A stretch of DNA of 64,000 nucleotides from IMG/VR virus record IMGVR_UViG_3300050343_000064, positions 771 through 64,770 of that record. One strand, written 5' to 3'. This document shows positions 1-64,000 of the stretch, one piece after another. The notes beneath the pieces were generated by a model. It was not told the DNA's origin, did not search any database, and saw only the letters and a list, made by a program, of their open reading frames with translations. The DNA is from a virus (Duplodnaviria > Caudoviricetes). Every line of letters begins with the position of its first letter. Within the stretch, counting starts at the first letter, position 1. The position numbers and the translations under genes are program-made.

Positions 1-641
1 TAAGTTCTATACATGGTGGTGCATCTGAATATTCTGTTACAGGTCTTTCTATTTTTATTTTTGTAATGTCTGTTTGTTTTATCTCACTGTATATAGTGTA
101 AAATTCTTCTAGTGTTGCAGCTTCACCATCTGCTCTAAATGCATAACTTGTTGTTTCATCACCATTAAAGTATGGTAAATTTAAAAAGTTACCTGTGTCA
201 TCTGCTGATTTTAATTGTATTTGTTTTGGAAAGACTTCTGATCCGCCGTATCCTAGTAGTGTTTTAATTTCTGTTAACTTATCTCTCATTCTTTCTGCAG
301 CTACGGGAACTTCGGAGAAGAGAAAGACGTGTGCTCCTCCGCTCTTTGACCTACACACAGCCAGAGGCAATTAAATTGTTTTATTTTATCTATTAATTTT
401 TTGTGATCAAACCCTGCGTAAGAATCTATGTCTACACAACCCCACACACATTGGTTATCTTCATTAATAGGTATGATACCCAGACTGTCTGTACCATCTA
501 AATGCATTTCCACAGTTCCGTGGTCACTGGTTGACGTACTACGAATGATTTACCTTTAATCTTGACACCATTCTCTGCTGGTTCACTTACTTTAGTACAA
601 CCATGCGCACGTTCCAATCCTTTAAATATTTTTTCAAACAT
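1..641 (-). CDS. AEP-type primase, N-terminal part (copy 1, truncated by window edge, frameshifted)
   Basis: LGIIPINEDNQCVWGCVDIDSY aligns to the intact ORF 55218-56711; ATG at 639-641. Confidence 0.85.
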
Positions 642-651
642 AATTTTTTAA

Positions 652-683
652 TGGGCGTTTCCACTCTCGCTTCGACGCCCACT
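652..683 (-). promoter_or_regulatory. Conserved GC-rich stem-loop between the ssb-like gene and primase (copy 1)
   Basis: TGGGCGT...ACGCCCA arms around ccactctcgct; same element at 56723-56754. Confidence 0.65.
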
Positions 684-696
684 CCTAGGATTTTAT

Positions 697-1456
697 TTAG
701 TATGGTGTTGAGTCTTTTGTAGTTTCTTCTGATCCGTGTTTAGCTTCCACTTCACCTTTACCAACACTCATTGCAAAAGATTTAGCCATGTCATAGATTG
801 CTTTATCTGTAACTGGTCCCATCTTTTCATACTTCCCAACCAAACCATGTTCCTTTGTCATTAGACATCTGAACGGTTGATAGATTATAAATGTGGCTAT
901 AAGTTGGCGGTGTAAACAAACCATTTTTACCTTGTAGTTTTAAACCCATCATTAATGAATTCCATTTTCTACTAACTTTAAGTTGAGTAGATTTCATAGA
1001 AATCAAAGCTGTTGATGGAGTATCACCAAGAGTCAATACAAAATGACTTGCAGTGTTATCAAGATAGTTACCATTTGGTAATCTATCTTTGTAGTCTTTA
1101 CCTCTAGTGGTTTGACTAACTATATCACTGTCAGCGTCATGAATTGCAACAGGTGCACCACTGAACTGGTACCTCTGTCTTGCCATTCAATGTATTGTCT
1201 TTTGTAGTGACAAGGTACATTGAACACTAATTTTATCAAACAATTCGTTTGTAACTGTGTTGATTATTTTGCCAGGCTCTGCGCCTTCGACATACTTACC
1301 ATCTCTTTTGTTTACCTCTGGAGATAGTTGACCCAAAATTTTTAAGAATGGTAACGCAAGATCTTCTTGCGATATATTTTGAGTGCCTTGTTGTGCATCA
1401 GCTTCCATATCAAATGTTGCTAGTGCACTATTCTTTTTTTCTGCTACTTGGTTCAT
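697..1456 (-). CDS. Putative ssDNA-binding/replication protein (copy 1, split by indels)
   Basis: Three fragments concatenate to a homologue of intact 56770-57522; acidic tail ending in an aromatic residue; replication-module position. Confidence 0.65.
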
Positions 1457-1458
1457 GT

Positions 1459-2014
1459 TTATTTGTTCCTTTTTATTGTTGTCTTATTTCCAACAAACAC
1501 GTTGAAAATTTCCGTTGGCATTTCTTTACCTGCCTCTAAACGCTCACGGACTAGCGCTTTAAGAGTCATGGGCTCAACCTTCAACTTTTGTGTCGGTTGA
1601 AACCCACGTTCCTCTGCAAGAGCAGCATAATCAGCTGCCTTGTTATCCTCGTTACGACCGAATGATACGGATATCTCATTTTTGATTATATCACCCAAGC
1701 CATTTTCACGAAGCCAGTTAAATGCTTTCTCTCTGTTTGCAACAGAAATACTTGCACTATAATTTGGTTTAACATCTACCGTAGAACCATCTGATAGTTT
1801 AAGATGTGATAATCCCATCTCTGCCATCATGGTTGGAATTACTTCTCCAGATAATCGGTCATGTTCTTTTTTTAAATCTTTTAAATTGTTTTCACTTGTT
1901 TCTATTCTAGAAATTTAAACCTTCTAACATTTGTATTTGATCTGCTAGAGATTGTATACTTGCAGTTTTATCTACAAGGTCTTGTTGGTCTTCTTCAAAG
2001 TTAATATTACTCAT
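1459..2014 (-). CDS. Conserved phage coiled-coil protein (copy 1)
   Basis: AFNWLRENGLGDIIKNEI...VEPMTLKALVRE; homologue of 57525-58073. Confidence 0.8.
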
Positions 2015-2374
2015 CTATCTTTCCTCTTTCATATAAGTTAATTTCAATAGGATAATATTTTCTTTCTTGTTTATCCCATTTTAATAATTGTATTTACCAT
2101 TTGTTATGTCAGAAACTATAGAACATGCTACACCAATAATTGCAGGATCACCTGTTAATAATAAATAATCTTCTGTAGTAAAATCTTTTAAACCTTTTCT
2201 TAAGTTTAAAAATTAATGGTCCAGGAGAAAAAATTATTTGTGAAAATTCTGGTAATAAAAATTTAAATTCACCATATGTAGAATAAGAAGATGCACCCAT
2301 AATATTTATTTTAGGTCTACCTCAGTTCCTACCAGCAATTTCTTGTATTACATAAACTTTTTTTTCTTTCTCAT
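2007..2374 (-). CDS. Conserved hypothetical protein (copy 1, frameshifted)
   Basis: Reverse strand reads DYLLxTGDPAIIGVACSIVSDITNGKY, homologous to 58066-58437. Confidence 0.75.
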
Positions 2375-2430
2375 GCTTGACAATATAGGTGTTTGAGTTG
2401 TTATCTTGTCAAGTAGAAAGAAGAAAAATT

Positions 2431-3864
2431 ATGAATTATAAATTTAAAACAAAACCGTATGCACATCAAATGACTGCATTAGAAAAGTCATGGAATAAGA
2501 GAAACTATGCTTATTTTATGGAAATGGGTACAGGTAAAACAAAAGTATTAATAGATAATATAGCTATGCTTTATGATAAAGGTAAAATTAATGGTGCTCT
2601 TAATTATTGCACCTAAAGGTGTTGTAGAAACTTGGTATAATAATGAATTACCAACATCATTTACCTAGATCACATAGAAAATGTAACTGTATTGTGGCAA
2701 GCTGCTATTACTAAAAAACAACAAGAAAATTTAGATACATTATTTGAAAGGTGAAGATCTTACATATTTTAATTATGAATGTTGAAGCTTTTAGTACAAC
2801 TAAAGGTATAGATTTTGCAATAAATTTTTATCTTGTCATAGAACTATAATGGCTATTGATGAGTCTACTACAATTAAAACACCTACAGCTAAAAGAACTA
2901 AAAATATTCTTAAATCTAGGTGAGTCTGCTAATATAGAAGAATAATGACAGGTTCTCCTGTAACTAAAAATCCATTAGATTTATATACTCAATGTGATTT
3001 TTTAAGTCCGTGGTTATTAGACTTTACATCTTATTATGCATTTAGAAATAGATATGCAGAAATGAAAACATTACATATGCATGGTAGACAAATACAAGTT
3101 GTAATGGTTTTAAAAATTTAGGTGAATTATCAGATAAATTAAAAGGTTTTTCTTATCGTGTATTAAAAGAAGATTGTTTAGATTTACCAGATAAAATATT
3201 TATTAAACGTCAAATACAATTAACACCAGATCAACGTAAATTGTATGAACAAATGAAAAAAGAAGCTATTGCTATATTAAAAGGTAAACAATCTACTACT
3301 ACAGTAAACGTATTAACACAATTAATGCGACTACAACAAATTACTTGTGGTCATTTTACTGCTGATGATGGTGCAACTCAACCTATTGCTAATAATAGAA
3401 TTACAGAACTAATGAATGTTCTTAGAAGAAACAGAAGGTAAAGCTATTATATGGGCTCACTATCAATATGACATTACTGCTATTATAAAGCTGTTAAAAA
3501 AATATGGTCCGAAGGATCCATTGTCGATTATTATGGATTAACACCACAAGAAGAAAGACAACCTAATATTAAGCGTTTTCAAGATGACCCTAAGTGTCGG
3601 TTTATTGTTGGAACGCCTTCTACGGGCGGCTATGGCATTACTTTAACAGCTGCAAACACCGTAATTTACTATTCTAATGGATATGACTTAGAAAAGCGAT
3701 TACAATCAGAAGACAGAGCACACAGAATCGGCCAAAAAAAATCGGTAACTTATGTTGATTTAATGGCGGACGATACAGTGGATGAAAAAATCGTGCAAGC
3801 TCTACGCAAAAAAATAAATATAGCATCAGAAGTTTTAGGAGAAGAATTAAGGTCATGGATTTAA
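2431..3864 (+). CDS. SNF2-family (SF2) helicase (copy 1, multiple indels)
   Basis: FMEMGTGKT, IDES, MTGSP, GYGITLT and QSEDRAHRIGQ motifs across the fragments. Confidence 0.88.
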
Positions 3865-3897
3865 TAGGATATATACGCGAGGCGCGCTGGAATTTTT

Positions 3898-4375
3898 TTA
3901 AACCAGGTCGACTGCTTTTCCAATAATTGGTTTGTATTTAGTTTTTTTATCTTCACGATATGCTCGTAAATATTGATGTCTAGGATTAAAAGGTATGTAA
4001 CTTGCGTGGATCCACCCCGAGTTAGGTTCGCCAGGCGTGTAGTACTCGAGGATCAATTGATCTACCTCACAATTCATTTTAACCCAATCTGCTACTTCAG
4101 CGTTGTCAACTCCCATACATTCGAAATCAACCGCCTCAGCTTTTGAGTGCTGGCTGGTCAAACTCGATCCTATGGCTGGCACAACTCAGGACTACGATAG
4201 CCGCTGGTCACCTTTACTCTACCGAATTGGTCACGCACTGGCTGTAAAATATTTTCACACAATGCTTTTAATTTATCTATTTGATCTGCGTTAGGTTCGT
4301 TATCTATACCTTTACGTATAGCTGTGTCTGATTTAGTTAAGCTCTTGAAGAGAAAAATTTCGTGATAAGTTGCAT
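3898..4375 (-). CDS. Peptidase M15A (endolysin-like), copy 1
   Basis: VTSGYRSPELC, SQHSKAEAVDF, LILEYY...SGWIHAS; probable start at 4373-4375. Confidence 0.85.
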
Positions 4376-7300
4376 TTTTTAAATCTAATAATTTTAAATC
4401 TTTAATTCTAATATACATATCTTTTTGTATTCTAAATGCTTCTTTTTGCATTTCATTAAAGTGTTAACCATATCTGTTGGTGTTTTTTGTGCAAATTTTG
4501 TACACTATAAAATTTTTCTGTTTCATCAACAGCTCTTAATAATCTGTTCATTGTAGATGTAAAATATCTAAGATCTTTTTTAACATCAATTCTAATAATC
4601 CGTGTTCCAGTAAACAATGCAAGTAATTCATCAGACATTAAAGTTAACTGGTTTACCACCTTTAGTTAAATCTTTTGATAAAGCATCACCAATTTTTTGA
4701 CCACTAGATACAAGTACACCAGGTTTAACACCATCTAATACATATTAATGATTTAATAAATTTATCTCCAAGGTCATCTGATTGTGTGTACACAGATCCA
4801 CCACCATCTTTTTTACCATTTCTTGTAGTTACATCTATAAATCTATCAAAACCTAATGGCTCTGATATAAATGGTTCTAAGAAATTTAGATACCGGTCCG
4901 TCTTCTCCAAACATTAAATTCATTACAAATTGTTCTGTTTCTTGTGGATTTAAATTTTGTTTTGTGCTTGTGCAATTGCTGCATCTAATGGTTGATATAA
5001 ACTATCGTAAGGACTAAAGTATGAAAAATTAATTGCAGCACTTTCACCATTCTTCCAACCTTTAACAGCTAACAAGTTTGATGTTGCATCCCATGATGCA
5101 GCTGAAGATCTTTTGTATGCGTTCCACTGTGAGTCTGTAGAGTTAGTTAAGAACTGTGCAAGTTCATTAAATCCTTTTCCAACAGCATAACTAGTTAAAA
5201 ATGCACCTGTAATCTTCTTATACCCATTTGTTTATAGCTCTGTTAGGGTGTGCAGCTTCTTTTAAACCTATACAATAATATTTGCACCTGTTCTAAGTAT
5301 CTCTGCAGGAAAAGATATAAAGTTTCCAAGTGGTAGCTTTCTTAATTCTTGAATTGCTGGTGGTACTTTACTGTATGTTGGATATGTATTTCTTAATAAA
5401 AATGCTGATGCTTCTTCAATTGCATCATCAAATGTTTTTTTCTGACCTGTAACTGTATTGATTGGATCAAACTCTTTACCCATGTATCTAAACCATTTTT
5501 TAACATCATCTAAATTTTTTAGTGCTTGATACAATTGTGATCTTACCATACTCAAAACCATAACCTTTCCATAAGTTATCACCACCTGCATATAATCTTG
5601 CAACTTTATCAGTAGGTGCCATTTTCATTAATCTATCAAACAATTTATCTGTTGTATTTATTAATTGTTTTTAATATCTTGTGATTACAGCTTTTAATTC
5701 TGCAGCTACAACGTTTTCATCCCACACACCTAGTCTAACTAATTTTTCTACGTAGTTATTAAATTCTACTTCATCAATTTTATTACCACCTGCTTTAAAT
5801 ATATCTCTTGCAACAATCTGCATTGCGTCCGTAACACTAGCTCTACCACCAATGTGACCATTCATTAATGCAAAGAAAGAAGCTGATGTTACATTTCTAA
5901 CTTGTGTTTGTGGTGAGTATAATGTTTTACCAACTTGACACCAATACTTTACCTTGCATAATTTCTCGATAAATAAACATTTATCTAATTTATCTAACAC
6001 TCCACCAACACCTTGAAACATTTACATATTCAGGATCGGATGCCCATTTTTAGTAAATTTGATTTCATGTGTACCAAGTCTTGGCACTTTTAATAAGTTG
6101 TGGGGTTATAAACACCTGCGTTGATTGCTTCTTCTAAAGATTAAACAACCAACCATTTTTTAAACCAGACTCTGCAATAAAATCAGCTGCTCTTTTATTT
6201 GCCATAGATGATATCATTTCTGCTGTTGTATAACCAACAGATGCTTTTAAATTTTTTTCAGGACCTAATAAATTTTTAATTGCATTAGGTAATTCTTCAC
6301 CTGTTTTTAAAAACCATCATTTGCGCAGATTCTTTGTAAGCTTGATTTATATCAAGTTTTGGAAAGTCAGCTTTGCTCTTAGTTTTAAATCTTTATTTCT
6401 TCCTACTACATTTTTAGCAACCCAATCTACTGCCGTATTATATATCTTTTCATCTGGTGCATAGTTTGGATTAGTAAATGTTGAAAAAGATCTTAACATA
6501 TAATCTTTTATTCTATTTATTTCTATGCCCTCTAAATTTTTTGTAATAGCATCACCATCTTTACCTTTTGGTAAAGCTTTTTTAAACTCTTTCATTGTGT
6601 TTTTTATTTCAAGTTTTAAATCATCTGCTAAGTTTACTAGTTCTTTTGGAAGATCCTCTCTTTTAAGTTGTCCTCTTAAAAATTCTTCTACTTGATCAAG
6701 ATAATGTTTTTGTAATGCAGGAGAAGTAGTTGCACTATTATAATTGTTTTCAAATTTTTTAGCTAGCTCGTAAGATCTTTTTTCAATACCTTCCATAGTT
6801 CTATCTAATTTTCTTGCTCTACCTTTTATAAAAAGCATAGCTTTTTCTGATATACCTTCAATGTCTTTAGGTGCTTTACCAAAAGATCTAAAGTAAGATA
6901 AGATGTTATCTAAACGTTTAATAACTCTTTTTTCTTTTGCTGGGTTTGTTACAGAATATAATCTCCAGTCTTCAAATTTTGGTAACTGTTTTACTATTTT
7001 TCCTGAAAATGTTGATACGATCGCAGGAGCAAGTGCTTTAGTTAATACAAAGTCCTGTAGCGTTTCTAATTGTTTTAGCAGTACCTGCTACAACAGGTTT
7101 AACAGCTTCTCTGAAGATCCAAGATAACTAATAGGTCTAAATACAGCAGTGTTTATACCTTTAGCTCCTAACTTAGCAGTTGTTTTTACAAATGGTGCAA
7201 GACCAAACTTGTAACCAAGTTGTAAACCTTTTCCAATTAAAGGAAAGCCAGCACCAATAATAGCACCTTCTTGTCCATATTTAATTCTATTTCTAAATTC

Positions 7301-8071
7301 AGCTGCAGCTCTTTCTTTACCTTTTAAACCTTTTGTAGACTCTGGTTCAAAGTAGGGAGTGCTTCTTCCTTGTTCTGATGCTAAAAAATCTGTTGCTCCT
7401 ACAACAGCCATACCTTCTATAGCTCTTGCAGCGATCTTACTAACCTTTGCTTTTTTACCACCTTTGATTCCTGAAATTATTTTTTTAATCTGTCCAGCAG
7501 TTTTTGTTCTTCTTAATACTTTTTGTATAATACCACCTGGTATTGCAAACTGAGTCATTAGACCAACCAGGTCACCTCTCCATGTTTCAGGTCTATCCGG
7601 TTCTTTGTCCTTCATCATCTTGTCAAACTTTCCTAAAAAGTCTGAATCAAATGTATAATCTAAACCAGTAAATAAAGTAGTTCCTAACCCAGACATCAAG
7701 TCATAACTACCTGAGTCTACTCCTTTTCTTATTTCATCTAAAATAGATATATAATCTTTTTCTTCACCATCTTTTAATAACTGCATTGAGTCTACAGGTT
7801 TGTCATATTTTTTAGACATAGCTTGGTCTAAAAGTAATTTCATGTTTGGTGATCCAGAAAGAATAAATCTCGATAAACTTTTATCTTCTTTTTGAAAAGG
7901 ATTGAATGGTTTTAAATATTTAACAGGTGGTGTAGGTTCTGTTATATTTTCTAATGCTTTTAAGAAAGAGTTTTGTACTTCATTAAGTTCTCTTACTTGA
8001 CCAGGAGGAGTTTTCTTTTCCTCTTGTTGTTGCTGATCTTTTTTATATCTCTCTAGAGCAGTTTCGGCCAT
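4376..8071 (-). CDS. Large internal virion (ejection/core) protein, copy 1, fragmented with deletions
   Basis: Collinear fragments 7088-8071, 6347-6838, 5671-6021, 5268-5603, 4725-4910, 4456-4659; NTYPTYSKVP/LGNFISFPAEILRT; last gene of the structural operon. Confidence 0.7.
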
Positions 8072-8072
8072 T

Positions 8073-9144
8073 TTATGCCTCTTGCGGTAATACTAAATTC
8101 ACACTATATTTTTGATTAAATAAATCAACGTCTTGTTGAGTAGCAATTGTTGCAAAATCTTCTAAAGCTTCAGGACTAGCAGCAATTAATCTTACAACAT
8201 CGTCTCCTATTTCTTGTGGTAATCTAGCTCTTAGGGTACCAAAATCTATCTTAGGTTCTTGGTCCATGCTCATTGATTCTTGAGGCATTGACATTGGCGC
8301 TTGAGTCATGCCTGCTCCACCACCCATTTGATAACCTGCTCTACCACCTTCAGCATGCTTGGTTTACATGGAAATTTACCTGTTTGAAAAAATTCTTGAT
8401 AGTATTGTAAACATGTCTTCTAATAATTTTGGATCATCGTCTCCTTTTATAAATGCTATTCCATCTGCATCTTTTTTATCTAATAAATTATCTTTTATTT
8501 TTCTTAAAATTCTTTGAGTGTATTGTTCATCACCTAATAAAGATTGCTCTTACAGTATCATTTTTAGTTAACTGTTCTAATCTTAATTTTTTCTTATTTA
8601 AAAGATTAGCATCATTTTCACTAAATTCATTTGGTGTTGTAGTTTGTTTGTTTTCTAATTTTAAAATTAAATCCATAGTTGTTTCAATGTCATCAGCTAT
8701 TTGTAACTTAACACCTCTATTACCAACTGTATCTCCCATACCACTTAATGCTTCACCTTTTGCTTCGATCAATGTTTTAAATAGATCTGCATCGGTTGCA
8801 AACTTAGTTGCTCTATCTGCATCCATATCATCAAATAATTGTTTTGTTGGTGCTTTCGCAGCTTGTGCCGCTGTAGATAATAAACCTGTAAAACCTTTTC
8901 CTGTTGGTGGTCTTGACATTAAATCTAAACCTGTAGACATTAAAAATCTATTAAAGCTTTCACCTTGTGGTCTTTCATATTTTGGAAACATTGCTCTTGC
9001 TTCATCAAATTCTCCTTGAGTAGGAAAGAAATCTACAATACCTGCTTTTTTATACTGTTGTCTAGGTTGACCTAACCCTGATGTAATACCAGAGTTTGTA
9101 GAACCACCCATTCTAAACATCGGTCTTTTTAATGTTCTATTCAT
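8073..9144 (-). CDS. Putative internal virion protein (frameshifted ~8350-8530)
   Basis: Starts MNRTLKRPMFRMGG; AEGGRAGYQMGG at ~8320-8355 joins ORF 8073-8327. Confidence 0.6.
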
Positions 9145-9145
9145 A

Positions 9146-10050
9146 TTATTTTTTTAGTGCGCCGTATATCCCTGCTCCAGTAGCCGCTGCACCTAATGCA
9201 GTTTGTAAGAATCCTGGATCTGGTACTTGTGATGTTTGTGTTCCTGATCCTGCCATTCCACCCATGATACCTGTAACAAGGTTACCGTAGTTTTGTAATT
9301 GTTCTTGTGGTTGATACGCAGCCATTCTGTTTGCTTCTCTAGTTGCATCTAGGCCCGCTTGTGTTTGCGCTTGATTCAATGCGCCCAATGAACCTAACGT
9401 TGAAATATCTCCTGATTGTAATCCAGGTAATGCAGAAGCTAATCCCATTTGGTTTTGAAATTGTTGTTGAGCTGCTTGTTGTGCTTGACCAAAACCTTGT
9501 TGTAATAATCCTGCTTGTAGCTGTGCTCTGTTTCATATCAGAACCTGCTTGATATTCTGCTTGCATAACACCTTCACGTCCACCACCAAAAGCTCCTGAT
9601 GCTACTGCTTGATCTGCTTAAACCTTGTTGTTGCATTTGTGCATTTCTATCAAACTCTGCAAGTGATGCATCAATCACTTGTGATTGATAAGGTGACATA
9701 AACTGTTGATAAGCTTGTGGTCCTGTTGCAGCTTGTGCTTGATTTAAAAAAGGTTGATATGATCCTAACACCTGCTTCAGCTCTTTTTTGTGCTTCTAGT
9801 TGTAATCTGCATCTTGACCTGCAACTTGTGGTGCAAGTCCTGCTAAATTTTGTTGTCTTGTTGTAAATGCTCTTGCAGCATCTTGTCTTGCTTTAAATCC
9901 TGCATCTGTTTCACCTGTTTGTTTTGATAAACTTCCAATGCCACCTGATACAATAGGTACACCTGTAAAGGCAACGGCCTGTTCGGCTAAATCTTTTCCT
10001 ATATCTTCTACAAAAGGTGCTGGTCTTGATATTGTGGTTTCTGTCGCCAT
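9146..10050 (-). CDS. Gln/Ala-rich DNA-transfer (ejection)-like protein, fragmented
   Basis: FMSPYQSQVIDA motif, Q-rich body, C-terminal hydrophobic QTALGAAATGAGIYGAL. Confidence 0.65.
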
Positions 10051-11944
10051 TATAATACTTCCTCTAATCGTTGTGATGTTTTAAACATTTCTCTAGCGCC
10101 ATCTAATCCTTGCGATTCTTCAGATACTTCACCTCCGGATTCGAGGTTTTTCATCATGTTATACATGACTTCTGCGCCTTTGTCTATATCTCCTTCACCT
10201 GCATTTCTAACAGCGTCTGCAGTAAATACAAACTCATTCTTAGACAGTCTAGCAGGCACATCGTCTGCTCTTTCCATTCGACCGATAGGCACGAACCCAC
10301 CGTCTTCTCTGTAATCTTTTTCCATGCCGTCCATATCTAATAATGGCATAGTCTTCTTGGCTACTGGTTCTGCATCTCCACCTTCTTGATAAATTCTACC
10401 ACCGTCTGCAGCTAACTTCCTGCTATTCTTATGCTAAAAAATTTAAGGATTGTTTCTAATTGCATCAATACTATTTTTTTTATAGTACTCATCTAATCCA
10501 TTTTATCATCCTCTTCTTTACCAACACCTAATGCATCTAGAGCTGGAACACCTAAACCTAAAGTTATACCACCTAATGTTGGCATCATAGATCCACCACC
10601 TTTTGTTAACCTAATTTACCAAAAAGACCAGTTTTCCCAGTCCAGAATACCTTTTTTCATCTGCTTTTGCTATTTGTCCAAATAAATGGGTTTTCATTTA
10701 CCAATATTAAACATACCTTTTCCACCACCTGCACCATAAGATCCACCCATAGCACCTAAACCATACATCAACGCAGCTTTACCTAATGGAGACTTAGCAA
10801 CTTTCTTAACAGCTCTTGTTGCTTTCTTAACTAACTTACCTAAGAAATACATTTGTCTTCCTGATTCAAGGTCCATGATTCCTCCTTCAGGAGTATCTTC
10901 CATCATACCACCGTCCATCATTCCTGCACGTCCACCATCTGCAAGACCTGTGAAATCAAATATAGAGCCCGCGAATCTTGGAGCAAGGCCACCTAAGATT
11001 TCTTGGTAGGTGTTGTATCTTCTTCTGTGTCATCACCAACATTACAATAAGCTGGTGGGTTAGGTCCTTTACAAGGATCCATTACTTGACCATCTCCACC
11101 ATTGTCTGTAATCAGTCTACTCTATTTCTATTCATATAATCATTAAACCTTCTTGTAAACGTGTATCATCATAGGATCAAAACTAACTCTATCTAAAATT
11201 TGAATATCTTCTCTTAAATATTCTTGTGCTAATGATCTGCAATTTTCACCTGATTTTGTAATACCTGTTTTAATTTACTTAAAACACAACCTATTTTCTT
11301 ATTAAATCAAAATATTTTGTTGATGGATCTATTGTAAAGTTCCATCAAACATTCCTAATTCCTGAACCGTCGTTTCATAATCTTGGTAAGGATCTAATTT
11401 TCTTTTGGGTCTAAACCTAGTAAGATCTTCATAATTGTCATACCACCTAAATCTTGAAAGCATTAGCATCTTTAGTTCTTTGAATTCTTAGTCTTTTACA
11501 TCCTAAATAGTGTCAAAAAGACCATCTTCTTATAATCAGCTTAATTTATTTAGGATCTTTAGGAAACTTTTCTAGTCTTTTTCTTGACTGTCAAATTGGT
11601 ATTTTTGGAGGCTTATTTTCTTTTAACATTTTTATCTCTTCATTTATATTGGTGTCAAATGCTATAGATCCTCTTTGCATCTATTTTTTCTTGAGTTGCT
11701 TATTATAATTTTTCTAGGTGAACCAGCACCTTCACTTTTTGGGCCTTGAACTGGTCTGTACCTTAGGATTACCACCACCTAAAAGCTTCAGATGTCCATG
11801 CTTCCTTGACCACCTATAGCACTTCTAGATTGATTCACCTTAGCCTATAAGTTCCATACAGCATCTACCACGATAACCTGGACGTTTACCATTCGCTGGT
11901 TTGTTTACAAGTTGCTGGTATTGTTGTGCGTTTGTTATTGCCAT
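10050..11944 (-). CDS. Putative internal virion protein with xxGG motifs and a C-terminal DDVPARLSKNEFV domain; middle badly degraded
   Basis: Start MAITNAQQYQQLV at 11944; fragments 10694-10921 and 10050-10349. Confidence 0.55.
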
Positions 11945-12186
11945 TACTCTGACGCTGCTCCTAATGGTGGCATTGCTGCTACTTTAATTTTTAATGATCT
12001 TGTAATCTCTTCTCTGATTGTAGGAGTGTTTGAATCTGCTATATCATTTTCAGCTTCTTGATCCGAGTTATACTCTTGATTAGTTCTAGTGTTTCTTAAT
12101 ACTACTTCAGTTTCACATTTAACAACTGGTACTTTTTTACCATTTATCATTGTGTAATTTACTTCTGCTTCTTCTTTAAATGCCAT
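11944..12186 (-). CDS. Hypothetical protein
   Basis: Intact 80-aa ORF coupled to its neighbours. Confidence 0.7.
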   Translation of the reverse strand: MAFKEEAEVNYTMINGKKVPVVKCETEVVLRNTRTNQEYNSDQEAENDIADSNTPTIREEITRSLKIKVAAMPPLGAASE

Positions 12187-12189
12187 AAT

Positions 12190-12519
12190 TTAATCCCTGT
12201 TTATTTCTAATATTGCACAAGTGCCTTCAAATATATTAGCACTTGCTGCTTGTAGTTGTAGTTTATCATTCTCTTCTAACACAATTGAGCCATCAGAGAT
12301 AGACTTAGAATCTCCTGAGTTTACAGTATGTTCAGCAAATTGAAAAGCAGTTGTTGCTGAATTATCATATAAAAAAGCTTTTATTTCAGTGTTTCCACCC
12401 CCAACATTAGCTGTGTGTATGTTCTGTATTATAGCTCTAGAGTTAGAAGGCACAGTATAGACATCTGTTACATTAGTTGTAGTTAGATCAAAGTTAGCGT
12501 TTTTATATATATTTGCCAT
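12190..12519 (-). CDS. Putative virion structural protein (beta-rich)
   Basis: MANIYKNA..VYTVPS..IVLEENDKL pattern typical of small tail-associated proteins. Confidence 0.6.
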   Translation of the reverse strand: MANIYKNANFDLTTTNVTDVYTVPSNSRAIIQNIHTANVGGGNTEIKAFLYDNSATTAFQFAEHTVNSGDSKSISDGSIVLEENDKLQLQAASANIFEGTCAILEINRD

Positions 12520-12520
12520 A

Positions 12521-12691
12521 TTAATTTCCTGATTTAAACCAAGTAAATCTTTCTGTTTCTTGTTTTAAATCATTTAAAAATGTAGAGTTTAATTGTTCAA
12601 CTATTATAGTAATAGCTCTGTTAATTTGTTTTTGATTCGAGAAATCGTATTCTTCTTTTGGTTCTGGTAATCTTACTACTACTTTAGCCAT
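12521..12691 (-). CDS. Small putative tail protein (56 aa, not in ORF track)
   Basis: MAKVVVRLPEPKEEYDFSNQKQINRAI...; start overlaps the upstream stop. Confidence 0.65.
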   Translation of the reverse strand: MAKVVVRLPEPKEEYDFSNQKQINRAITIIVEQLNSTFLNDLKQETERFTWFKSGN

Positions 12692-14636
12692 TATCTACGT
12701 CCATCTGGTTGTACATCTATTCTTAAAGTTCCAAAACGCCAAGACTCACTAACATCAGTGTTTTCTATCTTAATGTTAACAAATCTTCCTCTGGCCCTAG
12801 TATCCTTTTTATCAGTGCTAGAGTTAATTGTAAAGGGACTTAAAGACGTAACGGTATCTGATTGTTGAGGATAACGTTTAACAGCAAGAGTTACTTTTGC
12901 ATTACCTTGTAAATCTTTAAAGTCTGGTACAAATCTTCTCATAGCTAAAAATACTTCACCTGAGATAGTTGGACCACTTGATTTACCTTGTGCATCTTTT
13001 TGTTTAGCTTGTAGATCAAAGTCAAATGATTTTATAAATGAAGTAACTGTTGTTGTGCTACCATCAGGATTAACTTGATCGGTTCCTACTTCATGTTCAA
13101 ATAAAGTTGTTTGACCTAATCCATCTTCTCCTACAATAACTGGAAAAGTACCAACAGCTGAATCATTAAATTTAGTAGCTGATGGTTTAGGATATACACT
13201 AGCATCAATCCAAGAAGTTCTAGCTTCCGTTCCTATATACCAAACACCACCTTTCATAGGTTCTCCATAATTAAATACAACATATTGATCATTATAATCA
13301 GAACTAGTTGATGGATAATACCAAACAACTTCAGTATATAAATTATTTATACCTGCATAAATTTGTTGTCCTTTAGTTGTATCTGCTTGATCATAAACAT
13401 AATCTTCAACAGAACAAGGTAGAGATTTAACTGTACCGTCAAACATAAAGAAACCATTTGGACTCATCCAAAAGCAGCACCATCTATTTCAATAGCTGCA
13501 TTTTTACCTATCAATCCACAGTTAGTACCCACTTGTTCAAAACCAAATGTAAAAGGTGAACCAATAAATTTCATAGTATACAATGCATTATCTGTCCAAA
13601 CCAAAATTGTTTCTTTAGCTTTTAGTGAACCCATGATCCGTGTTCCGTCTTGCAGTCTTTGTGTACCTGCTGAATTGATTGCTGTTGGTGTATAATCATT
13701 TATATCTTCTTGATCCGAGAATCTTATAAACATGTCATCTTGAGTTGATGTATCTCCAATAGTTGTTTCTGTTCCAAGATGAATTAAGTGACGTGTTGTA
13801 GGTGAAACTAATGTAACTCTTGTTGCTGTTGGATTAGCTGATGTAGAAAAACCAGATGTAGTTGTTGACGCTCTTGTTGTTAATCTTGCAGCAATACCTG
13901 CATCCCAAGTAAACGTTTTTCCATTTGCAATTGTTGCAACTAATACTTGACCAAAATTACTTAATGACCATAATCCCGGTTCAAGAGAAACATCAGATGC
14001 TGAAGCAGCTTCTCCCCAATTACCACTACCCCATGAATCAATACCCCAACCATAACCATAAGATTGTTCTGCAGGACCAACTTGTTCATAAGGTTTAACT
14101 TCTAAACTACCACCTGTTGAAACTGTTGCTGTTGCATTAGAACTTTGTGTAATTGTAAACACACTTGAACTTGTAATACTTGTTACTTGAAATAATTTAT
14201 CTTCAAAATCTGAATTAGAATAACCAGTACCTACTGGTAAAGTTACATTATCTAATAATATAATATCACCTGCACTTAAACTGTGACTTGCTTTTGTTAT
14301 AGAACAAACAGCAGAGTTATTAACTGTTGCAATGGTGCAAGAAGATAACGTAGTTTTTAAAGGTGTAATATCATAGAGTTGACCTTCAAAATAAATAATT
14401 AAAAATTTATCTGTGCCAATTGCAATGTATCTATTTCCATCTAAGTCTACAAATGCAAACTGACGTCTTGCAACACCTGCTATTGTATCTGTAACTAATG
14501 ATGACCAACCACCTACTTTCTCTGGTAGTCCATATCTAAATCTTGTGTTATCACAATCAACCCATCTGTTTTCTGCACCAGATGTGGTGTCTTGTTTATC
14601 TATTCCTGGTAGGACTTTAAAATCAATTAGAGCCAT
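12691..14636 (-). CDS. Tail tubular B / DNA-stabilisation (nozzle)-like protein, split by an indel at ~13465
   Basis: RFRYGLPEKVGGW, IRFSDQED, EVVWYYPS, RARGR...WRFG...PDGRR. Confidence 0.8.
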
Positions 14637-14647
14637 GGTCCGTGCTC

Positions 14648-15367
14648 CTATATGTTATCTTTATAAATCCAGCCTCTAGTTGCATTAACATACACTAAAG
14701 TAAATGCAGCACCATTAGCCGAAACTACTAAATCTGAAGCACTACCTAAAATATTAGAACTGTTTCTACCGATTGTTAAATTGTTAGATGCAAAGTTATT
14801 ACCTGAATCTATAAAATGTACTTCATTACCTATTGCAGGAGATGCGGGTAAGTTTATTGTAATTGCAGTACCAATACCACTTCCAGAAGTATTGATTAAT
14901 ACTTGATCACCATTAACTGTAGTGTAAGTAGCAGAAGGTGTGTAGTATCCTTTTGTCTGTAATTTTCCTGTAATGTTTGTTCCATCAGAATATAAAACTG
15001 TTGTTGATCCAACAGGTAATGCAAGACCTGTTCCTGAAACTGTTTTAACTGTAAGTGTATAATTAGAAGCTGATCTTGCTGTTGCATCTTCTACTATAAA
15101 AACTCTTTCAGCACCGTCAGGCATTGTAACTGTTCTATTAGCAGTTAATGTTCCTGTTAGTTTGTAGTATAAATTTTTACCATTTGCTGTTGCATGAGTT
15201 GCTAAAGATAAAGCAACATCTCCTGAACCCACTGCAAGTGATAAATAACCACTAGCTGCTTGTTCTAAAATTTGTAAGTTTGTATTAGTAATTGTACCCC
15301 AGGTTCCTGATTTTTCCCCTGTAGTTATTAGTTCTAGTTTTAAATCTGTTGATGTACTTGATGCCAT
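14648..15367 (-). CDS. Tail fibre/base protein
   Basis: LELITTGEKSGTWGTITNTNL N-terminus; TINLPASP..FID..NNLTIGRN..LVYVNATRGW domain also present in the fibre paralogues. Confidence 0.7.
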   Translation of the reverse strand: MASSTSTDLKLELITTGEKSGTWGTITNTNLQILEQAASGYLSLAVGSGDVALSLATHATANGKNLYYKLTGTLTANRTVTMPDGAERVFIVEDATARSASNYTLTVKTVSGTGLALPVGSTTVLYSDGTNITGKLQTKGYYTPSATYTTVNGDQVLINTSGSGIGTAITINLPASPAIGNEVHFIDSGNNFASNNLTIGRNSSNILGSASDLVVSANGAAFTLVYVNATRGWIYKDNI

Positions 15368-15374
15368 ATTTCTC

Positions 15375-15692
15375 CTACGGATTATCTGGGTCTATTGGGA
15401 CCCAAACTTGATTTACTCCTGGTGGTATTGGGTTCCATGATATCACACTTACAGGGTTAGTTGCAAGGTTTATTTGATTACCAGATAAAACTACTGTTTG
15501 ACCTATTTTAATAACTACATTACCTGTAGATAAATTTACTCTTTGTCCTGTAGGTAAAACAACTGATTTACCTTCAATAACTACATTACCTACTGAAAAG
15601 TTTAATCTTTGTCCACTTACAGTTACAAATATACTAACTCCGCCTGGATCGGCAAATGGTGCTCCGGCAAATGTGCTTCCTCCAAAATACAT
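15375..15692 (-). CDS. Tail structural protein with V(T/S)G repeats
   Basis: MYFGGSTFAGAPFA start; repeated xGQRxNxSxGNV; W-rich end. Confidence 0.6.
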   Translation of the reverse strand: MYFGGSTFAGAPFADPGGVSIFVTVSGQRLNFSVGNVVIEGKSVVLPTGQRVNLSTGNVVIKIGQTVVLSGNQINLATNPVSVISWNPIPPGVNQVWVPIDPDNP

Positions 15693-16085
15693 TACGGTGT
15701 TTGTATCCTTGTCCAAATTTGTGAAACGCCTGGTACTACACCATCCCACTGTTTAATATTAATAGAAGTTGGTACTGCTATTTCTAATCCTACACCAGTT
15801 GTAATTACATTTGCTTTAGCTTGAATAGTAACTGTACCTGTAGATAAATTTTGTCTATTTCCTGTAACAATAGCTGTTGCGTTTGCTTTAGTTGTAGCAT
15901 TTCCAATTGCTATTTCTACTGCACTTCCTGTAATAGATACATTTGCTTTTGCAACAACTGATACGTCACCTGTATCTAAATCAACTCTTGATCCTGTAGG
16001 TAATACAGTTGCAGCTGCAGTTGTTGAAACAGTTCCTGTAGATAATTCTACTCCTGATCCTGTAACACTGTATCTAAATGTAAAT
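15692..16085 (-). CDS. Paralogous repeat-rich tail protein; 5' end missing (deletion)
   Basis: Repeated VTGSGVELSTGTV/ITGSAVEIAIGNA units, ending WDGVVPGVSQIWTRIQTP; no start codon before the 16100 hairpin. Confidence 0.55.
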
Positions 16086-16100
16086 GTAAAATCCTTAAAA

Positions 16101-16134
16101 GGAGACAGGGGGTATGTGGTGGTGCCCTGCCTCC
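16101..16134 (-). terminator. Hairpin after the oxygenase cluster
   Basis: ggagacaggg...ccctgcctcc inverted repeat; minus strand continues TTTT. Confidence 0.5.
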
Positions 16135-16148
16135 ATCTAAAGATTATA

Positions 16149-16771
16149 TCATCGTTTAAACCAAGAAGGAAGACCTAAATGTGGACGCTTGTCAAACATA
16201 TTATCTTTCGCTCCTGGTGTTTTACGGTTGTTATAATGAAGAAATACTTGAACGCATTCCTTACCTTTAAATTTATTTCTCCAATGTTCTAGCTCACAGC
16301 CAGAATAAACTAGCATATCTCCTTGTTTAAGATCTACTTTAATTCCTTTTTTACCTACTTCTCCAGATGGCTCTAAATATATTGGCCAATCATCACCAGC
16401 AAGATTCATAGTAGTAGATATCTCACAACTAAATCTATCTTTGTGTCTTTTTAATTCATCACCTTTTTTATAAATTCTTGCATAAGTATAAGCTGGATAT
16501 AATTTTAATCCTGTTACTTCTTCCATTTTAGGTTGGCATTTTAACATTAAAGTTTCCATAGCTATATTAGAATACTGACTATAAGTTTCTGGTATTTGTT
16601 CATCTTTACCTTCATAATGACCTATAATATTTTCAAAGGGTGAAATGTATCTAGCGTAGCTCTACAAGTATCATAAACTTGTTTTTGCATCATAAAATAA
16701 TTTGCAACAAAAGCTGCTAGGTCTTTTGATATTGCTTGACGAATAACTGTATACTTTTTCTTTTTAAACAT
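16149..16771 (-). CDS. 2OG-Fe(II) oxygenase superfamily protein (frameshifted N-terminus)
   Basis: YARIY..LKRHKDR (HxD), LEHWR, QVFLHY. Confidence 0.85.
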
Positions 16772-17403
16772 CTTTAGCCATTTCTTTTGGCACAGCTTGT
16801 ATGTTCCAATGTATAAATCTAAAAGGCTCTATACCAAAATCTACACTAAACTCGTGTTCTAAAAATCCTGGAAAGATAATTAATGTACCTGGTGTAGGTT
16901 TAAAATGTATAAGCTCACTACCACCCCATACACCTTTTTGATCTGGTTTCATTTTTAATTTTGTAGCACGTGCACCTGTTCTTGGTTCGTGAAATACAGG
17001 ATAAGATGTTTTATCACTACACTTTAAAAAGTAAAAACCTGATACGTGTTGATTCCAATGTACGTGTGCTGAATGATGACCACCACCTTTTTTAGCAAAC
17101 TCTTGTACCCACATCTCACTAAACATAGTTGTGTATTGTTGCATATCAAAACCTTGATGATCTAAATACTCCCAAGACTTTTGACCAATGTAATTTCTAA
17201 AATCTAAAAAGTCATTGTCAGCTGTAAGTGGTGTTGAGTGATATGATCTTCCAAAGTCACCAAACTTCTTTATATGTGCTTTAGCTCTCTTGAAAATTTC
17301 TTGCATCTTTAATATATTTATTAGATGCTTTGTTTAATGATTTTACAAACTCTGGTTTTTGTTCTGACCAAATAGTTGTGTTAAAGTAATTATTTATATA
17401 CAT
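16764..17403 (-). CDS. Putative 2OG-Fe(II) oxygenase, TIGR02466-like
   Basis: HSAHVHWNQHVSGFYFL, FHEPR, IFPGFLEHEF. Confidence 0.85.
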
Positions 17404-17404
17404 A

Positions 17405-18033
17405 TTATTTAAAAGGTTTTCCTAAATGCCAAACAACAAGACTATATCTTGTGCCTGCGGTTACGGGTTTAACTCTATGCCATACAAAAGAAGGAAACAC
17501 AATAATAGATCCTTTAGGTAAAATCTCTTTTGCTCTTCTTAAATGTTGACTTTCATCTCTCATATGTGGATCGTAGTTTCTAAAATCAAATTCTAATTCA
17601 CCACCTGTGTATTCTGAACCATCTGTTAATTGACAAGTCATAGATAGTTTTCGAATTCTTACCATTGTCAGGATCTTTTTTTCATAAGGTTTATCCCAAC
17701 CATCACAATGCCAATCATAATATTGGTTGTGTTTATATTTTGTAAACTGACAAGATTCTGATCTTCCCAATCAAAGTTCCAACCAGCTTGTCTATTTGCT
17801 TCGTGAACGTATGGGTGTAATTCTTTATATATCCAAGTATCATTTAACCAAACTAAATCAGAGTTTCTTTTTCTTTTTAAATCTTTAACTTCTTCTTTTT
17901 TTAATTTTCTATCTCCATAACCACCAGTTCTAGCCATTACTTCTTCTTGTGAATTAGCATAAGCTATTACATCATCACAAAACTTTGGTGTAAGTACTGC
18001 ACTAAAATACCAATAGTAATTAGATATATTCAT
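17405..18033 (-). CDS. Prolyl-4-hydroxylase/PKHD-type 2OG-Fe(II) oxygenase (split by indels)
   Basis: QFTKY..YYDWHCD, RKLS, YTGGELEF, FPSFVWHRVKPVTAGTRYSLVVW. Confidence 0.88.
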
Positions 18034-18522
18034 AAGTTATTGTTTGTACAAAGTTTAATGAATCTTTTTGATTGTTAGTTAGGTAATACATATTAGTTGA
18101 TGGAAACATAATAAACATATTATTTTTAAGTTCTATATCCCAACTTCTTCCTTTACGTCTGTTATCTTCAAAGTGTATTCGAACATTACAATCTTTGACT
18201 TTTACACCATATAATAATGTAAAGTCTGGAGAGTTACGTAGATCCACTGGATCAATATTTAATAAAGGAATAGTTGTTTCCGCAGGTTTATAGATATTTC
18301 CCCACGTTTCTTTGTTAACTAAATTAACACCATATTCAAGACCAATGTGATCTCGCATATATGTATTTAACATATCCCAAGTTCTTGAGAATGGAAAATC
18401 TTTGTTTTGAATTACTGATTGTAAAATATCGCCTGATAATTTATCTCGGTCAATGTCCCAATCTTTAGGCATTCTACATCACCATAATATAATGCTTGTT
18501 CTGTTAATACTTTCTTCTGCAT
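18020..18522 (-). CDS. TIGR02466-like oxygenase-fold protein lacking His ligands
   Basis: WGNIYKP...FTLLYGV...FIMFPS..YY pattern parallels 16764-17403, but no HxH or distal H. Confidence 0.6.
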
Positions 18523-18540
18523 ACCACCACCATTTTTAAT

Positions 18541-18993
18541 TTATGCTTTTGAGTCTGTCAAGTCCCAAGTTGTATTAGCTTCATTCCAGACGTAACTCCA
18601 TCTGAATGAGTATCAGCTGTATTTTGTGAATTCTTGTTCAGCTGTTAATGCTGGAGCATCACCGATTGGTGATTTCCAAGAAGCTGATTCATTATGTTTT
18701 ACCCAAGATGCATAAGGTTTTTTAGGCCAAAAGATTTGATCATCTTCGTCCCAAGTATAACCTATACCTGCGTAGTTTCCTCTAAAAGGTGTACCACCAT
18801 CTTTATGTGTACCACCAGATGTATTGTAAGATGTTTGAATCCACATTTGTGCAGGCCAATTATTATGTGTTTCTAAATATTGTTGTCCTACTGTTTCATC
18901 TTCAACGCCATCAGCGTTTAACATATCACCATTATTCAAAGTTAATACTTGAATAACTTTACTGTTTGATCCTAGTTTTGCAAAATGTGCCAT
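18541..18993 (-). CDS. Fibre-associated protein (possible tail-fibre assembly factor)
   Basis: MAHFAKL, WIQTSYN, FRGNYAGIGYTWD, PKKPYASW; this family typically follows Gly-rich fibre genes. Confidence 0.65.
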
Positions 18994-19031
18994 AATTTTC
19001 TCCTTATATATTATTTTTAATTATCATTCAA

Positions 19032-20322
19032 CTATTGAAATTTGTATCTTATTATTACTATTCCTGAACCACCACCGGTTCCACCTGCTGCACCACCAGC
19101 TGGGTTTGGAACACAACCACCTGATCCACCACCACCACCACCTGCTCTTGGTTGGTGTTCCATTAATATTGAACTTGTTGCTCCTGCTCCACCACTCCTG
19201 CTTTAGTACAGGCGTAGTTGATACATTATCTGCCACCTTGCAGCAGTTGCTCCACCACCACCACCTGACCAGAAGCAGGAGCTACTGGTGAATTCCTTGA
19301 ATTCCACCATGGATTTCCTTGAGAAGGACTAACTGGAGGAGTATTTCACTTCCACCTGATCCACCAGGATGCTTCCTCCACCACCTGATCCACCAGGTGC
19401 TCCATTCTGTGAAGGTTGTATTCTCCACCACCTCCACCACCTGCTGCAGTTATTGTTGAAAAAACTGAATTTGGTTTCCATTACCCAGCCTGGAGTAAGA
19501 GTTGAAAATTAGCTCCAGCTGCGGCTGCTCCACCTGCACCTACTGTAATTGGATAACCTGTTGCTGTAACTGGTATTCCTATTAGAACCTGAAGTACAAC
19601 TAATGGGACTTGCTGTATATGTACTGAGGAGTTTTACCTTCTCTATAACCACCACCAGCTCCACCACCAGCTCCAGCATTACTAGAACCAGTTCCACCAC
19701 CTCCACCACCACCTGCTACTACTAAATAATCTACTTATTTGAACCTGCTGCATTACCTGCATTGAACAAACTGTAAAAGTTCCTGGTCCTGTAAATGTAT
19801 GAACTTTAAAATTTACCACGAAGTTGTTATTGTTCCACCTGTTGCTGTAATAAATGTAGGTTGTTGGTGCTTCTGATTGTAAACCTGAATCTGTTACTAA
19901 CCAACCTTGTGTTGAATCTATAAAAACTAATGTAACTGCAATACCTTCTGTTGATAAAATTGCATTATCTAGTTGAACCACCAATTTTATCTGAACCATT
20001 TCTGAACTAATGTTAATTATTTGTATCAAAAGTTTTGCATAATCTTTAATTGCAACAACTGCTCCAGCAGTTCCTGCTGGAAGATTAACTGATACAGCTC
20101 CACCTGTTGTATTTACAAAATATCCTTCACCAGCAACTGCTGTAAAATCTGATGTTTTAACTGTTGTTTCCAAGACAGCTGAACCTGTTGCACCAAAACC
20201 TGATGCAGTACCTTGGTTTGTTAATTGTTGCACCACAGGAATTGTGAATGTATCTCCACTATCTCCTAAGTTGTACCACAATTTGTTCTTGGACTAATTT
20301 TATTTACTTTTACTTCACTCAT
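19032..20322 (-). CDS. Gly-rich fibre/receptor-binding paralogue 3 (indel-broken)
   Basis: MSEVKVNKISPR start; FTAVAGEGYFVNTT; VHTFTGPGTFTV; ends GGSGIVIIRYKFQ. Confidence 0.75.
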
Positions 20323-20329
20323 AATTTAC

Positions 20330-21296
20330 CTATTGAAATTTATACCTTATTATTACTATACCAGAGCCGCCAACCACACATTATAGAACGTGCTCCACCA
20401 CCTGAACCACCGGGTCCACCATTTGTAGGTGAACTACCAGCACCAAAACCCCCCACCTGCTGATGTTATTGTTGAAAAAATTGAATTAGATCCATTAGTA
20501 TTTCCACCAACGCTTCCTCCTCCTCCAACTGTAATTGGATAAGCTGTTGCTGTAACTGTTATAGGACCTGCACCTTCTAATGGACTAGATGTGTAAGGTG
20601 TACTGGAGATTTATCTTCTCTAAAACCACCTGCTCCACCACCTCCACCAGTATAATCAGTCCACCACCGCCTCCACCACCAGCAACTACCATATAAGAAA
20701 CTTGATTATTTGCAGCACAAGTAGCAATTTGTGATAACTGTAAAAGTTCCTGGTCCTGTAAATGTATGAATTTTACAATTACCTGAAGTAGTTATTGTTC
20801 CACCTGTTGCTACAATAAAAGGATATTCCTGTAACATTTGATGTTGCATCTTGAACGTTTTTCCAACCTTCAGTATCATCTACATAAACAAAAGTTACTG
20901 ATTGACCTTCTGTGTTTAAAGCAACAGTTGCTGCAACTCCACCTATTTTTTCTGAACCATTAGGTGAAACTGTTAAATTATTTGTTTGAAAAGTTTTGTG
21001 TAATCTACAACAGAAACAATTGCTCCTGCTGATCCTGCTGGTAAATTCACTGTAACAGCACCACCTGTTGTATTAACAAAATAACCTTCACCATTTGCTG
21101 CTGTAAATGTAGCTGTTTTAATTGATCCTGTTTGCCAATCTACTGTTCCTGTTCTACCAAAACCTGATTGTGATGCACCTGATGCAAGAGTAACGGTATC
21201 GCCACTTGCACCAATAGTAATTGTATTACTATTTTCATTGATAATGTTATTACCGTCTTGATCCTGAATATTGTCTACTTTAATTGTACTTGTCAT
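20330..21296 (-). CDS. Gly-rich fibre paralogue 2 (shortened)
   Basis: MTSTIKVDNIQ start; GFGRTGTVDWQT; IHTFTGPGTFTV; ends GGSGIVIIRYKFQ. Confidence 0.75.
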
Positions 21297-21298
21297 AA

Positions 21299-22516
21299 TT
21301 ATTGAAATTTATACCTTATTATTACTACACCAGAGCCGCCTGCACCACCATTTCCTAGCCTTCCGCCTCCACCACCGCCAGTGTTTGTTCCACTTGCTCA
21401 TAATTATTGAACGCTTCCACCTCCACCACCAGATCTAGTACCTGTAATTATTCCAGCACCATTACTATACCAGCACCAGCTCCACCACCACCTGAAGCTC
21501 CATAAGCTGGAGCACCAGGGTTTCCTGAAGCACCTCCTGGTTGACCTTGAGGTGGACTTACAGGAGGGGTATTACCTGCTTTTGCAGACTCACCGCCTGC
21601 TGCACTACCATTTCCATTACCACCACCAGAACCACCTGTTTTACCAGCTACATTATCGTGAGAACCACCTCCAGCACCGCCAGCTGATGTTACTGTTGAA
21701 AAAGTTGAATTGACACCATTAGATCCTCTAGAAGATGGACTTGAAGTTTGTCCTGCTCCACCGCCACCAACTGCTATTGGATATGCTTGTGCTGTAACTG
21801 TGATATTTGTTGATCCTTCTAATGGAGAAGCGGGAGAATAGGTATCTACACCTGATTTAGATTCTCTAAAACCACCTGCTCCACCACCGCCACCGCCTTT
21901 ACCACCACCGCCACCACCAGCTACTACTATATAACTTACTTCATTACTAGCTGCTGTATCAGATACTTCTGTAACAGTAAAAGTACCAGGTCCTGTAAAT
22001 GTATGAACTTTAAAATCACCACAAGTTCCGTTATTGTACCACCTGTTGCAGTTACAAATGTTGCAATAGGTTCTTTATCAGCTTCTCTTCCAGCGAATTT
22101 GAACTACTACCCAACCTTTTGTTGCATCTACATAAACAAAAGTTCATTGCAAGACCAGCACTTGATTAACCAAATCAGAAGCGTCTCCTTGAATATTAGA
22201 ACCATTTCTACCAATTGTAATATTATTTTTTGCTGAATTTTGTTATAATCTGAACAGCTACGATATCACCTGCAGATGGTGAGGCAGGTAGTGTTACTGT
22301 AACTGCTCCTGACCTGTTGTATTTACAAAATAACCTTCTCCACTTACAGCTGTAAAATCTGCTGTTTTGATTGATGTCTGCCAATCAACAGAACCTGTTC
22401 TACCAAAACCTGATTGAGTAGCGCCACTAGCTAAAGTTACAGCTGTACCTGATCCACCTAACTGTTAAAGTTGAACCACTTTGTTTATCTATTGCATCTA
22501 CTTCTATTTTACTCAT
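21299..22516 (-). CDS. Gly-rich fibre paralogue 1 (indel-broken)
   Basis: MSKIEVDAIDKQ start; GFGRTGSVDWQT; VHTFTGPGTFTV; ends GGSGVVIIRYKFQ. Confidence 0.75.
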
Positions 22517-22971
22517 TAAACTACTACTACCGTTCCTGTTATTGTTTGTGTACCAGTTACTGTAACTGGTCCTGCTAATACTCCTGAAGCAACTGTTTGA
22601 GTTTCGTCAAGTGTTGTTGCATGTGTTACAACATAACCTGTAGCTGTCATAGATGGTGACATAGCTCTCTTCGCTGGTAGTGTACAAAAAACATTTTTAG
22701 TACCTGCAGAAAAGTTTACTGCACTATCAGAATTTGATGATGAGATAATTGTTGTTCTTGATAAAGTATCAGGTGAAGCATCAGTTACTGTACCAATACC
22801 TACCTCAAACTCACCAGCTGAATTTAATTCAATTGCATAGTAAGTTGTATTACCAGTTCCAATTCCTGAAACAAAACTTTCATAACCAGTTTCTGCACCA
22901 GCTAAACTAAAAGTTCCTGTTCCAGTAGTTGTACTTGTTTCTTTAACTCTATCGTTAACTATTAAAGCCAT
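22516..22971 (-). CDS. Tail fibre attachment-type protein
   Basis: DRVKETSTTTGTGT...EVGIGT...LSRTTIISSSN...FSAGTKNVFCTLPA. Confidence 0.7.
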   Translation of the reverse strand: MALIVNDRVKETSTTTGTGTFSLAGAETGYESFVSGIGTGNTTYYAIELNSAGEFEVGIGTVTDASPDTLSRTTIISSSNSDSAVNFSAGTKNVFCTLPAKRAMSPSMTATGYVVTHATTLDETQTVASGVLAGPVTVTGTQTITGTVVVV

Positions 22972-22989
22972 TACTACTCCAAAATTTTA

Positions 22990-23421
22990 TTACGCGTCGC
23001 CAAGTCTAATGATTGCACTAGATGAGTTAGCAGTTGGAAACTGAACAACGAAATCACCGTTAGTTGCAGTTTTTGTTCCGCCAAAGTCTAAAACTAATAC
23101 AGCTTCATTACTTGTACCTTTATAAATCAGTGCTCCTACTGCTGATAACGTTACAGAACTAAAAGTAGAATCTGCAAAGTCAACGAATGCAATGTTACTT
23201 GATACTGCTACACCGTTGTTAGTTAAAGTATTTCCGCCTGCAGTATAGTTTGTTCCAGATGAAGAAACTTCATTGGAAGTTGTATAAGCAGTTGTTGAAG
23301 TACTAAAACCACCTATAGATGTATAAAGCGCTAGTTTAAAAGTTGATCCACCAGATGAATCAAAATCAAACACGCCACCAAGTAGGTCTGTTTTAAAAGA
23401 GTCAGGTACTATATTTGCCAT
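22990..23421 (-). CDS. Tail structural protein
   Basis: FKLALYT, YTAGGNTL, GALIY, VLDFGGTKT. Confidence 0.75.
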   Translation of the reverse strand: MANIVPDSFKTDLLGGVFDFDSSGGSTFKLALYTSIGGFSTSTTAYTTSNEVSSSGTNYTAGGNTLTNNGVAVSSNIAFVDFADSTFSSVTLSAVGALIYKGTSNEAVLVLDFGGTKTATNGDFVVQFPTANSSSAIIRLGDA

Positions 23422-23443
23422 TTAATTGTCTCCTTAATTTATT

Positions 23444-24117
23444 TTATGGTGATGGTGATTTAAGAGGAGTACGAATAACTCCATCTTGATATTCGTCTCG
23501 GCGTCTACGACCTTGTTGTTCGATCGCGTACGATTGTAAAGCTCTTTTAAAAGATCCTTCGTAGTATTGTAACATATCTGCAGGACCTTTCAAGTATCCA
23601 TATGCTTCTACCAGACATCCATACAAAAGTAAATCCTGATATTTATTACTTGTATAAGTTCCTTGTGTACTTCCCGGTGAAGCTGTTATTGAATCTGGTT
23701 GCTTTGTATAAGCTAAAGTAATTAAATTAGTGCTATTTGGCGTAGGTGCTACTACCCAATAATTAGCATCCCAATTAGCATAATATTTTGGTAATCCAGA
23801 CGCTGTTCCTGGAGTATCATAAAAAGTTGCCATATAACTGAAGTATCTTTTTTTTCTAAAAAAGTTTGATCACCATTTGAATCTGTTAATTGTACATATC
23901 TAATAAATCTTAAATCAGATGGAATAGTTACATATCTACTACCAGATGCTAAGTTTGAAGTTGCATAAAATCTATTATCATCAGAATCTGCATCTCTATA
24001 AATTCTATTTTCAGCGTTTTTAATAATTGTTGTTAGAATAGTATTGGATAATACAGAGTCATCAACTTCTGTATAGTTTCTAATATCATCTTGTAAATTT
24101 GCTAAAGTGTAAGCCAT
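23444..24117 (-). CDS. Head-tail adaptor / tubular protein A-like (split by indel)
   Basis: IKNAENRI, GLPKYYA, APTP, LLLYGCLVEAYGYLKG. Confidence 0.75.
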
Positions 24118-24247
24118 TACTTTGATTCTCCATATTTTCTACGTATCTTATCTTTTTTATCTGTTCTAGTTTCTTCATACATCTCAAGATGAGGATCTTG
24201 TCTCTCACATTTAAACATATTTTTAATAAAATTAATAATTTTTTTTA

Positions 24248-24850
24248 TCATGCTGATATTGTTATAGGTCCAACGGAACAACCGTAGCCTCCTCCTTTGA
24301 TATTTCCTGTTGTAGCAGTATCCGCATTAACTGTAAAGAAGAAGAAATTAGATAAAGCATAGTCTGTTGTAACTCTTGCACCATTATCAAAAAGTCCTGT
24401 TGTTATAGCATATCCGGATCCTTGTCCTATTTGTACTCCTGTAATACCATCAAAGTTTTGAATAGTTGCATAAGCAAATACAGGATTAGTTGAAGTACCT
24501 GTTCCAGGTGAAATTGTTGGTGCACCTCTAAATAAATATGTTGTACCATTTGTTAAACCATGTCCGGGAACGTTTACATTAATAATTCCTGATCCTGCTT
24601 GATATGTTTCAAAACCATTTTCCGGTATCATTACAGTTGTAATTGGTTCTGTTCTATCTGGTCTTACTTGTAATAAAGCAATACCATCACCACCAATTGC
24701 TTTTGGTTGAAGTTGTGGTTGTTTAGGTTCAAACTCTGTGTAATGAACAAACGAACCATTCCATTCTCTAACCATTTCTTTGTATGGAAATTCCATACCT
24801 GATCTATCAGAAATTGCTTTTGAATGTTTTCCTGTTGCGTATTTAGACAT
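24248..24850 (-). CDS. Virion/tail-associated protein
   Basis: ISDRSGMEFPYKEMVREWNG..EPKQPQL conserved N-terminus. Confidence 0.65.
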   Translation of the reverse strand: MSKYATGKHSKAISDRSGMEFPYKEMVREWNGSFVHYTEFEPKQPQLQPKAIGGDGIALLQVRPDRTEPITTVMIPENGFETYQAGSGIINVNVPGHGLTNGTTYLFRGAPTISPGTGTSTNPVFAYATIQNFDGITGVQIGQGSGYAITTGLFDNGARVTTDYALSNFFFFTVNADTATTGNIKGGGYGCSVGPITISA

Positions 24851-25600
24851 TAAGTTCCTGGGTAATAAGCTTTAGGTGTAATGTATGTACTTGAAGCTGA
24901 ACCATCTTCTTGTAATGCTCTTTGAAATTCATCTTCATAAAATAATTTCATTGGTTGAGTCATTTGTGGAGCATACTTCATGGATAAATAATAAGCTAAA
25001 CCTGAAACCATACATGGTATAAATCTAAAAGGCATATCAGTTGCATTAGTGTAAGCTCCAATATCTTGAATTCTTTTTATGTAATAGAAATGCATATCTT
25101 TAGATGCATTAGTTGAATCAGGTGTAGGGTAAACACTAATACTAACATGATCGATAAATCTTTGTACCCAATATTGATTAGGTGTACCTTGAGATAGTTT
25201 ATTTGAAAAAGCAGCATATGTTGATCTATCAACTTTAGTCATAGGACTATCTGATTGATCTGTTGCGGTTCTATCCGATCTTAATTGTGCTTCAAGGACA
25301 TCGGATATTCCGTATACCCCATTTGGATTTGATGTAGCACTTGTACCATCTGCAGCTGATCTAAAAAATTTATACTCAGCTTGACCTTGTATTAAATCTA
25401 AATCAAGTTCTCCTATTTCCCAATAGTGAATACCTCTATTGCCCCATTCCTGAAGCATTATATTTAATGATCGTCTAGAAGTTTTTAATTGATAACCGGA
25501 AACTTGTTGAATACCTATTCGTCTCAAAAGCTTCTTCTACTATTTCATCAACTGAAAAAGTTTTATCAAATGTAGTTGTTCCAGAGGTTGTGTTAGCCAT
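24850..25600 (-). CDS. Second head-tail adaptor-like protein (frameshift near start)
   Basis: RRSLNIMLQEWGNRGIHYW, GTPNQYWVQR, VYPTPD, PFRFIPCMVSGLAYYL; MANTTSGTTTF start at 25600. Confidence 0.75.
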
Positions 25601-25608
25601 TTAGCCTC

Positions 25609-25899
25609 CTAGCCAGTGTATCCGATAGTAACAGATCCTGATCCAGTTACATCTGCATAGATAGTATTTTCAAATCTAATTCCGTTTCCAGGCATATACA
25701 TATCTAGTCCTTCGCTTCCAAAAGTAGATTCAAATACAATATTTCCAGTTGCAGTCGCTGCATCGTAAAGTTTTATATTTGTGACTCCTGTAGCTTGAAT
25801 GTATGTAACTCTAGCAGGACCAATATTAATAGATCCTCCCGAAAAAGTTTTCACCTGTCCGTCAGCTGTAAGTGTTGTAAATTTTTGGTCTGATGACAT
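25609..25899 (-). CDS. Small beta-rich virion protein
   Basis: GPARV..LYD..MPGNGIRF..VTIGY; AGGAG RBS before MSSDQ. Confidence 0.65.
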   Translation of the reverse strand: MSSDQKFTTLTADGQVKTFSGGSINIGPARVTYIQATGVTNIKLYDAATATGNIVFESTFGSEGLDMYMPGNGIRFENTIYADVTGSGSVTIGYTG

Positions 25900-25922
25900 A
25901 TTGTTTCTCCTTAAAATTAATA

Positions 25923-25942
25923 TGTGGGGCCTAAGCCCCACA
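25923..25942 (-). terminator. Intergenic hairpin
   Basis: tgtggggc-ctaa-gccccaca perfect 8-bp stem. Confidence 0.55.
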
Positions 25943-25953
25943 ATAATTATTTA

Positions 25954-26393
25954 TTATGCTTCTTTTGCAAATACACCTTGTACATCAACAATCGTCCAAT
26001 GCGTTGTTGAGTTTAAAGATGCACATACTACAAAGTCACCAACTTTTGATGTAGATGTAAGAGCACCTGTTGATGTGTTTTTAGTTATTACTTCAAAAGC
26101 TTTTCTTTATTATCTGTTAAAGATCCAGCATACAAAATACCATCATTAGCATTTGGGCTAATAGTTAAAGTGTTAGTTCCATCTTGAGCAGTGTTTACAA
26201 AAGTAAAAACTCTTCCAATAGAAATTGCAGGTAAAGTAAATACCACACCATCAGTAGATGATGTAAAAGTTTTACCAGAATCTGCATTTGCAACTGTGTA
26301 GTTAGCTGCTTTGTTTTCTAGATTAAATCCAGTTAAACCTGCTTCGTTAAATTTACCTTGCAGTACTGGTCCTCTAAATAGTGTTTTAGCCAT
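25954..26393 (-). CDS. Head fibre/decoration-like protein (garbled ~26050-26100)
   Basis: MAKTLFRGPV start; ADSGKTF, FTLPAI, LTISPNA; ends WTIVDVQGVFAKEA. Confidence 0.6.
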
Positions 26394-26482
26394 GATTATT
26401 CTCCTAGTTGTATTCTACATAGTCTCTAGGCCGTCGACTATACTGCGTCCATGCAGAATATTAATTTATGTATAGTGACAAA

Positions 26483-26511
26483 AGTATATACTAGTTTTTA
26501 GTAGAGTGCAA
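26483..26511 (-). promoter_or_regulatory. sigma70-like promoter for the late head-fibre/tail genes
   Basis: Minus strand TTGCAC-N17-TATACT. Confidence 0.55.
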
Positions 26512-26559
26512 GAGAGCCTGTAGTGTGGAGTGGATTTTTTCCAACGATGTAGCTTTTGA

Positions 26560-26769
26560 TTAAGTAGCTACTGAAACTTCTGGAGCAGAACTTTCAACAT
26601 TGTTCTGTCTATGGGCAATTGCTGCTTCTTCCAGCTTAATGTCAGTGATGATTTTTTTTACTTTGTCATCGATTCTGACCATTTCAAGAGTATATCTATT
26701 ATTATCTAGATGCTCCTGTTCCCACTTCAACTCCAAGGACCTTTTTGCTTTGTATAGGTCTTGTATCAT
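26560..26769 (-). CDS. Hypothetical helical protein
   Basis: 69-aa ORF with GAGG RBS, overlapping the upstream ORF. Confidence 0.7.
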   Translation of the reverse strand: MIQDLYKAKRSLELKWEQEHLDNNRYTLEMVRIDDKVKKIITDIKLEEAAIAHRQNNVESSAPEVSVAT

Positions 26770-26959
26770 CTATAACCTCCTCATAGGTTATTCTATTTAC
26801 CTTGTCATTATAACTATTTCCAAGGTTTTCCCAAACTATACTGTTTTCTCCAAGTTTGTCAAGGATAGATTGTTCAAGGTTAGTTGGGGAATCTTCTGAT
26901 TCTACTTTAAATTTAGCGTGATGATTATACGCCCAAATGTTTACTATAAATTTTGTCAT
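26702..26959 (-). CDS. Hypothetical protein
   Basis: 85-aa ORF preceded by GAAAG. Confidence 0.6.
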   Translation of the reverse strand: MTKFIVNIWAYNHHAKFKVESEDSPTNLEQSILDKLGENSIVWENLGNSYNDKVNRITYEEVIDDTRPIQSKKVLGVEVGTGASR

Positions 26960-26982
26960 GGTTTTGTCTTTCTATTTTTAAA

Positions 26983-27009
26983 TTGTGGCGAGACTATGTC
27001 CCGCCACAA
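26983..27009 (-). terminator. Rho-independent terminator-like hairpin after the major capsid gene
   Basis: ttgtggcgagac-tat-gtcccgccacaa immediately after the MCP stop. Confidence 0.7.
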
Positions 27010-27019
27010 AAATTATTGA

Positions 27020-27921
27020 TTACGCTCCTGGCGAACCAAAAATACCTCTAGGGTCAGAAACTCCGAAAGAGTATCTTTCTCTAGCTTTGTATCTTACGTT
27101 ACCAGTGTCAAAGTCGCCTTCCATTGCAGTTGTCAATGGTGCTCTGTTGAACATTTTCATACCGTTAGGCACGTCTGTTAAGATATAGAACGCATCTGCA
27201 TCTGTTAGGTAGTTGTTCACTCTATAACCTTGAGGAACCATACCCATAGATACGATTGCATTGATATCGTTATCAGCTGTTCCAACTCTACCTTGAGACT
27301 TCATAAGTCTTTCAGCTGTAAATTGTAGCTCAGAAGGAATGATCATTTTCAGTCCTCTTGCTGCAACTCTTAAACCTCTTTCATCAGTCATTTTACCAAT
27401 GTCAATCATTGATTGCTCTAATGAAGTTTCGTTAAGTCAGAAGAAGTCGCTAATTCATTAGCGAACGTTCCTGCTACAGTCGGGTGATTAGTTGCCATTA
27501 AAGCAACGCCGTCACCAGATTGGAAAGTTGTGAAACCATTAATTAATGGATCAACAGCTTTTACTTGCTTAGCATTACTCATAGATCTTGCTAAAGCTTT
27601 TGTATATCTAGACGCAAGTCTATCATACAAGTTGTCCTCAATCGCTTCTTCAGTGATTGCGAACGCTAAAGCTACAGTCTCGTGAGTGTATCTAGCAGTG
27701 AAAGTTTCTTGTGCTTCGTCGAATGAAACACCAGCACCTTCACCTTTTACTTGTGCGTTAGCGAAACCAGATAACATAACTTCTTCTTCAAAAGCTCTGT
27801 CAGATGATTCCTCGTTATAAATTTCAGCATGCTGATTTTCATAACGTTTATATTCCAAGCCGAACAGTGCGTTCAAACCTGGCTCTAGTTCTTTGACTAG
27901 TTGTGATCGTGATATTGCCAT
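27020..27921 (-). CDS. Major capsid protein (1-nt deletion at ~27432)
   Basis: MAISRSQLVKELEPGLNALFG, ITEEAIEDNLY, GDFDTGNVRYKARERYSFG; restoring one A gives SDLNETSLEQSMIDI. Confidence 0.9.
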
Positions 27922-27942
27922 TATTGTTCTCCTATTCTAGCT

Positions 27943-28502
27943 TTACGATTGTAGCTCAATTAGATTAGCAACTACTACTACAGATCTGAAAGCCGCATTT
28001 TCATCGTTTTCAGGATCTTCAGCAGATCTTAGTAATCTCCATGATTTATCATCATTTCCAGTTACTCCGATATTTAAAGTTGCTGTAGATTGACCAGTAG
28101 TTGTACTACCAGCAGAAACATTAAAGTCATAAGTCTCTAAGTATCCTGCTTGTGCTACTGCATCATCTGTTGCGCATACATATTGTTGTTGAGGGTTATC
28201 GAATACAAATGCATCGATATCTTCCGAGTTTGCTGGTGTTACTTGTACGTAATGGTTTGCAAACGTTGGTTTCAACGTAGTTGCTGCATTGTAAAAATAC
28301 CGTTTAAGACACCAATTACAGGAGCAGCTGCAGTTTGTCCATTAACAATGTAACCAGCAGCAGAAGCAACACAGCCACCATGAAATATAGTAGTTGCATA
28401 GCCCGCATCGATTTTGTATTTACCTTGACCAGAAGTCGCTGGTGTTGAACCAAGCGTTCCTGCAGCAATCAAACCAAAACCTTGTTCGTTTCTATTTGCC
28501 AT
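27943..28502 (-). CDS. Capsid cement/decoration-like protein (split)
   Basis: Directly upstream of MCP; two fragments join at ~28275. Confidence 0.6.
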
Positions 28503-28573
28503 AGTTGTTTCTCCTTATGTACCTGCCCCGAAGGGCCTCCAGTACGGTTTATTAAATTCAGTGATGTAAAAAA

Positions 28574-29035
28574 TTACTTTTTAGTACCACCGAAGGTTAC
28601 ACGAGATTGTCTATCAACATTGATAGGCATTCTACTATCCTGCTCCCTCATAAGGTCGTTGTTTACGGCTTCGTTACGTTCTTTATGTCTATCAGACATA
28701 TACTGTTGACGTTGCTGTGCGATCTCTTCAGGTACCTTCGCAAGTAGAAGGCCACCAACCCCAATCACTCCCTTGTATTTACCGTCTTCAACGGTTGGGT
28801 AATCACTTGCATTTTCAACTTCTTCAGATCTAACTAATTCATAACCTTCTCTTAAACGTCCAGTTATATTTTTAGTATCTTGAAAGCCTACAACTTCAGC
28901 TCTTATCCATCTATACCTGAATCCATCAGGTGCAGGGGGTGCATCTAGAGATGATGGTGGAACCCACACTTTTGGTCTTTCAGACTTTGACCGTGTTTGG
29001 CTCGCACGAGAAGTATTTTTATTTTCGTTTTCCAT
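28574..29035 (-). CDS. Conserved head-module protein
   Basis: WVPPSSLDAP..YRWIR..REGYELV..IGVGGLLLAK. Confidence 0.75.
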   Translation of the reverse strand: MENENKNTSRASQTRSKSERPKVWVPPSSLDAPPAPDGFRYRWIRAEVVGFQDTKNITGRLREGYELVRSEEVENASDYPTVEDGKYKGVIGVGGLLLAKVPEEIAQQRQQYMSDRHKERNEAVNNDLMREQDSRMPINVDRQSRVTFGGTKK

Positions 29036-29036
29036 T

Positions 29037-29987
29037 TTACGCTCCTTCCGTGGTTTTTAATTGTTTTGCGTACTCTTCGAGTGGCACACCTAATTTTTTA
29101 GCTATTGCTACCTGTGAAGATGTGAGTCTCACAGTTTTGCGACCAGGCTTTACGCTTCTTGTAGCAGAAGCAACTGTCTGAACAGGAGCGGTCGATTGCT
29201 TATTATTAGTAGTACCAAATTTATGTGGAAAGTCAACTTTAATTCTTCTGTCAACCTCTGCATAATACTCATTTGAGTTAGGATCATATCCTTCTTTTTC
29301 CGTTAAATCCTTATGTATTTCAAAAGCAGTATAAGTCATTGCTTTATCAGTACCAAACCATGAGTTTTGAGAAGCCCATGCTTCAGCTTTAGGATCCGGA
29401 TTAATTGGATCATCCATTTGTTGTGTTTGAACGGGTGGTTGAGATAAGACAGGTTTCTCAGCCTGTTTCTCTTCTCTACCAGCTTTGGCTTGCTCTAGTT
29501 TCGCATTCTCAAAAGCGAGTGTTGCAATTCTTTTGTTTGCCTCAACTTGAGCCTGTGCATCACCAGATTCAATAGCAGCAGCTAATTCTTTTTGTGCAGC
29601 TTCTAAACCTGTTGATATACTTGTCTCAAATTTCTTAACATAATCAGCATCAGTTTTTTCAAACCTAGCTTCTAAGACTCTTCTTTTTTCTTCTACACCT
29701 TTGGCATAATCAATAGCGGCTTGTTCTCTTCTTTCCGCTTCTCTCATCTTACGAGTTAATTTCGCAATACGAGATTGTACACCTTTACTGTAGTCTTCTA
29801 AAGTTTCGTCAGATTTTTTTTCCTCTAACTTTGTTTCTCTTTCATTTTCATATGATTTATCTGTTCCTGTTTCTTGTTCCGTGTTTTCCGTTTCTACAAC
29901 GGCTTCTTCTTTTGCTTCTTCAATATCTATTTCTGCATCAGGTCCTGATGTATCAATAGGTACTAACTTTTTTTCTTCGTCTGGCAT
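29037..29987 (-). CDS. Capsid scaffolding protein
   Basis: Acidic coiled coil; PDPKAEAWASQNSWFG; C-terminal AIAKKLGVPLEEYAK; upstream of MCP. Confidence 0.75.
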   Translation of the reverse strand: MPDEEKKLVPIDTSGPDAEIDIEEAKEEAVVETENTEQETGTDKSYENERETKLEEKKSDETLEDYSKGVQSRIAKLTRKMREAERREQAAIDYAKGVEEKRRVLEARFEKTDADYVKKFETSISTGLEAAQKELAAAIESGDAQAQVEANKRIATLAFENAKLEQAKAGREEKQAEKPVLSQPPVQTQQMDDPINPDPKAEAWASQNSWFGTDKAMTYTAFEIHKDLTEKEGYDPNSNEYYAEVDRRIKVDFPHKFGTTNNKQSTAPVQTVASATRSVKPGRKTVRLTSSQVAIAKKLGVPLEEYAKQLKTTEGA

Positions 29988-30006
29988 AGTTTACTCCTTC
30001 CTATGA

Positions 30007-30420
30007 TTAAAACTCATGCAATATATCTTCTGGACTGTCTATTGTTGCTAACACTTCATCGTCGTTTAGCAGACGCATTTCCCCACCATCTATCTTGATC
30101 CTTGATCCGGCATAACGTGCAAACATTACCCAATCATTGACCTTGCACCACGGGCCTTCAGGATATCTTTCTTTATCCTTATAACATTGTGGGCCCATAG
30201 CTAAAACCAAACCAACTTGAGATGCAACTTGCTGTCGCTCTATAGTTGTTTCAGCTAATACTAATCCACCTTTAGTTTTTTCTTTCATCTTGAAAGGTAA
30301 AACTATCATCCTCCACCCAGTAGGTTTTGGTAAGTTAGGTTCTTTCTCTTCTTTTTTCTCTGATTTTTTTACACCAATAATTTTATTGTTTGGTGTTAAT
30401 ATCGATGACTGTTCCTTCAT
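30007..30420 (-). CDS. groES: Co-chaperonin GroES/Cpn10
   Basis: PTGWRMIVLP, TKGGLVL mobile loop, VLAMGP, VMFARYAG, LLNDDEVLA. Confidence 0.88.
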   Translation of the reverse strand: MKEQSSILTPNNKIIGVKKSEKKEEKEPNLPKPTGWRMIVLPFKMKEKTKGGLVLAETTIERQQVASQVGLVLAMGPQCYKDKERYPEGPWCKVNDWVMFARYAGSRIKIDGGEMRLLNDDEVLATIDSPEDILHEF

Positions 30421-30607
30421 TGTGCTCCTTATCGTTTAGCAGGTTAGAGATTTCCTGACGCACTGATTCCAGTGCATTGATTTGTCCTATTATATACTTG
30501 TAATTTTCCATACTGTCAACCCCACCGGACGTTACCGAAACTGACAATTGATCTATTCTTGAATCTAGGAATCTTAAAGTTTTATTGATTACTGTTTCTA
30601 ATTGCAT
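30383..30607 (-). CDS. Conserved small protein upstream of GroES
   Basis: GGVDSMENYKYIIGQINAL. Confidence 0.7.
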   Translation of the reverse strand: MQLETVINKTLRFLDSRIDQLSVSVTSGGVDSMENYKYIIGQINALESVRQEISNLLNDKEHNEGTVIDINTKQ

Positions 30608-30904
30608 TTAACATTTCCATCTTCTCCGTGCTTGTCTGATTCGAGAATTAGGATCGTTACGTGTTTTAGCTGATGAGTTTCTTAATTGACCTGCGCTTCT
30701 TGCACAGTACGACTTACGTCGGTTTGCAGCTTTGGACCCTTTTTTCACTTTACCAGTCACGGCTGTTTTTAATTTACTTCCAGGGTTTGCTGCCCTGTAA
30801 GCTCTTACACCTTTAGCTGTCATTCCAGCTCCAGATTTTGTTTTTCTATAATTAGCACCCTTACCTGTAGTAGTTTTTCTAATAGGGTTTTCTTTTTTTC
30901 TCAT
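30608..30904 (-). CDS. Basic protein (DUF6321-like)
   Basis: GMTAKG, NPGSKLK, RRKSYCARS, DPNSR..ARRRWKC. Confidence 0.7.
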   Translation of the reverse strand: MRKKENPIRKTTTGKGANYRKTKSGAGMTAKGVRAYRAANPGSKLKTAVTGKVKKGSKAANRRKSYCARSAGQLRNSSAKTRNDPNSRIRQARRRWKC

Positions 30905-31058
30905 TAGATTTTTTGCATTTCAGGGTTAGTAGATAATATATTTTTTTCTGCTCTTGGTCTAGCTAAAGAGTCTTTACTTCTTTTTCTAAGTTGAGCAATA
31001 GCAGATTCTTTTAATGCTTTTTCTTTTTTTAATCTTTGTAAATCTTTTTCTAAGTTCA

Positions 31059-31313
31059 TTATGCAAATGTTTTTACGTTAGTTGGTTTACCGCCAGGATT
31101 ACCCGCTGCTCGTTTTCGTTTGACAGCACTCGCCTTTTGCCCTTTTGACATCCGTGTGGCTTTTGCAAGTGGGACGCATTTTGGATATTTCCTCTTTGAG
31201 CCTTTGCTTCTCCCGCATGGTTGATATTTTCCGTCTTTCTTCGGTGCTCCAATGTCCACCCATTTCTGTGCTACCCATTGTCTTAAACCACCTTTTGAAA
31301 AGTGTGTACGCAT
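31059..31313 (-). CDS. Basic protein (DUF5872-like, C-terminal half)
   Basis: GLRQW..KWVDI..CGRS..YPKCVP. Confidence 0.65.
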   Translation of the reverse strand: MRTHFSKGGLRQWVAQKWVDIGAPKKDGKYQPCGRSKGSKRKYPKCVPLAKATRMSKGQKASAVKRKRAAGNPGGKPTNVKTFA

Positions 31314-31689
31314 TACGAATTCTTTCCGTAAGCTCTTCCTTTACCTTTAGTGGCTAACTTACAATCCTTTAGAACCATGCATTTGTTGCTCTTCCAGCTC
31401 TAAGTAAATTCCACCTTCGTGAACTTTTAATTGTGATCATCTGCTGCAGCATCTACTTTTTTTTAAACCTTTATTAGAAATTTTATTTGTATCTTTAGTT
31501 CTTTCATCTTTTTTAGAAATTTCTTTTTTAACCCTTCTTTTTTAGGAATAGGTTTAAAATTTTTATTTTTGATCTTTTTTTCTTCTTTTACCGTCTTACC
31601 TTTATGTCAGTTAGTTTTTTTTCTTTTCTTTGACCAGCTTTTCTTTTTTCATAATTTTTGTATCTATCTGATAAATCTTTTAAATGCCA

Positions 31690-31890
31690 TTATACTTGTC
31701 CTCCTTTAAAATATTTCATTCTAGTCATATCCATCATTCCACCACCCATAGCTTTTTTTCTTTTCTTCTTGCCACCTGGTGTAACTTTACCTGAACATAC
31801 GGCTGAACCATACATGTTAGCATATGCTGAAGGATATACTTTGAATTTTCTTTTAGCGGCTGCTTTGCCTTTTGCACATAGTTTAGCCAT
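31690..31890 (-). CDS. Basic protein (DUF5872-like, N-terminal half)
   Basis: AKRKFKVYPSAYAN; carries AMGGG and FKGG. Confidence 0.65.
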   Translation of the reverse strand: MAKLCAKGKAAAKRKFKVYPSAYANMYGSAVCSGKVTPGGKKKRKKAMGGGMMDMTRMKYFKGGQV

Positions 31891-32363
31891 TATATAATTT
31901 TCTTTTTAGATTTAGTTTTTGGAATTACACCTTTAGCCATTAAAATATCTTTTTGAGTAATTTTACCATCACCAGAATGATCAGGAAATTTAGAACCACT
32001 TTTAAGGCCAACTCTTCCACCTTTGTTAAAGTTTTTAGGTGCATTAAATATTTTTGTTGTCTTTTTCTCTTTTTTTTCAGCAGCTTTTTCTTTTATTCTA
32101 GCGTCTGCTTTCTTTTTTAATTCAGTATTAGAAAGAGTTTTTGTTTTACTACCTTTAAAAGTAATAGGCATATTATTTTTTAATTCAAAAATTGATTGAC
32201 TTAATTTTGCACCAGAACCTTTTGCTTTTTGTACGGCTTTAGTTGTTTCACTTATTTTTTTTTCTAATTTTGTTGTATTAACAGTTGGATTAACCTTACT
32301 TATAGTTGGTGAGGTTTTTTTACCTGCTTTCCATATTTTGTATCCGTAGCTTAAAAGTCCCAT
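31890..32363 (-). CDS. Lys-rich protein with xxGG motif and an EF-hand-like loop
   Basis: FNKGGRVGLKSG followed by FPDHSGDGKITQKDIL. Confidence 0.65.
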   Translation of the reverse strand: MGLLSYGYKIWKAGKKTSPTISKVNPTVNTTKLEKKISETTKAVQKAKGSGAKLSQSIFELKNNMPITFKGSKTKTLSNTELKKKADARIKEKAAEKKEKKTTKIFNAPKNFNKGGRVGLKSGSKFPDHSGDGKITQKDILMAKGVIPKTKSKKKII

Positions 32364-32752
32364 TATTTTTTTCCTCCGTGATTTTTAAAAATCTGTGTAC
32401 CCTTTATACCATAAATGCTCGCAACGACAAGGATCCAAAGATTTGTGAACCATGACGGGAGCGTAGAGAACATGTCAAAGAACAATTTTACCTTATCCAT
32501 CGCTGTTGGGTCCTCACTTACGACTGCCCAGGCCAAAATTACGATGGGCGCCGAGAGAATTATCAAAACGGCCTCGTCCTTCCAGTCCGATTGCCTAGCC
32601 TCAAGAAGTTTACCTTGGTAAGCTTCTTTTCCTTCGGCCATACGAGATGCATGCATTAACTGTGCATCTGACATTGCCATTTTAGTCTTCTGCTTGTTAG
32701 CGTAAATTTTACTTCCAGCAGAAACGGCTAATTTAATTGCCTGAAACCACAT
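32363..32752 (-). CDS. Holin-like membrane protein
   Basis: SDWKDE then two hydrophobic segments; LPSWF..VVASIYG. Confidence 0.6.
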   Translation of the reverse strand: MWFQAIKLAVSAGSKIYANKQKTKMAMSDAQLMHASRMAEGKEAYQGKLLEARQSDWKDEAVLIILSAPIVILAWAVVSEDPTAMDKVKLFFDMFSTLPSWFTNLWILVVASIYGIKGTQIFKNHGGKK

Positions 32753-32753
32753 A

Positions 32754-32933
32754 TTAGTACCAAGTAGCTATTTTTTTCTTGTCAGCTAACATTCTTTTAG
32801 TTCCTCTAACTTTTTCTTTGTCTCCTGTAGGAAGATAATTGAAAGCATTGTCTGCAGTAGTTTTAGATCTTGGATCTATCTCTACATTTTGACTTGGAAC
32901 TGCCATTTGTTTTGCTTTTTTATAGTTCATCAT
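32754..32933 (-). CDS. Small protein after portal (59 aa, not in ORF track)
   Basis: MMNYKKAKQMAVPSQNVEIDPRS...KVRGTKRMLADKKKIATWY. Confidence 0.6.
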   Translation of the reverse strand: MMNYKKAKQMAVPSQNVEIDPRSKTTADNAFNYLPTGDKEKVRGTKRMLADKKKIATWY

Positions 32934-32947
32934 AATATTTACCTTTA

Positions 32948-35385
32948 CTAGTTTATATTAGCATTATTTTTTTTTGCAAGACTTACTCCTGCACGTAATT
33001 CTGCTAATTCTTCGTTCTGATCCATCTTATCTTCAGCTAAATCTCTTGCTTGCATCAATTTTGCTCTATCAAAATCAGCTTTTGTCTGGTCAGCTTCTTT
33101 TTTTCGTTCATTTTCCATCGCTCTTAGGTCAACTTCACGTGATTTTAGCTTCAATAGTGGGTCTGAATCAAATTGTGAAGTGATCTTGTTCTCTTCTTTC
33201 ATAAATTCTTCAGTCATTTCAGCAATCAAGACAGCTTTTCTTGCTTCAACTTGATTATTTAACATTTGTAACTGTTGTTGAATCTGTGGATCCATTGCAG
33301 CCATCTGTTGCATTTGTTGCATCTGTGCCATTTGCTCTCTAAACTCTAATTGAACTTGTTCTTGAGCCATAATTGAAATGTGTTCTAATATATTTTTTTG
33401 TATTGCAGCCATAATAGCAGGATTATTTCTAACCATGTTAGTTGACATAAAATTTAAGTGAGCTGTGATGTGTGCTTGGTGATCTTGACCAGGAAAAGCT
33501 TGAAAAGGTTTTCCACCCAAAGCATTTATGTGTTCTAAACTTGGATCCATCGGTGCTGTTGGTGCAGGTGGTGGTAGAACTGTATCTACATCTTTAACAC
33601 CAATTGCATTATACATGTTTCTATAGATTTGATACATGTTATGTAATTGTGGATTCGATGTTGCGATCTGTAATTGTGTTTGAGCTAATGTTATTCTTTG
33701 AGACATTGAGAATATATTAGGATCAGCAACTGGTACTACATCTATTCTATCATCAAAGTCAGCTTGTTTAATATTTCTTGCACCACCTACAACATCGTAA
33801 GGATATTCTGGTGGTAAGTATTGTGAAACTATTTTACCTAATAATTTAAATTCTTGTTTCATTGCTGCATAACATCTTTTGTGAATAGCAGACATCACAC
33901 GTGAACCACGTTCAAGAAGTGCAACAGTAGTTCCTACTGCAGCGCCTTGGTTACCATCACCTACTTGCATGTCAGCAATAGCCGCGAACCTTTGACCAGC
34001 TTGTACAACAACACCTAGTAATTGTAACAATGTAGGACTTGGTTCTTTGTATGGTAATGGAAAGAATGCATCTCTTAAATTTCCACCCGGTGCATCAACA
34101 TCTTTGAATTCACCTGGTTGTATTGGTGATGCTTCATCTCTAACTCTAACACCACGCTGTTTAAATCCAGCAGGTAAGTTAGCTAAAGTTCCAGCATCTA
34201 ACAATTGACGGAGAGCCGTCGTTGCCGTACGACTCAATCCGCCAATCATATGAATGAGTCCAAAGCCATAAAATCCTAGTCCTGGCAGAAATTTGAAGTG
34301 GACAAAATATTGGATTTTACTTTTCTTTAGATCATCGGGCGCATAGTTTCGTCTAATAGACAAAACTTCTCTACTACCTTCTTCGACTGTAACGAGGTAA
34401 GGTAATTTTATTCCTGTTGGTTCACCATCTGCTCCAACATCTTCGAAACCTTCTAAGTCTAAATTAACGTGACACTCTAACAAAGTATATACAGGTTCGT
34501 TCCTACCTGTCTTTTTAGTTCCTTCTAGCTCACGTTCTTTTTTAGTTAATTCTCCATTAGTCTCTGTACCGGGAGGACTTAGTTCTACATCTCTGTAGAA
34601 TCCAGATACTTGTTGTTTTCTTAATTCGTTCTCTGAAATTTTCACGGTATGAATAACTGCTTCCGCATCGTCTAATGAGGTTGCCGTATACGGTACAATT
34701 AATTCATCCGCTGGTACAAACTTCGATACCACTCTTCCAAGTGGTACGTCGTAGTAAACTTTTTTAAATGTAGATCCAGCTAATGGTAAATGAAATAACA
34801 TAGAATCAAATTCAGATTCATATTCTTTCATCGTGTCCATGATCAAGTAATTCATGTAATCTTTAACACGACTTGCTTGCTGTTCTGTTTGTGGATTTTT
34901 AACTCCTATAACTTGTGTTCTAACTGGTCCATCACTTGGTAATAATTCTTTGTAAGCTTGAGCTTGAAACTGTGTTACTGCTTCAGCTAGAACTGGGTGT
35001 GTTGCACCTGAAGCTCCTTGAAAAGGTTCAGTTCTGTTTTCATATTTAAAACCTAAAGATCTAATCCAGTTGTATAAGCACTCTCCCATTCTTTTCTTGA
35101 AGATTTGTAGTCCATGTAATTCTGAACCATTTCATTTCCAATTGGATCTAAATTTTCTTCTGGTAAAATATCAGCTAAGTTATCAAAGTGTGATTCTGTT
35201 CCCGGTACGTTTATTGATCCTGGTTCAAAGTCTAATGTAACTCCACCGTCTTCTTCTGGGATAACCTCTACAGGTCCTTTATCAATGTCTTCTTCCTGAA
35301 CAGTAACTTCTTCTGCCATCTCTTCTTCTGAAGGAATGTCAATTTTAGTTCTAGTGTTCGGGAGTCCTTTATCTATATCTGCCAT
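32948..35385 (-). CDS. Portal protein (indel at ~35060)
   Basis: HPVLAEAVTQFQAQAYKELLP, LPLAGSTFKKVYYD, GFYGFGLIH, LRQLLDAGTL; long Q-rich barrel. Confidence 0.92.
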
Positions 35386-35514
35386 TTATTACTCCTATAC
35401 CTTCTTAACACGATTAAATAAATAAGACAAGCCCTGTGAATCAGGGTTCTGTTTGTTTATTAATGGATAAGGGGTATAACCTATATTATAATAATCTCCT
35501 GTTGCTTGTAATTG

Positions 35515-37171
35515 TCATTGCACCTTTTCTTCTCTTCTACCTTCATCATAAGTTTTCATTAAACCTAATTTTTGAAAAGGTATTGCAAGATAAGAGTTTC
35601 TCACTCCCTGCATAAAAGAATCTCCTTCACTAGCCATCTTATCAGCTATCAATGCTCCTTCGAAAAGTGCTTCTGGTATGACTCCTAACTTCACTATATT
35701 ACTTGCCCCCATGGCCTTTATACCTTTTGTTAATTTAGAAAAATTACTAGATTCTGCTTTAGTAAAATCTACTCCACCTTTTTTAACTCTTTCTAATCCA
35801 TTTTTAAAACAAACATCAACATTAACAGGTCCATCTTTTAAACCGATTCTACCGCCTTGATTTTTAAAACCTCTACCACAGTCACCACCACCTAAACTAG
35901 CTATTAAAGATTTAATTTCTTTTACATCAGCTTGAACCTGTGTTTTTGTTTTTGAAGCATTTTCCATAGCCGTGGTTTTTAAATTTTTTACTATAGCTTT
36001 ATCTTGTTTGTTTATGTCTGCTAACTTTGTATCTTTTCCTAACAGTTCTGTGGGATCAAGTTCTTGAGAAGGGCTACTAAAATTAATTGTAAATTCTTTT
36101 CCAGTGTAAGGATCTATTCCTGTAAATTTTTTATAACCTTTTGTAGCAGCTGCTAAATCATTTCCTCTTTGATTTAATATATCCATTTCTTTTAAATAAC
36201 CTTTTGGTTTATTTTTATACAAATTTGCTAATTTTTTATTTAACTGTCTCATTTCAGTATCAACTTCTTTTAAAACTTCTTGATTTATTTCTTGTGCCGC
36301 ATAACCAATATTACTTGTTTTAACATCTTGTGTTAATTTATCACCTAAATGACTTTTTTGTAATCTAACAACGTCATCATCCGCAGCGTCTGCAAAAAAT
36401 TTTCCACTCGTCATTGGTGCAGAAAGAACTCTTTCAAAATACCTATCACTAAATTTTTTAATAGCTTTCTTCTCAGCATCCCTAATTGCTTTAGTATATT
36501 CACCAGGATCTTGTATTGGAATGTATTTTCTTTGACCTAGTTTACTTATATATCTATCAAAAGTTTTAAAATCAATATTATATCTATTTGCAATATTTCC
36601 AATCATTCCTCTTTTAGGGTTTTTTATTTTTCTATAATCATTTAATGCTTTTTCCATATTTGGATTTTCTATTCCATAAATATTTAGATCTTTTGCGTAC
36701 TCTCTAATTTCTTTTGCTAAAGTTTTAGTAAACACATTATCTGTTCCTTTTTTAACAGTAGAACCGTCTATGTTTTTTGTACCTACTTTTTTATAAAATT
36801 TCTTTTGATACTTTTTTACAATGTTATCAATATTACCATATCCTTTTTTTTCTAAATTGGAAACTTCTTCAAAAGCTTTTTCTAATTGATTTATAAATTT
36901 TTTATCATTTAATAAATTACCTGCACCTCTTTCTTTTTGAAGTTCAATTATGCTTTTACCTTTTGGAATATTTTTCATAGCTTCATTAAGATCAGTTCTT
37001 GCTTCTTTAATAGTTGATCGAGAAGTTATACCCGGGCCGTGATCCGTCGTCACTGGGTTGTACCAACATACCACCATCATTGAACATGGGTCGTGATTCA
37101 AGGACCGTGGCGCTTGGGCCATCGTCATCGTAGATTGCACTTAGATCTTGTATTCTTTTAAAGAGATCCAT
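35515..37171 (-). CDS. Variable Lys-rich putative head-cargo protein (indels near start, truncated end)
   Basis: Long ORF; an alternate frame near the start gives MFNDGGMLVQPSDDGSRPGY; KNQGGRIGLKDG near the end. Confidence 0.65.
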
Positions 37172-39670
37172 TACTCACCTAACATTCTAGCGATACCACC
37201 TGATGCGTAATCATCATACTCATAATAATCACCTTGTTTTTTTGTAGCGTAGTCAGATATTTCTCCTATATCCCCTTCATTAATTTTTCTAACTCTGTCT
37301 TTTCTTTTTTTGGAAGCTACAAATTCTTTCATAGTAGGTCCTTTACCTGTCGCGTATTCTTTTAGTTTAGACACATCAGAATCTAAATCTTTAATTTTGT
37401 CTCCAATCATTGGTTCTGGATCAATGCTATAATCATCAGGGCCATTGGATCTTGCAGCAAGACCTTGTTCAAATGTTTCAAACTCGTCTGCAGGTTTTAT
37501 ACCTTTTGTAGCTTCATCTGCTTGACCTCTAGTATAAGATAAAACTGGTTCATCGAGCATAACATCCGGACTACTATAATCAACTCTAATAGAATCAGTA
37601 TCTAGATCTCTATAAACTGTTACTTCATTATCCGCATCAATTTTTTTAGTATGTACAACTTGACGTTCTGTTACTGCAAATTTTTTAGTAACATCATCTC
37701 CTTCAATAATTACTTTATTAACTAACTGATCAAACCATTCTGGTTTACCAGGAACATCTATCTGTTTTAATTACTCGGAACATTCTTAACTCCTTTAAGA
37801 GTTTTTAAAGGTTTAACAATCTTACCTATAATTGGTAGTGAAGCAAGTCCACCAAGAAATTTTAAAAATGTTCTTCTATTCATGCCAGGTCCGTCTTTAT
37901 AACCAATACGACCACCTGTTGCATTTAATTCTCTTGCTGTCTTACCACCTGTTTCCATATCTTTTAATATATTTTCTAACTGCATAATTCCTTCATCAGT
38001 TAATTTTGGTGTATCCATTTTACCCGCTGCATTCTCTGCCATCTTAGAAATTGTTCCAGCCATTTCTTCAGCCATGTTTCTATCTACACCTTTTTTAATC
38101 ATATCTTCGATCATTTCATTTTTATATTTTATAGTATTATCATCTGCACGTTTTATATTTTTAGCTGAACCTAACATCTCTTCAATAGTTTTTTGTCTAT
38201 CAGCCATCATTTGTTTTTGCATATTTTTAATTAAGTCTGGTGCGGCAATACCTTTTTCAATATCAAACTTTCTATAAATGTTTGGATCTTCTAACATTTG
38301 ATTTAATCTTTTTGGATTAACTATTCTTAAAATATCAGAAGGGTTTTTGACTGAATCACTTTTCTTACCAAAATAATTTAACATTTCTCTTAAAGTAGAT
38401 AATCCTTTTTGAACTGTAGGTCTACTACCCATGAATAAACCAATACGTCCACCGTCTGAATTTTCTTTACGACCTTTTGTTTTAAAATTAGAAAGCTCTA
38501 AAGTTTGTTCTAATTTTTTATATCCTTCAGGGTCTGTCTCTTTCATGTATCTTGTAAACTCTTCTGAAATTTCTGGGTCAGACATGTTAATACCTTTACC
38601 TTCTTTCATAGACTTTAATGTTTTTTCTGGTTTAGATATTTTTTGGAACTCACCTCTTTGTTTACTTAAAGCAGTATAAGCTTTGTCATAAAGATCCATT
38701 TGTTGAGCTTGAGTTAAATCATCATACTCCATCTGAAACATTTTTTCTGCTAAATCATCTGCTACTAGTTGTGCATCATATTTAATATCTCCTGTATAAC
38801 CCGGTGATGCATTATCAATTGCATCTGCCATAGGATCATTTGGTCCCCCTAGTCTTTTAGATCCTCCAATTGATTTATATTCTGCAAACATTTCAGCTTC
38901 ATAGTCCTTTAATGTTTTTTCTCTTTTTAAAAGTTCTTCTATAGTTTCATCACCTGCAACATTAAAACCCATACTGTCTTCAGCATCATCTAATATTTCT
39001 TTGTAATAATCATAGTCAGGTGTTTTACCATCTTCCATAAACACACCTTCTTTTTTGTTAATTCTATTATCTGCTGTTTTAAACATATCACGCTCTAGCG
39101 TTTTTAGAGGGATAGGTGCTTTGTCAGCAGTTGTAATTGATTTCTTACCAAATTTATTTCTTACTAAATCTATTAAACTTTCTACTCCTTTTTTTCCTGC
39201 ACCAAATTTGTAACCAATACGTCCGCCATTAGCAAAGTTTTCTGGAATATATTTTTTAGAAAAAGTTTTAAAATCCATCTTACCACCTTTATTTAAATAA
39301 TCTTTATAAAAAGAAATCATCGCTCATCGATCTTATCATCGATAGTTATAACTCCCTCTCCATCTTTGTAACCAATACGGCCTCCACCCATTGCTCTTTC
39401 TTCAGGCTCATTTAATTTCTTTTTCATAGACGCAATACCTTCTTCATTTTGTTTCATCAGTCTTCGTCTAATATCATCTTCTGTCTCTGGAATATTTTTA
39501 CCACCCATAATAGGTTTATTAGGATTAATAGCACTACGATCAAACATACTGACAACTTTTCTTTCATCAATAGATTGTTTGGCTGCTTTCTGTCTTAACA
39601 GAATCATTTCCATATTGTTAGGCATTCTGCCTTTACTTGCTTTAAATGCTTCTATTAAAAATTTTAACAT
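37171..39670 (-). CDS. Modular ~830-aa putative cargo protein/polyprotein with four GGRIG motifs (three ORF fragments)
   Basis: 39317-39670, 37767-39320 and 37171-37560 join through indels; bridging PGKPEWFDQLVNKVI reads at ~37700-37750. Confidence 0.65.
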
Positions 39671-41147
39671 TAATAGTAATTCCTTTTACGTTGCTCTTGT
39701 GGTTCATCCACATAATCTTCAGGGTGTTGTAATAATCCTGCCTGCCTGAATCGCATAATCGCTTGTGTTGTACTATCAACAAGGTCGTCATGATCGCCAT
39801 AAGGAAACGCAGCGCACTCTTCAATGACGTCATCTGCAAATTTCTGTTCAGGTGCCCATATCATACCAGATTCAAACAAAGGTGCAACAGCATTTACACG
39901 TGAATGTTTATCATTTCCACGAGACGGTGTGAAGTTCACAACCGGTATATCCATTTGTCTTAACTCATATGTAAGAGGTAAACCTGATGCTTTTGCCTCA
40001 ACTATAACCGATTCTGGTTGCCAATACTTATATTGCTCTAATGCAAGTCTACGTAATTCAGGAAACTCATAACTCCTTTTATAGAATCAAGGAGCATTAA
40101 ATTAGCTCCTGAGTCTTGGTCCGGATAAAATACACCCCAAGTAGTAATAGCACTATAGTCGGCAGTTTCTTTTTTTAAAAATGCTGTATCATAAGATTGT
40201 ATGACATGATGCAGTTCTGGTATCCAATCTTTTCCCACACTCTCCACCATTCACGTTTTATAATTGCTCCTTCTTCAGACGTTGGGTTTTGCATCCACTG
40301 CGCATTCCATTTGCCCGTGGGCAGTGTTGCTTGGACCTTCTCTAATTCATCTAGCTTCCAATACTCAGGCCAAACTGGTTTAGCTTTCTTTGATCCGTGG
40401 TCCATGATTGCTGGAAAGAGACCACGTGCCACTGATCAGCTTTAGCTTCTTTTTGGTTTGCAATTAATTTTCCTGTAAGATCTTTGTTAGACCATCTTGT
40501 CATTACAATATAATTTTACCACCAGGTTGAAGACGTTGTCTTGGTCCTGATGTGTACCATTCATAAGCAGACTCCATTGCAGTCGGCTGACATTGCGTCT
40601 TGCTCCGAATGTGGGTCATCAATTATTAATAGGTCAGCACCCCGTCCGGTTATTGCACCGCCAACTCCAGCTGCAAAATACTCACCACCTTGTGCTGTTT
40701 CCCACCTACCAGCGGCTTGCGAGTCTTCTCTTAGTCTTGTTTCAAATATTTTTCCATAATCGTCACTATCAATTAAGTTCTTAGCTTTACGACCAAATCT
40801 TACGGCTAGTTCTCCTGTGTGAGTTGCTTGAATTATTTTTAACTTAGGGTTACGGCCCACCATCCACGCTGGTAACAAGTAACTTGCAAACTCTGATTTC
40901 GTATGACGTGGAGGCATATTTACTATCAGTCGGTTTATTTCTCCCGTTGCAAGTTGATTAAATTTTTTTGCTATGTGTCTGTGGTGCGAGCCTTCTATAA
41001 AATCGGGCCACACACATTTGACAAAGGACATGAAGTCATCTCTGGCTTTACCTTGTATTTGTTTTTCTGCATGCATGACTTGCAGTTTCTTGAATGTCTT
41101 TCTGACGTCTGCAGGTAGCTTACTATATCTACGTTATTTAAATTCAT
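39670..41147 (-). CDS. terL: Terminase large subunit (fragmented)
   Basis: NMPPRHTKS, GRGADLLIIDDP, QSYDTA, ADYSAITTWG, EAKASG, FPYGDHDDLVDS. Confidence 0.93.
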
Positions 41148-41366
41148 AAAATTTTTTAAAAAATTTTTTTATAATTTTTTTGCACCATAAAGTGTTGAAT
41201 ATGTTTTTACCACCCTTATCTGTCTAAATCAAGCAATACAACCTAGAGTAGTGGGACCCCTTTTTGTGTAAAGGGTGTGGGGTCGACGTTAGTTGCAATG
41301 TTGGTATTGGATAGGGATCCGTGCGCCTAGGCGCGTTAGCGCCTAGGCAGAAAGGTTGGTGTTAAT

Positions 41367-41600
41367 CTAATAACACCATGTATGCTTCAGCATTATGCTG
41401 TCTGAAGTAGTTGATGTCTTTACGTACTTTGTCCCAAAGCTTTGACGTACCGTCAACACCTGCGTCTTGATCTTCAGTGTTGCTTCCATCTCATTGATAA
41501 AGATTCTATCATGAATGATAGCTTCTTCCTTTGTCAACATAATAGACTCGCCATTGAATCTATTCTTACGTTGTTCTGTCTTGTTATCTTTTAGTTCCAT
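41367..41600 (-). CDS. Early hypothetical protein (frameshifted)
   Basis: RKNRFNGESIMLTKEEAIIHD; GAGG RBS. Confidence 0.55.
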   Translation of the reverse strand: MELKDNKTEQRKNRFNGESIMLTKEEAIIHDRIFINEMEATLKIKTQVLTVRQSFGTKYVKTSTTSDSIMLKHTWCY

Positions 41601-41832
41601 GCTGACCTCACGACTCCACCGTTGGTTGCTTTGTTCAAAGCTTCCAGGTATTCCGTCTCAGTTAACTTTAATACTTCTAAACAAAAATGATGTTTAGTCC
41701 CCTGGTCAGCGCCTGGAGATGCCAAGTATCTGGCACCTGGTCCAGTAGTCCTCTTCACGCTCTTGCGCCACCTGGTAAGTATTCTGCTTTAATTGTTTTT
41801 GTCATAATATACCTTTCTTTGTTAATAGGATA

Positions 41833-41861
41833 ATCCTACTCTATAAGCTGACCATTGTCAA
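41833..41861 (-). promoter_or_regulatory. Early promoter TTGACA-N17-TAGGAT
   Basis: tgtcaa 41856-41861, atccta 41833-41838; GAAAGG RBS and ATG follow. Confidence 0.75.
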
Positions 41862-42171
41862 CCCTTTGAATAGAATATTCTGCACCCCACCTTTCTTCGT
41901 TCTTAACCTTGGCATATCCTTGGCTCTCTCGTCTGTGTCTGATAAACTCAATCGGTCGACCTTGTTCGATGTTTTCCATGTTAATGATAACCATGAAACT
42001 TACATGATTGACTACAAAAATATTTATCTGAGTCCGAATACCAATTTTGATTGTCATGTTACAGTATGCATAACGACCTCTAATCACTCCACGAGATTTT
42101 AGAAACCTATCTTGTGTAACTGTTTCATGGCAATGTTTATTTGGTCCTTGGCAAAAATGTTTGTTTGGCAT
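41836..42171 (-). CDS. Early Cys-containing hypothetical protein
   Basis: MPNKHFCQGPNKHC...; internal indels likely. Confidence 0.5.
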   Translation of the reverse strand: MPNKHFCQGPNKHCHETVTQDRFLKSRGVIRGRYAYCNMTIKIGIRTQINIFVVNHVSFMVIINMENIEQGRPIEFIRHRRESQGYAKVKNEERWGAEYSIQRVDNGQLIE

Positions 42172-42359
42172 TAGTGCCTCACTTTCCAAGTTGTAGTTGC
42201 AGTTCTGTAACCATGACTATCTAAGTCATAATAAACATAATATGGAACACCTTGTTTTGATGTGCCATATCTTGACTTGTCGTCATGTTTGCCTTTTCTT
42301 GTAATGTGCTTCTTATGTTTAGAAGCCCAATAAGTTATGTAGAATGTTTTGTTTGTCAT
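42171..42359 (-). CDS. Early hypothetical protein
   Basis: FYITYWASKHKKHITRKG..YYDLD..GYRTA; own promoter and RBS. Confidence 0.7.
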   Translation of the reverse strand: MTNKTFYITYWASKHKKHITRKGKHDDKSRYGTSKQGVPYYVYYDLDSHGYRTATTTWKVRH

Positions 42360-42385
42360 ATTATACCTTTCTAGTTAATAGGACT

Positions 42386-42414
42386 ATCCTATAACAGATA
42401 GCCCTATTTGTCAA
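42386..42414 (-). promoter_or_regulatory. Early promoter TTGACA-N17-TAGGAT
   Basis: tgtcaa 42409-42414, atccta 42386-42391. Confidence 0.75.
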
Positions 42415-42417
42415 ACT

Positions 42418-43386
42418 TTAATTTAGACTTTCTTCATATTTTTTTCTTGCCAATATTTTCGCCTCTCTTGATTGGTTCTTGTTCTTCATACCTTTAATCA
42501 TACTAGCCAAGTTGCTTGGATTGTAGATTGTCAATCCTGTTGAGTTAGTTCTAATTAACTCTGCCTCATCAACTTGTATTCCAAGTTCAGTTGCAAGTTC
42601 AATTCCCTCACTCAAGATATCTGTATGCTTTCAATCCAATTTTTAATTGGTCGGATTGTTTTTGGATTGTATCAATCCATGTTTGGTGTTTAGATACTAG
42701 ATTGCCTTTTGCAATTCGCCATGCCTCAAATGTTGGTACTCATCTTTAGTACAAGCGATTGCTCTTGAACGACAATAAGAAGTTCCAATGACATCAAGAT
42801 AGTATTGATCATTAAAAGTTTTAGTCATGCCTGTACTATCATCACGACTACTATAACTATTACCAACTCTGCCAAGTGCTTTCATACAAGCCTCAACATG
42901 TTTTGTTTTGTGTGGATTATCTTTGTTTTCATTTTGTTGAGCAAAGATATCTGGGTTGCAATCCATAGCTTTTAAATCTTCTCTAAAATATGCAGTTGCA
43001 AACTTTTGTCCGTCTTCACTACTATACTCACTACCATTTAGATTACCAAACAAACCAAAATCAAAATGTGATTTAGTTTCTTTAATATCGCCGTCTTCAT
43101 CTTTGTCCTCACTATGTGCAAAGTAAAAGCATTTATCTTTTGCAACAACATCACAAGGACTTCCATATTTCTTTTTGAAAGTTCTTAAAGTTGCAACATC
43201 TTCTGGTGGATATGATCTCTCAACAACTTCTTTTGCAAGTTGACTTGCAGTTATATATTGCTCGTCAACATATTCTCTTGCTTGAAGAAATGCCTCTCGT
43301 TCTTGTGTGTCCTCGTTCTCAAAGACATCTTTTATTTTATTAAAGAGTTTGTTTCGCAACTCTGTATTCATTCTTATTTTTGTCAT
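42418..43386 (-). CDS. Early hypothetical protein (~320 aa, split by indels)
   Basis: ORFs 42697-43386 and 42418-42615 are collinear. Confidence 0.65.
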
Positions 43387-43430
43387 TTTAGACCTTTCTA
43401 TATTTATTTTAATTTAATTTGTTTTACTAC

Positions 43431-43459
43431 TTGACAATAGGATAGTCAAGGATTATATA
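43431..43459 (+). promoter_or_regulatory. Promoter TTGACA-N17-TATATA containing the palindrome TTGAC-N9-GTCAA; divergence point of the early region
   Basis: ttgacaataggatagtcaaggattatata. Confidence 0.7.
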
Positions 43460-43503
43460 TTAAATATGTTTTTTATTCTGTTTAGGTGAAATAAAAAAAT
43501 AGG

Positions 43504-43945
43504 AGCAGGGGATACCCTAAAAATTCCCCTGCACTGATCCCTGATCCAATAAAGGAACGTAAGATAAGAAGCGATGTTGCAACATCGAACCATTGGATCT
43601 GGGATCAGTCATTATTGACTGTGGAGATAAACACTATAACACGGCGGACGCTTAAGGGTACCCCGAATGTTGACTGAAGGACAGGGCGTCAACTCCCCGC
43701 GTAGCATAGTGACTGATCATTATTTGCTGGACCCTGACAGGTGATAACCTGTTAGGCCTGTTGCCCGGGCTGTTAAAATAAAGCACGCCGGCCTGTTGGT
43801 CCTGCTAATGATAGTATCAGTAAGTGTACAACCAGCGTCCACATCTTGCCTCTGGCATTTCCCTGTACGTTAGCGATGATCCGCAAGGTAGCAATGGGTG
43901 TACCACCAGCCCGCGCCGGGTCCCTGATCAAGGGGCGCGGATGGT
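43504..43945 (+). ncRNA. Candidate structured ncRNA / array of abutting stem-loops
   Basis: GC-rich, no ORF of 60 aa or more, at least five adjacent inverted repeats downstream of a consensus promoter. Confidence 0.55.
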
Positions 43946-43994
43946 AATATGAATTGCCAGTTTAGAATGATTCTAAAAATCATTCTAAAGAAGA

Positions 43995-44032
43995 GAAGCC
44001 TGAAGCGCCAAGCCTCAAGCAGCAAGCAACGC
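43995..44032 (+). repeat. (NN[C/G]AAGC)n heptamer run A
   Basis: gaagc ctgaagc gccaagc ctcaagc agcaagc, running into TTGACA. Confidence 0.75.
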
Positions 44033-44061
44033 TTGACAATGGTTCAGGGATAATGTAGGAT
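44033..44061 (+). promoter_or_regulatory. Early promoter TTGACA-N17-TAGGAT
   Basis: ttgaca 44033-44038, taggat 44056-44061. Confidence 0.75.
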
Positions 44062-44331
44062 TAATATAGAAAGTGAGAAATACATATGAGTAAAATAAAA
44101 ATAACGAAGCTGGTGAGCAGCTGAACAGAGTAGCTATTGCCCTGGAAGAGATCCTGCGGATGGTGAAGGAAGATCAGGAACGATCTAAAAAATATCATGG
44201 AAGACTGTCCAGCCGAATACGGAAGCATTTTAGATCCACGATGGATGATGCCTATGACTACCCGATCAGGATCCGAAAGCGTGCGGATCCTGATTAACCA
44301 CTGGCGCTGGTTACAGGACCAGGGCCCGAGC

Positions 44332-44393
44332 TACAAGCTCAAGCCACAAGCTGCAAGCGCAGCAAGCTTGCAAGATTAAATTATAAAGCAAGC
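44332..44393 (+). repeat. (NNCAAGC)n heptamer run B
   Basis: tacaagc tcaagc cacaagc tgcaagc .. agcaagc .. aagcaagc, running into TTGACA at 44394. Confidence 0.7.
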
Positions 44394-44473
44394 TTGACAG
44401 GACGTTATCCAGTACCTGGACCGAATTATAAAGTTATGTAACATCCTATAAAGCTATAAAGGAGAAAGATAAT

Positions 44474-45073
44474 ATGAATACTAAAGAAGCATGGACCCTG
44501 GTTGGAGGGTTAAGTAAACCGTCAAAGATGCCAGGCTGGGCAATTGGAATTCCAGCTGCTGAATGCAAGACTGGTAACAAATTAAAATTAATACCTAACT
44601 CAGTATGCTCAGGCTGTTATGCTGAAAAAGGTTGTTATGTTTTCGCTGTTGTACAAGCCGCGCAATACAAGCGCCTGAAGGCAATAGATCACCCGCAATG
44701 GGTTGAAGCAATGGCAACGCTTATTAATTCAAAAAAGCCTGATGTCTTTAGATGGCATGACAGCGGCGACGTTCAAGACGAAGCTCACCTGAACAAGATC
44801 TTTGAAGTCTGTAGATTAACACCGGGCAAGCGTCACTGGATGCCAACGCGTGAAGCGTGGATCAAGGACCATATGCACAAGGCGCCAGCAAATCTAGTTG
44901 TAAGATTCTCATCACCGATGATTGACCAGGGACCAGTTAAGAGCTGGGCCAATACGTCGACAGTCTCGACTAAAAGTCGAACATGTCCAGCCCCTGACAA
45001 CAACAACGAGTGCGGCAGCTGCAGAGCTTGTTGGGATCCGCTGGTAAAGAACATAGAATATGGTAAACACTAA
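44474..45073 (+). CDS. GP88-family protein (radical-SAM-like Cys-rich fold)
   Basis: LSKPSKMPG, C-x12-CSGCYA, FRWHDSGD, HWMPTRE, NLVVRFS, CPA..CGSCRACWD; AGGAG RBS. Confidence 0.8.
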   Translation: MNTKEAWTLVGGLSKPSKMPGWAIGIPAAECKTGNKLKLIPNSVCSGCYAEKGCYVFAVVQAAQYKRLKAIDHPQWVEAMATLINSKKPDVFRWHDSGDVQDEAHLNKIFEVCRLTPGKRHWMPTREAWIKDHMHKAPANLVVRFSSPMIDQGPVKSWANTSTVSTKSRTCPAPDNNNECGSCRACWDPLVKNIEYGKH

Positions 45074-45193
45074 CCATGACACACGTTTTTAAACATCCAA
45101 AATTTTACAGAATCCCTAGGGATAATAAATCGGATCAGGCCATTAGCGAGGAGCTCCTCGACGGAGGCCAGCGAGCGTGCACCTGATCCGGGC

Positions 45194-45321
45194 CTCAAGC
45201 AGCAAGCTTCAAGCACCAAGCCTCAAGCTCCAAGCATCAAGCCCCAAGCTCCTCAAGCAGCAAGCCACAAGCATCAAGCCCCAAGCAGCAAGCGTCAAGC
45301 TTAAAGCCACAAGCTTCAAGC
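45194..45321 (+). repeat. (NNCAAGC)18 heptamer run C
   Basis: 18 units counted by eye, with one 2-nt insertion at 45250-45251 and one TTAAAGC variant. Confidence 0.92.
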
Positions 45322-45545
45322 TCCATGATTCGTGAACCACGGAAAAGTTTCACGGTACCCGGACCAAGGGCCTCTGCTATGATAAATGTATTGTGTGGAT
45401 GCTTCACATGGAAGGCAATTTGATGTGGAGAGAACCTTATTTTGTTCCCTCTACAGACCTTTAATTCTACAGTGAAAAAGTGGCCAGAATTATTATAGCC
45501 CAATAGATCGGGAGTACCAAGTAAGCTATTATTTTCAAGTCTAAT
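45237..45545 (-). CDS. PD-(D/E)XK nuclease (Holliday-junction resolvase/VRR-NUC-like); 5' end fused to the upstream gene by a deletion
   Basis: RLEN..LGTPDLLG..FFTVELK..FSPHQIAFH. Confidence 0.75.
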   Translation of the reverse strand: MRLENNSLLGTPDLLGYNNSGHFFTVELKVCRGNKIRFSPHQIAFHVKHPHNTFIIAEALGPGTVKLFRGSRIMELEACGFKLDACCLGLDACGLLLEELGA

Positions 45546-45870
45546 TAGCATTTTCATGTACTTCCATTCTTCGAATAGCATGTAGTTTTCCATTTATCTC
45601 TACGTAGATGACAGCGTTCTTTACTGCGTCGCTACCTTTCGTAAAGTTGCTTAGATACAACTGCAAGTCTTGTACTCTCATGAATTTTTTCTTAACTTGA
45701 TAGATAGATCCTCTATCACTTTTTTATAACCTTGCAAGAGATTTTTATTTTTTTCGTTTTCAGATACAATTTTTTTAACTCAAAGATTTCTTTTTTCTGT
45801 TCTTCAACTAAAGCCTTATATCCTTCGATAGTGTCTTGTAATTCATCTTGATTTCTATGTACTTTCATTC

Positions 45871-45904
45871 TTGACATTATAGGATAGTTCCCTTAAATTG
45901 TCAA
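45871..45904. promoter_or_regulatory. Overlapping bidirectional sigma70 promoters
   Basis: Plus: TTGACA-N17-TAAATT; minus: TTGACA-N17-TATAAT; ATGs at 45906 (+) and 45868 (-). Confidence 0.75.
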
Positions 45905-45905
45905 C

Positions 45906-46427
45906 ATGGGTGTACCAAAAAGATTAACAGAAATGCAACAACGATTCGCTGAGTTCTTAGTATTCGGTGGACCGGAAGGACCAATGACTAAACGTGAAGC
46001 TGCTATCGCTGCTGGGTACAGTAAGGATAGAGCAATGAGAGAAGGATCAGAGTTAACTAATCCAAAATACTCACCACTTGTAGTTAAGTATATTGGTGAA
46101 CTCAAAGAAGAAAGATTAAGAAAACACGAAGTAACTTATGATGGACACCTGGCAGAACTTGCTAGACTGAGAGAAGCCGCTTTAAAAAAAGGATCATTTT
46201 CTTCAGCAGTGAATGCGGAAGCAAACAGAGGAAAAGCAGCAGGACTATACATAGATAGAAAGATAATAAAAACAGGAAAACTAGAGGACCTATCAGAACA
46301 AGAGCTAGAAGCAAAAATGAAACAGATAATAGACGACTACGGATCTCTAATAAATGTGACACCTAATGAATCTTCGTTATCTTCTTCACACAAGAAGTTG
46401 GAAACACCGACCTCTCAGAAAAAGTAA
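45906..46427 (+). CDS. terS: Terminase small subunit
   Basis: LTEMQQRFAE..EAAIAAGYS HTH; SAVNAEANRGKAAGLY. Confidence 0.8.
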   Translation: MGVPKRLTEMQQRFAEFLVFGGPEGPMTKREAAIAAGYSKDRAMREGSELTNPKYSPLVVKYIGELKEERLRKHEVTYDGHLAELARLREAALKKGSFSSAVNAEANRGKAAGLYIDRKIIKTGKLEDLSEQELEAKMKQIIDDYGSLINVTPNESSLSSSHKKLETPTSQKK

Positions 46428-46677
46428 TAGACCCATCATCATCAACATCATAGCCTGCAAATATTCTTACAGTATCTTTGTCTTTAGAAAACAACCAACC
46501 TTCACTTACCGGTGTTGCTAGTTTCATGTCAGTAAACTCTTTTACCGTACCCCAGCCGCCTTCAGTGATGATGTCAATCCAATCTATACGTACACGCTTG
46601 TATGGAAACTTAACAGCCTGCTTGACCAGCTTAGGCTTGTTGTAGCTATTTATTCTTCTAGATTTCTTCTTTGGCAT
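46363..46677 (-). CDS. Conserved hypothetical protein
   Basis: IDWIDI..GW..SEGWL..FPTSCVKKI. Confidence 0.7.
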   Translation of the reverse strand: MPKKKSRRINSYNKPKLVKQAVKFPYKRVRIDWIDIITEGGWGTVKEFTDMKLATPVSEGWLFSKDKDTVRIFAGYDVDDDGSITFSERSVFPTSCVKKITKIH

Positions 46678-46905
46678 AGGTTTAATTCCTTCTATAGTAT
46701 TCTACCACAGATTTTTTATTTTAAAAAACACATTCGCGCGCGTGAACCGAAATTTGATAGTACACTTTATCTCTAAATAAAATAAAAAGTGTACCATAAA
46801 GTGTCCACCCTAAAGTCATATATACCAACACTTCTAGACCAAAAGTACACTTAGTACACTTTATTTCTGAAAAAAAAAAAAAAAAATAAAATCTGTCACA
46901 GAATA

Positions 46906-47115
46906 CTATAGTACGGTTTTTGTGTACTTCTTGGCCACATTTTCGCCATATTTACGCTCATATTCCGCCTCAATCTGCATCATAAGGTCCGTGATCCCTG
47001 TTTCGTCAAGCTTGACCACATGCTCCATGGCCCGTGCTACAAGGTCTCGTCTGTACTTGATAGCCTTATTCCTGGTCTGTACTTCGTGGATTCCCCACCT
47101 CGTTTGATCCGTCAT
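46906..47115 (-). CDS. Hypothetical protein
   Basis: MTDQTRWGIHEV... with AGGAG RBS; fused in the ORF track to the nuclease C-terminus. Confidence 0.5.
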   Translation of the reverse strand: MTDQTRWGIHEVQTRNKAIKYRRDLVARAMEHVVKLDETGITDLMMQIEAEYERKYGENVAKKYTKTVL

Positions 47116-47119
47116 ACTT

Positions 47120-47843
47120 TCTATACTCCTAAAGTCCTCCGCTTTCATTGGTGTTGTTCTTTCTTTCTCGTCATGCATTAGGTCATGATACATGTCTATT
47201 CTTTCAAAGCCTTCATGTTTCCAGCGTCTTAGTTCAGGTCCTTCTACTTTAAATTCTTGGTAATATAGGTCAGGCGTGCATACCATGATAACTCCCTGTT
47301 TAATTTGGAGCCGTAGACGTAGTCGTGTGCCATGGCGTATGCTGCAATTTGCAGATAATAATCTTCGATCCATTCTTTCTTTTTCGGACGGTTAGCTTGC
47401 TTGAAGTCAACGACAGTTTCCATACCATTATGATTACAGATAAGGTCTGTTTGACCTGCATACAGCCCCGGATAATGTAACGTAACTTCGGAACCATAAT
47501 ACTCTTCCACTGGCGCAAAGCCAATCTCAATAATTTTTTTGGCCATGGGACTCGCCTGGCGTCCGAGTTCTGTAAGATCATCGTAACCAACGCCCGTAAC
47601 ATAAGATTCGAGGAATTTATGCATACTGGTGCCCCGTGCACTAGATACATTCTTGATTCTGTCTGCTTCTGCTTCACCTACTTTGGCCTTCCATTTGGTT
47701 AAAAATTCTGTATTTTTGGTAGCCCCTAATATAGTAGTTACACTTGGAAGTCTATAAGAACTTATCTCATAGACTCTTTTTCCTGTATCAGGATCCGTGA
47801 TCTGTTTTCCCTCTAAATAATTGTATTTATTACTCTTCTTCAT
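47120..47843 (-). CDS. PD-(D/E)XK exonuclease (RecB/Cas4-like superfamily), frameshifted near the C-terminus
   Basis: LPSVTTIL, RGTSMH, YAGQTDLI, VDFKQ, YYLQIAAY. Confidence 0.85.
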
Positions 47844-48167
47844 TGTCTAATTCTTCCTGCTCTTTTTCAAAACCTTCCATAAGTTCTTCATGCAAAGTCT
47901 TAGGTTTAAATATTTCATCCCAACGCTTACGATACGTATCGGTACTTGGTCTTGTTATTCCATCAAACTTTTCTTTTTTCATAACTTCTTTTGTAACTCT
48001 TTGACATACTCTTCATCTTCTTGTCTTTGTTTGTCACGTAAGATTTTTGTATGTTTACGCCAAGCCCACGCATTCAATGTGCCGGCCCATTTCATTATAA
48101 AATGTAAACTGTTATATACTATCTTGTCCAACATTTTTTTGTACCTCTCTATATTCGTCTAAAGATA

Positions 48168-48563
48168 TTACATTATCTTTAAATGCTTTAGTTGTATATG
48201 TTCTATTACTTGTTGTATCTTAGGTAGTTTAGTATGTGCAAATGGCCATATCAAACAACACACATAGTATGCATCTCTAAATGTACATCGCCATCTCCAT
48301 TGTTTAAGATATGGTGTACCATCAACTCTATTACCCTTAACCTTTTTAGGAGTAAAAGTTCCAACACCTAAAACCTCGTGAACCCACATTATAACTGATC
48401 TATCGGTCATCGTTATTTCCATACTGATACGCATAGAATTAGATAACCGGTAGCCAGGTTTATTATTATGTTTTTTCTTTTTCTCAATACCACGTCTTAT
48501 GTGTATGGACCCTTCTCCGTCAAACAGTCCTGCAATATAAGCTTTGTCAGTATCTTCTATCAT
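48168..48563 (-). CDS. Single-motif LAGLIDADG endonuclease-like protein
   Basis: AYIAGLFDGEGSI, ITMTD, WRW, IWPF..K. Confidence 0.8.
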   Translation of the reverse strand: MIEDTDKAYIAGLFDGEGSIHIRRGIEKKKKHNNKPGYRLSNSMRISMEITMTDRSVIMWVHEVLGVGTFTPKKVKGNRVDGTPYLKQWRWRCTFRDAYYVCCLIWPFAHTKLPKIQQVIEHIQLKHLKIM

Positions 48564-48751
48564 TAATGTATTGACATCCCTTCTCCAGGCAGATCTTCGT
48601 TTTCATAATCGTATATCTCTCCCTGTGACTCACAGTCCCAGCATTGATGAATCATATCTTCTTTTTCATAAATGCATGCGACTTTTACATAGCCATTACC
48701 TTTACAGGTAGGACATACGTAAACCTTTTTAACTCTTTTTGAACTTGCCAT
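48563..48751 (-). CDS. DnaJ-type Zn-finger protein
   Basis: CPTCKGNG...CWDCESQG. Confidence 0.7.
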   Translation of the reverse strand: MASSKRVKKVYVCPTCKGNGYVKVACIYEKEDMIHQCWDCESQGEIYDYENEDLPGEGMSIH

Positions 48752-48902
48752 TTAATTTCTTCGCTTTCTCGTTTGCTATTGCTTCTATTGTCTTTGCTAC
48801 GCTTAGTTTCGCATCTGGAAAAATTATCTTTGATAACTTATCTAAAGTAGCGTATGTTTCTTTAGTTAAAGAAACGTTCTTGTATTTAGTCATGTCTGTC
48901 AT
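48729..48902 (-). CDS. Ribbon-helix-helix-like DNA-binding protein (57 aa, not in ORF track)
   Basis: MTDMTKYKNVSLTKETYATLDKLSK...LSVAKTIEAIA; strong RBS and upstream promoter. Confidence 0.65.
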   Translation of the reverse strand: MTDMTKYKNVSLTKETYATLDKLSKIIFPDAKLSVAKTIEAIANEKAKKLNGKFKKS

Positions 48903-48960
48903 GTTTACTTCCTTTCATGTTAAGAACTAATATATAAGTGATACTATAGGATTGTCAAGT

Positions 48961-49173
48961 ATGAAAATTATTTTAATGTTAATTTTGTGTTCTGGAGTTT
49001 CCAAGAACTGTGTAGAACCTTATGAATGGCCTGTTAAATTTCCGGATATATATGAGTGTATGGTTGCAGGATATGAAGAATCAAAAAATAAAACAATAGA
49101 AATAGGTAGATCAGACGTTAATAAATTTGATGTTTATGTAAAATTTGTCTGTGCTCCATTGACTGAAACGTAA
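48961..49173 (+). CDS. Small Cys-containing secreted-like protein
   Basis: MKIILMLILCS..C..ECMVAGY..KFVC. Confidence 0.55.
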   Translation: MKIILMLILCSGVSKNCVEPYEWPVKFPDIYECMVAGYEESKNKTIEIGRSDVNKFDVYVKFVCAPLTET

Positions 49174-49245
49174 AAATAATATAGAGATAAAAAATCTTCT
49201 CACCATAAACCTATCCCACAATATTTCCCCTCTTTAGGGATAGGT

Positions 49246-49452
49246 CTATTTACAAATACAACCAACTAAACTACCGCTACCATCGTGCATAATATGCAAG
49301 TGTAGAGTATCAACGTATCCGCTTAGTTTTAGTCTTAGTATCTCGCACAGATCCATGCAATCTACGTCTCCCAACAAAGATATATGATCCATCACTTGCT
49401 CTGTGACAGGAACTAATTGATACAATCCGTCGTTTAGAATTATTAATTCCAT
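49246..49452 (-). CDS. Hypothetical protein
   Basis: 68 aa, coupled to the upstream ORF. Confidence 0.55.
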   Translation of the reverse strand: MELIILNDGLYQLVPVTEQVMDHISLLGDVDCMDLCEILRLKLSGYVDTLHLHIMHDGSGSLVGCICK

Positions 49453-49652
49453 TATTTTTTTCTTCCTGGTCTGACATATTCTCCTGTTTTATTTCCCCAT
49501 TCAATTATATTTTTGATACCTGGTGCTTTCAAATTCATGTCTACCCCAAAAGGTCTCCAAGCTTTTTTCATTATATTTAGTTCAAGTAAAAGGTTAGACC
49601 ATTGACCAGGATTAGTACCATCTACTGTTATTGTTATAGTTTTTTCTTTCAT
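49452..49652 (-). CDS. Hypothetical protein
   Basis: 66 aa, GAAAGG RBS. Confidence 0.65.
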   Translation of the reverse strand: MKEKTITITVDGTNPGQWSNLLLELNIMKKAWRPFGVDMNLKAPGIKNIIEWGNKTGEYVRPGRKK

Positions 49653-49759
49653 GTTTTCCTTTCTTTTTTAACCTAGCCAAACTTTCGTAAGGCTAGGTAA
49701 TCCTAAAAATTAACCTCTATAAGAAGGTTATATTTAATATAGGATATTTTAGGATAATG

Positions 49760-49894
49760 TCAACCCTGACCTTTGTAACGAGTCTGTTTTTTTTGACGTT
49801 TTTCCTGCTTATTTTTATTTTTTTTATGTTGCCGTGGTCCACGTTTCTTGGGCTTATCACGGGGTGTAAAGAATTTAAAACTTTGTCTAGCCAT
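49760..49894 (-). CDS. 44-aa highly basic peptide ending YKGQG (not in ORF track)
   Basis: MARQSFKFFTPRDKPKKRGPRQHKKNKNKQEKRQKKQTRYKGQG. Confidence 0.65.
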   Translation of the reverse strand: MARQSFKFFTPRDKPKKRGPRQHKKNKNKQEKRQKKQTRYKGQG

Positions 49895-50093
49895 CTTCCC
49901 ACTGTTTAACAAATGCTGTTTTATCTTCTGGACAACTTAAAATTGGTAGATAAGTTATCTTACCATTAATGTGTTGTTGTAAGTCAGAACCACAAGTCAT
50001 ACATCTGTATAATTCATTTGTAAGTCCTACCAACATAGTATCTTCTTCACAGGTTGGACACTGGCCTTTTACTACTTCTGCTGATACTTTCAT
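49887..50093 (-). CDS. Zn-ribbon protein
   Basis: CPTC...YRCMTCG. Confidence 0.65.
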   Translation of the reverse strand: MKVSAEVVKGQCPTCEEDTMLVGLTNELYRCMTCGSDLQQHINGKITYLPILSCPEDKTAFVKQWEDG

Positions 50094-50094
50094 A

Positions 50095-50229
50095 TTATTG
50101 ACAGCTTAAACACTCATCGCTGTCATTGTCAAGGTCTGCGAGTGCTTCTTCTTTGCAGTCCTGGCTGCAAAACATATCTAATTCGTCTTTAGGTTCGAAC
50201 TCTTTTTTACATTTATTACATTTTTTCAT
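50095..50229 (-). CDS. 44-aa Zn-finger peptide with acidic CxxCQ C-terminus (not in ORF track)
   Basis: MKKCNKCKKEFEPKDELDMFCSQDCKEEALADLDNDSDECLSCQ; ATG overlaps the upstream TAA. Confidence 0.75.
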   Translation of the reverse strand: MKKCNKCKKEFEPKDELDMFCSQDCKEEALADLDNDSDECLSCQ

Positions 50230-50444
50230 TATTCTAATATTAACTTTTTAATTGATAAAGATCCATCTATATTTTCTTCAAGCTCGGCCATTTGTTTCAG
50301 GCATTGATACTTTACGTGCGATTTAGAATCACGTCTAGCTGTACGTGCTCCTTTAAGACATTCAGACATTGAAGTCTGGATACGTGCTTCCTTGATCTCT
50401 CCGTGTACAATCATAAGTAAGGCTACCACTAACTCTGTCATCAA
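50229..50444 (-). CDS. Small membrane/secreted protein (possible lysis accessory)
   Basis: Hydrophobic N-terminus, two Cys; coupled to the upstream coiled-coil gene. Confidence 0.55.
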   Translation of the reverse strand: MMTELVVALLMIVHGEIKEARIQTSMSECLKGARTARRDSKSHVKYQCLKQMAELEENIDGSLSIKKLILE

Positions 50445-50820
50445 TGTGCTCCGTTACCGTTTGCTCTTACTTTATCTTTTAAATCTTCAATATCAACTAA
50501 TGCTTTATCTAATTGTTCTCTTAAAAATTCTATATTAACTTTGTTAGTCATATTCATCTCTTGAGTCTCTTCCATTTTCTCGACGGACTTGTACAAATCC
50601 TCAATTAAAAAATGTTGTTCCTGGTCCGTGGGCACTTGTTCAGATTTCTTTAACAAATCATTTTCAAACAACTCACGTGATGTCTCTAACGATACTAATC
50701 TTGCAGTCAGCTCTGTATATGCGAACACGCCCATTGCAACTAGAATTATAAGGAGCTACCGTCTTCATCGGCATCTGTACTCTTGCCTCTTCTCCGATGT
50801 TTAATGGTTTATTGGACACT
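50441..50820 (-). CDS. TM + coiled-coil protein (spanin-like position, frameshifted start)
   Basis: Hydrophobic segment then PTDQEQHFLIE coiled coil. Confidence 0.55.
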
Positions 50821-50999
50821 TGGACCTCCGCAGAGAGCCAGAACAACTAACATAACAATCAGTAAACCTGTTGCATAATAATTCATCCTGGCTATCTCCA
50901 TAATTCTATTTAACTATGTAAGCTATAACTAAAACTGCAACTACAAGACATTCAACCTTGTGGTCAGACCAGTAATGCATAGCTTTACTTTTCATTTTA

Positions 51000-51650
51000 T
51001 CAATCATTTTTTTTCTCCTCGATTTCATAGAAGAACTTGTCGGTATCTTCTGTCCGCCATGCTCTACTATCTTCTACGTTCCATTCAGAAGTCTGCACTT
51101 TCCAGTCAGGGATGTTATCTTTCACTGTGAAAGAAGGTATATCCCATATACATCTATTGTTAGGTTGTGCTGCAAAATTACCGTCATCGAGGGCAATTAT
51201 GTGAGCGCACTTATGTTCGTGCGGAATCTCTGAATGATCAGTGTCAAGTATATTAGACTCTGGATGTGCAAAGTCAACTGTAAATAAATATTTTCCTGGG
51301 TGCCATTTCTTGTCTTTTCCGATATACTTACCGGCTTGTCCGTCTAATATATCCCAACGATGGACAGAAGGATAATAAGAAAAACAATTCCAGAGCTGTA
51401 GTTCATCAAGTCGTCTTGCGGGCACTCCGGATGGTTCAAATCCCTGTTGAATAAACGCGCTAATTGGTAGGCGATAAAATATTGCACCGTTTTCCATAAT
51501 AGCATGAAATAGTATACTACGACCTGTAAGAGCGCTAAGACCAAACACAATGCAGTCTTCAACTTCTCCATGATGTTTTTTAAGATCATATAAATATTCT
51601 CTTTTTATTTGTGCATAAGTTGCCGGTATGTTTGCATTTAAGTAAGCCAT
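51000..51650 (-). CDS. Conserved marine phage protein
   Basis: YLNANIP, GAIFYRLPISAF, LWNCFSY, YLFTVD, EHKCAH, GNFAAQPNNR. Confidence 0.8.
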   Translation of the reverse strand: MAYLNANIPATYAQIKREYLYDLKKHHGEVEDCIVFGLSALTGRSILFHAIMENGAIFYRLPISAFIQQGFEPSGVPARRLDELQLWNCFSYYPSVHRWDILDGQAGKYIGKDKKWHPGKYLFTVDFAHPESNILDTDHSEIPHEHKCAHIIALDDGNFAAQPNNRCIWDIPSFTVKDNIPDWKVQTSEWNVEDSRAWRTEDTDKFFYEIEEKKND

Positions 51651-51659
51651 AATTTATCC

Positions 51660-53501
51660 TCATTTTATATTACCCCAATTTGGACCAGATTCATAGTCCA
51701 CCTTGTTAGGTACTTCTAATTCTACTGCAGATTCCATAATCTCTTTTATTTTATCTGCATTACCATCGACAGATATATCAAGTTCATCATGTACTTGTAT
51801 ATGCGGTATGATACCTTCTTTGTATAATCAACCATAGCTTTTTTAGTCATATCAGCTGCTGATCCTTGTATAAGTTTATTTAATGCTTTGTATGTAAAAG
51901 CACGCTTGATCCCTGGTCCGTGTTCCTGGAGTGCATCTTCGTGAGGCAATGCTTTATGTATCCCAAACTGGTTAGGCTCCCATAAATTAAACCTACATCT
52001 ACCCAAGTAAAGTTCTAACTTACCTTTATCCTGTGCTCTACGCATTACACTTTCCATTAACATTTTTACAAATGGAACTTTGTCATGGTATTGTTCTAAA
52101 TAGATCATCAGCATTTTCTTTGATACACCTAGCTCTGCTTGTAATTTATTTTTACCCATACCATAAAACAAACCAAGATTAATTGTCTTGGCCTGTGATC
52201 TAGGTATGTTTGCCATGTCAGCTACAATTTTGTGAAAGTCTGTATCCGGTTCATCGTTGTATGCATCAACAACTTCATTTACTTTATATAAATCATCGAG
52301 ACTAGCATAGTGTGTAACAATCTAGGTTCTTGTTGTGAGTAGTCAAAGCAACCCCAAGTATGTCCTTCTTCTGGAATAAACAAACTTCCTGATCCGTGGT
52401 CCAAGTTCCTTGTTACGTGCAGGAATCTGCTGTAAGTTTGGATTGTTGTAACTGAACCTACCGGTTACTGTACCACCTTGATCGGATCTAATTTGATTTA
52501 TCTCTGCATGTATTCGACCTTTGTGTGAATGTTTTAATATTGTATCTATAAATGTTGTGTGAGATTTATTTATCTCTCTTGCATGTGCAATTGCTTTTGC
52601 TACAGGGTGTGTTTGATTCTGTAACCAATTTTTAGTAAAGCTTGGTGCTTCAGTTTTTAAAGTTCGTTCGTAAGGTAATTTTAATTTATCAAATACTTCG
52701 GCTATTGATCTTGCAGCCCAGATTTGTACATCAATTCCTGTTACTTTTTTAACTTCTTGTAAACATTTCTTTTCATCTGATACTAATTCTTGTTTTAATT
52801 TGTGTGCTGCATCTACATCAACACGTACTCCTAAGAATCTCATGTCAACAAGACATGGAAACAATTCTGTTTCAAGATCAAAGATAGATTGTACATCTTC
52901 ATCTAGTATTTCTTTTTTCATTTCTTGCCATAGTTTTAGAGTCAACACTGCATCTTGCTCGGCATATTCTCCAACATACATTGCAGGTAGTTTATACATC
53001 TCAGACTTAGCATCTATGCCCCAATGCGCTGCAGTTTCCTTCAATACAGCCTCATTTTTACCGATTCCGACGTAATCACGACCCAAACTACCTAAATCAT
53101 AACGAAAGCGATTCTCGTCCACGAGAGAGCCAGCAATCATGGTATCCACGATCTTACCCTCTATTTTAAGGCCCATAGACCTAATCCAACATACATCGTA
53201 CATTGCATTGTGAAATATCTTAATTGCAGGTGTATTTAGTACATCTTGTAAACCATTTTATAACCATATTCTTATCCATGTTACCACCACCTTCATGTGC
53301 GATAGGATAATATCCAGACCAACCTTCTACAGCAACAGCTATACCTACAACTTTACCATTACCAACTACAGATCCTGAACCTGTTGATTTTAAATCTGGG
53401 TCTTTGGTCTCTAAGTCAATTGCAATCTCATCATACTTTGATAAGTCTGGAAAAGATTCTGGTGGTAGCCACTCTGTTTGTGGTTTGAATATAGGTTTCA
53501 T
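51660..53501 (-). CDS. polA: DNA polymerase family A with 3'-5' exonuclease (split by indels)
   Basis: AIDLET, YAEQDA, TGRFSYNNPNLQQIP, DYSQQEP, AKTINLGLFYG, IQGSAAD, VHDEL. Confidence 0.93.
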
Positions 53502-53737
53502 GAATAGTCTCTTTCTAATATCATTTCTAAATAATGTATTGCTTTATTTATGTCTTCTTCTTTTCCCTTTGACTGATGTCGACATATATATTTTATAGCA
53601 TTGCCTTCTGCAAAAAGCAATTTGTTTTCATTTATAAACTCTGCTGGTTGTATCTTCATTTGTTTGTAATGTTTTCCACCAACTTGATTGTCTAGTGAAT
53701 CGTATGTTGCTTTTTTAAATATATCTTTGTTTGTCAT
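53498..53737 (-). CDS. DUF3310 / T7 gp1.7-like nucleotide kinase-family protein
   Basis: VGGKHY..IQP..EGNAIKYICR..KG..EDINKAIHYLE. Confidence 0.8.
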   Translation of the reverse strand: MTNKDIFKKATYDSLDNQVGGKHYKQMKIQPAEFINENKLLFAEGNAIKYICRHQSKGKEEDINKAIHYLEMILERDYS

Positions 53738-55218
53738 AGATTGTATGCCTTTTTAGTTTGTGGTTCGATTATATATAAGTTCTTCTCTGTTCTTGTGCAC
53801 GCAACATAAAATAATCTGTGTGTATCATCTGGATCTTTTAGATAATCAACAAATGCTGCACCAGCCAAGTCTGTTATTACAACTACATTTTCTCGTTCAT
53901 TACCTTTAACGCCATGTATCGTAGAAATACTAATTCTAGGATTTTTAGTTAAGTCTTCATCTGATTCTATTAGTTTTAATATTTTTCTTATGTCTGTTTT
54001 TAAAGCTTGATCTAATGCTTCATACCATTCAGCTTCTGTTTTAAGTCCGTATTTTTCTTTCAATGTATCTATGTCATAAAAACCATCTTTAATTATTGTT
54101 TTAAATAATTTTGAATCCCAGTTATTTTTAGTCATCTTTGATTTTATTTCTTTAATTTCATTGTAGTGAAGAGGTATACCTTTTTTTAAATTATTCCATT
54201 TTTGTGCAATTTCATAAATATTTTTTATTCTTGGAGTAGCATTTCTTCGTTGCCAATATAAATCTTTTTGGTCTAATATTTCTCCAATACTTGCTAACAT
54301 ATAATTTGCTTGTGCTAATACTAGCCATCTACCTTGTGAAAAATCTACTTCATGTAAATCGCTACAGTATTGAACAGATCCTTTTTCTTCTTTTGGTAGC
54401 CATTCTTTTTCTACTCTATCATGTACTTTTTTTATTATTTTATTCGCAAGTGCAAAAGGTTTTTGTGGAACCCTTCTTGATTGATCTAAAGTAGTTCTCT
54501 CACCTTCTAAATTTATAAATGTACTTACATGTGCACCGTTCCATTTATATATAGCCTGATCATCATCACCGGATATATATGAGTCTTGTGCTTTTTCTTC
54601 TATCTTTTTGACTAATCTCCATTGCGTTAAACTTAAATCTTGTGCTTCATCTACAAACATAACTCTCAAACTTGGTGCTTCACCACTTTCTATAAATTTA
54701 TCAAGCATGTCAGGAAAATCTATAAGACCATGTTGTTCTTTGTATCGCTCTAGTTCTTCAATTATTATTTCTAATTTATTTAATTGTATTTTATAATTAT
54801 TATTTAAATGATGAAATTTTATAGGGTCCATTTCTTTTGATCGTGCTAAGTTTATCAATTGTATGTATGGATCTGGAGAAAAAAATATACCTTCATAGTC
54901 TTCATCTTGTCTTGCACCTTCTAATTCTATTTTCATTTTTTCTGATAATTCTTTGTAATGTTTTGCCTGCATCACCTGGTTTTTATTTACACCCAATTGA
55001 TTAAAACAAAATGAATGTAAGGTTTGAAAATATGGTAGATCATTATGAGATAGTTTAAATTTATCTGCTGCTCTTTGTTTACCTTCTTGCGCAGCGTTTT
55101 TACTAAATGTGAAATAACCAATCTTATCTGATGGTGTTTCAGCTAAAAATTTTTCTATATGTCCCAGTAATGTATGTGTCTTACCTGTGCCTGGAGGACC
55201 ATAAATTATGTGACGCAT
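53734..55218 (-). CDS. UvrD/Rep-like SF1 helicase
   Basis: GPPGTGKT, QTLHS, VDEAQD, GDDDQAIY, STIHGVKGNE, FYVACTR. Confidence 0.92.
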   Translation of the reverse strand: MRHIIYGPPGTGKTHTLLGHIEKFLAETPSDKIGYFTFSKNAAQEGKQRAADKFKLSHNDLPYFQTLHSFCFNQLGVNKNQVMQAKHYKELSEKMKIELEGARQDEDYEGIFFSPDPYIQLINLARSKEMDPIKFHHLNNNYKIQLNKLEIIIEELERYKEQHGLIDFPDMLDKFIESGEAPSLRVMFVDEAQDLSLTQWRLVKKIEEKAQDSYISGDDDQAIYKWNGAHVSTFINLEGERTTLDQSRRVPQKPFALANKIIKKVHDRVEKEWLPKEEKGSVQYCSDLHEVDFSQGRWLVLAQANYMLASIGEILDQKDLYWQRRNATPRIKNIYEIAQKWNNLKKGIPLHYNEIKEIKSKMTKNNWDSKLFKTIIKDGFYDIDTLKEKYGLKTEAEWYEALDQALKTDIRKILKLIESDEDLTKNPRISISTIHGVKGNERENVVVITDLAGAAFVDYLKDPDDTHRLFYVACTRTEKNLYIIEPQTKKAYNL

Positions 55219-56711
55219 TAGTAATTTTCTTTCTTAAATGTTTTTGGTTTGTATGTTTCTATTTTTTTATCAAATCTCGCTACAACAAACACAGATAGTT
55301 TTGTTTTACCTACACGTTTAGTTGTACAGTTTAGATCATCTTTCAACATTTGTGATGTTCTTTGATATGGAACTCTCCAATGTTTTCTTGATAAATAATT
55401 ATTAAAAAAGTTATCAAATACAAAGTGATGAAAACCATCTTTAGTATAAGTACCACCATTACGTAAGTCTTCGTAGTCGTCTTTTTGTATCCTGTTTACG
55501 CAATAATCTTCTAAGTAATTATTTAAAATATCTTTTGTACTTGTACCTTCTGCAGGTTCTGTAATTTCTGCATTAGTTAACAATGCAGTTGTAACTTTTT
55601 TCCAGTCACCAACTTTTACTGTTGGTGGATTTATTCTTAATTGTTTAATACATTCTTCTTGAAATAAAATTTGATTAGCTAAATGTTTTGCTGAGTCCAG
55701 ATATAATCTATTTCCATCTACATTCATATAATAATATGGTTCTTCCAAGTTAACTACTTGTAAATCTGTTAGACTTGGAAACACTGGTTCTTGACCTATA
55801 CCAAATTTTCTTTTCTTACATAATTTTTTATCACACAAACTACACATAGGTTGGTCACTACATTTATAACCCCACTCTTTTTTTTCATGTTGTTTTGTAA
55901 TTATATTTACTTCTGTATCAGATAATGGTTGTTCCATTGCAGTTTCATTAAATACTATTACTTTTGATTTCCAATTGTCAGGCCATTTAGATTTTGCATA
56001 TACACCATAATGAAATAGTGCATTATTTCTACCACCCTCACCAATTTTATTTTGTGCCATTAATTCTATACATGGTGGTCCATCAGAGTATGGAGTCTCC
56101 GGTCTTTTAACTTCTATTGTTTTGATGTCTTGTTGTTTATATCTTTCGTAGAGTTCAAAAAAAGCATCTATACTAGCAGCTTCGCCATCCTCCATAAAGG
56201 CGTATCTTGTTGTTTGACCACAATTAAAGTATGGTAAATTTAAAAAGTTTCCTGTATCATCTTTTGATTTTAATTCTCTTTGTTTAGGAAATACTTCTGA
56301 TCCACCATAACCTAATACAGATCTAATCTCGTTTAATTTATCTTGCATCAAACCTGCTGATACATAATCTTCTGTAAATAAAAATACATGAGCACCACCA
56401 GACTTTGATCTACATACTACTAATGGTAATTGAAATTGTTTTATTTTATTAATTAATTTTTTGTGATCAAACTCTGCGTATGAGTCGATGTCTATACATC
56501 CCCACTTACATTTGTTATCATCATTGATAGGTATAATACCCAAACTGTCAGCACCATCTAAATGCTTTTGCCACAAATCGTCTGTGACTGGTTCTCGTTT
56601 AACAAACGATTTACCTTTAATTTTATTACCGTCACCATTTGATTCACCTACTAGAGTGACACCATGTGCACGGTCTAATCCATCAAATATATTTTTAAAT
56701 CTTTCTATCAT
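55218..56711 (-). CDS. AEP-superfamily primase with PriCT-like domain
   Basis: WGCIDID, RSKSGGAH, GNFLNLPY, PPC..GGRNNALF. Confidence 0.85.
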   Translation of the reverse strand: MIERFKNIFDGLDRAHGVTLVGESNGDGNKIKGKSFVKREPVTDDLWQKHLDGADSLGIIPINDDNKCKWGCIDIDSYAEFDHKKLINKIKQFQLPLVVCRSKSGGAHVFLFTEDYVSAGLMQDKLNEIRSVLGYGGSEVFPKQRELKSKDDTGNFLNLPYFNCGQTTRYAFMEDGEAASIDAFFELYERYKQQDIKTIEVKRPETPYSDGPPCIELMAQNKIGEGGRNNALFHYGVYAKSKWPDNWKSKVIVFNETAMEQPLSDTEVNIITKQHEKKEWGYKCSDQPMCSLCDKKLCKKRKFGIGQEPVFPSLTDLQVVNLEEPYYYMNVDGNRLYLDSAKHLANQILFQEECIKQLRINPPTVKVGDWKKVTTALLTNAEITEPAEGTSTKDILNNYLEDYCVNRIQKDDYEDLRNGGTYTKDGFHHFVFDNFFNNYLSRKHWRVPYQRTSQMLKDDLNCTTKRVGKTKLSVFVVARFDKKIETYKPKTFKKENY

Positions 56712-56722
56712 ACAAAATAAAA

Positions 56723-56754
56723 GTGGGCGTCGCCACTCTCGCTTAAACGCCCAC
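56723..56754 (-). promoter_or_regulatory. Conserved stem-loop upstream of primase (copy 2)
   Basis: gtgggcgt-cgccactctcgcttaa-acgcccac. Confidence 0.65.
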
Positions 56755-56769
56755 TACCTAGGATACTGG

Positions 56770-57522
56770 TTAGTAGTTAGAAGAACCTTTTGTAGTTTCT
56801 TCCGTACTATGTTTAGCTTGAACTTCACCTTTACCTACAGATTCTGCAAATGACTTAGCCATATCATATATAGCTTTATCTTCTACAGGACTAACTTTAG
56901 ATACATCCCAACCAAACCATGTTCCTTTGTCATTAGACATCTGAACGGTTGATAGTTTATAAATGTGGCTATAAGTTGGCGGTGTGAATAAACCGTTTTT
57001 ACCTTGCATCTTAATACCCATCATCATTGAGTTCCATTTTCTACTAACTTTAAGTTGAGTAGACTTCATAGAAATCAAAGCTGTCTGTGGGTTATCTCCA
57101 AGAGTCAATACAAAGTGACTAGCTGTGTTATCAAGATAGTTACCGTTTGGTAATCTGTCTTTATAATCTTTACCTCTAGTCGTCTGACTTACAATGTCAC
57201 TGTCTGCCTCGTGCATTGCAACAGGTGCACCTGTACTGGTACCTCTGTCTTGCCATTCGATGTACTGTCTTTTGTAATGACATGGTACAACATTTAAAGT
57301 GTCATACAATTCATTAGTTACAGTATTTATTATTTTGCCTGGTTCTGCACCATCGACATATTTACCATCTCTTTTGTTTACCTCTGGAGATAGTTGTCCC
57401 AAAATTTTTAAGAATGGTAACGCAAGATCTTCTTGCGATATATTTTGAGCGCCTTGTGCTGCATCAGCTTCCATATCAAATGTTGCTAATGCGCTATTCT
57501 TTTTTTCTGCTACTTGGTTCAT
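56770..57522 (-). CDS. Putative ssDNA-binding/replication protein
   Basis: LPFLKILGQLSPEV, ALISMKSTQLKVSRKWNS, NDKGTWFGW. Confidence 0.7.
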   Translation of the reverse strand: MNQVAEKKNSALATFDMEADAAQGAQNISQEDLALPFLKILGQLSPEVNKRDGKYVDGAEPGKIINTVTNELYDTLNVVPCHYKRQYIEWQDRGTSTGAPVAMHEADSDIVSQTTRGKDYKDRLPNGNYLDNTASHFVLTLGDNPQTALISMKSTQLKVSRKWNSMMMGIKMQGKNGLFTPPTYSHIYKLSTVQMSNDKGTWFGWDVSKVSPVEDKAIYDMAKSFAESVGKGEVQAKHSTEETTKGSSNY

Positions 57523-57524
57523 GT

Positions 57525-58073
57525 TTATTTGTTCCTTTTTATTGTTGTCTTATTCTCTGAGAATACCCCAAAGATTTCCGTTGGCATTTCTTTACCTGCC
57601 TCAATACGCTCACGGACTAGCGCTTTCAGAGTCATGGGCTCAACCTTCATCTTTTGTGTCGGTTGAAACCCTTGACCCTTCGCAAGTTCAGCATATGTTG
57701 CTGCCTTGTTATCTTCGTTACGACCAAATGATACCAAGATCTCGTTCTTAATAATATCACCTAGTCCATTGTCTCGAAGCCAGTTAAACGCCGTCTCTTT
57801 ATTTGCTTCTGTAATAGTAGCACGATACGTCGTTGAAACTTTAAGATGTGATCCATCTTGAAGTTTTAATTCTGCTAAACCCATCTCGGACATCATGGTC
57901 GGTATAACCTCACCTGATATACGTTGGTATTCTTTTTTTAAATCTTTAATGTTATTCTCACTTGTCTCTATTCTTTTATGTAAGCCCTCTAACATTTCTA
58001 CTTGATCTGCAAGAGACTGAATGTTTTCAGTTTTGCTCATTGCATCTTGTTGGTCTTGTTCAAAGTTAATCAT
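57525..58073 (-). CDS. Conserved phage coiled-coil protein
   Basis: Intact 182-aa ORF, conserved in both copies. Confidence 0.85.
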   Translation of the reverse strand: MINFEQDQQDAMSKTENIQSLADQVEMLEGLHKRIETSENNIKDLKKEYQRISGEVIPTMMSEMGLAELKLQDGSHLKVSTTYRATITEANKETAFNWLRDNGLGDIIKNEILVSFGRNEDNKAATYAELAKGQGFQPTQKMKVEPMTLKALVRERIEAGKEMPTEIFGVFSENKTTIKRNK

Positions 58074-58431
58074 CTATTTCTCCTTTCTCGTATAGATTAA
58101 TCTCAATAGGATAATATTTTCTTTCTTGTTTATCCCACTTCAATACATTGTATTTACCGTTTGTAATATCAGATACAATAGAACATGCAACACCAATGAT
58201 TGCAGGATCTCCTGTTAATAATAAATAATCTTCTGGTGTATAATCTCTTAAACCTTTTCTTAATTTAAAAATTAATGGACCAGGAGAAAAAATCATTTGA
58301 GAAAACTCTGGTAATAAAAAATTAAATTTACCTGAAGTAGAATAAGAAGCTGCACCCATAATATTTATTTTAGGACTACCTGCTTGGCTACCTGGTATCT
58401 CTTGTATTACATAAACTTTTCTTTCTGACAT
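58066..58431 (-). CDS. Conserved hypothetical protein
   Basis: VYVIQE, DYLLLTGDP, LKWD; conserved in both copies. Confidence 0.8.
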   Translation of the reverse strand: MSERKVYVIQEIPGSQAGSPKINIMGAASYSTSGKFNFLLPEFSQMIFSPGPLIFKLRKGLRDYTPEDYLLLTGDPAIIGVACSIVSDITNGKYNVLKWDKQERKYYPIEINLYEKGEIDD

Positions 58432-58467
58432 TGACAAACAATATAATCATGTTTATATTAATGTCAA
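58431..58467. promoter_or_regulatory. Overlapping divergent promoters between the replication operon and the SNF2 helicase
   Basis: Plus: TTGACA-N17-TATATT; minus: TTGACA-N16-TATATT; similar layout at 2377-2412. Confidence 0.65.
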
Positions 58468-58488
58468 CTAGAAAGAAGAAAAAAAATT

Positions 58489-59919
58489 ATGAATTATAAA
58501 TTTAAAACTAAACCCTATGCACATCAATTAACTGCATTGGAAAAATCGTGGAACAAAGAAAACTTTGCTTATTTTATGGAGATGGGTACAGGTAAAACAA
58601 AAGTATTAATAGACAACCTTGCTATGTTATATGACAAAGGCAAGATAGATGGTGCTTTAATTATTGCACCTAAAGGTGTTGTTAAAACTTGGTATGAACA
58701 AGAACTTCCTACACACTTACCAGATCATATAGAAAATGTGTCTGTATTGTGGCAACCAAATATTACAAAAACACAACAAGAAAAATTAGATTCTTTATTT
58801 GAAATAGATAGTGCATTACATATTTTAGTTATGAATGTTGAAGCTTTATCAACAGACAAAGGTGTTAAGTTTGCAACCAAATTTATTAACTCTCACAAAA
58901 CTTTGATGGCTATAGATGAGTCTACTACAATTAAAACTCCTACTGCTAGACGTACTAAAAATATTATTAAGATGGGAGTAAACGCTAAGTATAAAAGAAT
59001 CATGACCGGTTCTCCTATTACAAAAAATCCTCTGGACTTATATACACAGTGCGAGTTCCTTGATCCGTGGTTATTGGACTTTAGTTCTTACTACGCGTTT
59101 CGTAATCGTTATGCTGAAATGAAAACGATGCATGTACACGGACGTTCTATTCAAGTAGTAGATAAGTTTCAAAATCTTAGGTGAGTTATCAGATACAGTA
59201 AAACAATTTTCATACAGAGTATTAAAAGAAGATTGTTTAGATTTACCCCCTAAAGTATTTATCAAACGTCATATAGCATTGACAGCTGATCAACAAAAAT
59301 TTATAAACAAATGAAAGATCAAGCTCTTGCTGTGCTTAATGGTAAAGTTACAACTACCATGACTGTGTTAACTCAATTAATGAGACTACATCAAATTACA
59401 TGTGGTTATGTAACTGCTGATGATGGGACCACACAACAAGTTGAAAGCAATAGACTTAATGAATTAATGTCCATACTAGAAGATACGGAAGGTAAAGTTA
59501 TTATATGGGCCAACTATCAATTAAGTGTAGGTGAGATTATACAGAAAATAATTAAAGTATATGGTCCAGATTCATATGTTCATTACTATGGTTTAACACC
59601 ACAAGAAGATAGACAAGACTATATTCGTAAGTTTCAAAACGATCCTAAGTGTAGATTTATTATAGGTACACCTCAAACAGGTGGTTATGGTATTACACTT
59701 ACGCAAGCTAATACTGTTATCTATTATTCTAATGGTTATGATCTAGAAAAGAGACTCCAATCAGAAGACAGAGCACACAGAATAGGACAAAAGAAAACAG
59801 TGACTTATATCGATCTGATTTGCGAGGACACGATCGACGAGAAGATTGTGAAGGCTTTAAGAGATAAAATAAATATTGCATCTGAAGTTATGGGTGAAGA
59901 ATTAAAAGATTGGATTTAA
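58489..59919 (+). CDS. SNF2-family helicase (copy 2, two indels)
   Basis: MEMGTGKT, IDES, MTGSP, GGYGITLT, QSEDRAHRIGQ. Confidence 0.9.
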
Positions 59920-60394
59920 AGTATATCTTTTGCTTTACCTAAAATAGGTTTGTATTTAGTTTTATTTTCTTCTCTATATGCATGTAGAAATTGTTTTCTT
60001 GGTGTGCCTTCTGTTATACTACAAGTGTATCCATCCCGAGTTAGGTTCTCCAGGAACGTAGTACTCGACGATCAGCTGATCCCAATTCAAGCTCTCTATG
60101 TATCCAATCTGCAAGTTCAGCATTGTCGACTCCAACACATTCGAAGTCTGCCGCTTCCGCACGTGAGTGCTGGCTGTTGATCGAACTACCGATGGCTTGG
60201 CAAAGCTGAGGAGAACGGAACCCTGATGTGACTTTGACTCTACCGAAATGATCTCTTACCGGTTGTAAAATTTTTTCACAAAGTAATTTTAATTTTTCTA
60301 TTTGTTCTGCGTTAGGTTATTGTTAATACCTTTACGTATAGCAGTGTCTGATTTAATTAAGCTCTTGAAGAGTAAAGTTTCGTGTAAGTTCCAT
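59916..60394 (-). CDS. Peptidase M15A (copy 2, frameshifted)
   Basis: MELTRNFTLQE start; VTSGFRS; SQHSRAEAADF; SGWIH. Confidence 0.8.
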
Positions 60395-60399
60395 TTTTA

Positions 60400-60570
60400 T
60401 ATTTATTAATTAGTAATGCAATTATAACTGCACCATTCCACCAATATCATATTTTCTAATCTTTAATATTCTATCTTTTATTTCTTTAATTTGTTCAAAA
60501 GTTTGTTTCTGCATAATCGACATAGCTTTTCATGAGAATCTATTTTCTGTAATGCAGATCTTTTAGCCAT
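60400..60570 (-). CDS. Small coiled-coil + TM protein (holin/XhlA-like), frameshifted
   Basis: MAKRSALQKIDSHEKLC..., hydrophobic end, directly upstream of the endolysin; absent from copy 1. Confidence 0.45.
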
Positions 60571-60659
60571 TATATTGTAACCCCCGCTACAATAGAAACC
60601 CGATAGGACTTGCCTATCATACCGCCCAAACTTTTAAATTTGTTTATCATTATACAATC

Positions 60660-63600
60660 CTTTTCCCAATAAGAATCTTTCAATGTATCTAACTCATCTA
60701 TTGGAAATACATAATCTTCATTTAATCTAAATTTATATTTTATATTCTCTTTGTTTTCTTTTCTAAGTTGTGAATCAATAGTATCAACTTTTGTTTGAAA
60801 TCTTGCTTTTGAATAATTGGTTGGTGTAAAAACACCATCTAATAAATTACCTCTTAGCCTTGAACTAACTCCAGATTTTTTTAAAATATTATCTATATCG
60901 TCTTCACTTAAATCTAAAAGTTTTAAATCTTGAATTCTAATAAACATATCTTTCTGTATTCTAAATGCTTCATCTTGCATTTTTTTAAATGTTTTAACTT
61001 GAGTCATTGGTGTGTTCTCACCATAATTATTTACATTGTAAAAGTTTTCATTTTCATCAACAGCTCTTAAAAGTCTATTCATGTCTGATGCAAAATACCT
61101 TAAATCTTTTTTAGTATCTATTCTAATAATTCTAGTACCTGCTAGCAATGCTAACAATTCATCTTTTAAATTTAAAGGTTTACCACCTTTTGTTAAATCT
61201 TTTCCTATTGCTCCTTCAATTTTTTCTGCACTAGTAAATACACCTGGTTTTACTCCATCTAATATATAAGCAAATGATTTTGCAAATTTATCTCCAATAC
61301 TATCTGATGCAGCAAAGACCGTACCACCTTGATCTTTTTTACCATTTCTTACAGTAACATCTAAAACCCTATCATAACCTAAAGGCTCAGTTATAAATGG
61401 TGATAAGAAATGTCATCACAGGTCCATCTTCTGCAAACATAATACTCATTACATAGTCGTCTGTTTCTTGAGGATTTAATTTTTGTTTATTAGCTTGGTT
61501 GATTGCAGATTCAAAAGGTGCCCACAAACTATCATAAGGTGAGAAGTATGAAAAATTAATTGCTGCTGATTCACCATCTTTCCATCCTGTTACAGGAAGT
61601 AAGTTAGAGTTCCTGTCCCATGGTGCAGCTGAAGAACGTTTGTAAGCGTCCCACTGAGAGTCTGTTGAATTAGTTAAAAACTGTGCAAGTTCTACTAATC
61701 CTGTTCCTGTTGCGTAACTTGTCATAAATGCACCAGTTAATCTTCTAAGACCCATTTGTCTTATTGCTGGATTACTGCTAGATGTTTCTTTTAAACCTAT
61801 AGATACAATGTTTGCACCTGTTCTAAGTATTTCTGCAGGGAAAGATATGAAAGCACCCAAAGGTAGTTTTCTTAATTCTTGTATTGCTGGAGGTACTTTA
61901 GAATAAGTTGGGTACGTGTTTCTAATTAAATATGCTGAAATATCATCAACATGATCATCGAAGTTTTTAATTACACCTGTTACTGTAGGATTAGTTTCTA
62001 AAAACTCTTCTACCCATTTCTCTGTACCATTTTTTAACATCATCTATATTTTTAAGAGCTTGATTTATTTGTGATCTTGAATACTCATAACCAAAGTGTT
62101 TCCATAAGTTATCACCACCTGCATATAGTCTTGCAACCTTGTCGGTAGGTGCCATTTTAATTAACTTATCAAATAATTGATCTGATGTTCTTACTTCTTG
62201 GTTTTTAATCTGATTCATGATTGCTTTTAATTCAGATGCTACAACGTTTTCATCCCAAACACCTAGTCTAACTAATTTTTCTACATAGTTATTAAATGAA
62301 ACTTCATCTATATTTTTTTACCACCTGCTTTAAATATATCTCTTAAACAATCTTCATTGCATTAGTAACACTAGCTCTACCACCTATGTGGCCATTCATT
62401 AATGCAAAGAAAGAAGCTGATGTTACATTTCTAACTTGTGTTTGTGGTGAGTATAATGTTTTACCAATCAGCTTTAGCTCTTATTTTTAAATCTTTATTT
62501 CTTCCAACTACATTTTTAGCTACCCAATCTATTGCTGTATTATATACCTTTTCATCTGGTGCATAGTTTGGATTAGTGAATGTTGAAAAAGATCTTAACA
62601 TATAATCTTTTATTCTATTTATTTCTATGCCCTCTAAATTTTTTGTAATAGCATCACCATCTTTACCTTTTGGTAAAGCTTTTTTAAATTCTTTCATTGT
62701 GTTTTTTATTTCAAGTTTTAAATCATCTGCTAAGTCCACTAGTTCTTTGGGAAGATCATCTCTTTTAAGTTGTCCTCTTAAAAATTCTTCTATTTGATCA
62801 AGATAATGTTTTTGTAATGCAGGAGAAGTAGTTGCACTATTGTAATTGTTTTCAAATTTTTTAGCTAGCTCGTAAGATCTTTTTTCAATACCTTCCATAG
62901 TTCTATCTAATTTTCTTGCTCTACCTTTTATAAAAAGCATAGCTTTTTCTGATATACCTTCAATGTCTTTAGGTGCTTTACCAAAAGATCTAAAGTAAGA
63001 TAAGATGTTATCTAAACGTTTAATAACTCTTTTTTCTTTTGCTGGGTTTGTTACAGAATACAATCTCCAGTCTTCAAATTTTGGTAACTGTTTTACTATT
63101 TTTCCTGAAAATGTTGATACGATCGCAGGAGCAAGTGCTTTAGTTAATACAAAGTCTGTAGCGTTTCTAATTGTTTTAGCAGTGCCTGCTACAACAGGTT
63201 TAACTGCTTCTCTAGATCCAAGATAACTAATAGGTCTAAATACAGCAGTGTTTATACCTTTAGCTCCTAACTTAGCAGTTGTTTTTACAAATGGTGCAAG
63301 ACCAAACTTGTAACCAAGTTGTAAACCTTTTCCAATTAAAGGAAAGCCGGCACCAATGATAGCACCTTCTTGTCCATATTTAATTCTATTTCTAAATTCA
63401 GCTGCAGCTCTTTCTTTACCTTTTAAACCTTTTGTAGACTCTGGTTCAAAGTAGGGAGTGCTTCTTCCTTGTTCTGATGCTAAAAAATCTGTTGCTCCTA
63501 CAACAGCCATACCTTCTATAGCTCTTGCAGCGATCTTACTAACCTTTGCTTTTTTACCACCTTTAATTCCTGAAATTATTTTTTTAATCTGTCCAGCAGT

Positions 63601-64000
63601 TTTTGTTCTTCTTAATACTTTTTGTATAATACCACCTGGTATTGCAAACTGAGTCATTAGACCAACCAGGTCACCTCTCCATGTTTCAGGTCTATCCGGT
63701 TCTTTGTCTTTCATCATCTCATCAAACTTTCCTAAAAAGTCTGAATCAAATGCATAGTCTAAACCGCTAAATAAAGTTGTTCCTACTCCAGACATTAAGT
63801 CATAACTACCGGAGTCTACTCCTTTTCTTATTTCGTCTATAATAGATATATAATCTTTTTCTTCACCGTCTTTTAATAACTGCATTGAATCCACAGGTTT
63901 GTCATATTTTTTAGACATTACTTGGTCTAAAAGTAATTTCATGTTTGGTGATCCAGAAACAATAAATCTTGCTAAACTTTTATCTTCCTTTTGAAAAGGA
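60660..64000 (-). CDS. Large internal virion protein, copy 2 (partial, internal deletion at ~62465)
   Basis: ORFs 62461-63942, 61991-62218, 61387-62043 and 60570-61157 are homologous to 4376-8071. Confidence 0.75.

Follow-up and report, generated by a model that had tools for sequence, protein, structure and literature searches.

An internal twin-arginine-like segment conserved in a modular protein from the head-gene region of pelagiphages

The window analysed is a 64,000-nucleotide stretch of viral DNA from a relative of the HTVC023P-type pelagiphages. Between the genes for the large terminase and the portal lies a gene of the minus strand. The large terminase gene is followed by this gene, then by a similar one, and then by those for the portal, GroES, a scaffold-like protein and the major head protein. 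Genes at the terminase-portal position normally encode head parts that are assembled in the cytoplasm. In HTVC023P-type phages, most structural genes are without an assigned function. The features of the locus are as follows.

37171-39670, minus strand: whole locus; one gene of 831 aa in intact relatives
39317..39670, minus strand: N-terminal piece, 117 aa, window frame 1; equals residues 1-116 of P0005, an 831-aa intact relative
39359..39385, minus strand: linker copy 1, GGRIGYKDG; matches residues 94-106 of P0005, where AlphaFold2 pLDDT is <50
39321..39322, minus strand: two additional bases, CG, peculiar to this record; first frame break, giving ..IDER and a stop versus ..IDEMISFY..
37767..39320, minus strand: central piece, 517 aa, frame 2; helical modules 2-4 and the Tat-like segment
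39201..39227, minus strand: linker copy 2, GGRIGYKFG
38427..38453, minus strand: linker copy 3, GGRIGLFMG; a breakpoint of homology among relatives
37890..37916, minus strand: linker copy 4, GGRIGYKDG, immediately before the twin-arginine motif; the main breakpoint of homology
37860..37883, minus strand: MNRRTFLK, twin-arginine consensus [T/S/N]-R-R-x-F-[L/M]-K
37824..37859, minus strand: FLGGLASLPIIG, a 12-residue uncharged Gly/Ala-rich run resembling an h-region
37785..37823, minus strand: KIVKPLKTLKGVK, a Lys-rich run after the hydrophobic stretch, resembling a c-region and with no AxA site
37757..37776, minus strand: two single extra bases (37776 and 37757/8), private to this record; jointly the second frame break
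37171..37770, minus strand: C-terminal piece, frame 3, open, first ATG at 37560; holds the conserved alpha/beta domain, an acidic tail and the motif in its terminal form
37174..37200, minus strand: terminal form of the motif, GGIARMLGE, then the stop codon (37173-37171)
35515..37171, minus strand: next gene, 877 aa in the relative L003 and interrupted in this window; its product is of the same type and has GGRIGLKDG at 35856

A preliminary description of this DNA had treated the locus as a single gene, read through from end to end. All the peptides it cited occur on the minus strand where it placed them. The single reading frame is not: with translation table 11, the locus comprises three ORFs in three frames, and the two breaks between them had been passed over silently. 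We compared both breaks with contigs from four public runs belonging to four studies. The two nucleotides at 39321 were absent from contigs of all four runs, and none of the compared contigs carried the window version. The nucleotide at 37776 was absent from contigs of three of the four runs. That at 37757 (one run) or 37758 (three runs) was absent from all four. Relatives are continuous across the site of the second break, reading ..VKNIPVIKTDNVPGKPEWF.. there. In two IMG/VR relatives the gene is a single ORF, uninterrupted and of 831 aa in L003 (95% amino acid identity), and of 646 aa in L006. Other genes of the window are broken too: those for the large terminase (four pieces), the portal (two) and the major head protein (two), and the gene that follows the one studied here. 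We conclude from these comparisons that the frame breaks are errors in this record or lesions peculiar to it, and not a property of the gene. Programmed frameshifting was considered for the two -1 breaks and rejected, since relatives and other assemblies are in frame. An alternative genetic code is unneeded because the breaks are changes of frame, not in-frame stops.

The gene has many relatives. Among 5177 candidate proteins, 2383 belong to the family at E<=1e-3, and these form 967 clusters at 50% identity. A relative is encoded by 421 viral contig stretches, and in 17 runs half or more of the gene's sampled words are present. In all 150 aligned relatives the same unit is kept: linker motif, 11-15 residues, Tat-type peptide and alpha/beta domain. 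This unit is followed by further modules or tandemly duplicated in 19 of 267 proteins (for instance P0087, P0185 and P0178). In the phage collection searched with tblastn, the unit was found only in HTVC027P; the HTVC023P and 023Pt_psg01 records gave no tblastn match at E<=1e-3.

The linker motif has the consensus hydrophobic-A-x-G-G-R-[I/A/V]-G-[F/L/Y]-x-x-G in a logo of 325 unique instances. Some 11 positions are conserved, five of them after Gly-Gly. Across all six reading frames of the window GGR[IV]G is found six times, whereas 200 mononucleotide shuffles gave on average 0.02 occurrences and never more than 1. Other proteins of the structural region also contain the motif (window positions 35856, 32021, 10936 and 8348), and HTVC027P gp82 has it twice. 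At protein ends it takes the form ..A-x-G-G-[I/L]-A-x-[M/L]-L-G-E, which closes 171 of 267 family proteins. In P0178, ..DDYASGG-RIGFSKG.. stands where this terminal form would be, and another unit follows. Comparison with P0178 and L088 identifies GGIARMLGE as the linker motif in end position. In the AlphaFold2 model, helical modules are connected by linkers of low confidence, and these linkers lie at the motifs (pLDDT <50 at residues 94-106, 141-158, 394-413 and 583-592 of P0005). BLAST breakpoints concentrate at residues 400-409 (42 HSP starts) and 580-589 (70 HSP starts), and the order of units differs between relatives, with some units duplicated. Low-confidence segments and homology breakpoints both fall at the motifs, in agreement with the earlier view that the motif separates modules. 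We conclude that the gene, part of the head-morphogenesis module, encodes a mosaic protein of the beads-on-a-string type, built from small helical modules and flexible linkers. Relatives exchange modules at the linker motifs. Mimicry of the GroES mobile loop, with GroEL binding as the role of the motif, was considered and set aside; the resemblance to the phage GroES (..TKGGLVLAE..) is limited to GG and hydrophobic residues. A literature search yielded no published account of a GGRIG motif in phages among the best 10 of 113 matches.

The twin-arginine motif follows the fourth linker, with RR at residue 597 of 831 in P0005. The heptapeptide N-R-R-T-F-L-K (37880-37860) agrees with the Tat consensus [S/T]-R-R-x-F-L-K, and RRxF[LM]K occurs once in the six frames of the window, against a shuffle mean of 0.12. 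Conservation was counted in an alignment of 150 diverse relatives. The residue before RR is T in 59, S in 36, N in 30 and G in 15. The first Arg is R in 142 and K in 7, and the second (R598 of P0005) is R in 149; only the first is ever Lys. Natural KR Tat signals exist and provide a parallel. Phe (F600 of P0005) is present in 150/150, while position x varies. After Phe stands L (128) or M (22), then K (141). The uncharged run is exactly 12 residues long in 150/150, with a mean Kyte-Doolittle value of 1.9, and is followed by K in 145. Tat h-regions are about 12-20 residues long, uncharged and weakly hydrophobic; the run has this character and stands at the low end of the range. The hydrophobic region previously called short is of fixed length. 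For this stretch, pLDDT is <50 at residues 606-626 of P0005. Lack of RRxFLK conservation among homologues would have counted against the preliminary description; the motif was instead conserved, also in 120/120 of the close matches listed. The expectation that a GGRIG-type motif always directly precedes it was borne out for most proteins but not all: GG..R lies no more than 30 aa upstream in 228 of 241, and the spacing is 11-15 aa in 209 of the 241.

Several properties set the segment apart from an ordinary Tat signal. A strict AxA site for signal peptidase occurs at +8 to +30 in only 8 of 150 relatives, and the region is Lys-rich instead. The position is not N-terminal. At least 30 in-frame residues lie upstream in 83/83 sites at IMG/VR loci, and the distance from the preceding stop, at the 56 sites with such a stop, is at minimum 144 aa (median 404). 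Among 241 proteins RR stands at residue 48 to >640, with the exception of P0164, which is probably cut. Finally, profile scores stay below the curated cut-offs. Pfam TAT_signal (PF10518) scores 15.1 bits on the window (E 0.022) and at best 19.1 bits among 93 family members, against a cut-off of 22.7. It is nevertheless the sole recurrent Pfam family, matching 34 of the 93 at E<=0.1. TIGR01409, with a cut-off of 16.7 bits, matches only 4 of the 93 at E<=0.1. The PF10518 label is carried by one family cluster and by protein P0087, and the ESM Atlas returned only unnamed viral clusters, one of them with a 20% TAT_signal label. The maximum hydropathy of any 19-residue window in P0005 is 1.36, below the level of a transmembrane helix.

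Behind the segment lies the C-terminal domain. In the AlphaFold2 model of P0005, pLDDT is >90 over most of residues 630-810, and a separate model of the domain has pLDDT 81 and pTM 0.73. The models predict a compact alpha/beta domain whose fold would be without known relatives. Foldseek found no match at E<=0.001 in the PDB for either the full model or the domain model, and in BFVD the full model matched only uncharacterised proteins. Weak rows for NAP1, CapZ and Mam33 folds were treated as chance. A PDB profile search gave a lone match (E 0.16), which covered a short segment of an Fe-S protein related to hydrogenases.

The host lineage has a Tat system. A Pelagibacteraceae single-cell assembly containing a fragment of this gene carries a tatC operon with two TatA/B-like ORFs. 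TatC scores above cut-off in 31 of 41 Pelagibacteraceae genomes, and genomes of this family encode natural RRxF[LF][KT] signals. Each SAR11-family genome has only 2-4 Tat signals above cut-off. Folding a SAR11-family TatC together with residues 586-632 of P0005 gave a score of 0.00 which, in a run made without folded controls, argues neither for nor against binding.

Our preferred reading, held tentatively and with somewhat less than even confidence, is that the segment works as a Tat-type targeting peptide within a modular protein of the phage. The host TatBC receptor would recognise the peptide in an infected SAR11-type cell, and the folded C-terminal domain would be carried to or across the inner membrane. 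By one route, the unit would first be freed at the A-x-G-G/R linker. By another, the peptide would act as an uncleaved internal signal-anchor, and the upstream modules would remain cytoplasmic. The tandem or non-terminal units (19 of 267 proteins) make a simple N-in/C-out model of export awkward. The analysis establishes the anatomy, conservation and modularity of the protein, and that the host lineage has Tat; we infer that the protein may contact Tat, be cleaved and associate with the virion. The fuller version, in which a polyprotein is freed at A-x-G-G/R and the unit uses host Tat to place its folded domain in the SAR11 periplasm or inner membrane, we consider doubtful. In that case, the exported domain might be an anchor for assembly or lysis, or form one part of the route of entry in the next infection. 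Scans of the window ORFs and of 10 HTVC027P proteins showed no protease family among the matches listed (best 25 of 27 for Pfam, best 25 of 47 for PHROG); most of these proteins match no family at all. In the portions of the HTVC023P literature available, we found no proteomic or functional account of the protein, such as presence in virions or cleavage products.

Several alternatives were weighed against the favoured Tat-type targeting peptide. Internal initiation, also part of the preliminary description, would start translation at the conserved Met, so that a product of about 235 aa, with the Tat signal at its N-terminus, would be made separately. The Met stands two residues ahead of RR and is present in 125/150, and M-x-R-R-x-F-L-K is a typical start of a Tat precursor, as in host examples. 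However, there is no ribosome-binding site ahead of it by predicted anti-SD pairing. The mean is -3.1 kcal/mol (n=60), near that of other internal Met codons (-2.4, n=1309) and far from that of true starts (-6.9, n=30). Furthermore, the Lys codon before Met is nearly always AAA, not AAG, and subclades without the Met keep the rest of the segment (..DPSKRKFMK.., ..KARRAFLK..). We regard internal initiation as highly improbable; of the interpretation first offered, modularity and the conservation of RRxFLK are supported, and this part is unsupported. The peptide could instead be a decoy: once exposed, it would occupy TatBC and block or redirect host export, with no productive export of the domain. 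The consensus match and the evidence for host Tat agree with this, and a passenger with large attached modules and no AxA site could be a poor one. Against it, no benefit is evident, each SAR11-family genome has few Tat signals, a conserved folded domain with its own terminal motif would be superfluous, and the gene belongs to a late morphogenesis module. We regard a decoy as very unlikely, and the notions of a "phage cargo" and of jamming Tat as pure conjecture. That the region is a dead gene or a meaningless artefact has a chance close to negligible. Its three private indels in 2.5 kb, and the broken genes for terminase, portal and head protein, would suit such a view. Yet the lesions belong to the record and not to the gene, the motifs are strongly conserved, and the intact gene is widespread (17 runs, 421 contig stretches, 967 clusters); for the gene family, this reading is largely refuted.

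The chief rival is a docking or membrane element independent of Tat. The protein would then be a minor head component, an internal protein or one ejected from the virion, and the 12-residue hydrophobic helix with its basic flanks would bind a phage partner (the portal, the core, or its own domain within an oligomer) or sit in or on the membrane as the genome is delivered. The Tat likeness would be coincidence or convergence, and GGRxG motifs would be docking peptides or flexible hinges. The location of the gene between terminase and portal argues for this, as do the presence of the linker motif in other structural-region proteins and its eleven conserved positions, more than a cleavage site usually has. 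So do the strictly constant length, which a specific protein contact would explain as well as a signal would, the always internal motif with its tandem and non-terminal units, and the Tat HMM scores under cut-off. On the other hand, conservation falls on precisely the residues of the Tat consensus and leaves x free, and P0005 has no transmembrane-like 19-residue window. In the AlphaFold2 model the segment is not packed onto the domain, and its pLDDT is about 50 or lower. PHROGs, Pfam, the PDB profile and Foldseek revealed no resemblance to known internal or ejection proteins, and the accessible parts of the HTVC023P literature yielded no virion proteomics mentioning the protein. We consider docking possible, but on balance unlikely.

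A near-invariant Tat consensus in a mosaic head-module protein may bear on how these phages handle the SAR11 envelope. The segment hints at an unstudied link between abundant ocean phages and host export machinery. Were Tat to take part, the segment would be both an unusual Tat signal, internal or unmasked, and an instance of phage use of the pathway. Should the polyprotein reading be true, a virus group that ranks among the most abundant in the sea would employ Tat through its morphogenesis module. The linker motif itself offers a means of finding the set of proteins that have a partner or a protease in common. A literature search found no published account of a twin-arginine signal on a phage ejection protein, and the Tat-like segment is unmentioned in the available portions of the HTVC023P literature. 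A preprint ranks the HTVC023P-type phages first in abundance among known marine viral groups (bioRxiv 10.1101/2019.12.14.876532).

Several known systems share parts of this arrangement. With the internal or ejection proteins of podoviruses (T7 gp14-16, P22 gp7/16/20 type) the likeness is one of gene position alone; no PHROG, Pfam or fold similarity was detected. Polyvalent or MuF-type head-packaged phage proteins, reportedly described by Iyer et al. 2017, are likewise large, mosaic and multi-unit, and encoded beside portal and terminase genes. Pfam identified no MuF, enzymatic or toxin domain in the window pieces, P0001-P0004 or 93 relatives. Virion polyproteins cut at Gly-Gly-X include those with adenovirus protease sites and pp220/pp62 of African swine fever virus, and in T4, head proteins have cleaved targeting peptides. 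Autonomous units in one chain, with a short conserved motif containing A-x-G-G between them, are common to the virion polyproteins and the phage protein. The differences are that no protease is seen here among the listed families, and that the motif has about 11 conserved positions, five of which follow Gly-Gly. Internal Tat signals can function away from the extreme N-terminus, as in polytopic actinobacterial Rieske proteins and bipartite chloroplast presequences. Those signals are preceded by transmembrane helices or a cleaved transit peptide, whereas the upstream part here is predicted to be several soluble helical modules. With bacterial Tat signals, such as those of SAR11-family Rieske-like and periplasmic binding proteins, the segment shares the [S/T]-R-R-x-F-L-K consensus and KR as the sole variant of RR. 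Both also have a weakly hydrophobic run rich in Gly and Ala, followed by basic residues and then a folded domain. Unlike them, the phage segment is always internal, 48 to >640 residues in, has no AxA and scores below the Pfam and TIGRFAM cut-offs; those of the host's own signals that were inspected have longer runs, in contrast to its fixed 12 residues. The hypothetical proteins gp41 and gp42 of HTVC027P (MN698241.1) share the position after the large terminase. Briefly, gp41 contains ..ADGGRIGYSIG.. and ends ..ASGGLPHILGV, while gp42 reads ..VGGRVGYADGPDDPSKRKFIKLGAGLMSLPIIGK.. and then continues into the homologous domain. The match has only 34% identity over 34% of the query, and the units are spread otherwise over the two genes, with the KR variant in place of RR and no Met before it.

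The gene at 39670–37171 lies in a head and packaging region of a 64,770-bp IMG/VR record with CheckV completeness of 100, nearly all of which is covered by the window. The features referred to here are as follows.

Features of the window, with coordinates and strand
41076–39670, minus: large terminase, in four ORF pieces
39670–37171, minus: the gene in question, in three frames
37171–35515, minus: second large gene, broken, with a linker motif at 35856
35385–32948, minus: portal, in two pieces
31890–32363, minus: Lys-rich 157-aa ORF just after the portal, with a motif at 32021 (..FNKGGRVGLKSGS..)
between portal and GroES, minus: small ORFs
30420–30007, minus: GroES, with mobile loop ..TKGGLVLAE..
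29987–29037, minus: scaffold-like protein
27921–27020, minus: major head protein, in two pieces
6347–11029, minus: run of broken ORFs, with motif copies LADGGRAGMMDGG at 10936, AADGGRIYQEGG near 10400 and HAEGGRAGYQMGG at 8348

Every peptide quoted in the preliminary description was found in the window at the position assigned to it. The peptides are spread over three frames (39670–39317, 39320–37767 and 37770–37171) and the two frame breaks are −1 shifts. In the relative locus L003 the gene is a single 831-aa ORF, with 95% identity over the window's 517-aa piece. It reads ..IDEMISFY.. and ..VKNIPVIKTDNVPGKPEWF.. across both break sites. A second locus, L006, has a 646-aa ORF for the same gene. 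Contigs from four public runs, each of a different study, have 2 nt fewer at 39321 (4/4), 1 nt fewer at 37776 (3/4) and, in all four, 1 nt fewer at 37757 or 37758 (one run and three runs, respectively). Other assemblies also have an extra codon behind 37543 (CTT in three runs, CTC in one); this in-frame difference from the window gives ..EPVSLSYTRG.., as in L006. In 17 runs, half or more of the words sampled were present. The frame breaks are not biology of the gene, and small indels seem to be numerous throughout the record. Because relatives and other runs are in frame, and terminase, portal, head protein and next gene are broken too, we conclude that the gene itself is sound and the record error-rich or defective.

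The GGR[IV]G motif occurs six times in the window, compared with a mean of 0.02 over 200 shuffles; chance does not explain it. A logo of 325 unique instances has A at −2 (288), G-G (325), R (323), I130/A121/V59, G (310), F198/L65/Y56 and G at +8 (315), with an acidic, D-P-E-D-like lead-in. We modelled the intact 831-aa relative P0005 with AlphaFold2 from an alignment of 106 rows (mean pLDDT 73.3). The model consists of helical modules, with pLDDT below 50 at 94–106, 141–158, 394–413, 583–592 and 606–626, among others. The first four segments match the four linker motifs (at residues 95, 147, 405 and 584) exactly, and 606–626 is the hydrophobic run and what comes after. Low-confidence segments at 175–217, 228–240 and 259–273 have no motif. 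Residues 630–810 form an alpha/beta domain, with pLDDT mostly above 90; modelled alone, the C-terminal domain gave pLDDT 81 and pTM 0.73. Breakpoints were sought by BLAST of P0005 against 267 family proteins, counting HSP starts where the subject extends further upstream. There were 42 starts at 400–409, 70 at 580–589 and a third cluster of 50 at 270–289. These alignments show that homology between relatives breaks at linker motifs. Consistent with the earlier proposal of modules separated by GGRIG, predicted flexible linkers and breakpoints coincide with motifs. The gene is widespread, intact and mosaic; a conserved linker motif, located where flexibility is predicted, marks the borders of its modules.

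A terminal variant, ..GG[ILVM][APMVT][RKTH].., lies within the last 11 residues of 171/267 proteins. Where another unit follows, as in the family protein P0178, the sequence is ..DDYASGG-RIGFSKG..; the SAR86-bin relative L088 has ..GGGLAPLLGE-PTY-ADGGRIGF... Therefore, one and the same element takes both a terminal and an internal form. Further copies occur in the next gene and in HTVC027P gp82 (two). The GroES mobile loop loosely resembles the GG-plus-hydrophobic motif. No PHROG family matched the Lys-rich ORF. The broken ORFs at 6347–11029, which also contain a stretch ..VPARLSKNEFVFTADAVRNAGEGD.., probably encode a large structural protein or several, like HTVC027P gp82–gp85.

For the C-terminal 262 residues, which include the MNRRTFLK segment (37883–37860) and the domain behind it, the 5.8-billion set gave 5177 candidates, of which 2383 are relatives at E<=1e-3; a 50%-identity library has 967 clusters. 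As the reading in the preliminary description requires, the twin-arginine motif is conserved: RRxF[LM]K is kept in 120/120 close matches listed. In a 150-sequence alignment, with overall identity down to about 26%, we counted M at −2 (125), T59/S36/N30/G15 at −1, R142/K7 at the first Arg, R149 at the second, a free x, F (150), L128/M22 and K (141). The uncharged run that follows is exactly 12 residues long in 150/150, and K comes next in 145. A strict AxA is present in 8/150, and a 19-residue hydropathy of 1.6 is reached by 33/150 only. Pfam TAT_signal was the sole recurrent family (34/93 members at E<=0.1); it scored 19.1 bits at best and 15.1 bits in the window, both under the cut-off of 22.7. 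TIGR01409 matched 4/93. Over its first 30 residues the unit has all three parts of a Tat signal (n-, h- and c-regions), conservation is concentrated on signal-defining positions and a folded domain lies behind.

On the proposed check of GGRIG directly ahead of RRxFLK, a GG..R motif lies within 30 residues upstream in 228/241 proteins (11–15 residues in 209). A more distant relative, L008, has ..GMDRRQFLQ.. with no adjoining linker motif. The segment is internal at 83/83 loci sites; where a stop is visible upstream, it is at least 144 residues away. Unit order is free; the unit is not last, or is present twice, in 19/267 proteins. P0087, P0185 and P0178 carry two in tandem. In L007 the unit has a central place, and the module after it is related to gp41 of HTVC027P. 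L035 and L036 have, some 300 residues ahead of the main unit, a second ..GGRVGFKGG..(12 aa)..MERRKFLKTMVGNTEKNKK.., a linker motif and RRxFLK without the hydrophobic run.

When species genomes were scanned, the gene turned up in a bin of SAR86, and a fragment of it in a single-cell assembly of Pelagibacteraceae. The latter encodes tatC (240.9 bits), then two TatA/B-like ORFs. TatC was above cut-off in 31/41 genomes sampled from the same family, the ten misses being assemblies of unknown completeness. Four of these genomes each have 2–4 Tat-signal matches above cut-off, including Rieske-like and binding-protein precursors, e.g. ..NRRTFLKNLGYGIGGIAF... Therefore, pathway and consensus are present in the likely host lineage. 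L088, a 3279-bp SAR86 MAG contig, carries a related unit (46% identity, ..KRRGFLKLAAGLATLPFIGK..); the contig belongs to a phage with a different host, or else its binning with SAR86 is an artefact.

The Tat rule fixes some positions, leaves others free and allows K for the first R. Because the segment varies and conserves its positions as this rule does, and has K for its first R as the rule permits, a working Tat-type targeting function stays first, as a tentative reading, with putative recognition of the segment by TatBC. Release at the linker would expose the segment for targeting; alternatively, it could act as an internal signal-anchor. No protease family was found in PHROG/Pfam scans of the gene pieces and ten ORFs after the portal, nor among the families listed for ten HTVC027P structural-region proteins and 60 window ORFs (25 of 27 and 25 of 47). 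This is weak negative evidence, because most scanned proteins match nothing. Internal initiation at the Met, proposed earlier, is unsupported and very improbable. Across 60 distinct loci, predicted anti-SD pairing in the 17 nt upstream averaged −3.1 kcal/mol, resembling other in-frame Met codons of the same genes (−2.4 kcal/mol, 1309 codons) rather than starts of two downstream genes (−6.9 kcal/mol, 30 starts), and the Lys codon ahead is almost always AAA.

Restraint is needed, because a scan of many windows yields some six-residue consensus matches by chance and because the fixed 12-residue length suits protein contact. The main rival, a Tat-independent docking or membrane helix of a virion protein, we regard as possible though somewhat less likely than the Tat reading. 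A decoy is improbable, and a segment with no meaning is hardly credible.

No PHROG or Pfam family covers the protein. A profile search of PDB sequences gave one match (E 0.16), and Foldseek against PDB, with whole model and domain, none at E<=0.001. BFVD matches were uncharacterised proteins of uncultured viruses only and ESM Atlas matches were unnamed viral clusters. Among window ORFs, the Pfam families listed include Pam3 gp32/gp33/gp34-like, SU10 adaptor, GP88 and LAGLIDADG endonuclease; the tail seems related to cyanophage and SU10-type parts of solved structure. Cultured-phage DNA matched the large terminase gene only (69–72% identity, 4 records: Pelagibacter phages HTVC027P and HTVC023P, phage 023Pt_psg01 and phage DSL-LC04). 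As in the window, HTVC027P and 023Pt_psg01 have two large hypothetical proteins between large terminase and portal. Those of 023Pt_psg01 contain the linker motif but lack the twin-arginine unit. Among 50,697 phage records, the C-terminal unit occurs in HTVC027P only, at 34% identity, with K-R in place of R-R.
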